A DNA stretch of 64,000 nucleotides from an uncultured Pseudomonadales bacterium (GTDB taxonomy: Bacteria > Patescibacteriota > Microgenomatia > UBA1400 > UBA1396): positions 184,547-248,546 of the forward strand of contig CAZRWP010000001.1 in NCBI GenBank assembly GCA_964603945.1, written 5' to 3'. Every line of letters begins with the position of its first letter. Positions within the stretch are counted from its first letter, which is position 1. A program made the translations under genes and the position numbers. This document shows, one piece after another, positions 1 to 64,000 of the stretch. The notes under the pieces are model-generated. The model worked only from the letters and a program-made list of their open reading frames with translations, made no database searches and was not told the DNA's origin.

Positions 1-117
1 TATAGTTATTATCCAATTACCTTTTTTGTATTTTTTTAAATAAATTTTTTGGTTTTTTTATCAAAAAGATCCTTAAAATTCTTATGTGGGGGTGAACTAT
101 GATCAAGTGCTAAGCCA

Positions 118-915
118 TCACTTGATCATTATGGAACTAAGATATTCCGCTACCCCGTCCTCATCGCAGTCACCAATTACCTCTTTAGCCACCCGCTTAA
201 CCGCCGATGGGCTATTGCCCATCGCCACCGGCCAACCAACCAGGCTCAAAAATTCCAAATCGTTTTCACTGTCGCCAAAACCGGCGACTTGAGCCAAAGG
301 AATTCCGGTCAGCTCTGACCATCGCTTAATACCGCTCCCTTTATTTACCCCCTGAACCGTGATATCAAAATAAGGCCCGTTGATTTCGCTAAGCATTTCC
401 TTGACCTCAATCCCGTCATAGCCCTGAACTAATCGGCGAACATCTTCATTAATCCACTGAATACATAAAAGTGAGGTCGACCAATCATCAAGCTGGCTGG
501 CGTCTGAATATTTGCCTGGTAAAGAATTTGTCAGTTTGCGCGGACTAACGGCCACCAGGCCGTCATGCTCAAACTCAAACTCCGCTCTCAATTCCTCACT
601 GGCCAAGCTAATTTCCCTAACCAAATCAGAGGGCAATAATTCTTCCGCTAAAATCTGGCCATTTTGCCAAATTACGCCGCCGCCATTAAAAACGTGGATG
701 CTGTCCTGAGGAAAAACGGTAATTATCTCACGCGCCTGAACCGGCGCGCGGCCAGTACACAAAGCCAAAGTAAATTTTTTATTTTGGGCAAGTTTAGTAA
801 TTGTTTGGCGGGTGCGATCAGTAAATTCCTTGCGTCTGGTGGTAATAGTCCGGTCAATATCAAAAACTAGAGCCGTGATGTGGCTTGGGAGTGTGGGGCG
901 ATTTGAATTAGTCAT
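118..915 (-). CDS. HAD-superfamily hydrolase, Cof-like (HAD-IIB) phosphatase
   Basis: Motif I FDIDRT (DxDxT) near N-terminus; C-terminal GDSENDLEFL (GDxxND) motif; ~265 aa typical of Cof/YidA family. Confidence 0.75.
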   Translation of the reverse strand: MTNSNRPTLPSHITALVFDIDRTITTRRKEFTDRTRQTITKLAQNKKFTLALCTGRAPVQAREIITVFPQDSIHVFNGGGVIWQNGQILAEELLPSDLVREISLASEELRAEFEFEHDGLVAVSPRKLTNSLPGKYSDASQLDDWSTSLLCIQWINEDVRRLVQGYDGIEVKEMLSEINGPYFDITVQGVNKGSGIKRWSELTGIPLAQVAGFGDSENDLEFLSLVGWPVAMGNSPSAVKRVAKEVIGDCDEDGVAEYLSSIMIK

Positions 916-989
916 ATTTTGCTTATTTGCTTAACTTTTACTTTTTAAGGTACTTTTATTACTGATATTCTGGTTTTTTTAGCTGAGAA

Positions 990-2237
990 CTAACCCACTA
1001 TCAGGCCAAGATTATCAAACATGGCTTTTAGGGCTGGCAGAATGGCCGGTTTGTTGAATTTGACTAGCTTCCACATCAGCGCCACCGCCTGGGCGGTTTT
1101 GAGGTCATCCTCTAATTTAGCCTTAAATTCAGTGTAAATGGCGGCGATTTCCGGTGGCGCGTCCAGCTGGTTGTAGTCTGGGACCTCGGCCGCGCTGTAC
1201 CAGTTGCTCTCGGTCAGCAGATTATTCCACCGGCGCGCCAGCTTGCCCAGCCCCGCCTGAGCCGACTGCAAAGCCGCCCACGTAAAGTTCATTTCATCGC
1301 GGTAGTAAGTCGTCAGACATAATAGTCTATAGGCCATTGGCGTAAATTCGCGCTCCTCCAGATCAGCCAAAGTATAAAAGTTTTTCAAGGATTTGCTCAT
1401 TTTTTGGCCGTCCACCAGCAAAAAGTTATGGTGAACCCAGATCTGGACAAATGGACGAAGGCCAGTTGCGCCTTCAGCTTGGGCAATTTCATTGGTGTGA
1501 TGCACTGGAATATGATCGATACCGCCACTGTGAATTTCAAACTGCTCACCCAAATATTTCATGCTCATGGCGGAACACTCAATGTGCCAGCCAGGAAAAC
1601 CGATTCCCCAGGGAGAATCCCATTCCATCTGGCGCTTTTCATTAGCCGGCGAAAACTTCCACAAGGCAAAATCGCTAGGCTGGCGTTTGCCGGCAACCGA
1701 GCCAATTCGTGCGCCCTCTTGCAATTTGTCTAATTTCAGCCTGGCCAACTCGCCATAATGCGGATCCTTAGAAGTGTCAAAATACACGCCGTCATCAGGA
1801 ATAATGTATGTCAGGCCTTTGGCCTCTAACTTTTTTACCAGCTCGATCTGCTCACCAATATGCTCCGTGGCGCGGCAAATAATATCCGGTTGTTTGACAT
1901 TGACTTTCTCAAGTTTGGCCCAAAAATCAGCTTCATAATAGGCGGCCAATTCCGAAGCGGTCATTTGTTTTTCCCGCGCGGCTTTTTCCACTTTGTCCTC
2001 ACCGGTATCTTCATCCGACACCAAATGACCGACATCAGTGACATTCATGACGTGTTTAACGTCAAAATCAGCCTGTCGGAGCGTCCTAATCAGGACATCA
2101 TCCATAATGTAACGGCGCATATGACCAAGGTGGGCATAATCGTAAACGGTCGGGCCACAAGCGTAAAAGCCAATGTTATCTTTTGTGCTATTGCTAACGG
2201 TATCGACACTATGCGATAAGGTGTTGTAGAGTTTCAT
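990..2237 (-). CDS. cysS: cysteinyl-tRNA synthetase
   Basis: Class I aaRS HIGH-type motif (AHLGHMRRY), KMSKS motif (GQKMSKSLKNF), Zn-binding Cys/His pattern typical of CysRS; 415 aa (short C-terminus). Confidence 0.85.
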   Translation of the reverse strand: MKLYNTLSHSVDTVSNSTKDNIGFYACGPTVYDYAHLGHMRRYIMDDVLIRTLRQADFDVKHVMNVTDVGHLVSDEDTGEDKVEKAAREKQMTASELAAYYEADFWAKLEKVNVKQPDIICRATEHIGEQIELVKKLEAKGLTYIIPDDGVYFDTSKDPHYGELARLKLDKLQEGARIGSVAGKRQPSDFALWKFSPANEKRQMEWDSPWGIGFPGWHIECSAMSMKYLGEQFEIHSGGIDHIPVHHTNEIAQAEGATGLRPFVQIWVHHNFLLVDGQKMSKSLKNFYTLADLEEREFTPMAYRLLCLTTYYRDEMNFTWAALQSAQAGLGKLARRWNNLLTESNWYSAAEVPDYNQLDAPPEIAAIYTEFKAKLEDDLKTAQAVALMWKLVKFNKPAILPALKAMFDNLGLIVG

Positions 2238-2253
2238 ATATTGAGATCACTTG

Positions 2254-3363
2254 TTACGTTGTTTGCTGTACTTTATCATGTTCGAGCTGATGGATGGCTA
2301 AGGTTTCATCTCGAACGTCAGGGGTTTGTTCACTGACTTTGCCCCGCGCCGTCAAATCTTCCTGAACCTGATCGCGCAGTTGTTTGGCCGATTCCAAATC
2401 CAACTTGGTTTTTTCCATCTGAACGGAGGCCTCCTGCCGATAAGCCGCCTCCTTGGCCGCCAATTCGGCTTTGAATTTAGCTTCCTCTTGCTCTTTTTGT
2501 AGTTTTTGCTGTTCCTCTTCGGTTTGCTTGGTTTTCTCGCTGTTGGCCTCGGCTAAAATCTCTTCCAAAATTTCTAGGGGTGATTTTTCACCGTCTGAGC
2601 TAGCTTCTGAGTTAGCTGATGAGGGTGCGGGAGAGGCGGTGTCTTGAGGGGCTTCCGATGGTTCAGAGGGTTCAGGCTGTGGTGGGTCGCTGTTGGCCGT
2701 TGGTTGATCTGGGGGCTGAATAGTTTCTAGTTGAGGAGTAGGTTCTGACTGAGGTGAATGCTCCAATTGAGGTGCAGGTTCTGGCTGAAGTTGTGTCTGC
2801 GGTTGAGGTGGAGCTTCCATTTGAGGCTGGCCTTGAGTTGCCGGCTCTTCAATTTTAGTTGCCGATTCTTCAACCTGGTCAAAACCCACCGTTTCCTTGG
2901 GAATCACCGAAGTATCTTGCTCGTCTGTCACAACCGGCGAGGCATAAGTTGGCGCGACATTGCGAGGAAAAGCATTGAAGAAATCCGGTGGCGCAGCCAC
3001 TGACGCGGCGTCTGGCGCACCCGCAGTCATGGCGGCATCCATTTCACCAGAGGGCAAAAAATTCGAATTGGCTGCCGGAGCAGAGTCGTGCGCCGCCTGG
3101 GCAGTTTCATTCGCAAATTGAGTATCAGAAATTAAGGGTGGTGTGGCGTTAGCCGGATTAGTCGTGGTGTTAGCTGGGGTCGGCGTGCCAGCTGATGAAT
3201 TATCAGCCGCGCCCGCGGAATTGTCAGCAGTAGCCGAGCCAGTTGTTAAATCACCAGACCCCGTATCTGCTGGCGGAACATATCCTGGCGGCGTGGTCGG
3301 ATCATCACTGGCTGTCACCACCGATGATTTGGCAAAATTCGTAATCCCCTGCGACTGGTCCAT
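2254..3363 (-). CDS. hypothetical low-complexity protein (Pro/Thr/Ala/Gln-rich N-terminal half, C-terminal coiled-coil)
   Basis: Long uninterrupted ORF co-oriented with cysS; PxxP/Q-rich repeats then EEQQKLQKEQEEAKFKAELAAKE heptad-like coiled coil; no signal peptide seen. Confidence 0.45.
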   Translation of the reverse strand: MDQSQGITNFAKSSVVTASDDPTTPPGYVPPADTGSGDLTTGSATADNSAGAADNSSAGTPTPANTTTNPANATPPLISDTQFANETAQAAHDSAPAANSNFLPSGEMDAAMTAGAPDAASVAAPPDFFNAFPRNVAPTYASPVVTDEQDTSVIPKETVGFDQVEESATKIEEPATQGQPQMEAPPQPQTQLQPEPAPQLEHSPQSEPTPQLETIQPPDQPTANSDPPQPEPSEPSEAPQDTASPAPSSANSEASSDGEKSPLEILEEILAEANSEKTKQTEEEQQKLQKEQEEAKFKAELAAKEAAYRQEASVQMEKTKLDLESAKQLRDQVQEDLTARGKVSEQTPDVRDETLAIHQLEHDKVQQTT

Positions 3364-3452
3364 GAGTTTAGCGTACGTAGCCAGCGATTAAAGGTCAAGT
3401 TATTGAGGTGCTTCTAAGCAAAATCATTGGCAATCTTTAACGTATTTTCAAA

Positions 3453-4292
3453 CTACATGCCAATGTATTTTGTCGCCCTGGGTTCAACTCTAAAAAAGAG
3501 CTGATAATTTGTAATAAATGACATGCTTGAAGACTCGGGTTTGGTAGTTACCACGTAGGAAAATTCTTCCTCAGTATTGCTATATTTATGTATATATTCC
3601 AATAAAGCCAAAGAGGCAGAATTAATCTCCATTCCGCCTTCATCCGCCTCAATTTGGTATAAATTTTCTCCAAATTTTACTTGATTTTTTGGCAAATTAC
3701 CTAAGCTATTAAGACCTTGGTATTTGTCAATCAGTTGCCTTAACTCTGAAAATGTCGCTTCAAGTTGCTCTTGCTCGGTTGGTTCAGGTCGATTAAGAAT
3801 TGGAAAACTATCACTTAGCTCAGAATCATTGAATTTTCCGGTCTGAATTTCAATTAAAGTGAGTACAACCAGTGGATTAATGTCATAAGTTTGACCTAAT
3901 TCCAATAAATATTCAGGCAAATTTTGTTCGCCCACTTTTACATTTTCCAATAAATAGCTTTCATTGTATTGAAAATAGAAGTCATAGGATTCCATTAACT
4001 TAATTTTGGCGGCACTACTTATATCGTCATCATTTTCTTGATGACAACGGCTAAAACTAATCATGCAATCAGAAATGATTGGTTTTAAAACATATGGACT
4101 ATTCGTTGATGTATCTAAATTCTGGTCTGTTAGGGCAGAAAACTCATCATCAGCTATTTTAACTGTTTCATTTACATTGGCAAAAATTCCAAGCCTGTCC
4201 AGGCCAAGTAGCAACTTGTCCTTAAACAAAAACAGCCCTGAAACAAAAACTACAGTAATAATGAAAACAACAAAAAACTTTTTGTAGCTCAT
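3453..4292 (-). CDS. hypothetical membrane-anchored protein (N-terminal signal anchor)
   Basis: N-terminus MSYKKFFVVFIITVVFVSGLFLF hydrophobic helix; AT-rich promoter-like region upstream (4293-4512). Confidence 0.5.
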   Translation of the reverse strand: MSYKKFFVVFIITVVFVSGLFLFKDKLLLGLDRLGIFANVNETVKIADDEFSALTDQNLDTSTNSPYVLKPIISDCMISFSRCHQENDDDISSAAKIKLMESYDFYFQYNESYLLENVKVGEQNLPEYLLELGQTYDINPLVVLTLIEIQTGKFNDSELSDSFPILNRPEPTEQEQLEATFSELRQLIDKYQGLNSLGNLPKNQVKFGENLYQIEADEGGMEINSASLALLEYIHKYSNTEEEFSYVVTTKPESSSMSFITNYQLFFRVEPRATKYIGM

Positions 4293-4512
4293 GTAGTAAG
4301 TATACTCAATTCAATTATTACAATTCCAATGAGATTTTGTCTATATTTTTTAACTACAGACATTTTAAACTGCTTTGTGCTATTTTGTGTTAAAATTGAC
4401 TAGATGATGTTTGGGCATTTTGAATTAATATCAAGAGATGTTTTGCCAAGCAAAGTATTGGTTGTTGATAGTTATCCGTTGAAATTAAATTTCACAAAGA
4501 AAGAGAGTTGAT

Positions 4513-6639
4513 ATGGCTAGTATGAAAGAACTAATTGCATCCGCGTTAGCTGTCACCGGCTTAGTGGCCGGCCCTGTCGCTGAAGTTACCGCTGAATCTC
4601 CACAAGACACCACGCCTCCAGATAGTGAAAAACGTATGGCAGATCTGCTTGATGCGGAAGAACTTGGAAAAATGGATAATATTGACTACCAGAATGCGAA
4701 TAGAAATTTAGAACAACCATCTTCCGTCGAGCGCCAACAAGCATCCAAATTGTATGAAATTCCCCAAACGCCAGTAGATGAGGCAACCTGGACTGCTTTA
4801 TTTAGCTTTGCGCCAGCTGGCAAAGAGGCTCAACTTAATCAGCCAGTGGCGTCATTTAACTTTAATTTTGAGATGGGTCCAGGTATTCAACCAATGCAAG
4901 CTAGCGACATTTTGCCTGGCGGCGGCAGTCTAGCCCAAGAAATTCAGCGAGTATTAAACGCCTTGCAATCACAAAACGCCCAAGGCAAGTTTCAACTCGA
5001 CATTTCACTAAACACCCAAACCCGCAACGCTGGCGTAACTATCCACACTCTGGAACAAGGATTAATCGGTCAAATTGAACTAAACGGTGGTTCGGCTTTA
5101 TCAGTTGACCAACTACAACAGCCCCATTACCTGGAAACCGGCAAGATCTTTAATCAAAACGGCGAGCAAATCGCCGAGGTCGCCAGTGTTGAAGTCGTCC
5201 TTTACAGCTCAGTAGCAATGTTTTTACCAGCCTTTAACCACGACCCCAACGCCCTAGTTATGGTTGGACTAGACCAGCAAGGCAATGTGGCTGTAGTCAT
5301 TACTGATGAAATTCCCTTGTTAGTCGCACCGCTGAGCAAGATGACGCTTGCTCAAAATACCAATGTTAGAGCTTTGCCCGACACCAGTTCTAATATTTTC
5401 ACCACTCTGCAAGCTGGAGAGACTGTTAATTTAGCCACTTATGATCAAGTTATTGCCATCTTGGGGGCAATTCAATTGCCCAACGGAAAAATCATTACTA
5501 ATAACCAAGCCATAAATGCGGCGGAAGTTTATGACGGAGCAAATGTTTGGCGAGCCATTATTAGCCCAGATGCTGGAGAAATCCGGTGGTTAGCTATTTT
5601 GGGAACTCCTGGCTTAGAGTCGACCCCTACCCCTAAACCAGCCAATAGTGACATTGTGATGGCGAATTTTAGCCAGGGAGAGGTTAGTGTAGAGGTGCCA
5701 GTGGAAACCTCTCCAATTGAAACCCAAACCTTTTCGCGCGAACAAGTGCTTGAGCTAAACGAAAGTTATGCTGAAGCGCTGGCTGAACTTGGTCAAGATT
5801 GGCCAGTTTACCAAGATGGCGTTATCAATATGGTTAATTTCTCTCCGGAAGAGTTTTATATCGTAGCCGATGAGCTACGCTTTATACAAAACGGACGAGA
5901 GTTTATCTGGACACCCAAAACTGGTTGGCTTATGGAACAGTTTCGAACGGATAATGGTTTAGCATTTTATTTGTCGATGCAATTTCTCGACTCTAAGTCC
6001 AGAGAAGCAATCGGCGTTAGAGGCACTGGTCTGGAAGATTTAACCTATCCGGTTGCCGTTATTCCCGGCGATGGGATTGATATGCATAACCATCCTGAGG
6101 AACCAGAATATGATGTCAGAAATTGGGAACAGATCATAAATATTTACGGCAATCACGAAGTTTCTTCTGTGCCCGGCATTCCGGCGATAGCCAAGGCGGT
6201 TGATTACACCTGGTATACAATTTACACGTATCAAACTAATCAACCTGCATTAAGTTTTGATGAATTTATAGCTAAGTTTAGATCAGGACAAGCTAATTTT
6301 AATATTAGTTTTAACGGGCAAGAATTACTAATCACGCCTGAAACTAAACTGCAATTCAGAGCCGCTCCCAATTCTCGTGATGTAACGTCGAATGAGTATG
6401 TCAACTCAGCAGGAGAAATAGTAAATCTTACTGAAAGTACCGGTTACCGAGATTGGTTTGTTAATCAAGACATTGTTGGTTTATTGTGGGATATATATAA
6501 AAATAATGTTCCTAGTCAAGATGAGATGCTGTTTGCTTATGAGCTCATGCAGGTCATAATGCCCGTAACTGAGGATGGCTTACATCACCAGGCGCCAGCA
6601 GCCTTGATTGATGCCAATGGGAATATTATTAATAGGTAG
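4513..6639 (+). CDS. hypothetical secreted protein (708 aa, N-terminal signal peptide)
   Basis: Hydrophobic N-terminus ELIASALAVTGLVAGPVAEVTA; RBS-like GAAAGAGAG upstream; no recognizable catalytic motifs. Confidence 0.55.
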   Translation: MASMKELIASALAVTGLVAGPVAEVTAESPQDTTPPDSEKRMADLLDAEELGKMDNIDYQNANRNLEQPSSVERQQASKLYEIPQTPVDEATWTALFSFAPAGKEAQLNQPVASFNFNFEMGPGIQPMQASDILPGGGSLAQEIQRVLNALQSQNAQGKFQLDISLNTQTRNAGVTIHTLEQGLIGQIELNGGSALSVDQLQQPHYLETGKIFNQNGEQIAEVASVEVVLYSSVAMFLPAFNHDPNALVMVGLDQQGNVAVVITDEIPLLVAPLSKMTLAQNTNVRALPDTSSNIFTTLQAGETVNLATYDQVIAILGAIQLPNGKIITNNQAINAAEVYDGANVWRAIISPDAGEIRWLAILGTPGLESTPTPKPANSDIVMANFSQGEVSVEVPVETSPIETQTFSREQVLELNESYAEALAELGQDWPVYQDGVINMVNFSPEEFYIVADELRFIQNGREFIWTPKTGWLMEQFRTDNGLAFYLSMQFLDSKSREAIGVRGTGLEDLTYPVAVIPGDGIDMHNHPEEPEYDVRNWEQIINIYGNHEVSSVPGIPAIAKAVDYTWYTIYTYQTNQPALSFDEFIAKFRSGQANFNISFNGQELLITPETKLQFRAAPNSRDVTSNEYVNSAGEIVNLTESTGYRDWFVNQDIVGLLWDIYKNNVPSQDEMLFAYELMQVIMPVTEDGLHHQAPAALIDANGNIINR

Positions 6640-6732
6640 TTATTTAAAAGCTATTTTTTGGGTTAATTTCTTTTCATAATTAATGTTCACTGCCCTGTTG
6701 TATCGAATCAACATATTAGGTAGACTTTAATT

Positions 6733-9195
6733 GTGAATGCTCTAAGCACCAGAATAATTTTTATATTCACGCTTATCCTAAGTTTTTTTGTATTCACGAA
6801 ACAAACATTAGCCCAAACTTGCCAAGGCTTTATAACTTGCGAGGAATGGCATCAAGTCTATAAGTGTTCTAACTCAGGTGATAATTGCACTCCGACAGCT
6901 CCTTTGCCCTGCGGATTCACCGGTGGCTCATGCCAAGTTACAAACATCTCTGATCGCTGGAATGAACCATGTAATAAAAATCCGGGATTTTGCCAATTAG
7001 CTTGCCCGCCCGGAACTACCAAGCTATCTGATACCTGCAATTGGTATACCCCGCCGACTCCACCCACTCCCCCTACACCAGCCTGTGGCGATGGCTACTG
7101 CAACGCCAGCATCGGTGAAAACTGCGCCACTTGCGCAGGAGACTGTGGTTCCTGTCCCATTGACGATGGTAATAGTGGTGGCAGCGGTGGCGGTAATTGT
7201 GTTAGCGACTACTGCGCTGGGGCTGACCAATGTTACTCTCAAGGTGGAACGACAGGTGGCGCGGGGCCACGTCCTTCAGGAGGCAATTGCTCAACGGGAA
7301 CCGTAATGTGCTGTGTGCCATCCGGAGGTGGGGGTCCTACTATGCCTAATTGTGCCGCGCCTCAAAATCTAACTGGTAGGTGTGAAGTGTATGACACTTA
7401 CATGCGACTCCTTTGGGAATGGACCTCACCTTATGCAGATCTATACAACGAGGTTCAGTTTACCAATGACCCAACTTTTAGTTCCACAATTTACCAAGGG
7501 GTGAGAAACCACGGCGTTACTTCTTTCCCTAGCCAGTACCATGACTACCGTGGCTTACCACCTACATATCCAGACGGTCATTTCCCAGTAGACACATATT
7601 ATCTACGAGTCAGGACCTCATCTGGAAATTGGTGTGTGCCCACCACCTGGGGCAATCCTTACGCTCTGCGCCCAGAAAACTGTACAGATTTCCGCACCCC
7701 AAACGCTACCCCAACCGTGAGTATTACCGCTCCCCCTAGCGGCTCCACCTATCTACAAGGAGACACCGTCACCATCTCCGCTTCAGCCAACGACAGCGAT
7801 GGCACCATTACCTCCATAAGTTTGTACCGCGGTAGCACGCTCTTTTGGGGAATGTCTAACCCGTCTTCTACAGCCAATTACTCCATTAGCTTCCCTTGGT
7901 ATAACATCCCTGCCGGTAGCTACTCCATTACCGCTAGAGCCACAGATGATGACGGCGCGATTGGTGTCTCGACCCCGGTCAGTTTCACCGTCAACGCTTT
8001 CCAAAACATCTCTGGCAATGTCTACATTGACCCTAACGCCACCGTTAACTTAACTACTGGTATCTGCACCGGTAACGCTGGGGCTTTAACCGGCGCTGAG
8101 GGCAGTTTGGGAGTGCGAGTAACCAATACTATTGGCGGTGGCACGTACAACTCTACTGTTAGTAGCGGCAATTGGTCAGTTACTACCCCGCCCGCTTCAG
8201 ACGGACGATTCCGGGCGGCACTACTAGGCCTAGACCCTAACTTTGTCTGTGCTTGTCCAGCGGGGTGTAGTTACTCCGCGGGCATTGACTCTCCTCAATC
8301 TAATGTCAACTTCTACTTAACCCCCACCGCTGACGCCTGGTGGCAGGTCGAAGGCGGGCCCATTGCCGCCTTTGCCAGTACCGGGCAAAGAGCCTTTAGC
8401 ACTCTTATTCCCGAGTTTTGCTCTCTGCCTACCTGTAACCCCTACTTAATTGTCAACCAGAATGGCGGTGACAGTGAGGGCTACGTGTTGACTGGCGGCA
8501 GTTACGTTTCTGGCACGGATCAAATTGACGAAAGTGGCCACAACTGGGTGGCGCAAATGAGTAGTCCTCCTGACAAGCGCCAGGACTACCACTACTTTAA
8601 GGTTTTGGCTCTTTTGCCCACTTCGCCAGAAAGTGACTTCATTCCCTTTGATCCACTTGAAGGCACCACGACGAGCTTGGACAAGCCAGACAAGGACCAG
8701 GAGTTTGTCAATGGCGATCAGGCGCGAGCTTACTTCCACGCTGGGGAAGCGGTCATTGACTCACCCTGGAGCGTTGAGTCGGATGAAAAACTGGTCGTAC
8801 TAATTGATGGTGACATTTCCATTGAAGAGCCCATCACGGTCGAGACGGGTGGCTTTTTTATGCTGGTTGCCTCTGGCGACATTACCTTTGATGCCTCCTT
8901 GGGGCACGACGACCTCAACAATCTTGAGGCCGTCGCCGAAGGCGTGTATGTCGCCGATGGCGTCTTAACCGTTGAAAGCGCTGAAACAGGCGGGGACAAA
9001 CGCTTCGTTGGTGAAGGCACCTTTGTGGGCTGGAGCGGGGTGAAATTGGAGCGCGATTATGATGACGGGGCAGGCCGGCGCGCCCTAAACAATGTTTCAG
9101 CAGTGGAGTACTTTAGATACCGGCCCGACTTTTTGACCGCCGCTCCGGAAGAATTCATGCGCTCGCGTTACAGCTGGCAGCAAGTGAATCCTTAG
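6733..9195 (+). CDS. secreted cysteine-rich surface protein with PT-linker and bacterial Ig-like (Big) domain
   Basis: GTG start; signal peptide IIFIFTLILSFFVFTKQTLAQ; about 35 Cys in first 250 aa; PTPPTPPTPPTP linker; segment PTVSITAPPSGSTYLQGDTVTISASANDSDGTITSISLY...SYSITARATDDDG matches Big/Ig-like fold pattern. Confidence 0.6.
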   Translation: MNALSTRIIFIFTLILSFFVFTKQTLAQTCQGFITCEEWHQVYKCSNSGDNCTPTAPLPCGFTGGSCQVTNISDRWNEPCNKNPGFCQLACPPGTTKLSDTCNWYTPPTPPTPPTPACGDGYCNASIGENCATCAGDCGSCPIDDGNSGGSGGGNCVSDYCAGADQCYSQGGTTGGAGPRPSGGNCSTGTVMCCVPSGGGGPTMPNCAAPQNLTGRCEVYDTYMRLLWEWTSPYADLYNEVQFTNDPTFSSTIYQGVRNHGVTSFPSQYHDYRGLPPTYPDGHFPVDTYYLRVRTSSGNWCVPTTWGNPYALRPENCTDFRTPNATPTVSITAPPSGSTYLQGDTVTISASANDSDGTITSISLYRGSTLFWGMSNPSSTANYSISFPWYNIPAGSYSITARATDDDGAIGVSTPVSFTVNAFQNISGNVYIDPNATVNLTTGICTGNAGALTGAEGSLGVRVTNTIGGGTYNSTVSSGNWSVTTPPASDGRFRAALLGLDPNFVCACPAGCSYSAGIDSPQSNVNFYLTPTADAWWQVEGGPIAAFASTGQRAFSTLIPEFCSLPTCNPYLIVNQNGGDSEGYVLTGGSYVSGTDQIDESGHNWVAQMSSPPDKRQDYHYFKVLALLPTSPESDFIPFDPLEGTTTSLDKPDKDQEFVNGDQARAYFHAGEAVIDSPWSVESDEKLVVLIDGDISIEEPITVETGGFFMLVASGDITFDASLGHDDLNNLEAVAEGVYVADGVLTVESAETGGDKRFVGEGTFVGWSGVKLERDYDDGAGRRALNNVSAVEYFRYRPDFLTAAPEEFMRSRYSWQQVNP

Positions 9196-9231
9196 TTACG
9201 GTTCCACAAACTGAAGCTTGCATCCCCTGAT

Positions 9232-9448
9232 TACACTCTACCCTCAATCTGGAGATACCTGTTTGAGTACACTCTCCCCCTCAATCTGGAGATACCTGTT
9301 ATTCCTTGAGTACACTCTTGTTATTTTACTGTTTTTGTTAGTTTTGGAGACATATAAGGCAGGTAAAGTGGGTAAAAAACCTTAAAAATTCACCAAAATG
9401 GACAAGGGTGTGATCTGGTGATAAACGTTATCTCCAGATTGAGGGGAA
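9232..9448. repeat. repeat cluster: two direct copies (+ partial third) of a ~36-43 bp unit containing CCCTCAATCTGGAGATACCTGTT, plus an inverted copy 160 bp downstream (MITE-like)
   Basis: Direct units at 9232-9267, 9268-9310, partial 9311-9320; reverse-complement copy GTTATCTCCAGATTGAGGGGAAC at 9426-9448; AT-rich interior; sits between convergent genes. Confidence 0.6.
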
Positions 9449-9452
9449 CTTA

Positions 9453-10058
9453 TTAAATCTCTCTTCTTCCATCCAGCGCCCGAGCCAGGGTCACATTGTC
9501 CGCGTACTCAATGTCAGCGCCGATTGGCAGACCGTGCCCAATCCGAGTCACCTTGATATCTTCTTGGCTGTGGCCGGCGTCGCGAATAAGTTTCTCAATA
9601 TATAAAGCAGTGGCTTCGCCTTCCATGGTGGGGTTGGTCGCCAGAATCACTTCCTCAACTGAACCCAACCTCTGCAAAATATCCCGCAGATACAGCTGGT
9701 CTGGACCGATATTCTCCAAGGGACTAATAACGCCATGTAAAACGTGGTAAACGCCTTTGTAAGTGTCGGTTTGCTCAATCGCCAAAACGTCCAAAGGATT
9801 TTCCACCACGCAAAGCTTGGTCGTATCGCGCCGTGGATCGGCACAGACAAAGCAGGGAGACTCTTCGTCAATATTGTGACAAATTTCGCAAAATTTGGTG
9901 TTAGCTTTGAGCTGAGTCAGTGACTGGGCAAAATCCTCAATTACGTGATCCGGCACATGCAGAAGATAGAACGCCAGGCGCTGGGCAGATTTTGGCCCTA
10001 TACCGGGCAATTTCTCAAACTGTTCCACTACAGATCGTACCGGTCGAGGAAGTTTCAT
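9453..10058 (-). CDS. recR: recombination protein RecR
   Basis: N-terminal HhH (LPGIGPKSAQRLAFYLL), C4 zinc finger (CEICHNIDEESPCFVCAD), Toprim region; dnaX-ybaB-recR synteny. Confidence 0.9.
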   Translation of the reverse strand: MKLPRPVRSVVEQFEKLPGIGPKSAQRLAFYLLHVPDHVIEDFAQSLTQLKANTKFCEICHNIDEESPCFVCADPRRDTTKLCVVENPLDVLAIEQTDTYKGVYHVLHGVISPLENIGPDQLYLRDILQRLGSVEEVILATNPTMEGEATALYIEKLIRDAGHSQEDIKVTRIGHGLPIGADIEYADNVTLARALDGRREI

Positions 10059-10184
10059 GTCTTATAAATTTATTAACTGAGTTTGTGGTGCGCTGTCAGC
10101 ACGGCGTCTTGAGGCGTCCCAACCCTCCAATTTTGCTTTTTGTATTGGGAAAATCTTTATGTTCTCAACGCCAAAAGCAATTGC

Positions 10185-10472
10185 TTAGCGACCCATACCG
10201 CCCATCATACCGCCCAAACCGCCAGTCATTTCCTGGAGCTTTTTCGCGGCTAATTCCTGTGATTGTTTAATAGCTTTGTTAAGCGCCGTCACGGCTACGT
10301 CAGAAGTAATACCCTGAACACTGAACTCCTTGATGCGCTGATCACCGCTGATCACCACGCGGACATCGCCTTCTTCAATCACGATTTCCTCTTGAGCCAG
10401 TGCTTTCTGCATCTGCATTGCCTGCTGACGCAGTTTGTTCATGTCACCGAGAGCTTGTAATGGATTAGCCAT
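10185..10472 (-). CDS. ybaB: nucleoid-associated protein YbaB/EbfC
   Basis: 95 aa, typical YbaB sequence (MQMQKALAQEE...GDQRIKEF...), between dnaX and recR. Confidence 0.85.
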   Translation of the reverse strand: MANPLQALGDMNKLRQQAMQMQKALAQEEIVIEEGDVRVVISGDQRIKEFSVQGITSDVAVTALNKAIKQSQELAAKKLQEMTGGLGGMMGGMGR

Positions 10473-10587
10473 ATTCTCCTTCTGTTAAATGTTTCTTGTT
10501 TTATACGCGCGAACACGTGTTTTCTATTGTACCTTGTCTGCTGATAAATTCCTGATTGGATTGTTTCCAAGAAGAAACATTCTCCCA

Positions 10588-10680
10588 AGAAGGATCATCC
10601 TTGCCCTTAGTTTCCTCAAGAAGGATCATCCTAGGATGATCCTTCCAGGCAAGCGGATGGGCAAGGATGATCCTTCCAGG
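10588..10680. repeat. ~90-bp nested palindromic intergenic repeat element, copy 1 (inverted orientation relative to copies 2 and 3)
   Basis: Four copies of 12-mer GAAGGATCATCC in alternating orientation with central perfect palindrome GGATCATCCTAGGATGATCC; near-identical to 13102-13190 and 61848-61935. Confidence 0.85.
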
Positions 10681-10789
10681 CTAAACATTCTCAAATATCA
10701 CAAAAAATGCCCTAGAATCAGCACATTTCAAAGATGTTCAAATATGTTCAAAGCTGTTTGAGCCGCTTAAGAACTAGCTTAAAACCAAT

Positions 10790-12490
10790 CTAAACCCCAT
10801 CTTCCAAATTCATCACCGCGGATTCCACCGCCTGGATCAGCTGATCTTCGCTTTCTTTAGCCGCCTCTGCTGAGACATCTTTGACCGGCTTGACCAAGGA
10901 ACAACGGAAATCGACTTCAGCTTGAAAACACTCAGTCAAGGCACGCTTAAACATGTCCTTGTATTTGGGTGATTCTAATTTTTCCTGATGAAAGCCCATA
11001 TCAAAACACACCTCAATTTCCTGATTTGCTACCTGGCCTAAACTGGCATTTCTAAGCAGAGATTCCAAAATCGGACTTTGTGTACGAGAAGTTAGCAGAA
11101 GTTTATTCCAAGCAGATTCAACCTGCTGACGAGATAAGGGATTATTTAATTTTTGTTTTGCAGACGAACCATTTTTTGCTGAAATCGCCTCATTTGCCGA
11201 CGAATCCATCGCCACCGCTTCAACGGCCTCAACCTCTGCAATCGCCTCCACATCTGTAATCGCTTCAACCTCTGCCACCACGCTGACATCATCCTTAACT
11301 AGCGGGATGGCCGGTTTTTGATCATTTTTTTTTACGCGGTTGGCGCTGGATTCAGTTTTTTGAGAAGAGTTTGGTTTATCAGGCTTTTTTTTTGTTTTTG
11401 ACGAACTTGCTTGATCAGTGTTTATTTTGTTTTCACCGCCATTTGCTCCAGACTCGCCATTTTCCGCCAAACACCAATCCAGACAAGCCAGTTCAAGCTT
11501 CAGGCCATCAATCGGCTCATAACCGCCAACCCGATCCGCCAAATGCCCAAGTAATCTGGCAATGTGGGAAATGGTCGCGGCCGGTTCCGGCCGTTCAATT
11601 GCCCGGTGCAAGCGCTCCTGCAACTGGTAAAACACCGCTTGTTCTAGGACGGCACTATCTAGGCCGCGCTGGCGATATTCTTGAAAAAACCCAGAAACAG
11701 CCGCCACATCTTTTTTGGCCAAATGCTTGAGCAGGGCAAGACTATCATCTGGACTGCCGGCAATTCGCTTGAGTTGCTCTTCATCAACCGCCTGCTCCTG
11801 TACTACCGCTTCAAAATACTTAACGGCGTCACGGAAACTGCCCTGAGCGGCAACAATAAGTTTCTGCCGAGCCTCTGCCGATAATTTGATTTTTTCTTGT
11901 TTAGCAATTACGTCTAAAACAGCCGTAATCTCATCTGGAGTTGCCTGCCGGAAACGAACCACCTCACACCTGGATTGCACCGTCGCCGGTATCTTGTGAG
12001 GCTCAGTGGTGGCTAAGACGAAAACGACCCGTTCTGGCGGCTCCTCGAGCATCTTTAGCAAGGCATTGAAGGCCTCAGTCGTCAACATGTGGACTTCATC
12101 CAAAATGACTACTCTAATCAAGCCTTCGCTGGGCACCACCGAAATTTGCTCCTGTAGCAAGCGAATATCATCAATTCCGCGGTGGCTGGCGGCGTCCTGC
12201 TCCAGTACCACCTGGGAACGTCCCAAGGCAATCTTCTGCAAAATCGGATCATCGCTGTCGGGTTCTTTAAGCGGACCGGACTGTTTTAAAACTTTTTTAC
12301 TATTGGCAGGATCATTTAGAATTCTGGCCAAAATGCGCGCAGCCGAGGTTTTGCCCGTACCCTTGGGACCAGCAAAAATGTAAGCGTGGGCATAGCGCCC
12401 TGATTTCAAAACACCCTGCAGATACTCTCTAACCGGAGCTAGAGCTAGCTCAGAAACCTTCTGCGGGCGATAAAGTCGATACCATGCCAT
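10790..12490 (-). CDS. dnaX: DNA polymerase III subunit tau/gamma
   Basis: Walker A GPKGTGKTSAARILA, clamp-loader AAA+ domains, Lys/Ser-rich linker then C-terminal tau domains; see finding on A9 tracts. Confidence 0.9.
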   Translation of the reverse strand: MAWYRLYRPQKVSELALAPVREYLQGVLKSGRYAHAYIFAGPKGTGKTSAARILARILNDPANSKKVLKQSGPLKEPDSDDPILQKIALGRSQVVLEQDAASHRGIDDIRLLQEQISVVPSEGLIRVVILDEVHMLTTEAFNALLKMLEEPPERVVFVLATTEPHKIPATVQSRCEVVRFRQATPDEITAVLDVIAKQEKIKLSAEARQKLIVAAQGSFRDAVKYFEAVVQEQAVDEEQLKRIAGSPDDSLALLKHLAKKDVAAVSGFFQEYRQRGLDSAVLEQAVFYQLQERLHRAIERPEPAATISHIARLLGHLADRVGGYEPIDGLKLELACLDWCLAENGESGANGGENKINTDQASSSKTKKKPDKPNSSQKTESSANRVKKNDQKPAIPLVKDDVSVVAEVEAITDVEAIAEVEAVEAVAMDSSANEAISAKNGSSAKQKLNNPLSRQQVESAWNKLLLTSRTQSPILESLLRNASLGQVANQEIEVCFDMGFHQEKLESPKYKDMFKRALTECFQAEVDFRCSLVKPVKDVSAEAAKESEDQLIQAVESAVMNLEDGV

Positions 12491-12595
12491 GTCTAATTGG
12501 AGTTATACCGTTATGTGAGTCGCGGGGCAAGCTGAATGTGTTCCAAATCTCCTGCCCGTTCACCTCTATAACTGTTCCCCTATAATAGCGATAGC

Positions 12596-13087
12596 ATGAG
12601 ACGAACGCAAATCAGTGTCACCGTATTTTTAAAATGCCAATCAAAGTATTTATTTTTACTGAGATCCCCAGAGCGAACCGTTGACGCCAACCGGCTAAAC
12701 GGCATCGGCGGCAAGGTGGAATCCGGCGAAAATTTCCTTGATACTGCCCTGCGCGAAACTCAGGAAGAAACCGGTTATTTGGTAACGGCTGAGCAAACCA
12801 GGTGGGCTGGAATGGCCAACTTGGAAGGCGGTTATCCAGTCGATTGGATTACTGTCTTTTTTGTAATTGAAGTAGATTCACTTGAAATTCCCGTCGGCCA
12901 CGATACCCGTGAAGGCCAGCTGATGTGGCTCAAACCAGACGAAGTTTTGAGCTCAAAGCATGAATTGGTTGATGATCTATATTTGATCTGGCCTCTCGTG
13001 ATTAAACAACAACCATTTTTCTTGCAAGCAACCTTAAACGACCAAGAAAAAATAGCTAAGCATTCTTTAACGATTTTGCCTAAGTAG
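12596..13087 (+). CDS. NUDIX hydrolase
   Basis: Nudix box GGKVESGENFLDTALRETQEETG (GX5EX7REUXEEXGU). Confidence 0.75.
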   Translation: MRRTQISVTVFLKCQSKYLFLLRSPERTVDANRLNGIGGKVESGENFLDTALRETQEETGYLVTAEQTRWAGMANLEGGYPVDWITVFFVIEVDSLEIPVGHDTREGQLMWLKPDEVLSSKHELVDDLYLIWPLVIKQQPFFLQATLNDQEKIAKHSLTILPK

Positions 13088-13101
13088 TTTTTTATTAAAC
13101 T

Positions 13102-13190
13102 GAAGGATCATCCTTGCCCCTCCGCTTGCCTGGAAGGATCATCCTAGGATGATCCTTCTTGAGGAAACTACGGGCAAGGATGATCCTTTC
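13102..13190. repeat. ~90-bp nested palindromic intergenic repeat element, copy 2
   Basis: Same element as 10588-10680 and 61848-61935. Confidence 0.85.
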
Positions 13191-13250
13191 TTACAAACAA
13201 GCTTCATTCGCCATCAAACGACTAACAATTAAAAATATTCTTTAAACTCC

Positions 13251-13415
13251 AATGAAAATTTTGATCTTTCCGACGAGACATATGGCTTTAGCCATCGTCC
13301 TAACCAACGCGAGACTTATTCCGACGAAACTTAGAGCTTTAGCTCTCGTAGAAAGATCATTACTCAAATGAAAATTTTGACCTTTGCGACGAGACACATG
13401 GCTTTAGCCATCGTC
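13251..13415. repeat. two ~49-bp direct repeats plus a related middle unit, each forming a bulged hairpin (GACGA..ATGGC-TTTA-GCCAT..TCGTC); likely terminator/structured 3' region of rplM-rpsI operon
   Basis: 13251-13299 and 13367-13415 near-identical (AATGAAAATTTTGA(T/C)CTTT(C/G)CGACGAGACA(T/C)ATGGCTTTAGCCATCGTC); variant hairpin AGAGC-TTTA-GCTCT at 13321-13349. Confidence 0.55.
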
Positions 13416-13436
13416 GAGGAGAAAAGTGTCAAAATT

Positions 13437-13961
13437 TTAACGCTTCGGACTCTGTCTCTTGGAGCGAGCTTTACCACCTCGACCTGGCTTACGGCTTTCC
13501 TTCATCCGTGGGTCACGGGTGAGGAAACCGGCATCACGCAGAGGCTTCTTGTAGTCAGCGTCAACTTTAACTAAAGCGCGGGAAATACCCATGATGACAG
13601 CTTCTAGTTGAGCCGCTGAGCCTGAGCCGCTAGTCTTAACCGAAACGGCATATTTGCCCAAAGTATTGGTAACACGAAAAGGAGCTGTAAATAGCTTTTC
13701 CGGATCAATCACTGAGTTGAAATGTTCAACCATGGTTCGGTCATTAATAATGTAATCACCAGGCTGCATGTACAAACGAACTCTGGCGGTAGCATTCTTG
13801 CGACGGCCAATAGCGACCAAATACTCACCCTGAGGCAAGCTCATCGCCTGGCGGTTAGAACTAGCACTGGCTCGTGCCGACTTCTTAGCCGATACGCGAG
13901 GTTGTTGCTTTTTAACTACCCTTTGGACTTTGCTTGCTGATTTCTTGAACTGTTTTGCCAT
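13437..13961 (-). CDS. rpsI: 30S ribosomal protein S9 with ~40-aa Lys-rich N-terminal extension
   Basis: C-terminal S9 signature GGGxSAQ..AxxMGISRAL...GFLTRDPRMKESRKPGRGGKARSKRQSPKR. Confidence 0.9.
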   Translation of the reverse strand: MAKQFKKSASKVQRVVKKQQPRVSAKKSARASASSNRQAMSLPQGEYLVAIGRRKNATARVRLYMQPGDYIINDRTMVEHFNSVIDPEKLFTAPFRVTNTLGKYAVSVKTSGSGSAAQLEAVIMGISRALVKVDADYKKPLRDAGFLTRDPRMKESRKPGRGGKARSKRQSPKR

Positions 13962-13969
13962 ATAAACCT

Positions 13970-14392
13970 TTATGCCTTTAGTTTGTCAGCGTAAGGGTGC
14001 TGATCATCCGACAATATCTTTAATCTTAGTAAGCGTGGTTGCTGTAATTTGTTTTTAGGGAGCATGCCTTTAACGGCTGACTCAATAATCTGTTCTGGAG
14101 CGCGTTGGCGCAGAGTGGCTAAGTTTTCTTGTTTAAATCCGCCCGGCTGACCGCTGTGGCGATAGTACATTTTATTAGCTTCTTTATTGCCGGTAACGGC
14201 TACTTCTTTAGCGTTAATAACCACGACGTAATCACCGCTATCAATGTGAGGTGTATAGGTTGGCTTGTGCTTGCCAATCAACCAATTAGCCGCTTGGGTG
14301 GCAACCTGACCCAAAACCTTGCCCTTGGCATCAATTAAGTGCCACTCGCGTTGAATTTCGGCTGTTTTTTGCATGTAAGTTTTCATAAACAC
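13970..14392 (-). CDS. rplM: 50S ribosomal protein L13 (start probably at MKTYM, 14386)
   Basis: L13 core (REWHLIDAKGKVLGQVAT...), rplM-rpsI pairing. Confidence 0.9.
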   Translation of the reverse strand: MFMKTYMQKTAEIQREWHLIDAKGKVLGQVATQAANWLIGKHKPTYTPHIDSGDYVVVINAKEVAVTGNKEANKMYYRHSGQPGGFKQENLATLRQRAPEQIIESAVKGMLPKNKLQQPRLLRLKILSDDQHPYADKLKA

Positions 14393-14397
14393 CTTAA

Positions 14398-14997
14398 TTA
14401 TTTAGCAGTCTCTGTCTTAGCTTTGGTTTTGGCTGAAGCAGACTTGCTGGTTGGCTTTTTAGCCACTTTTTTTGCTGACTTTTCCTCAGTTTTAGCTGAA
14501 GATTTTTTACTTGTTTTGTCAGATTTTTCACTAACCTTAGCTGTTTTTTCGCTTTTCTTAGCGTTGTCTTTGCCTGCTTTAGTTTCAGCTTTTTTGGCTG
14601 AGTCAACTTTTTTAGCAGTTTCTGCAACTTCTTTTTCAATTGGCTGACTAACTAACTCAAGCTTAACCATTGAGGAATCATCACCGCGGCGGCGACCTAA
14701 ACGGGTCAAGGTTGTAAAACCAGACTTCCGATCTTTTAAGGCTGGTGCCACACCATCAACAATTCGGTTAACGATTTGTTTAGAGCCGAAGAAGTGCTCC
14801 AAAGTGCGACGAGCATTTAAAGTCCCAGGTTTGGCCTTGGAAATAACTTTGTCAGCTAAACGACGAATAACTTTGGCTTTGGCTTCGGTGGTCTCAATGG
14901 CGCCTTCTTCAAACAGCGATTTCAGCATGCCTTTAAACAAAGCTTGACGCTGTTTGGTATTTCGGCTGAGAGCTTTACCTTTTACACGATGACGCAT
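14398..14997 (-). CDS. rplQ: 50S ribosomal protein L17 with ~80-aa Lys/Ala/Ser-rich C-terminal extension
   Basis: L17 core MRHRVKGKALSRNTKQRQALFKGM...TLTRLGRRRGD; position after rpoA. Confidence 0.9.
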   Translation of the reverse strand: MRHRVKGKALSRNTKQRQALFKGMLKSLFEEGAIETTEAKAKVIRRLADKVISKAKPGTLNARRTLEHFFGSKQIVNRIVDGVAPALKDRKSGFTTLTRLGRRRGDDSSMVKLELVSQPIEKEVAETAKKVDSAKKAETKAGKDNAKKSEKTAKVSEKSDKTSKKSSAKTEEKSAKKVAKKPTSKSASAKTKAKTETAK

Positions 14998-15010
14998 AAT
15001 TTCCTATTTC

Positions 15011-15946
15011 TTATTCTTCCGTTTCTGCCTGCAGTGATTTAAAACCAGCGCCAACCTTTTCTAGAGCTTCTTCAACCATATCTACTGACTTGTCACCCAG
15101 GTTTTTAACCAGAGAGGCTTGAGTCTTGGTTACATTGGCCATATCACCAACAGTGCTGTAGCCAGCTTTACGCAGGGCATTGGCGATCCGGGTTGGCAGT
15201 TCCAGCTCTTCAATGGTGAGACGGTTGGTCTCATTTTGAGGTTGGCTGGCAACTTCGACACTCTTTTGAACTACGTCGGTCGGATTAATCACTTGCTGGA
15301 AGTGGCCAATCAGGATTTCGGCTGACTGGTCCAGAACCTGGCGGGCGTCAACGGTGCCATCAGTCCAGACCTTTAAGATCAGTTTATCAAAGTCGGTGCG
15401 GCGGCCAACACGAGTTTCTTCAACTGTGTAGGCAACCTTGGTTACTGGCGAATAAATCGCATCAACCATTAATTCACCGGAAAGATCTTCTGATTCGCGC
15501 TCATTAGCTGGGCTGAAACCAATGCCGTATTCAACTGTTAATTCTAAATCCAAGGTCGAATCAGCTGACATAGTAGCCAAGTGATGTTGTTTGTTAACAA
15601 TCTCTACATTACCTGGACATTTAATATCACCGGCAGTAATTTCGCCGCCTTTTTTCTGGAGAGTTAAGTGAGTTGGATCGGTTAAATCAGATTTAATCCG
15701 GACTTCTTTGAGGTTAAGCATCAGCTCGACCACATCTTCGGTCATACCTTTGACGGTCTGGAATTCGTGATCTACGCCTTTAATCTTAACGGCGGTAATA
15801 GCGTGACCGGCAATTGAAGACAAAAGCACTCGGCGCAGGGCATTACCTACAGTGTGGCCATAGCCACGCTCCAAAGGTTCTAAGACAAATTCGGTATAGT
15901 CATCAGCCTGTTGGGCAATGAGTACGTTAAATACGGGTTTTATCAT
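15011..15946 (-). CDS. rpoA: DNA-directed RNA polymerase subunit alpha
   Basis: alpha NTD and CTD (…LELPTRIANALRKAGYSTVGD…), operon position rpsD-rpoA-rplQ. Confidence 0.9.
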   Translation of the reverse strand: MIKPVFNVLIAQQADDYTEFVLEPLERGYGHTVGNALRRVLLSSIAGHAITAVKIKGVDHEFQTVKGMTEDVVELMLNLKEVRIKSDLTDPTHLTLQKKGGEITAGDIKCPGNVEIVNKQHHLATMSADSTLDLELTVEYGIGFSPANERESEDLSGELMVDAIYSPVTKVAYTVEETRVGRRTDFDKLILKVWTDGTVDARQVLDQSAEILIGHFQQVINPTDVVQKSVEVASQPQNETNRLTIEELELPTRIANALRKAGYSTVGDMANVTKTQASLVKNLGDKSVDMVEEALEKVGAGFKSLQAETEE

Positions 15947-15954
15947 AGGGCTCC

Positions 15955-16566
15955 TTATCTTGAGTAGTATTCCACCACGAGCTGTTCTTCAATTCCTTCG
16001 GTAATGTCTTCGCGCTCGGGCAACGCAGTGACTTTACCAATAGTGGCTTTTCGCTCCAGCCACTTGGGAGTATTAATAACTGATTTTTCTCCAAGAAGTT
16101 CAGCAACATAAGGGATCTTGGCCGCTTTGGATGAGATCTCAATCACATCACCAATCTGAACTCGGAATGAGGCAATATCTAGTCTCTTGCCATTAACCTT
16201 GACGTGGCCGTGAGTAACCATCTGACGGGCGGCGGCTCTGGTAGGGGCAAACCCCAATCTAAAGACGACACTGTCCAGGCGGCGCTCCAAGAGCTTTAAC
16301 AGCTCCTGACCGGTACCTAAGGTTGATTTCATAGCTTCAGCGTAAGTGCGGCGCAGATATTTTTCCTGAACGCCATAAATATAACGAACTTTCTGCTTCT
16401 CCTGCAGTTGAACGCCATATTCGGACAGCTTGCGGCGCATATTGCGGCCGTGCTGGCCAGGACGAATGTTCAAGCGGCGAGCCACTTTTAAAGCATTCGT
16501 CTTTAAGCCGAGGTCTTGCCCGACTTTTCTTGATAGTTTGATTTTAGGACCGGTATATCTAGCCAT
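15955..16566 (-). CDS. rpsD: 30S ribosomal protein S4
   Basis: MARYTGPKIKLSRKVGQDL…, S4 domain; operon position. Confidence 0.92.
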   Translation of the reverse strand: MARYTGPKIKLSRKVGQDLGLKTNALKVARRLNIRPGQHGRNMRRKLSEYGVQLQEKQKVRYIYGVQEKYLRRTYAEAMKSTLGTGQELLKLLERRLDSVVFRLGFAPTRAAARQMVTHGHVKVNGKRLDIASFRVQIGDVIEISSKAAKIPYVAELLGEKSVINTPKWLERKATIGKVTALPEREDITEGIEEQLVVEYYSR

Positions 16567-16951
16567 GTTTCATCTTCCGTGCTTTAGTTCCGTTGTGAGG
16601 GATCGGGGTTACATCCGCGATCATCCCTAATGAAATTCCTGAGTTTCGAATTACGCGCAAGACGGCGTCGCGTCCTGGACCGGCACCTTTAATGTATAAA
16701 TCGGCTGAGCGCATGCCCATTTCCCTGGCACGGTCCAAACCTGTTTCAATCGCCACCGTGGCGGCGTAAGGAGTGGATTTGCGAGAGCCGGTAAAACCGA
16801 CTGCTCCAGTTGAGCTTGAGGAAATTGTGTTGCCGTGATCATCCGTTACTGTTACTAAAGTATTATTAAAAGTCGCATTAATGTAAATGCGGCCTTTTTG
16901 TACCACTTTGGCGTTTTTCTTGCGGGATGAGCTTGATCTTGGATTAGCCAT
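16559..16951 (-). CDS. rpsK: 30S ribosomal protein S11
   Basis: S11 core …IYINATFNNTLVTVTDDHGNTISSSSTGAVGFTGSRKSTPYAA…. Confidence 0.92.
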   Translation of the reverse strand: MANPRSSSSRKKNAKVVQKGRIYINATFNNTLVTVTDDHGNTISSSSTGAVGFTGSRKSTPYAATVAIETGLDRAREMGMRSADLYIKGAGPGRDAVLRVIRNSGISLGMIADVTPIPHNGTKARKMKHG

Positions 16952-16969
16952 ATATAAATACCTTGGAGA

Positions 16970-17374
16970 TTAACCTCTTTTAGCTTCTTCCATTTTGGCG
17001 GCCATTTCTTTTGTCATGGCTCCGACAGTGCGGCGCTTGCCGCGGCGGGTACGGGCGTTAGTCCGAGTTCGCTGACCGCGTGACGGTAGCATTTGAACGT
17101 GCCGATAACCACGATAACTGCTGATTCTTTTGAGTCGCTCAATTGAATCACGGATTTTCTGTCTTAAATTACCTTCAACTTCAAATGAGGCTTCAATAAC
17201 TTTCTGCAAACGATTGACTTCATCAGGAGTAAGCTCACTGACTCGTTTGTCACCATCTACTTTAGACTGGCTGAGAACTGTCTGAACATTAGACCGGCCA
17301 ACGCCATAAATATAAGTTAAAGCGATGAACACTTTTTTGTTATTTGGTAGATCAATTCCTGCTATACGTGGCAT
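16970..17374 (-). CDS. rpsM: 30S ribosomal protein S13
   Basis: MPRIAGIDLPNNKKVFIALTYIYGVGRSN… S13 signature. Confidence 0.92.
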   Translation of the reverse strand: MPRIAGIDLPNNKKVFIALTYIYGVGRSNVQTVLSQSKVDGDKRVSELTPDEVNRLQKVIEASFEVEGNLRQKIRDSIERLKRISSYRGYRHVQMLPSRGQRTRTNARTRRGKRRTVGAMTKEMAAKMEEAKRG

Positions 17375-17376
17375 AT

Positions 17377-17490
17377 TTATCCTTGAGTCTGGTTGTGGCG
17401 GCGGTTAACACACCGGATCATAAGTTTACCCTTACGGCGAATAAACTTGCATTGACGACAGCGTGGTTTAACACTTGTTTTGTATTTCAT
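17377..17490 (-). CDS. rpmJ: 50S ribosomal protein L36 (37 aa; not in ORF track because <60 aa)
   Basis: Hand translation of minus strand: MKYKTSVKPRCRQCKFIRRKGKLMIRCVNRRHNQTQG* (C-x2-C…C…H zinc ribbon, matches L36 pattern); between infA and rpsM. Confidence 0.88.
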   Translation of the reverse strand: MKYKTSVKPRCRQCKFIRRKGKLMIRCVNRRHNQTQG

Positions 17491-17492
17491 GT

Positions 17493-17888
17493 TTATTTTT
17501 CTATTTTTTCTTCAACTTTGGCTTTAGCCTTTACAGTTTCCACCTCTTTTGAGTTGGATTCGGCTTCGCCTGATTCTACTTTTTCAGCTGGCTGAACAGC
17601 CTGCTCTTCGGGAGTGTTAACACCCGATAATTCATGATCCCGCAGACGTCTTGTAATCCGGCCACGGTTTAGATCATAAACACTTAGTTCGGCCGTGACT
17701 TTATCGCCAGGCAGAACTCTAATGCGAAAGCGACGCATCTTACCGTTTAAGGTGCAGAGTACGGACTTTCCAATAATTTCTTCAGGTCCTTCGAGAACTG
17801 TTACTCGGAACATGGTATTTGGTAGGGATTCTGTCACCTCACCTGTGAGGATCAGAATATCTTTGCGTTGTTGACTACTTATTGCCAT
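17493..17888 (-). CDS. infA: translation initiation factor IF-1 with ~50-aa acidic/Lys C-terminal extension
   Basis: S1-like core …[57 protein letters not shown]…. Confidence 0.9.
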
Positions 17889-17928
17889 GTAATGTTCCTG
17901 GTTTCACAGAGCCTGGATTGTACCAGAT

Positions 17929-18483
17929 TCACTGCCTGGTATCAAGACGTTTAATGATTTCGTTAAAAATCATCTGAACATCCTGCTCTCCGTCGATTTC
18001 TTCTAGCAAACCTTTCTGACGATAATACTCAATTACCGGCTCGGTGTGCTCATGGAATTGCTGGATACGCTTGCGAATAGCGGGTAAAGTTTCATCTTCT
18101 CTTAGTTCGGAACCATCCATAATCCGACCCGCAATGCGCCACAGCGCTTCTTTGTCTGAAATATTGAGATAAATTACGGCCGCTACCCCATTTTTAAAGG
18201 CTTCAGCCTGGGGAACGGTGCGTGGGAAGCCATCTAGGATGTAGCCACCTTCATATTCCGGCCGTTCCAGATATCCTTGTACAATTTCTGTGGTCCGGTC
18301 GTCCGGAATCAGCATACCGGCATTCATAACTTCTTTAATATAACGGCCAAGAGGTGTTTTTTCTCTGGCGATATTCCGGAAAATATGGCCTGAAGACAGA
18401 TAAGGAATATTGTAATAATCCTTGAGCAGATTTCCTTGTGTCGATTTACCTGCTCCCTGAATGCCAACAATAACTACTTTCAT
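17929..18483 (-). CDS. adk: adenylate kinase
   Basis: P-loop GIQGAGKSTQG, LID/NMP-binding regions; after secY. Confidence 0.9.
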   Translation of the reverse strand: MKVVIVGIQGAGKSTQGNLLKDYYNIPYLSSGHIFRNIAREKTPLGRYIKEVMNAGMLIPDDRTTEIVQGYLERPEYEGGYILDGFPRTVPQAEAFKNGVAAVIYLNISDKEALWRIAGRIMDGSELREDETLPAIRKRIQQFHEHTEPVIEYYRQKGLLEEIDGEQDVQMIFNEIIKRLDTRQ

Positions 18484-18498
18484 AGAGATCTCCTATTT

Positions 18499-19785
18499 TT
18501 AGACGTATTCCTCGTAACGATCATGAACCAGCTGAGATTGAACCTGCTGTAAGGTATCTAGAACCACCGAAACGACAATTAAAAGTCCCGTTCCGCCCAA
18601 AGTTAAAGTTGAAGAACCGGTGTACTGCTGAGCGAGTAACGGCAGAACCGCCACTACTGCTAGGTAAAGTCCACCAATAAAGGAAATCCTCAGCAAAACT
18701 CGAAGTAACAACTTTGAGGTAGGTTTGCCTGGTCTGACACCTGGTACAAAAGCACCGGATTTTTTAAGATCCTCGGCAAATTCTTTAGGATTAAAGTAGA
18801 CAAAAATGGCAAAGAAGGTAAAGGCAAAGACAAAAATAAAGTAGAGCGTGGTGTAGAACGAACTGCCTGGCGTAAATAATGTCTGCGCCTGACGAGCAAC
18901 ATTAGCCAGCCAGCCTGGAACATCGACGTTCAAGATTAAGGAAGCTAAAGTCGAAGGCAAAGTTAAAACCGGCAAAGCGAAAATGATCGGCATCACGCCA
19001 AATTGAGTAACCCGGATCGGAACATGTGACATGGAACCGCCGTACATGGCTGAACCGCGCTGGCGCTTGGCTTGCTGAATCGGAATTCGTCGCACCGCCT
19101 GCTGCATAAACACCACCGAAGCCATCAAGGCTAACAAAGCCGCACCGAGTCCCAGCACAATACCAAGACCAAGGAAATCACGCAGAGCAAATGTCTGAGC
19201 TATTGATTGCGGAATACTACTGATAATTCCGACAAAGATAATCCAAGAAGTGCCATTGCCAACGCCATGCTTGGTTAAGAGTTCACCAATCCACATGACC
19301 ACTAAAGAACCTGCCACCAGCGATAAAATAATGGCAACAAAATCCATGGGTGAAGTGGCCGTCAGCAAATTTTGCGATCTCAAGAGGAACAACAGTGATA
19401 ACGACTGAACCACACCAATCGGCACGGACAAAAATCGCGTCCACTGCTGAATTTGCGCCCGGGAAGCTTCGCTTTCCTTCTGCATCTCCTTTAAGCGGGA
19501 AATAAATAAGCCCGCCACCTGAAGCATAATGGACGAAGTAATATACGGACTAATACCCACAGCCGCGATTGAAAAGTTGGTCAAAGTTCCACCAGAGAAA
19601 ATATTTAAAATTCCCAGGAACTGATTGTTTTCGAGAATGGTGCGTAGTTGTTCAACGTTAACGCCAAATAAAGGTACAAAAGCAATTAAACGGAAAAATG
19701 CCGTTAATCCCAGAGTAGCTAGTAGCTTCTGCCGCAGGTCTTTGGACCACCATAAACCCCGCAGTATTTGTAGTACTTTTTTCAC
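18499..19785 (-). CDS. secY: preprotein translocase subunit SecY
   Basis: 10-TM protein, conserved SecY order after rplO. Confidence 0.92.
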   Translation of the reverse strand: MKKVLQILRGLWWSKDLRQKLLATLGLTAFFRLIAFVPLFGVNVEQLRTILENNQFLGILNIFSGGTLTNFSIAAVGISPYITSSIMLQVAGLFISRLKEMQKESEASRAQIQQWTRFLSVPIGVVQSLSLLFLLRSQNLLTATSPMDFVAIILSLVAGSLVVMWIGELLTKHGVGNGTSWIIFVGIISSIPQSIAQTFALRDFLGLGIVLGLGAALLALMASVVFMQQAVRRIPIQQAKRQRGSAMYGGSMSHVPIRVTQFGVMPIIFALPVLTLPSTLASLILNVDVPGWLANVARQAQTLFTPGSSFYTTLYFIFVFAFTFFAIFVYFNPKEFAEDLKKSGAFVPGVRPGKPTSKLLLRVLLRISFIGGLYLAVVAVLPLLAQQYTGSSTLTLGGTGLLIVVSVVLDTLQQVQSQLVHDRYEEYV

Positions 19786-20222
19786 GCTTGCACTGAACCG
19801 CCAGCTTTTTCAATTGCTTTGAGTACAGGCTGAGAAGTTTCCACTCCCTCAACCTTGATGGCAGTTTCCAATGTAGTTGCCCCAATGAGGCGGATCGGAT
19901 CACGTAGGTTTGAGACTAAGCCAGCCGCTAATAAAGCTGATGGTGTCACAACTTCTAACTTGTGTTTACTGAGATCAGCTAATTGAACTTCCTGACGATT
20001 ATGCAAAGGTTTCAAACGGCCTTTACCACGTTGCCAAGGCAAACGTCGGATTAAAGGTAGTTGACCACCTTCAAACCACAAAGGCACAATTCCACCACTG
20101 CGGGATCGCTGACCTTTTTGACCACTGCCGGAGGTGTGACCACCACGCTTACTGCCATAGCCACGACCAGCTCGGCGCTGAGGCATTTGTTTGATGGCTT
20201 GTAATTTATTCAGCAAACTCAT
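19782..20222 (-). CDS. rplO: 50S ribosomal protein L15
   Basis: …RRAGRGYGSKRGGHTSGSGQKGQRSRSGG… Gly/Arg-rich L15 signature; 4-nt overlap with secY start. Confidence 0.92.
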   Translation of the reverse strand: MSLLNKLQAIKQMPQRRAGRGYGSKRGGHTSGSGQKGQRSRSGGIVPLWFEGGQLPLIRRLPWQRGKGRLKPLHNRQEVQLADLSKHKLEVVTPSALLAAGLVSNLRDPIRLIGATTLETAIKVEGVETSQPVLKAIEKAGGSVQA

Positions 20223-20230
20223 GTTGTACC

Positions 20231-21022
20231 TTACTTTGTTTCTTCCGCTTTGGCTGGTTTGTCAGCTTTCTCAGCTGGCTTGTCAGCTTTCTTGGCCGGT
20301 TTAGCTGTTGATTTAGCTGGCTTGGCGGGTTCAGCTTTTTTGTCAGCAGGTTTGGCGGCTGGTTTATCAGCCTTCTTGTCAGATTTTTTAGCTGGTTTAT
20401 TAGCTGGTTTGTCAGCTTTCTTAGCAGTTTGGGCGCTTTCATCGGCGGCGGCTTTATCGGCGGCGGCCTTCTGCTGAGCTTCGCGCTGGAGCTCGCGCTC
20501 TTTCTGGCGCTCTTCTTCCTCTTCTTGAGCAATTGATTTAAGCTGAATGCCTTTTACATCAACAATCTGACGAATTTTTTGCAAGGCAATAAAAGTAGTA
20601 TAAACATTTGAAGCTTTATTATCTGTACCCAGAATTTTGCTTGAGATATCACGAATGCCGGCCGCTTCAACTACAGCTCTGACCGGTCCGCCAGCAATAA
20701 CTCCTGATCCTGATGGCGCAGGCTTGAGCATAATGCGAGAAGCACCACTCTTCACTTCAATCGGGAAAGGAATTGTTGAACCATCCATCGGCACCATTAA
20801 CATGCGTTTTTTGGCTTTGCGAGCACCCTTGCGAATTGCACTCAAAACATCAGGTGCTTTACCTAGACCAACGCCGACTTTTCCTTGTCGGTCACCGACC
20901 ACCATCAACACGGCGAAACCCATTTTGTTTCCACCTTTAGTTTTTTTGGATACGCGGTTAACTTGGACGACTTTCTCGTCAAAGTTGCTGTCACTGCCGC
21001 GGCGATCATTTCCTCTGGCCAT
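20231..21022 (-). CDS. rpsE: 30S ribosomal protein S5 with ~95-aa Lys/Ala-rich C-terminal extension; no L30 gene between S5 and L15
   Basis: S5 dsRBD and C-domain (…VVQVNRVSKKTKGGNKMGFAVLMVVGD…); only 8 nt to rplO. Confidence 0.9.
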   Translation of the reverse strand: MARGNDRRGSDSNFDEKVVQVNRVSKKTKGGNKMGFAVLMVVGDRQGKVGVGLGKAPDVLSAIRKGARKAKKRMLMVPMDGSTIPFPIEVKSGASRIMLKPAPSGSGVIAGGPVRAVVEAAGIRDISSKILGTDNKASNVYTTFIALQKIRQIVDVKGIQLKSIAQEEEEERQKERELQREAQQKAAADKAAADESAQTAKKADKPANKPAKKSDKKADKPAAKPADKKAEPAKPAKSTAKPAKKADKPAEKADKPAKAEETK

Positions 21023-21027
21023 ATTGG

Positions 21028-21387
21028 TTATACCTCAATTCCTTCTTCACGAAGCGTCTCTGCCACCGCTTTAACGCGGCCATGATACTTGTTGGCACCA
21101 CGATCAAAAGCGGCTTTAGTAATTTTGGCTTTTTTCATAGCTTTCGCTAGATCTTTAGCCACTACAACTGTACGCTCTGTTTTTGTACCGGCAATTGACT
21201 TGGATTTACCGAGATCACTCACGGCTGTTAAAGTCTTGCCCTGCTCATCATCAATTACTTGAATCTGAATATGCTTGTTTGAACGATAAACACTAATCCT
21301 AGGCTGAGCAGAAGTTCCGGACATTTTTGACCGGACTCGTCGTGCTCTTTTAACCTGGCGTAGTTTTTGTTTTTGAACGTAATTCAT
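21028..21387 (-). CDS. rplR: 50S ribosomal protein L18
   Basis: L18 family sequence, operon position. Confidence 0.9.
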   Translation of the reverse strand: MNYVQKQKLRQVKRARRVRSKMSGTSAQPRISVYRSNKHIQIQVIDDEQGKTLTAVSDLGKSKSIAGTKTERTVVVAKDLAKAMKKAKITKAAFDRGANKYHGRVKAVAETLREEGIEV

Positions 21388-21396
21388 GTTTTCCTT

Positions 21397-21936
21397 TTAG
21401 GCGGCAGTGGCCTTACCTTGCTTACGGCGAACCTGCTCACCTTCGTAACGAATACCTTTGCCCCTGTAAGGCTCCGGTGGTCGGAACTTGCGAATATCAG
21501 CGGCTACTTGGCCTACCAGTTGTTTATCAATACCTTGAACAATCACAATATTATTACCTTCAAGACTTAAAGTTATTCCTGGCACGGCTGGAATTTCAAC
21601 CGGATGAGAAAAACCTAAGGTCATACTAATTCCGGCGCCTTTCATCGAAGCGCGATAACCAGTTCCGACTAATTCTAATCGTTTGGTGAATCCTTCTGAG
21701 ACACCTTCAACTAAATTCTGGATCAGACTGCGGGCCAGACCATGATTGGCTCTGGCTTGACGTGAATTATTAGTTCGAGCAACGTTAACTTCGCCCTCAG
21801 CTATATCAAGACTGGTGAAAGTTGGCAGATCCAGCTTAAGCTCACCTTTTGATCCGCGAACTACCACGGTTTTGTCCTGGAGTTCAACGGTTACGCCGCT
21901 AGGAATAGTGATGGGTGTGCGTCCAATTCGTGACAT
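21397..21936 (-). CDS. rplF: 50S ribosomal protein L6 (start at MSRIGR; ORF-track start 21978 is upstream in-frame extension)
   Basis: MSRIGRTPITIPSGVTVELQDKTVVVRGSKGELKLD… matches L6 N-terminus. Confidence 0.9.
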   Translation of the reverse strand: MSRIGRTPITIPSGVTVELQDKTVVVRGSKGELKLDLPTFTSLDIAEGEVNVARTNNSRQARANHGLARSLIQNLVEGVSEGFTKRLELVGTGYRASMKGAGISMTLGFSHPVEIPAVPGITLSLEGNNIVIVQGIDKQLVGQVAADIRKFRPPEPYRGKGIRYEGEQVRRKQGKATAA

Positions 21937-21943
21937 ATAATCC

Positions 21944-22333
21944 TTACCAAATACTGAACAGTACCTCTCCGCCAACATTGACTTTCTTGGCTTGTGTAAC
22001 AGTCATTATTCCTTTAGAAGTTGAGATGATTGAAGTTCCGTAGCCAGATAGCACCCGAGGCAGTTTGTCGGCTGTCCGGTAAATACGCTGACCAGATTTA
22101 GACACGCGCTTAACGTTAGTTAAAGCAGAACGTCCGTCAATGTAGCGCATTTTCAGCACCAGTACATCTTGAGGCGGAATTGGCTCACGGGTAACATCAG
22201 CTAAATATCCTTCCTGAACCAGTAATTCGGCGATTTGTTCACGCAGTTTCGAAGCTGGTAAACGCACCTCATCCTTGTGGGCCAGGTAGGCATTTTTAAT
22301 TTGAATAATCATGTCGGCTATAGTGTCTGTCAT
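21944..22333 (-). CDS. rpsH: 30S ribosomal protein S8
   Basis: MTDTIADMIIQIKNAYLA… S8 signature. Confidence 0.92.
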   Translation of the reverse strand: MTDTIADMIIQIKNAYLAHKDEVRLPASKLREQIAELLVQEGYLADVTREPIPPQDVLVLKMRYIDGRSALTNVKRVSKSGQRIYRTADKLPRVLSGYGTSIISTSKGIMTVTQAKKVNVGGEVLFSIW

Positions 22334-22340
22334 ATTAATC

Positions 22341-22526
22341 TTAGAAGCTGGATTTTACTAAACCAGGCAGTTCTCCTTTATGAGCTAAATCACGCATGCA
22401 TAAGCGGCAAAGGCCAAAGTGGCGGTAGTAGCCGCGGGAACGGCCGCACAATTGACAGCGATTAACGCTCCGGGTAGAGTGGTCTCGCAGTTTTAGTGCT
22501 TTAGCGATTCTTGATTTCTTAGCCAT
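22341..22526 (-). CDS. rpsN: 30S ribosomal protein S14, type Z (zinc-binding, 61 aa)
   Basis: CxxC…CxxC ([20 protein letters not shown]), 61 aa. Confidence 0.9.
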
Positions 22527-22530
22527 GCTT

Positions 22531-23079
22531 TTACTCCTCTTTCCTGAAGGGCATTCCGAGTTTTTCTAATAATTCAAATGATTCTTCACGAGAGTCGGCA
22601 TTTTGAACGGTCATGACGACTTGTAAGCCGCGCACTCGGTCGATTTCATCGTAAACAATCTCTGGGAAGATAATTTGTTCAGTTAAACCAAGGGTGTAGT
22701 TTCCGGCTTGATCAAAAGCGGTTCTTGAAACACCACTAAAATCCTTAACCTGAGGCAGAGCCAGTGATACCAACTTGTCAAAGAAGTCCCACATGCGGTC
22801 GCCGCGCAAAGTAACAGCCACACCAACGGGATCGCCTTCACGAAGCTTGAAACTAGCAATCGACATCCGAGCTGAGGTGACGTGTGAACGCTGACCAGTC
22901 ATTTTAGTAAGCTGAGTCATAACGGCATCAGCTGACTGCTGACGGTTAGATTCACTTCCCACACCCACATTCACGGTAATCTTGACCAACTTGGCCACCG
23001 CGAAAGGATTTTCTTTGCCGAACTTAGCCATTAAGGCTGGGACGACTTCCTGCTGATAGAGTTGTTTTTTACGGTTCAT
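22531..23079 (-). CDS. rplE: 50S ribosomal protein L5
   Basis: L5 family, operon position. Confidence 0.92.
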
Positions 23080-23378
23080 ATTGTTTTACCTGTTTTTGCA
23101 AAGACACGGACTTTGTCGCCATCTTTGACTTCATAGCGGACGCGATCGCGCGCCTGAGCTGAGTCGTTCCAAATAGCAATTTTAGCGGTCGACATTGGGC
23201 GCTCCAGTCGGACTCGTTCGCCTGTTTGACCACCCATCGGCTTGCGATGGCGGGTGTACATGTTTGCACCCTGAACCACAACCTTGTTCTGGTCAGGTAG
23301 TACACGGATAATTTTGGCACGTGTGCCCTTATCCTTGCCGGCGGTTACGATGACTTCGTCACCAACTTTAAATTTCAT
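23076..23378 (-). CDS. rplX: 50S ribosomal protein L24
   Basis: KOW motif MKFKVGDEVIVTAGKDKG. Confidence 0.92.
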   Translation of the reverse strand: MKFKVGDEVIVTAGKDKGTRAKIIRVLPDQNKVVVQGANMYTRHRKPMGGQTGERVRLERPMSTAKIAIWNDSAQARDRVRYEVKDGDKVRVFAKTGKTI

Positions 23379-23380
23379 AA

Positions 23381-23755
23381 CTATAAGACCTCTGGAGCGA
23401 GAGACGCTATTTTAGCATAACCCGCATCTTTTACCTCACGCGCTATCGGACCAAATACCCGAGTTCCGCGTGGCACTTTATTATCGATCGCTTCAATTAG
23501 GACAGCCGCATTATCATCAAAGCGAATGTAACTGCCATCAGAACGACGTACTTCTTTTTTAGTACGCACTACCACAGCTTTTACTTTTTCACCTTTTTTA
23601 ATGGCGGCATTAGGCTGAGCGGAAATAACTGAAGCAGTAACTACATCAGCCACTGAACCAAATGGATGCTTAGATTTTCCATGGACCAAGATTACCCGCA
23701 AGCGCTTTGCGCCAGAGTTATCGGCTACCCGTAGGACTGACAGAAGTTGAATCAT
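23381..23755 (-). CDS. rplN: 50S ribosomal protein L14
   Basis: [17 protein letters not shown]… L14 signature. Confidence 0.93.
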
Positions 23756-23764
23756 ATTTCCTCT

Positions 23765-24001
23765 TTAGGCTTCCTTTTTCTCAGTAATCATAAAGTTCTT
23801 GCGCTTGCTGACTGGTGGGCAACTGGTTAAAGTTACTTCATCACCAACCGCGACCGTAATTTCGGCCGGCACATGCGCCAGATAGTTTTTAGTACGTTTT
23901 ACGAATTTCTTATACACCGGGTGCTTCCAGCGGCGCGCCACTTCAACTTTGGCGGTTCGCTCATCATTCACGCGGATTACAATTCCTTGTAGTTGTTTCA
24001 T
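23765..24001 (-). CDS. rpsQ: 30S ribosomal protein S17
   Basis: S17 OB fold sequence, position. Confidence 0.9.
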   Translation of the reverse strand: MKQLQGIVIRVNDERTAKVEVARRWKHPVYKKFVKRTKNYLAHVPAEITVAVGDEVTLTSCPPVSKRKNFMITEKKEA

Positions 24002-24005
24002 AGTT

Positions 24006-24224
24006 TTACTCCGACTTCTCCACTAATTCGCGGCGGCGAAGTTCTGCCTTAATCAGCTTGATTTGTTTACGGGCTTTATATGCTTTCTTAATATCGACTT
24101 TAGTGCGATCCTGCAAAAGTCTCTCTTGGCGGGCTCGAATGAGTTCCACTTGCAGTTCGCGCAGTTTTTTATTCATCTCGTCCTGAGACAAAGCTAAGAG
24201 TGCTTGCCGATCATTCTTTTTCAT
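24006..24224 (-). CDS. rpmC: 50S ribosomal protein L29
   Basis: 72-aa helical protein …ELRELQVELIRARQE…. Confidence 0.88.
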   Translation of the reverse strand: MKKNDRQALLALSQDEMNKKLRELQVELIRARQERLLQDRTKVDIKKAYKARKQIKLIKAELRRRELVEKSE

Positions 24225-24226
24225 AT

Positions 24227-24640
24227 TTAGTTTTCTTCCTTCATGATGAATTGAGTCTTCATCGGAATCTTATGACCGGCTTTGCGGAAAGCTTCGCGGG
24301 CAATTTCTTCAGGTACACCAGTTAATTCAAAAATTATCCGTCCTGGCTTAATCTTGACGACATATTCATGAATATCGCCTTTGCCGGAGCCCATTTTAAC
24401 GCCAACCGCTTTTTTGGTTACCGGATGATCAGGGAAGACGCGAATCCACATCTTACCGATACGTTTGGTCGACTGAGAAATCACTTTACGAGCGGCTTCA
24501 ATCTGGCGGGCAGTCAGCTCACCACGAGTGGTAGCCTGAATGCCAAACTTACCAAAATCAATGTTCTGGCCACGAGTGGCATTGCCACGGTTCTTGCCTC
24601 TAAACTGCTTGCGGTATTTTGATTTCTTAGGTTGTAACAT
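24227..24640 (-). CDS. rplP: 50S ribosomal protein L16
   Basis: MLQPKKSKYRKQFRGKNRG… L16 signature. Confidence 0.93.
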   Translation of the reverse strand: MLQPKKSKYRKQFRGKNRGNATRGQNIDFGKFGIQATTRGELTARQIEAARKVISQSTKRIGKMWIRVFPDHPVTKKAVGVKMGSGKGDIHEYVVKIKPGRIIFELTGVPEEIAREAFRKAGHKIPMKTQFIMKEEN

Positions 24641-24642
24641 AT

Positions 24643-25317
24643 TTATTTCTCGTTATTTTTAGCTTGATTAACCTCACCTTTGTTGATCCAAACTTTAATT
24701 CCAACCAAACCTGATTTAGTTAAAGCTGGTGATTCGTAATAATCAATTTCAGCACGCAGAGTTTGAGTTGGCACAGTGCCTTCGGAATGCTTTTCCTGAC
24801 GGGCAATTTCGCCGCCACCCAAACGACCGGAAAGCTGGATTTTAACACCTTTGGCTCCGGCATTCATGACTCTTTCCAGAGCTTGTGAAACAGCGCGGCG
24901 GAAGGGGTATCGCTTTACTAATTGATCAGCAATCCGCTCAGCCACAAATTTAGATGACAAATCAGGCTGTTTGACTTCCACAATTTCATCAATGGACACT
25001 CTGATTCCTTTAGGATCACGGGGATTAATCTTTAAGAGCCGGGCTAATTGATTCTTCAATTCTTCCAGGTTTGATCCGCCGCGGCCGATAACCACACCAG
25101 GGCGGCTAACGTGCAAACGAATCTTAATGGCATTGATCGAACGCTCAATTTCAATGCGGTCTAAGCCGGCATTGCTGAGCTTTTTCTCAAAAAAGTCACG
25201 AATCAACTTATCCTCAAGCACCCGTTGTGAATAGGTCTTGGAATTGGCGTACCAGGTGGATTTCCAGTTAAAGGTGTTGCCGATACGGAAGCCGGTTGGA
25301 TGTACTTTTTGTCCCAT
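24643..25317 (-). CDS. rpsC: 30S ribosomal protein S3
   Basis: MGQKVHPTGFRIGNTFNWKSTWYA… KH domain. Confidence 0.93.
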   Translation of the reverse strand: MGQKVHPTGFRIGNTFNWKSTWYANSKTYSQRVLEDKLIRDFFEKKLSNAGLDRIEIERSINAIKIRLHVSRPGVVIGRGGSNLEELKNQLARLLKINPRDPKGIRVSIDEIVEVKQPDLSSKFVAERIADQLVKRYPFRRAVSQALERVMNAGAKGVKIQLSGRLGGGEIARQEKHSEGTVPTQTLRAEIDYYESPALTKSGLVGIKVWINKGEVNQAKNNEK

Positions 25318-25320
25318 AGG

Positions 25321-25875
25321 TTATTTCTTTGTCTCTTTTTTACTGGCCGATTTAGCGGCTGTAGATGATTTTGCGTTTTTTGTTTTAGCAGTTGTTTTAG
25401 CTTTTGGTTTAGCTTTAGAGTCAACTTCTGTCTTAGGGTCTGATTTAGGTAAAGATTTTTCTTTGGTTGACTCTGCTTTAGTGGCAGACTTAGCCTCTGG
25501 CTTGGTGGCTGGCTCAGCTTTGGACTCAGTTTTAACCTCAGTTTCTGGTGACTCCAGCTCAACTACTACGTGAGAGGTTCGTAAAACGTAGGGTTTGGCC
25601 TGGCCACGAGCACCAGCACGGAAGCGACGGAACTTTGGTCCTTCATTAATCATCAAAGTCTTAAGAACTAAAGTGTCCTCTGGTAAGCCAAGGTTATTAA
25701 CAGCGTTAGCAACGGCTTGACGAATAGTCTCGTTAATTACCTGAGCGCCACGCTTATTTAAGCTAGACAAAATCAGATTGGTCTCAGCTAGATCCTTGCC
25801 ACGAACTGTATCGGCAACTAACCGTAACTTACGGGGAGTAATCCAACTGGTAGATTGTTTGGCTTTAATAATCAT
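25321..25875 (-). CDS. rplV: 50S ribosomal protein L22 with ~70-aa Lys/Ala-rich C-terminal extension
   Basis: L22 core followed by KTESKAEPATKPEAK… tail. Confidence 0.9.
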   Translation of the reverse strand: MIIKAKQSTSWITPRKLRLVADTVRGKDLAETNLILSSLNKRGAQVINETIRQAVANAVNNLGLPEDTLVLKTLMINEGPKFRRFRAGARGQAKPYVLRTSHVVVELESPETEVKTESKAEPATKPEAKSATKAESTKEKSLPKSDPKTEVDSKAKPKAKTTAKTKNAKSSTAAKSASKKETKK

Positions 25876-25883
25876 ATTTATCC

Positions 25884-26168
25884 TTATGTCTTGGCTAAGA
25901 TCCGTTTCACCATCTTTCCATGACCATGGAAGGTTCGAGTTGGGGCGAACTCGCCCAAACGGTGACCAACCATTTCTTCAGAGATATAAACTTCAATAAA
26001 TTTACGTCCGTTATGAACCAAAAAAGTAAATCCGACAAATTCAGGCGAAATCTGAGAAGCTCTAGCCCAAGTTTTGATTGGCTGTTTTTTAGTCGCGCCA
26101 GCTTGAGCCGTTACTTTTTTCTGCAACTTCTCGTCAACGTATGGTCCTTTTTTAAGTGATCGTGACAT
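25884..26168 (-). CDS. rpsS: 30S ribosomal protein S19
   Basis: [15 protein letters not shown]…[10 protein letters not shown]… S19 signature. Confidence 0.93.
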
Positions 26169-26170
26169 GT

Positions 26171-27001
26171 TTACTTGACCCTTCGATCTTTAATGATCCA
26201 TTTGTTTGAATATTTCTTCTTTTTTCGAGTTTTCTTGCCGAGTGCTGGCATACCCCAAGGTGTCTTAGGATGCTTCAAACCAACACCACTTTTACCTTCA
26301 CCACCACCATGTGGGTGGGCGGCTGGGTGCATAGCTAAACCACGAACCGTTGGTCGAATACCCAAGTGGCGTTTGCGGCCAGCTTTGCCGAGTTTTCGGT
26401 TTTTGTGATCTGGGTTACCGACTTCACCAATGGTGGCTTGACAGTCAACCGGAATCAAACGGATTTCCTTTGAGGGAAGCAGAATTGTAGCATATTTATC
26501 GTCACGGCTTTGGATAACAGCGGCCACGCCAGCGCCACGGACTAATTGCGCTCCTTTGCCTGGCTTTAATTCAAGACCGTGAATTGGCATACCAACCGGA
26601 ATATTTTTAAGTGGCAAAGTGTTGCCGACTTCGAGTTCCGCTTCCGGACCAGACATCAATTGAGTACCTTCTTTAAGATTTCGAGGTGCAATTATGTACC
26701 GCTTGTCGCCATCGGCGTAATTTAACAGAGCAATATTAGCACTGCGGTTAGGATCGTACTCAATCTGGACAACTTTAGCTGGAACGCCAATCTTTTCCCG
26801 TCGCCAATCGATCATTCGATACTTGCGTCGGGCGCCGCCGCCGCGATGGCGGACAGTAATTTTACCCTGGGCATTGCGACCGTTGCGGCGGCGAGCGCCT
26901 TTGCCGGTCAATGCCTTGGTTGGCTGGTTGGCCACCAGGCTTTGCTTGTTGTCAATGCGATTTCGCTGACCTGGTGTAACTGATTTTCTTTTTACTAACA
27001 T
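26171..27001 (-). CDS. rplB: 50S ribosomal protein L2
   Basis: L2 C-domain …[11 protein letters not shown]… signature. Confidence 0.93.
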
Positions 27002-27012
27002 AAGGGTCCTTA

Positions 27013-27300
27013 TTATAAGTCAAACAATTCAATCTTTTGGCCGGCTGGTAAGACGGCGATAGCTTTTTTGCGAGCTGGCACGTTGCGAGTAATGCGACGA
27101 CGGCCAGTTCGTTTCTTCTCACCAGGCAAGCTGATGGTTTTTAAATCCAGCACTTTTACTTCAAAAGCGGCTTCAATCGCCTGCTTAATGGCGCGTTTGT
27201 CGGCGCTTGGGTCAACGTAAAAGGTAAAAGAATTCTCTTCTTTTGCCATTTGCAGAGACTTTTCAGTAATGACTGGTTTAATTAATACGTAAGGGTTCAT
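27013..27300 (-). CDS. rplW: 50S ribosomal protein L23
   Basis: MNPYVLIKPVITEKS… L23. Confidence 0.9.
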   Translation of the reverse strand: MNPYVLIKPVITEKSLQMAKEENSFTFYVDPSADKRAIKQAIEAAFEVKVLDLKTISLPGEKKRTGRRRITRNVPARKKAIAVLPAGQKIELFDL

Positions 27301-28169
27301 GCTGATACCTCTTTCTCGGTCTTGACCGATTTTTTGGCACTGGCAGAAGCCTTACTCTTGGTTGTTTTCTTAACAGCCCTAGTGGCTGGTTTGGCAGACT
27401 TCTTGGTCTCTTCAGATTTATCAGCTGTCTTAGTGGCTGATTTAGCGGCTGGCTTAGCTGAAGTTTTGGCGGCTGGTTTCTCAGCGGTTTTTTTAGCAGT
27501 AGGCTCAACAGCAGTTGTTTTAGCTGATTTATCAGTAGAATTCAATAATCGCTGTTCAAGTACTTCTAGGGCTTCCTTAAAGATAACCACTTTATCAGCA
27601 CTGGCAACTTCATAGGCATTTACCCTGTCAGCTCTGGTAAGTTCAACTTCTGGCAAATTAGCCGCGGCTAAACGGAACTGAGCATAATCACCAGCAATGA
27701 TGAAAAGTACGCGGTCGGTTCGGTCTTCACTAATACGCACATAAGCGTCTTGAGCTTCCTTGGTCTTACCGGTAAAACCTTTTAGACCATCAGCCAACAT
27801 AACGTTGTCGTATGAGGCAGTTATGCCAAGCGCACTACGCAGGGCGGCCGACTTCATTTTTTGTGATAGTTTCTTAGTAAAGTTTTCCTGACCAGTTGGA
27901 CCAAACACCACACCACCACCAATAAAAATGTTGCTCGTGCGGGCACCGTGACGGGCGCGGCCGGTACCTTTTTGCTTGTACCACTTGGTTTTGGTTCGGC
28001 TAACTTCACTGCGGGTTTGGACTTTAGCCCCACCCTGACGTTGATTACTGCGATAAATATAAACTGCCTGAGACAATAATTCGGGGTTAATTGGTCCAAA
28101 TAAGGCCTCATTAACCTCAACGGAAGTTGTCCGCTTAGCGCCGGTTAGGTTTACTTGTGATAATTTCAT
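27297..28169 (-). CDS. rplD: 50S ribosomal protein L4 with ~90-aa Lys/Ala-rich C-terminal extension
   Basis: L4 core; tail AKTTAVEPTAKKTAEKPAAK…. Confidence 0.9.
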   Translation of the reverse strand: MKLSQVNLTGAKRTTSVEVNEALFGPINPELLSQAVYIYRSNQRQGGAKVQTRSEVSRTKTKWYKQKGTGRARHGARTSNIFIGGGVVFGPTGQENFTKKLSQKMKSAALRSALGITASYDNVMLADGLKGFTGKTKEAQDAYVRISEDRTDRVLFIIAGDYAQFRLAAANLPEVELTRADRVNAYEVASADKVVIFKEALEVLEQRLLNSTDKSAKTTAVEPTAKKTAEKPAAKTSAKPAAKSATKTADKSEETKKSAKPATRAVKKTTKSKASASAKKSVKTEKEVSA

Positions 28170-28999
28170 GCTTGAGCCTCCTCAGCCTTAGCCGGGGCAT
28201 CCTCTTTAGGGGTTGATTCGGTTGCTTCTTCTACAATCTCCGCTGGAGCTTCTTCTACATTCTCTGCTGGAGCTTCTTCTGCGTTTTCCTCTTCAGCTGG
28301 AACTGACTGAGGTTTGATGTCTAACAACTGTGAGAGACTGGTTTCGTTAAGTTCAATTAAATTCTGGTCTGTGCCCTTGTAGAGGGTTAAGAAACCGTTG
28401 TATGAGCCCGGAAGTGAGCCCTTGATCCAGATAGTCTGTTTTTCGGGATCAATAGCCAATATAACGGCTGTCAGTAAAGTCTTGCTTTGGACACCCATGT
28501 GACCTGGCATCTTTTTGTTTTTGTAAACACGACCTGGCGTAGTACCTTGGCCAATTGATCCAGGTGCCCGTTGACGGTCTGATTGACCATGTGTACGTGG
28601 ACCACCCTTAAAACCCCAGCGCTTAACCACACCGGCAAAACCTTTACCTTTGCTAGTGCCAGTGACCTTAATCACGTCGCCGACTTCAAAAACGTCTTCG
28701 ACCTTGATTTCTTGGCCTGGCTTGAGTTCAACTTGAGTTTCAACTTCTTTGAAAATTCGCTTACCTGGTAAAATTCCGGCCTGCTCCAGCTGTTTAGCGG
28801 TTGGCTGAGGAACATTCTTAATCTTTTTATCGCCAAAAGCGATTTGGAAGCGCTTAGTGTCATTTGTGTCATCAGCCTGACCAATTGAGCGCACCACCAC
28901 ATTACCCTTCATTACCACTTCGGTAACGGGATAACGAACGCCAAGTTTGGTCCAAACTTGACGCATACCTTTTTTCTGACCGATTACTGCATTTACCAT
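28166..28999 (-). CDS. rplC: 50S ribosomal protein L3 with acidic C-terminal extension
   Basis: L3 core …FKGGPRTHGQSDRQRAPGSIG…; tail EEENAEEAPAENVEE…. Confidence 0.9.
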   Translation of the reverse strand: MVNAVIGQKKGMRQVWTKLGVRYPVTEVVMKGNVVVRSIGQADDTNDTKRFQIAFGDKKIKNVPQPTAKQLEQAGILPGKRIFKEVETQVELKPGQEIKVEDVFEVGDVIKVTGTSKGKGFAGVVKRWGFKGGPRTHGQSDRQRAPGSIGQGTTPGRVYKNKKMPGHMGVQSKTLLTAVILAIDPEKQTIWIKGSLPGSYNGFLTLYKGTDQNLIELNETSLSQLLDIKPQSVPAEEENAEEAPAENVEEAPAEIVEEATESTPKEDAPAKAEEAQA

Positions 29000-29010
29000 G
29001 ATTACCTTAA

Positions 29011-29340
29011 TTAGTGCTTGATCTGAATTCCTACGCCTGCAGGCAGTTCAAGATGCATCAATGAGTCGATGGTCTTACCTGAGGGGTTAACAATATCGAG
29101 CACCCTAATGTGGGTGCGCATTTCAAAGTGTTCTCGTGAGTCTTCATCAGTATGAGGGGAACGAAGAACGGTAAAGTGCTTAAACTTAGTTGGCATGGGG
29201 ATCGGTCCAATTACGGAAGCTCCTGAAGCCAAAACGCTCTGCATAATTTTCCGCACCGCTTCATCCAAAATACGATGATCAAACGCCTTTAGGCGGATGC
29301 GAATTTTATTTACTGGTTGTTTCGATTGTTGTAGAGCCAT
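29011..29340 (-). CDS. rpsJ: 30S ribosomal protein S10
   Basis: S10 family; first gene of S10 operon after 250-nt leader. Confidence 0.92.
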
Positions 29341-29525
29341 AATAGTTAATTAGACAGAGTGCGATTATACCCAATACCTGGCGTTCTGCCAAGGGGAAAG
29401 AATACCAAATCCTGGCTCAAAGGTAAAGTTAACTGATAGTAGGGCTAGAGACAGCCGAACGTAAACTAAATTATAGCGCAAATGTAAGCGGAAAGTTAAG
29501 AGGAGATCAAGCTTAAATAAACGAC

Positions 29526-29556
29526 CAGCCCCAGGCTTTCGCCCGGGGCTGGCTGG
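29526..29556 (-). terminator. rho-independent terminator after tuf (hairpin CCAGCCCCGGGCGAAAGCCTGGGGCTGG + U-run on minus strand)
   Basis: Perfect 11-bp GC-rich stem, followed on the minus strand by TCGTTTATTT. Confidence 0.7.
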
Positions 29557-29593
29557 ATTTTTCACCTTTTGAGGCGAGAATTCTTAGGTAGTT

Positions 29594-30772
29594 TTAATTA
29601 AGAATCTCGGTCACGGCACCGGCTCCAACGGTCAGACCGCCTTCGCGAATAGCGAAGCGGAGACCCTGCTCGATGGCAATTGGAGTAATTAACTCGACTG
29701 ACATCTGAGCGTTATCACCAGGCATAACCATTTCGACACCTTCAGGGAGTTTGATCTCACCTGTTACGTCCGTAGTCCGGAGGTAAAATTGGGGTCGGTA
29801 TCCGGAGAAGAATGGTTTGTGACGACCACCCTCTTCCTTGGTCAAAATGAGCACCTCAGCCTTGAATTTGGTCTGAGGAGTCACGCTACCAGGCTTACAA
29901 AGCACCATACCGCGCTCAACTTCGTCCTTTTCAACACCGCGGAGTAATACGCCCACGTTGTCACCGGCTTGGCCTTCTTCCAGCTGCTTGCGGAACATTT
30001 CTACTCCGGTAACAGCGGTTTTCTTGTCAGCGCCCATACCCAAAATCTGGATTTCGTCGCCAACTTTGACTACACCGCGATCAATCCGGCCGGTAACAAC
30101 TGTACCACGACCCTTGATTGAAAAAACGTCTTCGATAGACATGAGGAATGGTTTGTCGGTCTCACGAATTGGATCTTCAATGTATTCGTCAACTGCCTTC
30201 ATAAGGTCAAGAACACCCTGCTCATATTTGGCATCGCCTTCCAGAGCCTTAAGAGCGGAAACGCGAACCACTGGAGTGTTGTCGCCATCGAAACCGTATT
30301 TGCTTAACAGCTCACGGACTTCCATCTCGACTAAATCTAACAGTTCTTCGTCATCCACCATATCAACCTTGTTTAAAGCGACAACCAAGCGAGGTACATT
30401 AACCTGCTTGGCCAGCAGAATGTGCTCACGAGTCTGAGGCATCGGACCATCACTAGCCGCGACCACCAAAATAGCACCGTCCATCTGGGCAGCACCGGTA
30501 ATCATGTTCTTGATGTAGTCAGCGTGACCTGGGGCATCAATGTGAGCGTAGTGTCTCTTTTCAGTCTCGTACTCGAGGTGAGAAATATTAATTGTCACAC
30601 CGCGAGCGGCTTCTTCTGGAGCATTATCAATGTCCAGATATCCTCTGGCATCAGCCAGACCTTGTTTTGCCAAGACGGTGGTGATGGCAGCCGTCAAAGT
30701 CGTTTTACCATGGTCGACGTGACCGATAGTGCCGATATTGACGTGTGGCTTTGTTCGTTGGTATGTTGCCAT
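29594..30772 (-). CDS. tuf: elongation factor Tu
   Basis: [19 protein letters not shown]-motifs. Confidence 0.97.
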
Positions 30773-30803
30773 ACGTAATCTCCTTTGTTTTTATCCTTTT
30801 TTC

Positions 30804-32939
30804 TTACTTTTGATTGCTTTCAACGATTGTTTGCGCAATATTAGTTGGGACAACTTCGTAATGCGCTGGCTCCATATAATAAGAAGCCCGACCTTGAGTC
30901 ATGCTCCGGATGATTGTAGCATACTTAGACATCTCAGCCAGAGGAACCAAAGCGATAATTATGACGGCTGCACCGCTCTCTTTGGTTGCTTGAACTGCGC
31001 CGCGGCGGCCTGATAAATCGCCAATGATGTCACCCATATATTCTTTAGGCGTGGTCACCTCAACCCGCATGATTGGTTCAAGTAACTGCATGCCAGCTTG
31101 TTTAACACCGTCCTGCAAGGCAATTGAACCTGCGATCTTGAAAGCGGCTTCCGAAGAGTCGACGTCATGGTAACTTCCGTCATAAACGGTAACTTTCATG
31201 TCAACCAGAGGGTAACCGGCCATCACGCCATTTCCCATGGCTTCTTTAACACCTTTTTCAATGGCAGGAATGAATTCACGCGGAATTACACCACCAGTGA
31301 TTTCATTGATGAACTCATAACCGGTTCCCCGATCCTTGGGCTCAAGTTTTAACCAACAATGACCATACTGACCGCGACCACCAGACTGGCGAATAAATTT
31401 ACCTTCTGATTCAACCGCTTTAGAAATGGTTTCGCGGTAAGCTACCTGAGGCGCACCCACATCAGCGTCAACTTTAAATTCACGCTTCATGCGGTCAACT
31501 AGAATTTCCAAATGCAGTTCGCCCATACCGGCAATGACTGTCTGGTTGGTTTCAGGATTATTCTTGATTTGGAAAGTTGGATCTTCTTCAGATAACTTGT
31601 TTAAAGCTAAAGCCATCTTTTCTTGGTCCGATTTGGTCCGAGGCTCAATGGCCAAGGAAATAACTGGTTCAGCAAATGAAATACCTTCCAGAATGATCGG
31701 TTTGCTCTCTTCACAGAGAGTATCTCCGGTCTTGGTGTCTTTCAAGCCAACTACCGCCACAATTTCACCAGCGTAAGCTTCATTAATTTCTTCACGCTGA
31801 TTGGCGTGCATCAACAGCAAACGGCCAATGCGCTCACGGGTATCGCGGGTGGCATTGTACAGATAACTACCTGACTCGAGTTTACCTGAGTAAATTCGAC
31901 AGTAAGTAATTCGACCGACATGTGGATCAGTCTGAATCTTAAAAGCCAACATCGATAAAGGCTCGCTGACCTTGAGCTCGCGAGTAACTTCTTCTTCAGT
32001 TCGAGGATTGGTGCCAGTAATTGAATCGATATCAACCGGTGAAGGCAGATATTCAACAATCGCGTCTAACAAAGGTTGAATGCCCATGTTGCGCAGGGAT
32101 GAACCACCGTACATCGGCACTAATTCGTAATTAATAACGGCTTTTCTCAAAGCTGTCTTGAGTTCATTAACCGAAATTTCTTCGCCATTAATAAATTTTT
32201 CCAGTAGAACCTCGTCAGTTTCGCAAATTAACTCAACTAACTGAGCCCGCAGTTCTTCTGCCTGAGCTTTGTACTCTTCTGGAATATCGATAATATCGTA
32301 AGGAGTTTCTGGTTCCTGGTCAGCCCACCATAAGGCGTTACGGTCAAGTAATTGGATCACGCCATGGAACTCATTTTCGGCGCCCATAGGCAGAACCATT
32401 ACAGCTGGCTTAACACCGAATTTTTGGCGGACATCTTCGACTACATTAAGAAAATTAGCGCCAACTTTGTCCATTTTGTTTACAAAACATAAACGAGGAA
32501 CATTGTATTTATCAGCTTGACGCCAGACAGTTTCTGATTGAGACTGCACGCCTTTGTCAGCGTCCAGAACCGTAATTCCACCATCTAGTACGCGCAGTGA
32601 GCGCTCCACTTCGGCGGTAAAGTCGACGTGGCCTGGGGTATCGATAATGTTAATTCGGTAGTTAGAATGAGGCAAAGCCGTATCTAAAACTGGCGTCCAG
32701 AAAGTAGTGGTCGCGGCTGACATAATCGTAATACCACGCTCACGCTCCTGGTCCATCCAGTCCATAATCGCTTCGCCTTCATGGACTTCACCAATCTTGT
32801 AGGATTTACCGGTGAAGTAAAGAATGCGCTCGGTTGTGGTGGTCTTGCCAGCATCAATGTGCGCGATAATGCCGATATTTCTAATTTGTTCCAGAGGAAC
32901 ATTACGGTCTTGAGTTTTAACAATTTGCGGAGTAGCCAT
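30804..32939 (-). CDS. fusA: elongation factor G
   Basis: [18 protein letters not shown] motifs; 711 aa. Confidence 0.97.
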
Positions 32940-32961
32940 ACGCTTATCTTTCTAAAAAATA

Positions 32962-33438
32962 TTACCAGCGGAAGTGAGCAAACGCTTTATTCGCATCTGC
33001 CATTTTATGAGTTACAACTCGCTTCTGTACAGCCCCACCTTCTTCGTTCAAAGCGTCAAGCATTTCTGCGGACAGCTTATTGGCATAAGAATTGTAAACT
33101 TTATTGGGTCGTTTATTAGCTTCGTTAATGAGCCAGCGAATGGCTAATGAGGTCGCCCGGTGTTGACTGACCGGCATTGGTACCTGATAAGAAGCACCGC
33201 CGACACGGCGGGAACGGACTTCCATTGATGGAGCAACTTTGCGGAGTACTTCCTCCAAAACTTCAACCGGATCTCGGTTCAAAGTCTGGCGGATGATTTC
33301 CAAAGCCTGGTAAACCTGCTTTTGAGCGACGGTTTTTTTGCCGTCCTTCATGGAACGATTGATAAGTTTGGTGACCGCTACTGAGTTATAGCGCGGATCT
33401 GGATTTAGCTGACGTTTTACTGCCTTATTAGTACGCAT
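32962..33438 (-). CDS. rpsG: 30S ribosomal protein S7
   Basis: S7 family; str operon order rpsL-rpsG-fusA-tuf. Confidence 0.93.
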   Translation of the reverse strand: MRTNKAVKRQLNPDPRYNSVAVTKLINRSMKDGKKTVAQKQVYQALEIIRQTLNRDPVEVLEEVLRKVAPSMEVRSRRVGGASYQVPMPVSQHRATSLAIRWLINEANKRPNKVYNSYANKLSAEMLDALNEEGGAVQKRVVTHKMADANKAFAHFRW

Positions 33439-33471
33439 GTTATTCCTTTATCTTCTAAAATTTCTAAAATA

Positions 33472-33888
33472 TTATGCTTTTGATTTCTTGGCGCCATATT
33501 TGGAGCGAGAGGTCTTGCGGCCTTCCACGCCAGCGCAGTCATAAACACCGCGGACAATGTGATATTTCACACCTGGCAAGTCTTTAACGCGGCCACCGCG
33601 AACCAACACAATTGAGTGCTCAGCCAGATTGTGGCCTTCACCCTGAATGTAAGCGGTAACTTCCATTTTGTTAGACAAACGGACACGAGCGACTTTACGT
33701 AAAGCGGAGTTAGGTTTCTTAGGTGTCATGGTCTTAACCAAAGTACAAACACCGCGCTTTTGTGGGTTAGTAGTATGAATACTGCCGGTTTTGAGCGCAT
33801 TAAAAGAACGGCGTAAAGCCTGGGCTTTCACCTTTCTTGGTTTGTCTTTGCGTCCGCCCTTGCGGATTAATTGGTTAATTGTAGGCAC
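33472..33888 (-). CDS. rpsL: 30S ribosomal protein S12
   Basis: [13 protein letters not shown]… and [11 protein letters not shown] signature. Confidence 0.95.
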
Positions 33889-34130
33889 GTAACTCTCCTT
33901 TTTGCTTTAGTAGCGTCGTTTTTACTTATTAAATGAGGGGAACTAGAGTTTTTAAGTGTTACTCAATGACCTTTGGCCACTGTCCCTTCACACGTTCTCA
34001 GGGGTTGCCTGAGAATTGAAAGTATACCATAGGACAGGGAAAACTCTAGTAGTGTAATTGTCTATTTTGATTTTTGGAAAGGATGATGGTGAGGTGACGT
34101 TGGCACTATCCAAAAATCAATGTTGTTGGG

Positions 34131-34228
34131 GGGGTAATGGTTAACGACTTTTGCGCTATCCATTCGCCATGTCCATGGCGAGCGCAACAAGCCATATCTC
34201 TATGGCGTGTCGTTAAACCATTATCCCC
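34131..34228 (-). other. large structured element immediately 3' of rpoC: ~18-bp stem (GGGGTAATGGTTAACGAC / GTCGTTAAACCATTATCCCC, two 1-nt bulges) enclosing an inner GC hairpin (GCGCT…CGCCATG TC CATGGCG AGCGC)
   Basis: Inverted repeats read directly; located 11 nt after rpoC stop within 350-nt rpoC-rpsL spacer. Confidence 0.6.
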
Positions 34229-34238
34229 TGCCAACAAC

Positions 34239-37200
34239 CTACATTTCAATCTGCGCGCGTTCCGGCGAGGTCGGGATTAAACGTCCAATAATGACGTTTT
34301 CCTTTAGACCAAGCAAGCGATCGTACTTGCCCTGAGAGGCGGCCTGCGTCAACACGTTAGTGGTGTGCTGGAAGGAAGCCGCTGACAACCAACTCTCGGT
34401 GTAGAGAGCGGCGCGGGTAATACCTAGAATCAGAACCTGAGCGGTAGAAGGCTCTCCGCCTTCGGCCATCACAGCTTCATTTTCTTCTCTAAAGCGCATA
34501 CGGTCAACAATTTCGCCCGGTAAGAGCGAAGTGTCACCGGCTGTCTCAATCATGACTTTGTCACTCATCTTGGAGATAGTCACCTCAAAGTGCTTGTCAT
34601 GAATCGAGATGCCCTGTGACTCATAAACTCGTTGGATTTCATCCAGCAAGTATTGCTGAGCCGCCCGCATGCCACGCAGTTTCAAAATATCGCGAATATC
34701 CAGAACACCGCTGGCTAGTTGAGAGCCGGCGTGAACTAGTTCATCGTCAGATACCATAATCTTGGTGGTCTTAGGTACGGTGTAAGTCTTAACTTCTTCA
34801 GGTTTGCCATTACCAGTAATGGTGATTTCGTTTACGTCGTCCTTTTCTACCACGGTTACTTTACCGGTGATTTCCGCAATAGGGGCCAAACCCTTAGGAT
34901 TGCGAATTTCAAACAGCTCTTCCACACGAGGTAGGCCCTGGGTAACATCGAGACCGACAATACCACCAGAGTGCTTCACCCGCATAGTTAGTTGAGTTCC
35001 TGGCTCACCAATTGACTGAGCCGAGACAACACCAACTGGTGTTCCGATATCAACCACTTTTTTGGTGGAGAAATCCCAGCCGTAACACTTGGCACACATA
35101 CCAACCGGCAGTTGACAGGTTAGAGGTGAGCGAACCCACACACTAGCCACATCACTGGCGTCGATCTTAGCTGACAACTCATCATCGATAATCTCGTTAC
35201 GAGCAACCAATACTTCACCAGCTGAATTGACCACATCCCTGGCGGCGAACCGGCCATGAATGCGCTTGGCAAACACCTTAGAGCGCTCGCCTGCGCGGAC
35301 AATCTCGAGTCCTTCTTCGGTTTCACAATCGTGAGCGCGAATGATGGAGTCATGAGCCACATCACAAAGACGGCGAGTTAGGTAACCGGCGTCAGCCGTT
35401 TTAAGGGCGGAGTCAGTCAGACCTTTACGAGATCCGCGAGATGAGGTCACATATTCAAAAATGGTGAGACCTTCACGGAAATTAGACTTGGTAGGCATTT
35501 CCACAATCCGACCCATCGGGTCAACCACGAGTCCACGCATAGCGGATAGCTGTTTAACCTGATCTTTTGAGGCACGAGTTCCACCTGAATTGATAATGAC
35601 CTTAATAGCGTTATTAACCGCCATGTTGTCCCAGGTCTTATCGGCCACCTCGTCAGTTGTCTTCATCCAGATTTCAAAAGTTAAACGGCGCTTCTCTTCC
35701 TGAGTAATTAAACCCTGAAGATAACTTTCCTGAACTTCTTCAGCCTTTTTGTTGGCAACTAAGACAATATCTTCCTTTTCTGGAATCATCGTACAGTCAG
35801 ACACTGCCACAGACAAACCAGAGTTAGTAGCCGTCTCAAAACCGATGTCTTTGATGGCGTCGATCATCTCAGCTGTTTTATCGCTGTCTAAACGGTCAAT
35901 GGCATTGCGGACCAGATCTTTAATCTTGCCGGCGTTAACTTCTTCGTTCATGTACTCGATTTCTTCTGGCAAGACGTTGTTGAACTTGATGCGACCCACG
36001 GTAGTTTCAATTCGCTCCGTTGTGCCATCAGCTCGTTCAATCCGAACCTCAATTGGTTGGCGTAAGGTAATTAACCCCAGTTGAAGTGCCTGTTCGGCTT
36101 CCAAGGTAGAAGCAAACACAATCTTAGATTTTTCAGCGAAAGAATCAATCGAGGTCAGATAATACACACCTAAAGCCATTTCCTTGTTAGGAATGGTAAT
36201 CGGAGTCATATCAGCTGGCTTGAGCAAATTATGCTGAGGCATCATCTGTTCAACCGCTTCCTTAATTGATTGTTTGCTTAAAGGTACATGTACAGCCATT
36301 TGGTCACCATCAAAGTCAGCGTTGTAACCAGCACAGACACAAGGGTGCAAACGAATAGCACTTCCCTCAACCAAAACCGGATAGAAAGCTTGAATTCCAA
36401 GCTTATGCAAAGTTGGAGCACGGTTTAGCAAGACTGGATGGTTTTTGGTAATAGATTCCAAAATGTCATACACCACATCCTGGCGGCGTTCCAGCATGAA
36501 CTTAGCACTGCGGATATTTGGGGCGTAACCCAATTTGATCAGTTCGCGCAAGACAAAAGGCTTGAACATTTCCAAGGCCATTTCCTTAGGCAAACCGCAC
36601 TGATTAAGCTTGAGTTCTGGACCAACCACAATCACTGAACGACCGGAATAGTCAACCCGTTTACCCAAGAGGTTCTGGCGGAAACGTCCTTGCTTACCGC
36701 GTAGCATCTCAGATAAAGACTTAAGCGGGCGGCGGCGGACGCGGCGCGAACTGCGGGCATGGGCACTATCAATTAAAGCGTCGACAGCTTCCTGAAGCAT
36801 CCGTTTTTCATTACGCAAAATGATTTCCGGCGCACCCAAGTTAATTAAGTGGCGCAAACGGTTGTTGCGGTTAATTACTCGGCGGTACAGATCATTTAGG
36901 TCCGAGGCCGCAAAACGGCCGCCGGACAATTGGACCATTGGGCGCAAATCTGGTGGTAGAACCGGCAGAGCTTTCTGGAACATCCACTCTGGTTTTTGAC
37001 CACTGCGGCGAAAGCCTTCAACAATACGCAGACGCTTGGTTGCCTTAACGCGGCGCTGGCCGGTAGCGGTCAGAACTTCTTCTTTGAGCTGTTCAGCCAA
37101 TTGGTTAAGGTCAATTTCCTTAATGACTTCCAGCAAGGCTTCGGCACCCATGCCTAAACGCAGGTGATCGACAGCATTATATTCAGCTAGCTTAAGGTAT

Positions 37201-37994
37201 TCGTCTTCAAACAGGATTGAGTGCTTGGAAATCTTCTTAACCATCTCCATGATGGTGTCGTAAATCTCATCCGAGTTCTCTTTATCCTGTTCCAGCTGAT
37301 CCTTAATGGAGGCCATTCGTTGTTTAGTCTTTAGCTTAATTTCATCAGTTTTTAAAGCTAGATTTTCTTTATCCTTGATCTGTTGTTTAGCTACTTCCAA
37401 ATCAGAAAGCAACTTCTCTCTAACTTCTTCAACTGTATTCTTAGCTTCTTCTTCCAGCTGTTCCTTGGCGGCTTCGCGGTCTGATTCCAGTTGTTCCAAA
37501 ATGACTTGCTTAGCAGAGCTATCTACACCCAGCACAATGTACTTACTAAAGTAAATAATTGAACTCAGGTTGCGGGGACTGATGTCCAGTAAGAGTGACA
37601 AAGCAGACGGAGCACCCTTGAAATACCAAATGTGGACTGCCGGCACGGCTAGTTCAATATGGCCTAAGCGCTCGCGGCGGACACGGCTTTGGGTAATTTC
37701 AGTACCACATTTATCACAAACAATCCCTTTATAGCGATAACCTTTGTACTTGCCACAGAAACACTGCCAGTCGCGGGTTGGTCCGAAGATTTCTTCGGCA
37801 AATAACCCACCTTTTTCGGTTTTCTGAGTTCGGTAGTTGATGGTTTCAGCTTTAACCACTTCACCATATGACCATTCACGAATTTCCTCTGGAGAAGCTA
37901 GACTTATACGCAAGGATTCAAAGTCCAGAATTCGCTCTTCCGTTTTGCGACTATTGGATTGAAAACCGGTTTGAGTGTCGGTGTTTGGTGTCAT
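34239..37994 (-). CDS. rpoC: DNA-directed RNA polymerase subunit beta' (start at MTPNT with SD GGGAGAGGAG; ORF-track start 38039 would overlap rpoB)
   Basis: Zn-finger [30 protein letters not shown] catalytic motif. Confidence 0.95.
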
Positions 37995-37995
37995 A

Positions 37996-40900
37996 TTAGT
38001 TCTCCTCTCCCTCAGCCGACGTAGTGCGAATGGCGGCATTTTCCTCGTCAGTCATTTCTTCATCAATTTCGGTAGGATCTTCAACTTCAGAATCCTCTGG
38101 TAAAGATTCATCTAACTCAGATTCTTCATCAGCTAAAATTTCAGATGTTTCGTCGGCATCTTCAAGCGCCAACTCAGTCTCAGCGTCATCAGCCAGATCA
38201 ACCGCTGGAGTTTCTTCTTCCTCTTGGACCGTGGCTTCGACCATGTCAATCTTCAAACCTAAAGCGTTAAGTTCTCTAACTAACACGCGGAATGATTCAG
38301 GCACGGAAGCGCCTGGAATAACATCATCGGAAACAATAGCTTCAAAAGCTTTAGCACGACCAACCACGTCATCAGACTTAATAGTTAACATTTCCTGAAG
38401 AGTATGAGCCGCTTTGTGAGCTTGGAGAGCCCAGACTTCCATTTCTCCCAAACGCTGACCACCCATTTGAGCTCGGCCGCCAAGTGGCTGCTGAGTCACT
38501 AAGGAGTAAGGCCCAGTCGAACGGGCATGAGTTTTATCCTCAACCATGTGAACCAACTTAAGAATGTAAGCTACACCAACGGTTGTTTTCTCGGTATAGG
38601 GATCACCGGTGCGGCCATCAAATAATTGAGCTTTTCCAGAATTTGGCAAGCCAGCTCGTTCGAGCTCTTTCCAAATCCGCTCTTCTTTACTCTCTTCAAA
38701 GACAGGCACGGCCACTCGATAACCAAGTGTTTGAGCCGCCCAGCCCAGATGAGCCTCCAAAAGCTGTCCCATGTTCATGCGGGCCAGCACGGAAAGTGGC
38801 GAAATAATGATGTCCACCGGAGTTCCATCTTCCAGATACGGCATATCCTCGACTGGCACGACTTTGGAGATAACACCTTTGTTACCATGACGGCCAGCCA
38901 ATTTATCACCGATCATAATTTTGCGAAGTTGTGCAACTCGGACAATCACGCGTTTGTTAACGCCGGTTTCCAGTTCGTCACCGCGATCGCGATCTAAAAC
39001 AATTACGTCAATAACGGTTCCGCTTTCACCATTAGGCATGCGGAGTGAGGTGTCTTTGACTTCGCGAGCTTTTTCACCAAAAATGGCGCGCAGTAAACGC
39101 TCTTCCGAGCTGAGTTCAGTTTCACCCTTAGGAGCAATCTTACCGACTAAAATATCTCCAGCCTGGACTTGACTGCCCACGGCCACAATACCTTCTTCAT
39201 CCAGATTGCGTAGCTCAACTTCACTAACATTTGGAATATCGCGAGTTAATTCTTCCGGACCCAATTTAGTATCCATAACTTCAGTCTCGTATTCGCTGAT
39301 ATAGATCGAGCTAAGACTGTCGTCTTTAACTAATCGGTCAGAAATAATGATGGCATCTTCATAATCCAATCCATCAAAGGAAGTGTAAGCGATCACCAAG
39401 TTCTGACCAAGAGCCAGCTCACCATTATCAGTGGAAGGACCATCAATCAGTAAATCGTTGACCTTAACTTTATCGCCTTGCTTAACCACTGGACGCTGGG
39501 TGTAACAGGTACTTTGAGAAGTGCGAATAAATTTGCGTAGGTGATAAGTCAAGACATCTCCCTTGAGATCCATGTTCTCACCTTGCTTTAATTCAGCATC
39601 TTTTTTGGCTCTGTCCAAGTCCTTGCCAGAAAGTTTTAACTTAATAATGTTAGCGTCAACATCTTCAACGGTACCAGCGTACTTGGCATAAATGGTGTGA
39701 CCCATCGCTCTGGAAATTTCTGATTCCATGCCAGTACCAATAGTTGGCGCAGTTGGGCGAACCAAAGGCACAGCCTGACATTGCATGTGAGAGCCCATCA
39801 AAGCACGGTTAGCTTCGTCATGAGAAATAAACGGAATTAAAGAAGCGGAAGAACCCACCACCTGGCGCGGAATAACATCAATATACTGAACATTTTCCAC
39901 CGGACCTTCGATGAATTCATTATTGTGGCGCATTGGAATCCATTCCTGAGTAATGTAGCCATCTTTGTCGACTTCAATTTCTGAATGGGTAATGTACAGA
40001 TCCTGCTCGTCATCTGCCTGCAGATAATCAATTTCCGGCTGAACACGCATCTTAATACCATTTTTGGTCTCTTCTTTAACCACCTTGTGATAAGGCGCTT
40101 CCAAAAATCCATAGTTATTTACGCGGGTATATAAAGCCAAATAGGTCACCAAACCAATGTTTGGACCTTCAGGCGAACGGACCGGGTCGATACGGGAATA
40201 CTGAGAAGCGTTAATATCACGCATCGAGAATGAAGCGCGTTCGCGCGTCACACCGCCAGTTCCCATCACCGATAAACGGCGCAGGTTATCAACTTCAGCT
40301 AACGGATTTGTCTGATCCAAAATGGTCGACAAACGGTTACGGCGGAAGAATTCCGAAATCGTGGCGATTAACGGTCGGGCATTAATTAAAGATGAAGGCG
40401 AAAGCTCTTCACCAGTTTTAGTCAGAGACATTTTTTCACGAATTGAGCGTTCAAGTCTGAGCAAACCAACCCGAAAAGCCACGGTTTCTACCAGTTCACC
40501 CACACGACGGACACGGCGGTTACTTAAATGGTCGATATCATCCACGTATCCATGGCCGTTTTGTAGATTAATTAAGTATTTAAAGGCCGACACAATATCG
40601 TCTTTAGTCAGGACATTGGCTCGAGTATCATCATCAGACTTAACCTCTAAACCTAAACGGCGGTTAAGCTTGTAACGGCCAACTCGACTGAGGTCATAGC
40701 GGCGCGGATTAAAAAATAAATCCTGCAGTAATTCCTGGGCGCCTTCTAAAGTTGCAGGCTCACCAGGGCGCAGTTTTTCATAAAGCTCAATTAATGCTTC
40801 ACTTTGTGTTTTGGTGGGATCCTTGTCAATGGTGTTTTGGACATAGCGCACATCTTCATCAACATCTACATCACTAAATAAGTCCAAAATCTGCTCATCA

Positions 40901-41502
40901 GCCTCAAAACCCAAAGCACGCAATAATACCGTACCAGCAAACTTCCGGTTACGGTCAATTTTTACGGTCAAAACATCGCGGCGGCCAACCGAAACTTCCA
41001 GCCAAGAACCACGCATTGGGCGCAGTTCAGCTCGGTAAAGCATTCGACCAGTGCGGGGATCTTCCTCACCGGCAAAGAAAATACCAGGGGAGCGAACCAA
41101 TTGGTTCACCACTGCGCGATCAACACCATTGATTACAAAAGTACCGGCTTCAGTCATTAAAGGAATGTCGCCCATGAAAACTTCTTGGATGACGGTGTCG
41201 CTAGTGCGCAGATTAGTCAGGGTAACTTCAACCCGCAGAGGGGCATCATAAGTTAAGCCTTTAAGGCGAGCTTCATCAGGGGTAAGTTTGGGTTCATCAA
41301 AATAGTGTTTACCGAAAACCAGTTTCCAGTTTTTGCCGGTAAAATCAACAATGCCGCCGTTTTCATTAATTTCGGCAAAAGCATCTTGAATTCCTTGTCT
41401 CAAAAACGCGTCGTAAGATTCTTTTTGAACTTCGGTAAGATCGATATTAGGGAGAGTGATACCGGTCTTTCCCCAATATTGACGAGGGCTATTAGTCGCC
41501 AT
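37996..41502 (-). CDS. rpoB: DNA-directed RNA polymerase subunit beta, with ~80-aa poly-acidic C-terminal tail
   Basis: Conserved beta regions throughout; C-terminus [40 protein letters not shown]…. Confidence 0.95.
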
Positions 41503-41726
41503 AGATGGTGCTTCCTTTTTTACTCTTTTCCTTGACTGTCACCTGGAATGAGCTTCCTCCGTTAGCACCAAGAGTTTAATAAATATTTTGCTCCGCCCAG
41601 TCTGGACAAGAGTATTTTTTAAACTTATTTGTGTTTCACCAGAAACATCCTCACAGCGATGAACGGGAATTATAGCGAATTGAGCTTGGGAATGCAAGAA
41701 GATGAAATGAGCTAAAACTCGAAATG

Positions 41727-41752
41727 AAAAGGAGGTCGAGAGACCTCCTTTT
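41727..41752 (-). terminator. rho-independent terminator downstream of groEL (AAAAGGAGGTC-GAGA-GACCTCCTTTT)
   Basis: Perfect 9-bp stem flanked by A/T runs, 24 nt after groEL stop. Confidence 0.7.
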
Positions 41753-41775
41753 CACTCATTTCTTAATCTTAATCT

Positions 41776-43413
41776 TTACATCATGCCCATGCCGCCCATG
41801 TCAGGCATGCCGCCGCCGGCTCCGCCGGCTGGCTTGTCTTCCTTGACATCGGTAATCAGCACTCGGGTGGTTAAAATCCCACCGGCCACAGAGGCCGCAT
41901 TAATTAAGGCGTGTTTAGCCACCTTCTTAGGATCGATCACTCCCATGGCAATCATGTCGCCAAACTCCAGAGTCAATGAGTTAAAACCATAGTTGGTCTT
42001 TTTAGACTCGGCAATCTTGCCGGCTACCCAACCGCCATCTTCACCAGAGTTGTCAGCCAAAACGCGAACCGGCATTTCCAGGGCGTCCTTGACTAAACGG
42101 ATGCCGGCTTTTTCGTCCGGGTCATCAGCGGTAACTTTAGCCAAAACCTGGCTGGCGTGCAGATAAGCAATACCGCCACCTGGGATTACACCCTCTTCAA
42201 TAGCCGCTCGCGTGGCTTCCTTGGCGTCCTTGACGCGTTCTTGAAGTTCCTTCAGTTCAACTTCCGTGGCGGCACCGACTTTAATCACGGCCACACCGGA
42301 GCTGAGTTTAGCCTTGCGTTCCTGCAGTTTCTCGATATCGAATTCAGAAGTTGAGCTCTTAATCTGAGCTTCCAGCTGAGCCACACGGCCATCAATATCA
42401 GTTTTACTACCCTTTCCGCCGATTAAACGGGTACTGTCTTTGGTTGAGTGAACACTGTCAGCGCGGCCAAGATCCTCAACTTCGACACTAGCTAATGTGC
42501 GTCCAGCCTCAGAGCTGATAACCGTACCGCCGGTTAAAACGGCGATATCTTCCAACATGGCCTTACGGCGATCGCCAAAACCTGGGGCTTTGACCGCTAA
42601 GACATTAAATACACCTCGAAGCTTGTTAACCACCAGGGTCGCCATGGCTTCGCCATCAATATCATCGGCAATTATGACTAAATTCTTGCTAACCTTCATG
42701 AATTTCTCCAGGAAAGGCAGTAGCTCTTGCATATTAGTGATTTTTTGATCGGTAATCAGAAGGTAAGCATCCTCAATGACAGCTTCCATGTGCTCCGTAT
42801 CGGTAACAAAGTAAGGTGAGGCGTAACCCTTGTCAAACTCCATCCCTTCGGTGTGCTCAATGGTGATGTCCATGGTGCGGCCTTCTTCGACCTCAACAAT
42901 ACCATCAGAACCAACCAGTTTGATAGCTTCAGCAATTTTCTGACCAATCCGTTCATCCTGAGCGGAAATCGTGGCCACTTTAACCCAATCCTCTTCCTTA
43001 ACCGGAGTGGCCATCTTGTCGAGCTCAGTCAATACAGCCTGAACAGCTTTGTCGACACCCTTGCGCAACATGATGGGATTAGCCCCAGCGGTAATATTTC
43101 GCATTCCCTTAACTACCAACTGCTGTGCGAGCAGAGTGGCCGTCGTGGTGCCGTCACCGGCAATATCATTAGTCTTGGAAGCGGCTTCCTTAACCAGCTG
43201 AGCACCCATGTTTTCTAATGAATCTTCTAAAGTAACTTCTTTGGCGACCGAGACACCGTCATGCAAAACCACGGGCGGTCCAAAAGATTTGTCGACCGCG
43301 ACATTACTGGCGCGCGGACCATAGGTTGCGACTACCGCCGCGGCAAGTTTGTTTACACCCTCTTGTAGTTTTTCTCGGGCAATGTGATCGAATACGATTT
43401 GTTTAGCTGGCAT
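41776..43413 (-). CDS. groL: chaperonin GroEL
   Basis: 545 aa, Gly/Met-rich GGM-type C-terminus, typical GroEL sequence. Confidence 0.97.
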   Translation of the reverse strand: MPAKQIVFDHIAREKLQEGVNKLAAAVVATYGPRASNVAVDKSFGPPVVLHDGVSVAKEVTLEDSLENMGAQLVKEAASKTNDIAGDGTTTATLLAQQLVVKGMRNITAGANPIMLRKGVDKAVQAVLTELDKMATPVKEEDWVKVATISAQDERIGQKIAEAIKLVGSDGIVEVEEGRTMDITIEHTEGMEFDKGYASPYFVTDTEHMEAVIEDAYLLITDQKITNMQELLPFLEKFMKVSKNLVIIADDIDGEAMATLVVNKLRGVFNVLAVKAPGFGDRRKAMLEDIAVLTGGTVISSEAGRTLASVEVEDLGRADSVHSTKDSTRLIGGKGSKTDIDGRVAQLEAQIKSSTSEFDIEKLQERKAKLSSGVAVIKVGAATEVELKELQERVKDAKEATRAAIEEGVIPGGGIAYLHASQVLAKVTADDPDEKAGIRLVKDALEMPVRVLADNSGEDGGWVAGKIAESKKTNYGFNSLTLEFGDMIAMGVIDPKKVAKHALINAASVAGGILTTRVLITDVKEDKPAGGAGGGMPDMGGMGMM

Positions 43414-43489
43414 ATTTCTCCTCTATTATTGGTTACTTTTATTTTTTGTTTCTTTTATTTTCATTTTATTTTCAGAAATTAATAAATTT

Positions 43490-43795
43490 TTACTTAAGTG
43501 TCGCCATCAGATCCTCATATTTGAGAATTTTGATTTCTTTATCGCCCACTTTGATTTCGTTACCGCCCCATTTGCTGTGGAGGACTTTGTCACCGACTTT
43601 GACCGGACATTTAACCTCAACGCCTTTTTCATTAACGTAACTGGCTGAAATTGCCACAACCGTACCCATTTGCGGTTTTTCTTCGTTAGTTTGGGGGAGG
43701 AAGATACCGGACTCGGTTTGGTGCTGAACTTCAACTGGCTCAACTACCACATAACCAGCTAACGGTTTAATATCGCTTACCTTAAGCGTTGCCAT
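43490..43795 (-). CDS. groS: co-chaperonin GroES
   Basis: 101 aa, …KPLAGYVVVEPVE…; precedes groEL. Confidence 0.95.
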   Translation of the reverse strand: MATLKVSDIKPLAGYVVVEPVEVQHQTESGIFLPQTNEEKPQMGTVVAISASYVNEKGVEVKCPVKVGDKVLHSKWGGNEIKVGDKEIKILKYEDLMATLK

Positions 43796-43837
43796 ATCTG
43801 ACTCCTTCTTTGTGAATTTTTTAACACTCAGTTAGGT

Positions 43838-43864
43838 TTAGCGCTAATATAGCGAGACTGCTAA
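43838..43864. promoter_or_regulatory. degenerate CIRCE-like inverted repeat (TTAGCGCTA-N9-GACTGCTAA) upstream of groES; contains perfect palindrome TTAGCGCTAA
   Basis: 27-nt element 45-70 nt upstream of groES start; compare CIRCE TTAGCACTC-N9-GAGTGCTAA. Confidence 0.4.
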
Positions 43865-43991
43865 TTTTTTGCAAGGGCTGATTGCGTCCCAGAGTAAAAG
43901 TTATGGGATGGATGACTGGTTTCGGAATCTGGCAAGCTAATAAATAGTCATGACTTGGCCAGTAAAAATGGTTATTTTAAATCAATTAATT

Positions 43992-44333
43992 TTATCGGAA
44001 ATTACGAACTCTATTCAAAAACAACTCGTTATTTAAATCGATACCGGCTAGAAAAGCTATTAGCTCACCATAAAAAGAATCCATTAACTTGAGATAATCC
44101 TTGTCCTCAGAGCTATAATTGACAACTTGATCTTTAACTAACTCCGCCAACACTCTAAGATTTGCAATCATTTGTAATGCCTCTTCTTCTTTTAAGGACT
44201 TCATTTCGTTTGAAATTAAATAGAAACTACTTATATTTAAATCTTTCCACTCTCTTTGTCTACCTGTGACAATTCTATACGCATCATTAATATCAGTATT
44301 CTCACTAATAGTAGCTTCCACTTTTCTAGTCAT
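43992..44333 (-). CDS. hypothetical protein (113 aa)
   Basis: ORF only; no recognizable motifs. Confidence 0.35.
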   Translation of the reverse strand: MTRKVEATISENTDINDAYRIVTGRQREWKDLNISSFYLISNEMKSLKEEEALQMIANLRVLAELVKDQVVNYSSEDKDYLKLMDSFYGELIAFLAGIDLNNELFLNRVRNFR

Positions 44334-44432
44334 TTTGTCTCCTTTGATCTGAATTGTAGCAGTTATATTATTTGATAAAGGCTTACAAAATCTTACCCAA
44401 ATTTAATAAACATTATTTAAGCTTGAATTTTT

Positions 44433-44828
44433 ATGAAGGAAGACGAGCCAATTTCAGTGAAAAATATAGCTGAGACCGAAACGCCTCAACCATTAAGCGC
44501 GGAACAAGTCTCCTTACTGGAATCAGTCCGCCATTTAATATCTGAGAGATATCGAAGGCTTTCTCCGGAAAGGCAATATGTCTTTAGCGCGATCGCTTTG
44601 TGGATGTACCTCAGCATCTGGCTTCAACCCGAGAATTTGCCCGATGATGTTCAACCAATGATCTCCACGCTTAACCAAATGCCTACGGCTAAATTATCTT
44701 GGTTGATGGGAAGTTTGATCTCTTTTGCCGGCACAGCTGACGGCGCCAGACGAATCGTCATAGATCAACTGCCTTTTTATAAGGCATACATCAACGCGTT
44801 TGTGTTCAGAAGAAGATTTCTGGAATGA
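44433..44828 (+). CDS. hypothetical protein (131 aa)
   Basis: ORF divergent from 43992-44333; no recognizable motifs. Confidence 0.35.
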   Translation: MKEDEPISVKNIAETETPQPLSAEQVSLLESVRHLISERYRRLSPERQYVFSAIALWMYLSIWLQPENLPDDVQPMISTLNQMPTAKLSWLMGSLISFAGTADGARRIVIDQLPFYKAYINAFVFRRRFLE

Positions 44829-45030
44829 AACAACCTCATTATAGGCATTTCATATTTTGAATTTATTTTTATGAGTTGCCAATTCACGGGCGGGATTCGC
44901 ACTGCTGAGGCGTGAACGCCTCGCAGTATTAACCAGGTGCGCCTACGGCGTGCACCAGGTAGCAAACCAGACAGGCTCTTATCATTACCCGATTCATATT
45001 GTTAAATCTGCGATGCAGATTTAATAATAT

Positions 45031-45106
45031 GAGCCACGGGCGGGATTCGAACCCGCGAATCCGAGGTTTTGCAGACCTGGCCGTTAGACCGCTTCGGTAC
45101 CGTGGC
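45031..45106 (-). tRNA. tRNA-Cys (anticodon GCA), CCA not encoded; irregular anticodon stem (bulge/mismatch)
   Basis: Minus-strand read GCCACGG..CCGTGGC acceptor (7 bp), T-arm GCGGG-TTCGAAT-CCCGC, anticodon loop CUGCAAA, 3-bp D-stem and U73 discriminator typical of tRNA-Cys. Confidence 0.7.
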
Positions 45107-45322
45107 AAAAAAGCTTGTTTGCGTGGCTGGATTATAACGGAGTTTTACCTTAAAAAGAAATTAGAAAGCGGTGTTAAACTGAAAGGAAACTTTTTGACGG
45201 GTGACATTTTCCAGAAACTCGGTACAGTCATGACTATTAGCATTTTTCTTCTCGCCATCGTCACCTTGCTTTTCCTGATTTACTTCAAACTAGATAATAA
45301 AAAGTAGTGATTAAATTTACGG

Positions 45323-46549
45323 CTATTTCTGCTTTAAAATATTGCTCTCAATACTGGCGAATAAGCTAGCGCGCTGGGAGTGGTGCGTTTGAGCAATTTC
45401 TACCAGTCGATCAATTAGATTTTCATAGGGTAAACCGCTAGCTTCCCAAAGATAATAAGCCATTGAGCCAGGCGGAGAATTCACCTCTCCGACCCAAAAT
45501 TCTTCCGTACTGGGATTGGCGAAGAAATCAATTCGGGCAACGCCAAAACCATCTATGAGCTTCCAGATAAAGCAGGCGGCGTCCTGCAGGGCAGACTGCA
45601 AATCAGGCGAAATTGGAGCCGGAATGCGACGCAACAAACCCGCCATGCCTTGACTGCCTTTGCCTCCGGATTCATCTGCATTGTCTAAATCACCCGATTT
45701 ACTCTTGCCAATGCCGCGTTCATATTTGTCGGCGTAACTTAGAAATTCGTCCAATTGGATTGGCTGTTCGCTGATCGAGGCCTCACAATCATCAGCTGTG
45801 CCCAGCACCGCAATATTAACCTCAATGGCATCTGGAGGAGCCGCCTCTTCAACCACGATCCGGGTATCAAATTGCGCGGCCGAAGCTACGGCGCCGGCCA
45901 GTTTGTCAGGCGTAGTAATCCTGGTAATGCCGACACTGGAACCCAAACTAGCTGGTTTTACAAATAATGGATACTCTAAGTGGCTGATGTGGTGCTCGAC
46001 TTCTGCCTGGCCTTTCTCCCAATCAGCAGTAGTAAACCAACCGTAGTTAGTAACATTCAGTCCGGCCGCTTCCATAACTTGCTTGGTGATTATCTTATCG
46101 ATGCCGACGGCCGCGGCGACCACCCCTGGCCCCACGTAGGGAATGTTTAGCAGTTCAAATAAGCCAGCCAGCGTACCGTCCTCGCCGCGGCCGCCATGCA
46201 CACAAAAAATCGCAGTGTCAATTAAAGAGTGAAGCTGTAGAGCGTCAGATTGACCAGGCGAGACTTGTTTAGACAGGGCTTGTTCGGACAGGGCTTGAGC
46301 AGGATAAGGTGTGGCCGTGACCAACTGACGATCTTCACCAGCCGGATCTTGCAGATCTAAATTCTGAAAAGTTTTAATATTTGTTAAGGACTCACCAGTC
46401 CACCAGCGCCCTTGCTTATCGATATATAGTGGTACAACTTGATATTGATTGCTGACGCGATTCATTAGCTGAGTTGCCGTAATAATTGACACCTCATGCT
46501 CGACTGATTGAGAGCCAAAAACGACTCCGATTTTAGTAGGTTTAGCCAT
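45323..46549 (-). CDS. ddl: D-alanine--D-alanine ligase (ATG at 46549; ORF-track start 46582 is TTG)
   Basis: N-terminus MAKPTKIGVVFGSQSVEHEVSI…, ATP-grasp motifs; longer than typical due to internal insertions. Confidence 0.8.
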   Translation of the reverse strand: MAKPTKIGVVFGSQSVEHEVSIITATQLMNRVSNQYQVVPLYIDKQGRWWTGESLTNIKTFQNLDLQDPAGEDRQLVTATPYPAQALSEQALSKQVSPGQSDALQLHSLIDTAIFCVHGGRGEDGTLAGLFELLNIPYVGPGVVAAAVGIDKIITKQVMEAAGLNVTNYGWFTTADWEKGQAEVEHHISHLEYPLFVKPASLGSSVGITRITTPDKLAGAVASAAQFDTRIVVEEAAPPDAIEVNIAVLGTADDCEASISEQPIQLDEFLSYADKYERGIGKSKSGDLDNADESGGKGSQGMAGLLRRIPAPISPDLQSALQDAACFIWKLIDGFGVARIDFFANPSTEEFWVGEVNSPPGSMAYYLWEASGLPYENLIDRLVEIAQTHHSQRASLFASIESNILKQK

Positions 46550-46600
46550 GTGGATAAAGTATAGCAGAGGGTGATGCTTCAAAAAGGATCAACAATTGTA

Positions 46601-46700
46601 AGCCTCACTTACACTGAGTGCACCTCAAGGAAGCCTCACCCAGGTGAGGCTTCCTTGAGGAAGAGTGCGTGTAAGTAAGGCTTACAATTGCCAATTCCAA
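46601..46700. repeat. 100-bp nested perfect palindrome (outer ~20-bp stem CAATTGTAAGCCTCACTTACAC / GTGTAAGTAAGGCTTACAATTG; inner 18-bp stem CCTCAAGGAAGCCTCACC-CAG-GTGAGGCTTCCTTGAGG) at left boundary of GC-rich island
   Basis: Read directly; followed by two ~33-bp imperfect direct repeats at 46728-46797. Confidence 0.8.
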
Positions 46701-46814
46701 TCTTCCAGGTAGAAGATCTTTGATTGAGTCAGCTACGAGTGGTTTCTGGAAATCCTGTTTGACCGCGTCAGCCACGAACGGTTCCTGCAACTCCTGAGTG
46801 ACCCCCAAACCCAG

Positions 46815-47207
46815 GTGCACGCGCTGGAAGAATCCCATAACAACTACGGCGAATATCTGTTTGTGACACTCAGCCGTCCGAGCGGCAAGCAGCGTGTGTT
46901 TCTGACTTTTTACGGCCTGGGGTACCACGAGTATCGCGAGCGCTGGGTCTATGAGGACTGGTACTGGTACGAATCAGTGCGGGGCGCGGGTATGGAGCAT
47001 CGGCGCGTGCCGCGCAACGCCGCCAGACAGCAGATTGACGAGCGGTACCGGGAGTGCCAGGCAAGCGCTGACCGCGATACCCAGACCAACCGGGGACGCA
47101 TCTTCGAGCTCCTGGCCGACCTGACAGATGAAGACGGCGCCTACACGGAGATGGAAGACTTGCCTTATTGGTTGCTGGATGACGATGAGGAAGGCGACGT
47201 GAGATAA
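46815..47207 (+). CDS. hypothetical acidic protein (130 aa, GTG start), island-encoded
   Basis: ORF in GC-rich segment; competing antisense ORF 46870-47562 judged artefactual. Confidence 0.35.
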   Translation: MHALEESHNNYGEYLFVTLSRPSGKQRVFLTFYGLGYHEYRERWVYEDWYWYESVRGAGMEHRRVPRNAARQQIDERYRECQASADRDTQTNRGRIFELLADLTDEDGAYTEMEDLPYWLLDDDEEGDVR

Positions 47208-47209
47208 GT

Positions 47210-47629
47210 ATGAGCAAGGAAGACACGCCGCTCCAGATGGATATGTTCTCCGGGAAGCTGGTGGACAACCGGACGCGCCAGCAAAAGCGGCAAGACAAGA
47301 CGCGGGAGCAGCCCAAGCAAATCGAGATGTTTTCCCAGCGGGAGATTGCCCAGTTTGGGGTCAATCCAAATCCACTCATGCCGCTCTCACCCAACACCAA
47401 GCTGCTGCTGATTCCCGAAGACCCGCGCACCGAGGAGGAAATCGAGCAGGACAGGCAGCAAGAGGCCGAAAAACGGACGGCGCGGATGTTTGCTGAGCCG
47501 CCGCCCGCACAGGAGACCAAGTCACCGGAGACTATTAATGCCAAACTCGTGCCGGACACCACCGCGCTCGCCCTTGTGCCCAGGGGCGTTGTCGCGGTCG
47601 TCGTTTACGGCTTTTTCTCGCAGATTTAG
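47210..47629 (+). CDS. hypothetical disordered protein (139 aa), island-encoded
   Basis: ATG 3 nt after previous stop; Q/E/R/K-rich. Confidence 0.35.
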   Translation: MSKEDTPLQMDMFSGKLVDNRTRQQKRQDKTREQPKQIEMFSQREIAQFGVNPNPLMPLSPNTKLLLIPEDPRTEEEIEQDRQQEAEKRTARMFAEPPPAQETKSPETINAKLVPDTTALALVPRGVVAVVVYGFFSQI

Positions 47630-47720
47630 CCGTTATAATGGCCTTAGCGTGCTTGCTCCACTACCGGTCATCAGCGTTTCTCATCGAAACCGAAGGTACA
47701 GACTCCCACAAAGCTGGACA

Positions 47721-50700
47721 ATGAACCGGCGGGGCAAGTACGCCAGATTGCCGCTTCTCATTGGCGCGTTACTCCTTCTGACGCTCATTCCGTTTGCTCT
47801 CTTTCGCGGCTCCCAAGCTCCGGAAGCGGAAGCGGCGTGGTGGGACAACTCCTGGCGCTATCGCAAACCCATCCAGGTCACCAACAACACGACTCAGCAA
47901 ACCAACGTCTACATCACCCTCACTCTAGACACCTCAGATACCACCAAGTTCCAGGACGATTGCGGTGACCTGCGCTTCACCAAGCAAAATGGGCAAGTGT
48001 TGCCGTACTACATCGCTAGTGGCTGCGGTACAGCGTCCACTAGCGTACATGTTCAGCTTGATACGTTCCCGGCTGGAGCGCAGACGCTTTATGCCTACTA
48101 CGGGAATCCGTCAGCGCCAAATGGATTTGCTAATAACGACTTCCTGATGGAAGCCACCAACTACACCGTAGGTGGAACCGGAAGTGAGGAAATCGCTCCT
48201 GGTCCAGTTGCTTACTGGAAGTTTGATGAGGGAAGCGGGAGTACCGCGCATGATTCGGCGGGGAGTAATAACGGTAACATCAACGGCGCAACGTGGGTGA
48301 GTGAAGATCAATGTATAGATGGCAAGTGCTTAAATTTTGATGGATTGGACGACTCTGTATCGGCAACCAATCCTTCAAACTTTTGCACACTTCCTTCAAT
48401 AAGCTACGTTGCTTGGGTAAACAGCGACCTTGCTACCCAAAACAACTCTTCTGGAATCATCGTGAATCGACAGTTCAAGCTGACAGCGGGATCGGATTAT
48501 TCCTCTCGTATCTACCTTGAAGACGGTAGCGATGCCACTGTCTTAAAGCAAGTCTCAACGGGGATTCCACTCAATCAAAATGAATGGGATTTTGTGGCAA
48601 CCACTTTTGATCTCGCCGAGGGAAAAATCCACATCTATCTCAACGGCAACTTGATGGCATCAGAATCATTTGATTCCGCCGGACTGACTCTCAATGATGA
48701 TTACTGCACAGCATTGGTCTTGGGAAATGATTACGATAGTAGTAATCGTAAATTTGACGGATACCTTGACGAAGTCAAAATCTTCCCCTACGCCCTGACC
48801 GAAGATGAAATCAAAGCCGAGTACAACCTTGGGGCAGCCGCGGTGATCGGTACCGGGCCAGCGGCTCCGCCGCCATTGGGTGGCAACCTCGATGACTCGC
48901 TGGTGGCTCACTGGGCATTTGACGAACAATCAGGCCAGACCGCGCACGACAAGGTAGGCACCAATCACGGCACCTTGGGCGCGGACACCAATCCGGGGAG
49001 CGATGACCCGACCTGGAAGTCTGTGAGTGAGTGTAAGGTGAATGGGTGTTTGGGGTTTGATGGTACGAACAACTTTATCACCAACTCAAGTCCCGAGAAC
49101 TTGCCAACTGGATCTCAAGCCACTTGGACGTGGTGGTCAAAATCAAGTGCAACGGGATGGAGTGCAAACGCGCTTCTTGGAGACAATAGGTCTCTATGGT
49201 CGATTAGGCAATCGAGTAATTATCTTTATCTAGGGCTAGGAGGAGAAGAGTCTGGCGCAACAGCATCTTTCTCGACGGATGTTAACTGGAGTCATTATGC
49301 TATCACCTTTAATTCTGGTAGCGCTTCTTTCTTCAAGAATGGTGAGATGATCGGCAATTACAGCTTCGCCAACACAACAGTACCAGCGCTTAGCACTCTA
49401 TATGTTGGGAGACGATCGACTGTTGCAGCCCCTTATTTCTTTAACGGCCTCATCGACGAAGTCAAAATCTACAACACCGCCCTCACCCCTGAGCAAGTCC
49501 TCCAGGACATGAACGCCGGCGCCAGTCTCACGGTGGGCGTGGGCGCCGACGAGGCCGACGAGATCATCGACGGCGCGGGCGCTCCGCCGATTGCCGAGTG
49601 GAAGTTTGACGAGAACCAGGGCACGACCGCCTACGACACCAGCGGCAACGGTAACGACGGCACGGTTAATGGAGCGACCTGGAAATCGGGTTGTCAGCAG
49701 GGAGCGTGCTTGGAGTTTGATGGGAATAACCGTATATCTATATCAAATGATCCAATTCTATCCCCTAATCAAGTTACAGTAGGCGTATGGGCAAGACTAT
49801 CTCCTTCATTCAATAGTTGGGGTTATTTAGTTGCCAAAGAATGGGGTTATTCAGGATATGCACTTTATGTGGCTGCGGATAGAAGACCTGTATTCATAAC
49901 TAACGATGGTTCATCTCCGCAAAATATTAATTACGGAAGTACCAATTTGGAGAAAGGCAAATGGTACTATTTGGTTGGAACCTATGACGGAACCAAATCA
50001 ACGATCTACGTTGATGGAGTTTCTGAAAACGTTCAGAGTTTTGACATGGTTCAAAGCTCTTCGACGCTTTTCTTAGGTAATCATGGGGATAATACACGAG
50101 GTTTCAACGGCCAAATCGACCACATCAAAATCTACGACTACGCCCGCACGCCAGCTCAAATTGCCTACGACTACAATCGCGGTGCGCCCGTTGCTCACTG
50201 GAGGTTTGACGAGTGTGAAGGCACCGTCGCCCACGACTCATCTGGCAACGGCAATCACGGCACGATCAACATCGGCCCGTCTGGGAGCCAGAGTACGGCA
50301 GGAACGTGCCAGACTTCCGGCGCGTGGGCCAATGGGAAAGATGGGAAGTTTAATGGGAGCTTGAATTTTGATGGGACGGATGATGTGGTTAACCTTGGCA
50401 ATCCTTCGCGCATAGCAAACTTGAGCACCAATATTACTGCGGCTGTTTGGATTAAACCGACATCTGGCGGTGGAGTATTGTACCGAGGAGCAGGTTCAAA
50501 TTATAATTATTTATTGCAGATTGAGTCTAGCTCACAAATAAGACTAAGGCTTTGGGAAACATTGGGAGATGCTGGATCTGGCATCAATTATCTGGTGCCT
50601 GGACTTAACCTATTTAATTCATGGAATCACATAGCTTTTACTTATGACGGTAATAGTGTGAAAATTTTCGTTAATGCGGAATTGAAAAGCAACACACCCC

Positions 50701-50879
50701 GTTCCGCACCTATCGCAACTGGTGAAACTACCCAGCTGGGTGAATATCCAGGTGGAGGACCTCGCTATTTAACTGGCCAAATCGACGACGTGCGCATCTA
50801 CAACTACGCCCTGTCACCAGCCCAAATCTTGAAGGTCTATAACCAGGGCCAAGCCGTTAACTTCACCCGCGCGAACTGA
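47721..50879 (+). CDS. large membrane-anchored surface protein: N-terminal signal anchor, DUF2341-like domain, four LamG_3 (concanavalin A-like lectin) domains
   Basis: Start chosen at ATG 47721 (MNRRGKYARLPLLIGALLLLTLIPFALF); AWWDNSWRYRKPIQV…DCGDLRF motif (DUF2341-like); four repeats each beginning W(K/A/R)FDE..G.TA.D.SGNGN.GT.NGATW and ending DEV(K/R)I(F/Y).YAL(T/S)..(E/Q)I. Confidence 0.75.
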   Translation: MNRRGKYARLPLLIGALLLLTLIPFALFRGSQAPEAEAAWWDNSWRYRKPIQVTNNTTQQTNVYITLTLDTSDTTKFQDDCGDLRFTKQNGQVLPYYIASGCGTASTSVHVQLDTFPAGAQTLYAYYGNPSAPNGFANNDFLMEATNYTVGGTGSEEIAPGPVAYWKFDEGSGSTAHDSAGSNNGNINGATWVSEDQCIDGKCLNFDGLDDSVSATNPSNFCTLPSISYVAWVNSDLATQNNSSGIIVNRQFKLTAGSDYSSRIYLEDGSDATVLKQVSTGIPLNQNEWDFVATTFDLAEGKIHIYLNGNLMASESFDSAGLTLNDDYCTALVLGNDYDSSNRKFDGYLDEVKIFPYALTEDEIKAEYNLGAAAVIGTGPAAPPPLGGNLDDSLVAHWAFDEQSGQTAHDKVGTNHGTLGADTNPGSDDPTWKSVSECKVNGCLGFDGTNNFITNSSPENLPTGSQATWTWWSKSSATGWSANALLGDNRSLWSIRQSSNYLYLGLGGEESGATASFSTDVNWSHYAITFNSGSASFFKNGEMIGNYSFANTTVPALSTLYVGRRSTVAAPYFFNGLIDEVKIYNTALTPEQVLQDMNAGASLTVGVGADEADEIIDGAGAPPIAEWKFDENQGTTAYDTSGNGNDGTVNGATWKSGCQQGACLEFDGNNRISISNDPILSPNQVTVGVWARLSPSFNSWGYLVAKEWGYSGYALYVAADRRPVFITNDGSSPQNINYGSTNLEKGKWYYLVGTYDGTKSTIYVDGVSENVQSFDMVQSSSTLFLGNHGDNTRGFNGQIDHIKIYDYARTPAQIAYDYNRGAPVAHWRFDECEGTVAHDSSGNGNHGTINIGPSGSQSTAGTCQTSGAWANGKDGKFNGSLNFDGTDDVVNLGNPSRIANLSTNITAAVWIKPTSGGGVLYRGAGSNYNYLLQIESSSQIRLRLWETLGDAGSGINYLVPGLNLFNSWNHIAFTYDGNSVKIFVNAELKSNTPRSAPIATGETTQLGEYPGGGPRYLTGQIDDVRIYNYALSPAQILKVYNQGQAVNFTRAN

Positions 50880-50898
50880 GTTCCGCTCCTTTCCTCGT

Positions 50899-51282
50899 AT
50901 GAGATCGCTACAAATGGCTCTTGAACCATCGCGCAGACATCTGCTACTGTCATCCTTGCCCGTGCGCAAGGAGTGGAAACAACGTCCGGCGCCCATCACT
51001 TTTGAGCAAGTCACACGTCTTGCTCAGGAATCGCTGTTGCGCCAGGGCTCCCACCCACCGACCCTGATCGTTGATGGTTTCAAAAACCCCATTGTTATCC
51101 AAATGGATAGGCTTGCGCCTACGTATGAGGCAAGACTGCAACAGATGTACTTTACTGGTCAGGCGCTATCCCACGAAGGAACTGCCGGTCGGGTGCGATC
51201 CGTCTACTTCGTCACAGAAGCGTGGCTGAGCCAGGCGCGGGAGGGAAAATTGTCTGGTATGCGACCCTCGCAAGACCCGTAG
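50899..51282 (+). CDS. hypothetical protein (127 aa), island-encoded
   Basis: ORF with ATG; no motifs. Confidence 0.35.
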   Translation: MRSLQMALEPSRRHLLLSSLPVRKEWKQRPAPITFEQVTRLAQESLLRQGSHPPTLIVDGFKNPIVIQMDRLAPTYEARLQQMYFTGQALSHEGTAGRVRSVYFVTEAWLSQAREGKLSGMRPSQDP

Positions 51283-51297
51283 CGCAAAGAGGTCCTG

Positions 51298-51495
51298 ATG
51301 GTCAATGGACTGGATCGGTTAATCGGTAAGTCACGCCGAGTCCATCTGGCGATTTTCGAAATGGTGCGTGACGAGCAAGGCACTTTGCGGGAGATTCGCG
51401 ACTATACCTTTCCGGATGATCCGGAGTTGGTTGCCGACACGCCGCTGCTGGAAGCGTTTTTGACCGGGTTTTGGACAAAAGGCGGGTTGCGGTAA
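51298..51495 (+). CDS. hypothetical small protein (65 aa), island-encoded
   Basis: ORF only. Confidence 0.25.
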   Translation: MVNGLDRLIGKSRRVHLAIFEMVRDEQGTLREIRDYTFPDDPELVADTPLLEAFLTGFWTKGGLR

Positions 51496-51547
51496 TCGAG
51501 GGAAAACAGTAAGGATCGTGGTGATTTTGCGATTTTCATAGCCGTAG

Positions 51548-51814
51548 CTAGCGGGTGTCTTTTCGTTTCTTCTGCTTCGCTTTATTGCTTGCCGGTTCAG
51601 TGCGCACTATTAGATCAAGGGTAGCAATTCCCAAAACTGCGGCCAGCCTGTCGAGAGTGTCGAGATCTGGACGGACGACTGGTTCAGTTTTTAGACGGTG
51701 TAAAGTGCTTAATGAAATACCCGCTTTCTTGGCTAGTTCAGTGTAAGTTAGCCGGCGTTGATTCTCGACTTCCCATCTAAATATGTGTTTGTCAATATCC
51801 AGCCAATACGGCAT
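51548..51814 (-). CDS. XRE-family helix-turn-helix transcriptional regulator (88 aa)
   Basis: HTH segment LTYTELAKKAGISLSTLHRLKT typical of XRE/Cro-C1. Confidence 0.7.
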   Translation of the reverse strand: MPYWLDIDKHIFRWEVENQRRLTYTELAKKAGISLSTLHRLKTEPVVRPDLDTLDRLAAVLGIATLDLIVRTEPASNKAKQKKRKDTR

Positions 51815-51874
51815 ATAGCTCCTTGGTTTTTCTACTTGTTTTGTAATATTTCTTTGAAATTATATCAAACCAGG

Positions 51875-52504
51875 TCATAGGTTCAACCGCTTCACCACCT
51901 CCTCAAGCTCATCGTCGGTAACTCCCAAGTACCGCTTGGTGTACGCTAGGCTGGCGTGGTTGAGCTTGTACATGATGAGCGCCAGATCCACCCCACTCAT
52001 GCGGGCGTGATAGCCCCAGGTCTTGCGTAAACTGTGTGTGCCGAAGTTGCCACGCAAGCCAATATCCGCGCAGATTCTGGTAATAAACTTCCAGGCTTGC
52101 CCGCGCTTGATTGGCTCGCGAAAGTTGTTCACCCTGACGTTGAAAAAGACGTAGTTGTCCGGATCGCTCGCAACAGCCGGATAGGCAACCAGATACTCGC
52201 CGAGTGCCTCCCGAATGCTGTCGTTAATGACAACCTCCTGCCTCTTGCCCCGCTTCTCTTCATTGATAGCAAAGCGGCGGCGGATAAGGCCCCGTTCATC
52301 TAAGAAGTGATGAATGCGCAGATTGAGTAAGTCCGAAATGCGCAGCGCGGAGTTGATCCCTACGGTAAACAGCAGCAGGTCGCGGTAACGACCTTGTCCG
52401 CGCAGTTGGTTCTTAATCTGCGCGATGCGCTTGCGGTCGCGGATGGGTTCAACAAAGTTCATATTTTCTTCGGGTGTTTGTGTGGCGTGGTTTGTAGTGA
52501 ACAC
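51875..52504 (-). CDS. small tyrosine site-specific recombinase/integrase (catalytic domain only, ~196-209 aa; ATG at 52462, upstream GTG at 52504)
   Basis: Catalytic residues R (NSALRISDL), HxxR (THSLRKTW), C-terminal Tyr region (LAYTKRYLG). Confidence 0.75.
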   Translation of the reverse strand: MFTTNHATQTPEENMNFVEPIRDRKRIAQIKNQLRGQGRYRDLLLFTVGINSALRISDLLNLRIHHFLDERGLIRRRFAINEEKRGKRQEVVINDSIREALGEYLVAYPAVASDPDNYVFFNVRVNNFREPIKRGQAWKFITRICADIGLRGNFGTHSLRKTWGYHARMSGVDLALIMYKLNHASLAYTKRYLGVTDDELEEVVKRLNL

Positions 52505-52532
52505 AACCGCTGTATAGAGCCAATGTGTTCAC
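52497..52532. promoter_or_regulatory. inverted repeat GTGAACACA-N18-TGTGTTCAC overlapping the recombinase 5' end; candidate operator or recombination core site
   Basis: 9-bp perfect arms read directly. Confidence 0.4.
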
Positions 52533-52710
52533 TAAGAACAGCCTATCAAACGCAGCTGGCCGTTACAAGCACCGATTTACCGGGGATTTTCAGTAATAGT
52601 AGACTTAATAGATATCGTGTTTACTTGGGTGTTTGAGTGCAGTGATTGGGGTGGTCGCTGTGGTTAGGTGATTGATTGTGGTCGCACCAGCCGCTACACT
52701 GACCTCAGTT

Positions 52711-52953
52711 ATGACAGACGCAACAGCCACGGCAGATACGCCACCTAACACAATCACCCCGATCACTATAACCGCCACGGAGCTTCGCAAAAGTCCTGGT
52801 CAGTTCTTGGATCGCGTGTTTTATCGCGGCGAGAGCTTTGTCGTGGAGAGGGCAGGGAAGCCAATGGCGGTAATTGGGCCGATCAACGATATGGAGGCTT
52901 ACGAATCAGGAGTTCGAGAGATGAAAAAAGACACACCAAGTCTCCATTTATAA
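52711..52953 (+). CDS. Phd/YefM-family antitoxin-like protein (ATG at 52711; TTG at 52672 possible)
   Basis: …ITATELRKSPGQFLDRVFYRGESFVVERAGKPMAVIGPINDMEAYE… resembles YefM N-terminal fold pattern. Confidence 0.55.
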   Translation: MTDATATADTPPNTITPITITATELRKSPGQFLDRVFYRGESFVVERAGKPMAVIGPINDMEAYESGVREMKKDTPSLHL

Positions 52954-52960
52954 AGGTCAT

Positions 52961-53299
52961 ATGACATACACCGAGTTAGCAAAAATCGCGATGGATACGA
53001 GAAAGCTGTTTGAGAGTTATGAGAAACAGAGTACTGGAAAAACCTGGGGCACTGAGGAGCTGTTGATTGGCTTGGTCACTGACGTTGGTGATTTAGCACG
53101 ATTGATTCTTGCTAAAGAAGGTTTTCGAGCGGCGGATAAAGACATTGATAAGGCCATGAGGCACGAGTTGGCAGACTGCTTCTGGGCAATTATCGTGCTA
53201 TCAGAAAAATACGATATCAATCTCGAAGATGCGTTGGTAGAAATGAGTAAGGATATCAGAGAAAAACTAAAGTCTTTTAGTGAACAAAGAATTACGTGA
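52961..53299 (+). CDS. MazG-like (all-alpha NTP pyrophosphohydrolase, YpjD-type) protein
   Basis: EELLIGLVTDVGDLARLI…MRHELADCFWAIIVLSEKYDINLEDAL matches EExGEL…E(E/L)(G/A)D.LW..LCLAN MazG-domain pattern; RBS AAAGG; 8 nt after Phd-like gene. Confidence 0.6.
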   Translation: MTYTELAKIAMDTRKLFESYEKQSTGKTWGTEELLIGLVTDVGDLARLILAKEGFRAADKDIDKAMRHELADCFWAIIVLSEKYDINLEDALVEMSKDIREKLKSFSEQRIT

Positions 53300-53323
53300 G
53301 GGTCCTTTCATCAAGCGGTGCAA

Positions 53324-53710
53324 CTACCGCTCACAATTCTCATGGACTTTCACAGGTAACTTCTTATACTGCTTGGCCGCGGTCAGGCTCAACCCAAACT
53401 TGCGCGCTTCGGAGAACACCACCGGCAAGGCGGTCGTCACGAACTGCTGCACTTCCTCGACAAACAGGTAAAACGGCGCAATCGCCGCGTTCTCGTCGGC
53501 GCGCCGCGTCATAGCCGCCATCTGGAAATCGGTGATCAGCATCGCGCCGAGGTTGGCCTGCTCGCTGCGCGTCTCGTCGCTGTTGAGGTTCGCCAGAAAA
53601 ATCTTGCCCTCGTCCAGAATGGCTTTGAAGTCCAGGCGGTGCGGGTGGCAGACCATGTTGCGCACCGCGCTGTTGCGGTAGAAGATGCGGATGAGGGCTT
53701 CCCCTCTTGG
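53324..53710 (-). pseudogene. C-terminal fragment of a TraG/VirD4/HerA-type (DUF87-like) conjugative ATPase; 5' end truncated at island/ldh junction
   Basis: Open frame extends to stop at 53711 without a credible start; FYLFVEEVQQF (Walker-B-like hhhhDE) and SEARKFGLSLTAAKQ (…RKyGv.l.laTQ) motifs typical of the C-terminal part of these ATPases. Confidence 0.5.
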
Positions 53711-53742
53711 CTAAAAGCTAATGCTTATGCTACGCTGACCTC

Positions 53743-54693
53743 ATGCAAAGAGAAAATTTTAAGGTTGGAATAATAGGTTGCGGCAAGGTCGGCATGACCA
53801 CGGCATATGCCCTACTTTTAAAAGGTTTGCCCACGGAGCTCGTTTTGGTTGACCGCAAAAAGGAGTATGTCGAGGGCGAAGACCTCGACCTCGAGCACGG
53901 GATGCCTTTCATGCAAAAGGCCATCATTACCGGCACCGAGAATTACGAAGACTTGCGCGAGGCTGACGTGGTGATTTTCACAGCCGGCGCCGCACAAAAA
54001 CCGGGCGAATCGCGTCTGGATCTGACCGCCAAAAACAAGGCGATTGTTGAAGAAATCATCCCAAAAATTCTGCAATACGCACCCTCAGCCCTCATCATTA
54101 TGGTGACAAATCCGGTCGATGTCTTGACCTTTCACGCCAATCAAGTTGCACAGGCAATCAGTCAAGCCGGCACAGCCAACGTCCGGCCAGGCCAAATTTT
54201 TGGTTCAGGTACTTTGCTGGACACTTCGCGTTTCCGCTTCCACTTGTCGGAAATGCTCAATCTGCATCCGCGTAGTATTCACGCCTATATTTTGGGCGAG
54301 CATGGCGACAGTTCCTTCCCGACTTTGCATTCCGCCACTGTGGGTGGTCAGCGCCTAACCACTCTGCCGGATTTTTCCATGGAAATGGCTGAGTCAGCTT
54401 ACGAGCAAGCCAAGAACGCCGCCTACAAAATTATTGAGGGCAAAGGCGCGACTTATTACGCCATCGCCACCGTTCTAACCCACATAGTAGAAGCAATTCA
54501 TCATGACAACCGTTCGGTTTTACCACTTTCAACACCCATCAATGATTATCATGGTCACAGCGGAGTTTCTTTGAGCGTGCCTTGTGTCATCAGTCGGCAG
54601 GGAATTGAGCGTACATTGGTAATTGATTTATCTGATGAAGAAAAGGGTAAGCTCGCCCACTCCGTCGACACCATTCGGCAATATCAAGGATAA
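53743..54693 (+). CDS. ldh: L-lactate dehydrogenase
   Basis: GIIGCGKVG Rossmann motif, LDH active-site signature ILGEHGDSS, 316 aa. Confidence 0.9.
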   Translation: MQRENFKVGIIGCGKVGMTTAYALLLKGLPTELVLVDRKKEYVEGEDLDLEHGMPFMQKAIITGTENYEDLREADVVIFTAGAAQKPGESRLDLTAKNKAIVEEIIPKILQYAPSALIIMVTNPVDVLTFHANQVAQAISQAGTANVRPGQIFGSGTLLDTSRFRFHLSEMLNLHPRSIHAYILGEHGDSSFPTLHSATVGGQRLTTLPDFSMEMAESAYEQAKNAAYKIIEGKGATYYAIATVLTHIVEAIHHDNRSVLPLSTPINDYHGHSGVSLSVPCVISRQGIERTLVIDLSDEEKGKLAHSVDTIRQYQG

Positions 54694-54760
54694 ATCGACC
54701 CCATTCGGCAGTATCAAGGTTAAGCTAACACCATTCGGCAGTATCAAGGATGATCAGATA
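54671..54760. repeat. three tandem 30-bp units (19-bp conserved CCATTCGGCARTATCAAGG + 11-bp variable) starting in the last 7 codons of ldh
   Basis: Units at 54671, 54701, 54731. Confidence 0.75.
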
Positions 54761-54850
54761 TTAATTCTGTAAAAATCAGACTTTTCAAAGCCATGACAAT
54801 CCAGCTATACTGGATTAGAGGTTCTGCCCAACGTAAAAAAAGGAGAAAAT

Positions 54851-55168
54851 ATGAACTCACCATTAATATTACCTGTAACTCTGGCCATTGCCGGCGTTTT
54901 GGCCTTCATGGCTACCACCGGTTTATTACCACCAACGCTATTCCGACTCTGGCCGATCGTGTTTGTAATTCTGGGTATTGTTGGTCTCTTGTCACTTAGC
55001 AGTGAAGAGTTAGAGATGTCCGATTCCAAGCCAACTAAGAAGAAGTCATCGGCCAAGCAGGCTAAGACATCAGCCAAGAAAACCAGTAAAGCCTCCACCA
55101 AATCCAAGGCAACAAAATCAGCTAAAAAAAGCAAAACAACTACCAGAAAAACTGCCAAAAAGAAGTAG
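54851..55168 (+). CDS. small membrane protein with two TM helices and Lys/Ser/Thr-rich basic tail (105 aa)
   Basis: Strong RBS AAAGGAGAAAATATG; hydrophobic N-half then KKKSSAKQAKTSAKKTSK… tail. Confidence 0.55.
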   Translation: MNSPLILPVTLAIAGVLAFMATTGLLPPTLFRLWPIVFVILGIVGLLSLSSEELEMSDSKPTKKKSSAKQAKTSAKKTSKASTKSKATKSAKKSKTTTRKTAKKK

Positions 55169-55170
55169 GC

Positions 55171-55884
55171 ATGACACCACTCGCTCAACCTTTTCAGGTC
55201 GCAATTGATGGGCCAGTTTCAGTCGGTAAAAGTACAATCGCCAGATTGCTGGCTCAGCGATTAGGTTTTTTGTATGTCGATACCGGTGCTATGTACCGCG
55301 CCACTGGCTTACTGGCTATTCGCGAAGGTGTTGATCCAAATGATGAGGAAGAGGTCTCAGCTTTACTGAGAAGCCATCACATTACCCTCGCTTCTCCCCA
55401 AGGTCAAAAGGATGACGGTCGAAAAATAACAGTTTACTTGGATGATGAGGACGTTTCCTGGTCAATTCGCACCGAAGAAGTCAGCAAAGCTTCTTCTCAG
55501 GTGGCTCAGCATAAAAAAGTCCGGGAACAATTAGTTCATCAGCAACAGGAGATTGCCGCCAAAAATAACGTGGTCATGGAAGGCCGCGATATTACTTATC
55601 GGGTTCTGCCCAAGGCTCAGTTAAAAATTTATTTGGATGCCAATGATCTCAAACGCGCCGAGTGGCGACATACCGAACTGCTTTTACTCGCACAAGATGT
55701 TACGCTAGATGAAGTCGTCGCTGAACTTCGGGAACGGGATGATCGCGACAAGAACCGCGCTGTCGACCCGCTTCAAGTAGTTGATGATGCCTGGTATTTT
55801 GACCGATCAGATTTAGAACTTGAAGAGGCTCTGGATCTGATAGAAAAGCGAGCGAAAGAGTTATGGCTACAAAGCGCAACCTAA
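55171..55884 (+). CDS. cmk: cytidylate kinase
   Basis: P-loop IDGPVSVGKSTIARLLAQRLGFLYVDTGAMYRA. Confidence 0.88.
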   Translation: MTPLAQPFQVAIDGPVSVGKSTIARLLAQRLGFLYVDTGAMYRATGLLAIREGVDPNDEEEVSALLRSHHITLASPQGQKDDGRKITVYLDDEDVSWSIRTEEVSKASSQVAQHKKVREQLVHQQQEIAAKNNVVMEGRDITYRVLPKAQLKIYLDANDLKRAEWRHTELLLLAQDVTLDEVVAELRERDDRDKNRAVDPLQVVDDAWYFDRSDLELEEALDLIEKRAKELWLQSAT

Positions 55885-56043
55885 AACCAGCTGAGGAAAG
55901 ATACAAAAAAGCCCGCTGGGTGATGCCAGTTCTCTTGGCGTTAAGCGTGCTTTTATCTTTATATTTCTGGACCCAAGGCTAAGATTAGCCAATATTATCC
56001 AAGATTAGCCAAGATTTAGCCAAAATAATCCAATACTAGCCAA

Positions 56044-58473
56044 CTATATGCCGGCAGTTTTTGAGTCAGGTTCTGGCGTGGGCGAAAACATTGAGGCCGT
56101 ACAGTGGTGAGTCGGCGCCATACCTTGAGGGAATATCTCCTCTATTACTTTAGGACATTCAGCGCATGGAAGCGTATTCGTGGGCAGGCAAATTTTGACC
56201 TTTTCAAAACCGTCTGGTGTCTGAAAAGCGTGCAATTGCTGTCGGTCAGTCAACAGACTATCCATAATGTGTCGCCAAATAGGTGAAGCACCGGTAATGC
56301 CAGAGGCAACTGAGCTCATGGGCGTGTTATCGTTATTGCCCACCCAACTAACTACGACCCTATCCGATGTGTAGCCAATCGTCCAGTTGTCTCGCAAGTT
56401 ATTGGTGGTGCCGGTTTTTACAGCGACTTCATGTTCAGCTACATTGAGAATTGAGTTTTGGCCAAAAGCCGGCGCCCTAGCTTGTTTGTCACTTAAAATG
56501 CTGGTTACCTGATAAGCCGCTAACGGATTAACTGTTTGTCTAGCCAGACATGGCTGTTCTTGCTCCTGACATGGATTGTGGTAAAGAGTTTTGCCTTCCG
56601 GGGTCTGCACCTGCAAAATGGGATTCAATTCAACCGTATAACCGGTATTAGCTAGAGTTCCATAGACTTCAGCCATGTCATACATAGTGACATCACCACC
56701 ACCCAGCGTTAAAGCAAAACCAAAGCGGGACGAATCTTCCCAAGTATCAATTCCCATATCTTGACCTTTTGTTACCACATTGTTCACACCCAACTGAGCA
56801 ATCAACCGCACTGCCGGAATATTGTAAGAGCTGGCTAGAGCCTCGCGCAAAGACACGCGACCATGGAACCGGCCATCATAATTTTTTGGCGCCCAAGGCT
56901 GAGAGCCGGGGATTTTATACACCACTGGCGTGTCGTCAATTATGGTTGAGGGAGTGAAGCCGTGCTCGAAAGCCACCGCGTACGTGACCGGCTTAATCGA
57001 ACTTCCAGGCTGGCGCGGCCTCAAGGTGACATTCACCTGGCCGTCATTAGAACTGTCAAAATAATCCTTACTGCCCACCATGGCTAGAATTTCTCCCGAG
57101 CGGGGGTCGGTCACCAAGGCCGCGCCGTTACGCACGTCCAATCTGGCTAGGCGGTCCAGTTCCTGGCGAACGGACGCTTCCGCCGATGCCTGAACTGTTA
57201 AATCCAAAGAGGTCCATACTTCTAAACCGCCGCGGCTGACCATTTCTTCGCCATACTCTTTTTCCAATAAATCTCGCACATACATCACAAAATGTGGCGC
57301 TTGTATCTCGTAACGGTTATGCCGAAAATCAAGCTCCTCTTGCGTAGCCATGGCCACTTCTTCAGCCGAAATGTAGCCTAAATATTCCATGCGTTTAAGC
57401 ACATCCAACTGACGCAGGCTTGACCGCTCTGGCGTTGGACCAAACGGTGAATAGGCAGTGGGCGCTACTGGCAAACCGGCCAAAAACGCACTTTCCGCTA
57501 GACTCAGTTCTTTAGCCGACTTGCCAAAATACCATTGGCTAGCCTGTTCAATCCCATAAACAGATCCGCCATAATTAACCTCATTGAGATACCGCTCCAG
57601 AATCTCTTCTTTGGAATAAAGTGCATCAACTGCTACAGCCAGAACAGCCTCTCTGACTTTACGCTGGATTGTTTTTTCTGGTGATAAAAGTGTGTTTTTA
57701 ACTAATTGTTGTGTAATCGTAGAGCCGCCGTGAACACCTGGCTCACTGGAAAGATTATGTTCCAATGCCCTAACTATACCTTTTAGCGAGATTCCCCAGT
57801 GCTCATAAAATTTGTCATCTTCAATGGCTAAAGTTGCTTTAACTAAATGAGGAGAAATATCTTCCAACTTTACCGGCACACGATCTTCTTCATCAAATAA
57901 GGTATAAAGAAGTTGGCCATTGCGGTCATATATCTTTGTTGTCATGGCCGGACGGCGTTCTCGTAACGAATATGGAGAAGGCAGTTCTCTAAAAACAAAG
58001 TCATAAACTAGGTAACCAGCCAAAATAAAAGTTGTTAAAAATAAAAGACTGGAAATTAGTGGAATTACTAAAGTTGATGGCGGTGGTTCAATACGTCGGA
58101 CATGTTCCCAAATCTCTCGCCGCATTTTTTTGAGCCATGCTTGAATTAGCTGACGCAACCACCACCACTCAAAATTTATACTCCACCAAATCTGCTGTCC
58201 GAGTGAGTCAAATGTCAGCCAGTCATAATAAAATGGATCTTTCCTTAATTTGGATAATGAGATGGTTGAAACTGTGGTTTTCTCTTGCCAATTACGAATT
58301 GCTTTACTTAATGAAAGTGTCAAATTGCCTATAATTGAAGGGATTGACCAAATAAATTCAAAAAAAATTAGAAAGGGTAAACCGAACCAATACAAGGCCT
58401 TCAAAATCAAGCCGAAATTTCTGCTAATCCTACCCACAACTTCATTAAACCAGGCTACCCCACCTGACGACAA
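56044..58473 (-). CDS. class A penicillin-binding protein (bifunctional GT51 transglycosylase/transpeptidase) with ~150-aa Trp-rich N-terminal membrane extension
   Basis: GT51 motifs ATLAIEDDKFYEHWGIS and GGSTITQQLVKN; transpeptidase SSIK (SxxK), SYN (SxN), KTGTT. Confidence 0.88.
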   Translation of the reverse strand: MSSGGVAWFNEVVGRISRNFGLILKALYWFGLPFLIFFEFIWSIPSIIGNLTLSLSKAIRNWQEKTTVSTISLSKLRKDPFYYDWLTFDSLGQQIWWSINFEWWWLRQLIQAWLKKMRREIWEHVRRIEPPPSTLVIPLISSLLFLTTFILAGYLVYDFVFRELPSPYSLRERRPAMTTKIYDRNGQLLYTLFDEEDRVPVKLEDISPHLVKATLAIEDDKFYEHWGISLKGIVRALEHNLSSEPGVHGGSTITQQLVKNTLLSPEKTIQRKVREAVLAVAVDALYSKEEILERYLNEVNYGGSVYGIEQASQWYFGKSAKELSLAESAFLAGLPVAPTAYSPFGPTPERSSLRQLDVLKRMEYLGYISAEEVAMATQEELDFRHNRYEIQAPHFVMYVRDLLEKEYGEEMVSRGGLEVWTSLDLTVQASAEASVRQELDRLARLDVRNGAALVTDPRSGEILAMVGSKDYFDSSNDGQVNVTLRPRQPGSSIKPVTYAVAFEHGFTPSTIIDDTPVVYKIPGSQPWAPKNYDGRFHGRVSLREALASSYNIPAVRLIAQLGVNNVVTKGQDMGIDTWEDSSRFGFALTLGGGDVTMYDMAEVYGTLANTGYTVELNPILQVQTPEGKTLYHNPCQEQEQPCLARQTVNPLAAYQVTSILSDKQARAPAFGQNSILNVAEHEVAVKTGTTNNLRDNWTIGYTSDRVVVSWVGNNDNTPMSSVASGITGASPIWRHIMDSLLTDRQQLHAFQTPDGFEKVKICLPTNTLPCAECPKVIEEIFPQGMAPTHHCTASMFSPTPEPDSKTAGI

Positions 58474-58529
58474 TGGGGAAATTAAGCGTTTTTGCTTGAT
58501 GTTCTTGGATACAATCGAATTATTTCAGC

Positions 58530-59792
58530 TTAAAGTTTTTGTTCTATCACTTCCCAAAGCTCTGTTTGTTCACCTTCATAACCTAAAGCCCAAATCGCAA
58601 TCCCTCTTAATCCAAGCTGGCTGACAAGATCTAACTTGTAAGACAATGAGCGAGGATTGTCATAGTAGATAATCTTCTTCTGACCGCCATCGTTGTACAC
58701 TACAAATGGTGAAAGTGCCGCCGAATCCCAGCCTTCCTCTACTTCCACTTCATCATCACTGAGTAACTCCTGAACTCTTTTATAAGTGGCCGTAACACCA
58801 GAATCCGGATAGGTCGTGGCCCCTGGTTCACCTTGAGTGACCTGCCATTCATAACCATAGAACGGAACGCCTAACAAGATTTTTTCCGGTGGCACGTAGG
58901 AAAGAAAGTCGCGGATGTTGCTCGTAATGTCATCTTGGTAGCGGCCGGTTTCTTTGCCAAACAGCGGCGCCACCGGCCCCGCCATCTGCGACGACCGGAC
59001 ATGATAGTCATAACTCATTATTATTAAGCGGTCTAGGTGCGGAGCGAGCTGGGCAATATCCCAGAAATCAGTATCTTTGCTGGCTGCCGTGCCAAAAACC
59101 GCCACACTTAACAGAATGTTTGGATCAATGGCGTCCAGTTCTTCGCGCAATCCCTTAACTAGCTCTACATAACCAGCCTGTACTGACGGCGAGGTTGCAC
59201 CAGCCAGTTCAAAATCTAGCTGCAAACCATCAAATGGATAACTAATTAGCAGTTGGCTGATATTGGCTCTAAACTGCTGACGCGAATTCGGATTGGTAAC
59301 TAAAGACGCAATATCATCATTGCTGGTACCCACGATTGTAATATGGACTTTGCGACCGGCGGCTTTCTGGGTAACAAGCCAATCGGTAAACTCCGTGGAC
59401 TGCATTCGGGCGTAACCTGTTTCCAACACTCCGGACTGTCTTTCAACTAATTTACCCTGCTCATCAAATAAGACGGAAAAATAAGCGACATCAGTTGCGC
59501 CGTCCGGAATGACCGCGTCTTTCATGGTCCAATATGGCAAAAAACCAAAAACTTCCGCGTTGGCGATTGGTTTGGGTGAGGAAAATATTTGCAGATAACT
59601 AAAACCTGTTAAGCCTGAAAAAAGTTTATCCTGGCTTAACGGCTCCCAATAAAAACGCAAAAAGGCCAGGTAACTGCCACCAATGACAATAAATAGCAAA
59701 AAGCCGAAAAATAACCATTTGAACAGGCGCCACATAAGCCTATTGTACGTTCTTAATGAAGAAATCCGAAAGAAAACAAGGTAATATCCCAA
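58530..59792 (-). CDS. membrane-anchored glycoside hydrolase family 18-like protein
   Basis: DGLQLDFE (DxxDxDxE GH18 catalytic motif) and MSYDYH (MxYD); N-terminal TM helix. Confidence 0.55.
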   Translation of the reverse strand: MGYYLVFFRISSLRTYNRLMWRLFKWLFFGFLLFIVIGGSYLAFLRFYWEPLSQDKLFSGLTGFSYLQIFSSPKPIANAEVFGFLPYWTMKDAVIPDGATDVAYFSVLFDEQGKLVERQSGVLETGYARMQSTEFTDWLVTQKAAGRKVHITIVGTSNDDIASLVTNPNSRQQFRANISQLLISYPFDGLQLDFELAGATSPSVQAGYVELVKGLREELDAIDPNILLSVAVFGTAASKDTDFWDIAQLAPHLDRLIIMSYDYHVRSSQMAGPVAPLFGKETGRYQDDITSNIRDFLSYVPPEKILLGVPFYGYEWQVTQGEPGATTYPDSGVTATYKRVQELLSDDEVEVEEGWDSAALSPFVVYNDGGQKKIIYYDNPRSLSYKLDLVSQLGLRGIAIWALGYEGEQTELWEVIEQKL

Positions 59793-59835
59793 AATCAGGT
59801 CAAATTAATTAAGCATTAGAAACACTAAATGGCAA

Positions 59836-60084
59836 TTACTTGGCTGAAGCAGCTTCGAGCGCTTTAGTCAGGTTGGACTTGCGGCGAGCAGCGGTTCGGG
59901 CGTGAATAATGTTACCCTTGGCAGCCCGGTCAATCCGGCTGAAAGCCTTGGCTAAATTTTCTGGCGTTGGGCTTTCCTGAAAGCGCTTGATAGCAGTTTT
60001 CATCTGGGAGCGCACGCGCTGATTAGCCTCGAAATGGCTTTGTGAGGTTCTTAGAGCTTTTTTAGCTGAAGATGTGATTGGCAT
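59836..60084 (-). CDS. rpsT: 30S ribosomal protein S20
   Basis: MPITSSAKKALRTSQSHFEANQRVRSQMKTAIKRF… S20. Confidence 0.9.
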   Translation of the reverse strand: MPITSSAKKALRTSQSHFEANQRVRSQMKTAIKRFQESPTPENLAKAFSRIDRAAKGNIIHARTAARRKSNLTKALEAASAK

Positions 60085-60163
60085 AGAGACACGAATTATA
60101 ACACAACTTTGCTTTAGTCTCGATCTGGACGTTAGGCATTAGTTGAGCCATACTACCTGACAG

Positions 60164-61834
60164 ATGCAAGCAATTACACGGTGGTTTCGCAAACAGAGTG
60201 GCTGGCTGGAATCTCAGCAAGCTTCGATTTTGTCAGCCGCCTTCATTATTTTTATCGCCAATATTGCTTCCGCCGGTTTTGGCCTGATAAAAAACCGCGT
60301 TATATCGGCGTATTACGTAAATCCTGACTACGGAAATCTACTGGACGCTTACTGGGTGGCATTTAGATTGCCTGAGTTTGTCTATCAACTGATCATTTTG
60401 GGCACCTTGTCGGCGGCATTTGTTCCAATTTTTACCAAGATGTATCAAAAAGATGACGAAGAAGCTTATAGCTTAACGCGTCAAGTAATGCTGATTCTGC
60501 TGATGTTGTTTTTAGCTGGCGGTTTGATAATTTTCCTGTTTGCTCCGCAATTTATTCAGCTTTTAACCGGGCCGGAATTTACTTTGGCGCAAATGGAAAT
60601 GGCTGTCTCCATGACCAGAATTATGCTTTTGGCTCAGTTTTTCTTTGCTGTATCTGGATTTTTCTCGGCGATGCTCCAAAGCTTGAAGCGTTTTATTCTG
60701 CCTGCTTTTAGTCCCATTTTCTATAATATCGGCATAATTTTATCGATCGTATTTTTCTCTGAAGAACTTGGCTTATATGCCGCCGCTTGGGGAACCGTTA
60801 TGGGAGCGGCCATGCACATGCTAATTCAAGTTCCACTAATTAAAAAAGTCGGCTTTAATTTATTTGGCTCTTTAGATTGGAGCAAAAAGCGTTTAAAAGA
60901 AGTCCTGCTGTTGGCCGGTCCCAGAACCGCCACCATCGGTATCGAACAAATGTCCGGCTTTGCCATTACTTTTTTTGCTACCGCCATTGGCGGCATCAGC
61001 TTGACTCTGATAACTTTTGCTCAATCTTTAATGACACTGCCAATTCGATTTTTCGGCGTGTCCATTGGGCAAGCCTCACTTCCATTTTTATCGGCATCAC
61101 AAGATGACATAACTGGCTTCCGCCGTATGGTCTTCCGCTCCCTGCGCCAAATCACCTTTTTTGCCGCGCCAGGGGCGGTCATGCTGTTGGTGCTCCGCGT
61201 TGCCCTCACTCGCCTGGCTTTTGGCGTAGGTGAGTTCCCCTGGCGCGCTACCTTAGTCACCGCCGAAGCGCTAGGAATCCTGGCTTTGTCGATTCCGGCT
61301 CAAGCGGCCACTCATTTACTGGTCCGCGCTTTTTACGCGCTTAACAATACCGTTATTCCGTTTTTGTCGTCACTCTTTTACTTCATAATTAATATCCTGT
61401 TTGGTTGGTACTTTGTTATTCAACTAGATTTGGGCGTTAAAGGTTTGGCGATTGCCCTGACTCTTGCTTCTGTCTCCGAGGTAATTGTGGTCTTTATTTT
61501 GCTTTTGCACCGGATCGGCTTGGAAAGCATTTGGAGTTTAGTTTCTTCCTTACTGAGAATTGCTATGGCCGCTTTTCTTATGTCGATCACCTTGTTTGTC
61601 CTTCAGCGATTGTTTGACTTATACGTCTTTGAGACCTCCCTTGTTTGGGAACTGATCAAACTGACGCTGGTCGTCGGCACCGCTGGCACCGCCGTTTACC
61701 TTGGCTTTTGCTGGCTCCTTAAGATTGAAGAGTTAACTATTCTCAAACAGATTTATAAGAAGTTAGCCTCGCAGTGGACCAAGTCTGTTAGCTCCACACC
61801 TGAATTTGTTGAGAGCGTCAGCCAGCAGGATTAA
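60164..61834 (+). CDS. murJ: lipid II flippase MurJ/MviN
   Basis: 556 aa, ~14 TM, N-terminus …NRVISAYYVNPDYGNLLDAYWVAFRLPEFVYQLIILGTLSAAFVPIF… typical MurJ. Confidence 0.85.
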   Translation: MQAITRWFRKQSGWLESQQASILSAAFIIFIANIASAGFGLIKNRVISAYYVNPDYGNLLDAYWVAFRLPEFVYQLIILGTLSAAFVPIFTKMYQKDDEEAYSLTRQVMLILLMLFLAGGLIIFLFAPQFIQLLTGPEFTLAQMEMAVSMTRIMLLAQFFFAVSGFFSAMLQSLKRFILPAFSPIFYNIGIILSIVFFSEELGLYAAAWGTVMGAAMHMLIQVPLIKKVGFNLFGSLDWSKKRLKEVLLLAGPRTATIGIEQMSGFAITFFATAIGGISLTLITFAQSLMTLPIRFFGVSIGQASLPFLSASQDDITGFRRMVFRSLRQITFFAAPGAVMLLVLRVALTRLAFGVGEFPWRATLVTAEALGILALSIPAQAATHLLVRAFYALNNTVIPFLSSLFYFIINILFGWYFVIQLDLGVKGLAIALTLASVSEVIVVFILLLHRIGLESIWSLVSSLLRIAMAAFLMSITLFVLQRLFDLYVFETSLVWELIKLTLVVGTAGTAVYLGFCWLLKIEELTILKQIYKKLASQWTKSVSSTPEFVESVSQQD

Positions 61835-61847
61835 TTTTTTACTTGCT

Positions 61848-61935
61848 GAAGGATCATCCTTGCCCCACCTCTTGCCTGGAAGGATCATCCTAGGATGATC
61901 CTTCTTGAGGAAACTGCGGGCAAGGATGATCCTTC
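61848..61935. repeat. ~90-bp nested palindromic intergenic repeat element, copy 3
   Basis: Same element as 10588-10680 and 13102-13190. Confidence 0.85.
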
Positions 61936-61950
61936 ATTTTGCACCACGAA

Positions 61951-61979
61951 AAAGCCCCCGACTAGCGAGGGCTTTTTAG
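61951..61979. terminator. bidirectional rho-independent terminator (AAAGCCCCCG…GAGGGCTTTTT) between murJ and pilin array
   Basis: GC stem followed by T5 on + strand and A-run on − strand. Confidence 0.65.
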
Positions 61980-61993
61980 ATTCTAAATTTAGG

Positions 61994-62386
61994 TTAGCGC
62001 TCGAGACCGATACCGCCAGCCACTTCTTCAAGATTAATACCGAAGAATTGGAGAATCAGGTTGAAGATAGCCCATGAGGCAATCACAATCAGCAAACCAA
62101 TTAAGGCAGAAGTAATCTTGTTGCGGGCACTTTCGGTTTTACCCTTATCGCCACCTGAGGTCAGCCATTGGAAGCCACCCAGAATTAGATAAAGCAAAAC
62201 AGCCAGAGCGGAAAGCAAGATAGCACCATTAATTAATGAGGCAATTAAGCCAGCCATTGTTAAGTTGCCACCAGCCTGAATTTCGTCTGGATCTGGCAGA
62301 ATGTCATAAGTTTGGGCTCGAACTTCGCCAACTGCCAAAGACAGTGCCGTGACAGCTGAGGCTAAACCAACAGTCAATTTTTTCAT
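61994..62386 (-). CDS. T4SS-pilin-like (TrbC/VirB2-like, CPR-type) protein, paralog 1, with Sec signal peptide
   Basis: Signal peptide MKKLTVGLASAVTALSLAVGEVRAQ; two TM helices flanking conserved WLTSGGDKGKTESARNKI motif. Confidence 0.65.
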   Translation of the reverse strand: MKKLTVGLASAVTALSLAVGEVRAQTYDILPDPDEIQAGGNLTMAGLIASLINGAILLSALAVLLYLILGGFQWLTSGGDKGKTESARNKITSALIGLLIVIASWAIFNLILQFFGINLEEVAGGIGLER

Positions 62387-62473
62387 TATTAGCTCCTTTT
62401 CTTTTTTCCTTCACTATTATATCATTTTTGCCCAGGCAGAGTTGAATTGCAAGCGGTATTCCATTTCCTCAGT

Positions 62474-63037
62474 TTAACAACTGCTAAAATCATACTGAGG
62501 CAGTTCTTCTCCAGATATACATTCACAAGGCTCCCAGTGGTTATAATTAAACCCTGAAACCCCTTCGCCTGGTCCAAAGCATTTCATTTTTGCCGCCCCG
62601 CCATTGGAGCAATAACCTCCACGGCCGCCATCAGATCCAGTCTGATAAGGTGTGCAAACCGCACCACCGCCCCCACTTCCGCTGCCACCGCTGCCTCCAC
62701 CACCTCCGCTGCTGCCCTGGCCCAAGTTTACATCCAGTAAATTCAGCACAAAGGTGTACAGGGTATAAATAAAGACTAAGATCACAAAGCCAATCAAGGC
62801 TTGAACAATTTTATTTCGAGCGGACTCGAGTTTTCCCTTGTCGCCGCCGGAAGTTATCCAGTTAATCGCACCCAGAATTAGGTATACGAGTAAAATCAGA
62901 GCCCCGACTAGAATTGCCCCTTCAATCAACGTGATAATCAGCTGAGTCATGCTGGAACCAGCTAAGCTTTCACCTTGAGGTATATTTTCCAAGTTGCCCT
63001 GGATATCAATTGTTGTTGTTCCTTGAAGTAACCACAT
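62474..63037 (-). CDS. T4SS-pilin-like protein, paralog 2, with Gly-rich linker and 6-Cys C-terminal module
   Basis: WITSGGDKGKLESARNKI motif; C-terminus GGGGGSGGSGSGGGG…C..C..C..CEC…C. Confidence 0.65.
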   Translation of the reverse strand: MWLLQGTTTIDIQGNLENIPQGESLAGSSMTQLIITLIEGAILVGALILLVYLILGAINWITSGGDKGKLESARNKIVQALIGFVILVFIYTLYTFVLNLLDVNLGQGSSGGGGGSGGSGSGGGGAVCTPYQTGSDGGRGGYCSNGGAAKMKCFGPGEGVSGFNYNHWEPCECISGEELPQYDFSSC

Positions 63038-63052
63038 AGTTATCTTTTCTCA

Positions 63053-63559
63053 TTAATTCCAAAATTCTTCTGCTTCTTTAATTTTCTGTTGTTGCTGCTT
63101 AATTTTTTCCTCTGCGTCCTTTTCTGCATTCTTTTGAGCATTCTTCATAAATTGAGAATACCAACTTGGCTTGCCGGTGCTTGATTCTTCACTTAACTGA
63201 TTAATAAACTCGACCTTCAGCAGATCAATTCCAAACAAAGTTGGCCCAATCCATTGCAAGATGGTTACGGAGAATACTAGTAAAGCAAAGCCAATAAAAG
63301 CCTGAATTATGCGTTGCTGGGCTTTTTCGATTTTACCCTTGTCGCCGCCAGCAGTAATCCAGTTGATCGCGCCCAGAATAAAATAGATTAGTACCGCTAA
63401 GCCACCTAAGGCAACAGCTGAGGTTATGGCAATCGCAATGTATTTGCCTAAGATTTCAGCACCGACTTGGCCACTATCACCATTGGCCTCCGGCAGACCT
63501 TTAACGGCCGGATTCGTCAACCCTGGCTGACTGACTGCTTGAGCAATTAGATTAAGCAT
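63053..63559 (-). CDS. T4SS-pilin-like protein, paralog 3, with charged coiled-coil C-terminus
   Basis: WITAGGDKGKIEKAQQRI motif between two TM helices. Confidence 0.65.
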   Translation of the reverse strand: MLNLIAQAVSQPGLTNPAVKGLPEANGDSGQVGAEILGKYIAIAITSAVALGGLAVLIYFILGAINWITAGGDKGKIEKAQQRIIQAFIGFALLVFSVTILQWIGPTLFGIDLLKVEFINQLSEESSTGKPSWYSQFMKNAQKNAEKDAEEKIKQQQQKIKEAEEFWN

Positions 63560-63560
63560 A

Positions 63561-63953
63561 TTAATTTGCCCCTCGGTTACTTAAAATTTCCAGGAATGGC
63601 TCAGCAGGATTTAACAGCTCAATGCCAAACACGCCGCCTACAATTCCGACAATACCAATCGTCACGATCATGATCAGCAAACCAATGGCCGCGTTGATCA
63701 TGCGGTTTTGGGCTTTTTCCACGCCACCCTTGTCCGTACCAGCACGTAGCCAGTCAAATGCGGCAATAAGAAAGTAAATCACAAAAAAGAGACCACCTAG
63801 GACGGTTAAAAAACCGATAATCAAAGATATTTCAGAGGTTAAAAGGGCAACGGCATTTTCTTCTGACTCGGCGTAAAGTTCAGTCTGCTGACCAATCACG
63901 CCAGCGCCTTTGATTGGGCCTTCGCCTAACTGTAATTCTTCAGCTATCAACAT
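63561..63953 (-). CDS. T4SS-pilin-like protein, paralog 4
   Basis: WLRAGTDKGGVEKAQNRM motif between two TM helices; 1-nt spacing to paralog 3. Confidence 0.6.
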   Translation of the reverse strand: MLIAEELQLGEGPIKGAGVIGQQTELYAESEENAVALLTSEISLIIGFLTVLGGLFFVIYFLIAAFDWLRAGTDKGGVEKAQNRMINAAIGLLIMIVTIGIVGIVGGVFGIELLNPAEPFLEILSNRGAN

Positions 63954-64000
63954 ATTTAATTCCCCGGTCCTACAATGGTTGGTCGCAGTAAGGACATAGT

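Follow-up and report, generated by a model that had tools for sequence, protein, structure and literature searches.

A tandem array of six divergent PF18895 pilin-like genes beside a T4SS locus of a Patescibacterium, with a predicted six-cysteine head on one pilin

Four small adjacent genes at the end of a 64,000-nucleotide stretch of DNA (the window) raise the question of why a bacterium keeps several divergent copies of one pilin-like protein. An original prediction, made from the DNA letters, took them for T4SS pilins that might act as interchangeable tips or as major and minor subunits of a filament. Arrays of this kind are already published, and this locus leaves the general picture unchanged. 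Patescibacteria carry 441 arrays of 2-11 VirB2-like pilins near virB4, mostly without a relaxase; identity within arrays averages 25% and reaches at most 54%, and Microgenomatia are among the richest lineages (Quinonero-Coronel et al. 2025, PMC12102498). Six pilins are essential in Ca. Southlakia epibionticum ML1 (Wang et al. 2023, PMC10633639), as is the pilin series with its T4SS (PMC10633639, PMC12857230); in the only species tested, epibiotic growth requires the Patescibacterial T4SS. Host interaction or exchange is the role proposed for this essential Saccharibacterial system. The function of Patescibacterial T4SSs has been called 'completely unknown' (PMC11665869), and the wording for their pilus is no stronger than 'potential to elaborate' (PMC12857230).

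The array and its protein family

The four genes (paralogs 1 to 4, Table 1) lie side by side on the minus strand, and open reading frames and hydropathy confirmed the prediction that each encodes a protein with two hydrophobic segments. They share 28-46% identity around a W-(I/L)-x-(S/A)-G-(G/T)-D-K-G core, and their N- and C-terminal regions differ. The longer consensus given for this core in the original prediction held overall, except in paralog 3, where Q replaces the N of the pattern (AQQRI). The array had also been suspected to run past the window edge, and it does. An exact-sequence look-up with paralog 4 led to a Logan contig (L001) that is 99.9% identical to the window over 2115 shared bases; the same look-up with paralog 2 gave no match, and the Logan copy of paralog 2 differs by one residue (F184Y). 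A gene for a 121-aa pilin at 9633-9998 of this contig maps to window position 63956 onwards, and the part of the array beyond the window, together with the T4SS operon, occupies contig positions 1-9953. The contig adds two pilin genes to the four in the window, giving six in total. They are separated by gaps of 1-87 nt (1-15 nt between the tightly coupled genes), and best-hit identity within the array is 30-47%.

Table 1. Positions of the pilin genes and associated features in the window
Feature	Position	Strand	Description
Terminator-like hairpin	61949-61977	minus	Just downstream of paralog 1; 12-bp stem, 3' arm ends in U-run, GGGGGCUUUUU
Paralog 1	61994-62386	minus	130 aa; sixth and last pilin gene
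Shine-Dalgarno AAGGAG, strong	62393-62398	minus	6 nt upstream of paralog 1 ATG; from sequence
Extended -10 promoter-like element	62416-62424	minus	TGATATAAT; inside the 87-nt gap from paralog 2 to paralog 1
Paralog 2	62474-63037	minus	187 aa; fifth pilin gene; hairpin, Gly/Ser linker and six-Cys head
Paralog 2 six-Cys head	62477-62662	minus	Residues 126-187; Cys 128, 143, 153, 171, 173, 187
Paralog 2 Gly/Ser-rich flexible linker	62663-62722	minus	Residues 106-125; pLDDT < 50
Paralog 2 hairpin core	62723-62953	minus	Residues 29-105, with WITSGGDKGKLESARNK loop; alignment, hydropathy, AlphaFold
Paralog 3	63053-63559	minus	168 aa; fourth pilin gene; K/E/Q-rich tail
Paralog 3 K/E/Q-rich tail	63056-63223		Residues 113-168
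Paralog 4	63561-63953	minus	130 aa; third pilin gene; acidic N-region
Second pilin gene, 3' end	63956-64000	minus	14 codons and stop; 121-aa product; cut by window edge

All six genes matched the T4SS pilin family PF18895 (T4SS_pilin), as had been expected for the four in the window, and four of them scored above the gathering score of 26.6 bits. These were paralogs 1 and 3 (29.5 and 27.3 bits) and the two genes beyond the window edge (27.4 bits, and 27.9 bits for the 121-aa gene). Paralog 2 fell just under the gathering score (25.5 bits, E = 1.4e-5) and paralog 4 further under it (20.6 bits, E = 4.9e-4). We accepted both as family members because they share 28-46% identity with paralog 1 and because homologs of paralog 2 carry precomputed PF18895 assignments. 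Considering that all six match the same Pfam model and that all six are under purifying selection (see below), the array is not a product of chance.

The relationship to classical conjugative pilins is looser. All 24 relatives match PF18895 (E < 0.01), and five of them also match the TrbC/VirB2 model PF04956 (best E = 4.6e-6). None of the six array genes reached the PF04956 gathering score of 27.9 bits, the best being the 121-aa gene (17.2 bits, E = 0.0058); at the level of sequence, this indicates a distant relationship rather than membership. A profile of 24 family members searched against the whole set of PDB sequences returned no pilin match and no link to solved conjugative pilins, and a fold comparison did not discriminate as to whether the proteins polymerise into an extracellular, lipid-binding pilus. 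For five of the six genes, the best NCBIfam match was NF045849 (Mbov_0395), at 17-33 bits against a cut-off of 40.

Hydropathy and charge analysis placed two hydrophobic segments in each pilin around a loop with 3-4 K/R residues, flanked by acidic termini. AlphaFold predicted a helical hairpin, with helices at residues 29-62 and 67-100 in paralog 2. These analyses agree on the two-TM-helix hairpin around a short conserved loop that characterises PF18895. Five of the six pilins have no signal peptide, and we assume that their N-regions of 28-45 residues are exported. Export of the N-terminus is suggested by distant homologs, which have a signal peptide before the same conserved N-region. Each pilin would then be a membrane-inserted two-helix hairpin with its conserved K/R-rich loop in the cytoplasm and both termini outside.

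The closest known systems share this design in part. VirB2 of the Agrobacterium T-pilus, TrbC of RP4 and TraA of F likewise have about 70-100 mature residues, two hydrophobic helices, a short basic loop and a VirB4 neighbour, and weak HMM cross-matches link them to the five relatives mentioned above. The array departs from them in its sub-threshold PF04956 scores, its single signal peptide among six genes, its monoderm host and its six paralogs in place of one. Mbov_0395 and MMCAP2_0565 of Mycoplasma ICEs (NF045849) are also small two-TM proteins whose genes neighbour that of a VirB4-like ATPase, in hosts that are wall-less or monoderm, but each is a single gene in a mobile conjugative element, whereas the array has six genes that score below the family cut-off. 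The archaeal Ced/Ted conjugation-like pili (Aeropyrum pernix pilin, PDB 8dfu) are a further close system.

Secretion genes, the last pilin gene and the case for a filament

Inspection of the flanks revealed secretion machinery beside the array, as the original prediction had anticipated. The extension contig carries an operon, divergent from the array, that encodes a Gram-positive-type VirB4 ATPase together with TrsD-like and PrgI/VirB3-like proteins. The VirB4 gene lies about 7 kb from the array and scored 396.2 bits with NF045971 (CD1110-family; cut-off 325) and 91 bits with PF19044. The PrgI protein scored 39.1 bits with PF12666 (cut-off 27) and is fused to a CarboxypepD_reg domain. The TrsD assignment appears weaker than these two, as the protein reached just 29.3 bits with NF041427 (cut-off 200); PF26593 (TraC-like) is precomputed for it. 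A Gram-positive-type VirB4 with PrgI/VirB3-like and TrsD-like proteins beside it is the composition of MPF-FATA-type systems, and at least two tandem pilins of low identity near virB4 is how arrays are defined in PMC12102498. The locus also encodes proteins of 218 and 1374 aa, which matched no Pfam or NCBIfam model above noise and no sequence in PDB. The larger one, with a single TM segment and a C-terminal HELGH motif, might act as a hydrolase; an ADAMTS-like match at this site (E = 0.33) was too weak to count. No VirB6 (PrgH)-, VirB8 (PrgL)- or VirB1-like proteins were recognised by HMMs in the locus.

NUDIX and mevalonate-pathway genes border the locus on one side and MurJ, GH18 and PBP1a on the other. 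Neither a coupling protein (VirD4/T4CP) nor a relaxase was found in the locus or its flanks. We rejected a mobile conjugative element, since a relaxase, a coupling protein and an integrase are all lacking nearby and the flanks are core genes. As the locus lacks both a relaxase and a coupling protein, we take host interaction or exchange, not conjugation, to be the most likely role of the system. Published Patescibacterial arrays have the same features: tandem divergent PF18895 pilins (2-11 published, six here) of low identity (28-47% here), encoded on the chromosome beside a virB4 of monoderm type and homologs of TrsD and PrgI/VirB3, in a locus that lacks a relaxase and a coupling protein.

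Small two-TM proteins encoded in tandem, and likewise a Gly-rich segment with a Cys-rich peptide after it, superficially resemble bacteriocin loci. The array might on this likeness encode bacteriocin, immunity or holin-like membrane peptides, with the tail of paralog 2 released as a disulfide-rich toxin or peptide, and weak sub-threshold Pfam matches to holin and other two-TM families point the same way. However, those matches are single and weaker, while matches to PF18895 and TrbC are consistent, and the linkage of the pilins to the VirB4, TrsD-like and PrgI-like genes is kept in five relatives. The locus also lacks a peptidase-ABC exporter and processing-site motifs, and the Cys module never occurs without the pilin core in full-length matches. 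We give a cluster unrelated to secretion hardly any credence and rejected it, as family matches and T4SS linkage speak against it.

The last gene of the array differs from the others. Paralog 1 had been predicted to have a Sec signal, and an extra N-terminal hydrophobic segment (residues 4-22) is indeed found in this paralog only. It is the sole array member with a Sec-type signal peptide (residues 1-24, MKKLTVGLASAVTALSLAVGEVRA/Q, ending VRA/Q). All 12 same-position orthologs in related loci have a signal peptide, 11 of them with an A-x-A/Q-like end, and pN/pS of paralog 1 is 0. The gap before this gene is also distinctive: 11 of the 12 related loci have a gap of 64-117 nt at the same place, other array gaps being mostly shorter than 20 nt. 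Most of these long gaps contain a TGnTATAAT or TTGAC(T/G)...TATAAT element, and AAGGAG-type sites recur in several of the orthologous gaps. We infer that TGATATAAT is an internal promoter for paralog 1; the automated promoter scan did not list the element, which was seen by reading the sequence and is backed by its conservation in related loci. The hairpin just after paralog 1, similarly not listed by the automated terminator scan, was also read from the sequence and is backed by folding (centroid -16.5 kcal/mol, z = -2.06 against shuffles). This intrinsic terminator-like structure marks the putative end of the pilin operon.

Considering its signal peptide, its conserved promoter-like element and its ribosome-binding site, the strongest of the array, we propose paralog 1 as a candidate for the major, abundant subunit. 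Upstream of it, five translationally coupled genes would encode low-copy specialised subunits with distinct, non-redundant roles, for example in priming, at the base or at the tip. This proposed division into major and minor pilins rests on the promoter-like and ribosome-binding-site motifs. Our preferred explanation, which we consider probable, is that the window contains genes 3-6 of a six-gene PF18895 pilin operon belonging to a compact chromosomal MPF-FATA-like T4SS of a Microgenomatia-type (Woesebacteria-like) Patescibacterium, and that the products form a filament with major and specialised subunits. If VirB2/TraA and archaeal Ced pili are a guide, the hairpins would be pulled from the membrane by the VirB4 machine and stacked into a filament or conduit, with the loop lining the lumen and the termini on the surface.

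Alternatively, the pilin-like proteins could stay in the membrane as channel parts or as anchors for surface passenger domains, with no extended pilus. Their best NCBIfam match, Mbov_0395, is a 'pilin-like conjugal transfer protein' of Mycoplasma ICEs, whose hosts, to our knowledge, are not known for conjugative pili. Larger proteins in related loci (n=31, 316-1248 aa) end in the pilin hairpin at the very C-terminus, as if it anchored a large extracellular passenger in the membrane. Pili are generally absent from Gram-positive MPF-FATA systems (PMC12102498, PMC10633639), and no filament of this T4SS type has been observed in any Patescibacterium (PMC12857230). Against this, six different conserved hairpin proteins exceed any obvious need of a channel, and the cross-matches of five relatives to the classical TrbC/VirB2 model point to pilins. 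The basic loop and exposed termini are the topology of polymerising conjugative pilins, and a separately promoted, signal-peptide-bearing last gene suits an abundant structural subunit. We therefore consider retention in the membrane rather unlikely and prefer the filament.

Orthology and selection across related loci

We compared the array with related loci, whose arrays typically have 6-12 genes. Each paralog had a perfect and reciprocal positional ortholog across 11 of these loci. In the five closest, identity was 47-82% between orthologs and 30-47% between paralogs; the duplications must therefore be old, with every copy retained since. Strain variants gave pN/pS values of 0-0.11 in every paralog, pointing to strong purifying selection. 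Paralog 4, with same-position orthologs of 47-65% identity in L007-L011, had a pN/pS of 0 over 4-11 synonymous differences. For paralog 3, pN/pS was 0.03-0.11. The charged C-terminus predicted for paralog 3, a putative coiled coil, is present as its K/E/Q-rich tail, which is absent or unrelated in positional orthologs and cut in strains L003 and L004, where the protein has 158 and 160 aa. Synonymous divergence was uneven between neighbouring genes, which suggests recombination among strains.

VirB2 paralogs of Bartonella and Anaplasma have been read as interchangeable variants. The paralogs described here could likewise be alternatives for the tip or the major subunit that allow antigenic variation or adaptation to different host strains. 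Low identity within the array (28-47%), terminal regions that are unlike between paralogs and the uneven synonymous divergence would fit such a role, and speculation along these lines has been published for Patescibacteria (PMC12102498). However, perfect positional orthology and strong purifying selection disfavour interchangeable or antigenically varying copies, and low pN/pS throughout leaves no sign of diversifying selection. In addition, conservation of the paralog 2 head matches or exceeds that of its pilin core, and gaps of 1-15 nt between the tightly coupled genes imply co-expression, not alternative expression. We thus hold interchangeable variants to be quite improbable and rejected antigenic-variation cassettes, against which positional orthology and purifying selection speak.

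As judged from gene sequences, these comparisons show that the six paralogs form a fixed, ordered set. The 'major and minor subunits' of the original prediction fit this result; its 'interchangeable tips' conflict with positional orthology, purifying selection and the conserved Cys module. The six copies behave like fixed parts of a heteromeric assembly, not like a variation cassette, and the locus argues against the published idea of variation for host range. A fixed set of parts also alters which experiments are worthwhile: knocking down any one pilin should prove lethal or cause a defect, and all six should be recovered together by co-purification.

The six-cysteine head of paralog 2

The C-terminal half of paralog 2 has the predicted arrangement of a Gly linker followed by a six-Cys segment. 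AlphaFold left the linker disordered (residues 105-125) and modelled the C-terminal domain with confidence, giving the 62-residue head a pLDDT of 94.5. This head matched nothing in Pfam, among PDB sequences or among PDB folds. A knot-like module had been predicted, but a knottin fold with knotted connectivity was not found in the head. With knottins (inhibitor cystine-knot) and other small disulfide-rich domains it shares a length of about 60 residues, six conserved Cys, a beta-rich fold and a predicted extracellular location.

About 18 full-length homologs of paralog 2 share 37-98% identity with it. All 20 aligned sequences have exactly six Cys; five fall in columns that are invariant or nearly so, and the position of the remaining one shifts. 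The linker, of variable length, is the least conserved region (49.7% mean identity). The module occurred in only 22 clusters among 1.84 billion representatives and was always fused to a pilin in full-length matches. On the structural model and this conservation, the six-Cys module is a genuine domain. Attached to a T4SS pilin by a flexible linker, it is a conserved and previously undescribed arrangement. In the published array descriptions (PMC12102498, PMC10633639), we found none of a pilin with a conserved Cys-rich globular head, none of a separately promoted, signal-peptide-bearing last gene and none of strict positional orthology with purifying selection.

The head would be displayed outside the cell on its linker of about 20 residues and stabilised by disulfides. 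Its conservation, which equals or exceeds that of the pilin core, makes a conserved ligand probable, either an invariant component of the host envelope or a partner in the machine, rather than a variable receptor. Disulfides, ligand and a function as an adhesin are all speculative. The predicted extracellular head is a candidate contact point with the host or with another part of the machine. Expressing it and raising binders to it should be straightforward, and it could be a tag for locating the filament by microscopy. If the pilins stayed in the membrane, the head would sit on the cell surface beside the secretion pore.

A bolder version of the filament explanation is possible but doubtful. 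It holds that in an ultra-small monoderm bacterium six different pilins, as a fixed and ordered set, make up a VirB2-type filament, that one subunit carries a new disulfide-rich fold on a tether as a host-contact module, and that PF18895 hairpins are a modular scaffold. We know of no natural VirB2, TrbC or TraA with a fused globular domain.

The six pilins would then parallel other pilus classes, whose major and minor subunits are likewise ordered. Passengers would be placed on either exposed terminus of such a scaffold, with Cys-rich heads at the C-terminus and, in related loci, domains of 300-1200 residues at the N-terminus.

The pilin array and its secretion neighbours

Four minus-strand ORFs at the end of the window lie exactly where the original prediction had placed T4SS-pilin-like paralogs. 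They are 28-46% identical in alignment and share an invariant W..G.DKG..E.A core; the fuller consensus proposed earlier holds at all positions but one, where paralog 3 has Q for N. Hydropathy and charge analysis revealed two hydrophobic segments in each paralog around a loop with 3-4 Lys/Arg, and net-acidic N- and C-regions. Only paralog 1 of the four carries a third hydrophobic segment, at its N-terminus, with VRA↓Q after it; this is a Sec-type signal peptide. The C-terminus of paralog 2 consists of a Gly/Ser run and then a segment with six cysteines (residues 128, 143, 153, 171, 173 and 187), and that of paralog 3 is a K/E/Q-rich tail.

An exact-sequence look-up with paralog 4 retrieved several metagenome contigs. 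The longest of them, L001, shares 2115 bases with the window at 99.9% identity, runs ~10 kb beyond its edge and adds two pilin genes, of 118/119 and 121 aa; the window's final 45 bases form the tail of the 121-aa one. The array, suspected to continue past the edge, therefore has six genes, spaced by 1, 2, 1, 15 and 87 nt. The Pfam T4SS_pilin model PF18895 matched all six, four of them above the gathering score of 26.6 bits (29.5, 27.3, 27.4 and 27.9) and paralogs 2 and 4 just under it (25.5 and 20.6 bits). None of the six reached the threshold of the classical TrbC/VirB2 model, PF04956. Since five of 24 family members scanned matched PF04956 (best E = 4.6e-6), and all 24 PF18895, there is a distant sequence bridge to conjugative pilins.

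A divergent operon lies opposite the array on L001, across a 56-bp intergenic region. Its VirB4 matched the Gram-positive CD1110 family (396 bits against a cut-off of 325) and its PrgI-family protein exceeded the PrgI Pfam threshold, while the TrsD assignment is less firm. Both pilin-model matches and adjacent secretion machinery, on which the original prediction depended, are thus present. No coupling protein or relaxase was found at the locus or its flanks, and no VirB6, VirB8 or VirB1 was recognisable at the locus. The 1374-aa protein, which has orthologs in the related loci L008-L010, had no significant match in Pfam, NCBIfam or PDB. It combines a long acidic N-terminal part, a single predicted TM near residue 1160 and a C-terminal HELGH zincin-like motif, and could supply the missing cell-wall hydrolase or a VirB6-like role. 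The PrgI/VirB3-like protein carries a ~200-residue low-complexity linker before its CarboxypepD_reg (prealbumin-like) domain, an unusual extracellular appendage for a VirB3-type protein that is conserved in L008-L011 orthologs. Beyond VirB4, close relatives (VirB4 89% and 83% identical) encode enzymes of the mevalonate pathway and a NUDIX hydrolase. On its window side, the array is flanked by MurJ, a ribosomal protein S20-sized gene, a GH18 gene and PBP1a; housekeeping genes make up the remainder of the window.

Coordinates of the array, its neighbours and other features (window positions unless a contig or related locus is named)
Feature	Location	Strand	Description
Paralog 1	61994-62386	minus	ORF, 130 aa
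Extended -10	62416-62424		TGATATAAT, perfect; in 87-nt gap before paralog 1
Paralog 2	62474-63037	minus	ORF, 187 aa
Paralog 3	63053-63559	minus	ORF, 168 aa
Paralog 4	63561-63953	minus	ORF, 130 aa
Divergent operon	L001 5094-9218	minus	1374-aa protein, just past window edge
Divergent operon	L001		218-aa protein
Divergent operon	L001 3202-4431	minus	409-aa PrgI-family (VirB3-like) protein with CarboxypepD_reg domain
Divergent operon	L001		325-aa TrsD/TraC-like protein
Divergent operon	L001		VirB4 ATPase
Large hairpin-ended proteins	L078 2478-6224; L039 11454-14198; L081 11487-14294; L015 2217-3743		examples
Other Cys-rich heads	L074 10357-11139; L057 6941-7414; L069 9059-9667; L075 7214-7861; L060 1827-2426		
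~86-bp element	10590-10675; 13103-13188; 61849-61934		three intergenic copies
Candidate island	45031-45106		tRNA-Cys
Candidate island	47490-50879		1129-aa protein, four Laminin_G_3/ConA-like lectin domains and DUF2341
Candidate island	51875-52504		phage-integrase-family gene

Gene order and selection

Eleven related loci provided arrays for comparison with the six pilins. In every locus, the best match of every paralog was the gene at the same position, and reciprocally so. Positional orthologs in L007-L011, the five closest loci, share 47-82% identity, against 30-47% between paralogs within the array. Larger arrays, of 8-9 genes, keep the order, with positions 2 and 6 additionally duplicated. 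Each paralog has a pN/pS of 0-0.11 when strains 94-97% identical in DNA are compared. The duplications are therefore old, with every copy retained and none showing diversifying selection, which argues against the proposal of interchangeable tips. From these comparisons we read the six paralogs as a fixed parts list and not a variation cassette. Otherwise, the original observation is confirmed and its interpretation supported.

Synonymous divergence among strains (L001 against L003, L004 and L006; window 61994-64000 and beyond) is highly uneven by gene. In L003 it is 0.013, 0.151, 0.042, 0.207, 0.194 and 0.020 for pilins 1-6, and L004 has a different pattern. This suggests inter-strain homologous recombination with breakpoints within the array.

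Taken by itself, the array is a typical case of a system published recently and is not new in kind. Quinonero-Coronel et al., applying PF18895 and PF04956 to 3,035 Patescibacterial genomes, found 441 arrays of 2-11 VirB2-like pilin genes, notably in Microgenomatia and Saccharimonadia, with a mean within-array identity of 25% (PMC12102498). These adjoin a monoderm-type VirB4 with TrsD, PrgI and VirB6 homologs, usually without a relaxase (PMC12102498). Antigenic variation or adaptation to different hosts has been the published speculation on the paralogs. In Southlakia epibionticum, the pilin series and T4SS are essential (Wang et al., PMC10633639); a 2025 review counts six sequence-divergent pilins there and treats a pilus only as a possibility (PMC12857230). 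As far as the literature searched goes, three refinements are undescribed: the pilin with a Cys head, the positional orthology that stays fixed, and the signal-peptide pilin with its own putative promoter.

Head domains and the last pilin

The six-Cys module of paralog 2 is a real, rare and conserved domain. It is common to about 18 full-length homologs (37-98% identity). Five of its Cys are invariant or nearly invariant in position, as are several Gly, Pro, Tyr and His residues, and the first Cys moves by a few alignment columns. The Cys count is exactly six in each of the 20 aligned sequences, and every one of these Cys is in the tail. In the AlphaFold model of paralog 2, the hairpin is followed by a linker predicted as disordered (pLDDT <50) and then by a small, beta-rich domain of high confidence; modelled by itself, this domain reached pLDDT 94.5 and pTM 0.77. 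Across 1.84 billion cluster representatives searched exhaustively with a profile, the module occurred in only 22 proteins; every full-length one has it at the C-terminus, joined to a pilin core through a Gly-rich linker. Where genomes have it, it occurs exactly once per array at a fixed place, fifth of six or sixth of nine. Conservation of the module equals or exceeds that of the membrane core (65.8% against 61.4% mean identity; 63-69% against 30-39% in distant homologs). The charged tail of paralog 3, by contrast, is missing or unrelated in positional orthologs and truncated in two strains.

Long tails are uncommon in the wider family. In 591 pilin-like ORFs from 81 loci, the C-terminal extension has a median length of 11 residues. 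Tails of at least 60 residues occur in only 22, and 20 of these tails are Cys-rich (4-11 Cys), some unrelated in sequence. In other arrays, a single pilin carries a Cys-rich C-terminal head of another kind (4-11 Cys), often after a poly-Gly linker, and this head is not matched by the paralog 2 module HMM. Several unrelated head domains thus seem to have been recruited to the same position. In or beside pilin arrays, 31 larger proteins (316-1248 aa) have a pilin-like hairpin as their very C-terminal end, as if large N-terminal passengers were anchored by, or polymerised through, the pilin module. Given these proteins and the Cys-rich tails, passenger domains occur on either terminus, which fits a topology with both termini outside.

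The last gene, paralog 1, is set apart from the others by its 87-nt gap with a perfect extended -10. It also has the strongest Shine-Dalgarno of the array (AAGGAG) and a 12-bp hairpin with a U-run on its 3' side. The matching gap is 64-117 nt in 11 of 12 related loci, and most of these gaps contain a TGnTATAAT or TTGAC(T/G)...TATAAT element. The pilin after it has a signal peptide in all 12, ending A-x-A↓Q in 11. Paralog 1 is thus a candidate abundant major subunit, and the five tightly coupled upstream genes may encode low-copy subunits.

Proposed assembly, lineages and other elements

The positive-inside rule and the signal peptides would place the pilin loop inside and both termini outside; the N-region is probably exported, since homologs place a signal peptide ahead of the same region. 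VirB2/TraA and archaeal Ced pili provide the basis for a filament analogy. By this analogy, the VirB4 machine would extract the pilins, which would stack helically, their basic loops facing the lumen and their termini exposed on the surface. In the main rival reading, the pilins never leave the membrane, where they would serve as parts of a channel or as anchors at the surface. In its favour, the literature reports no filament in any Patescibacterium, the hairpin fold is generic and the best NCBIfam relative comes from Mycoplasma ICEs; we nevertheless consider it the less likely of the two. In the filament we favour, the paralog 2 head would be held outside on a ~20-residue flexible tether. 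Because the head is conserved and not variable, its partner is more likely a conserved ligand than a receptor specific to a strain. That the locus lacks both a relaxase and a coupling protein points away from conjugation.

Eighty related loci from named genomes belong to Patescibacteria of the Microgenomatia type (Woesebacteria, Pacebacteria, Gottesmanbacteria, Blackburnbacteria). Many MAG records with such loci (including L007, L008 and L010-L012) are titled 'uncultured Pseudomonadales bacterium' or 'Gammaproteobacteria'. Considering isolate names such as HK-STAS-PATE-16, these titles look like taxonomic mislabels in public records.

Two other elements were found in the window. Each copy of an ~86-bp intergenic element contains four near-palindromic AAGGATSATCCTT motifs with start-to-start spacing fixed at 31, 11 and 31 nt (12 matches in the window, with 0.07 expected). 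On the third copy, murJ and paralog 1 converge from either side. Either a REP/MITE-like repeat or an array of regulator-binding sites could account for the element. The region ~45000-52500, where GC rises from about 0.45 to 0.50-0.54, is a possible integrated island.
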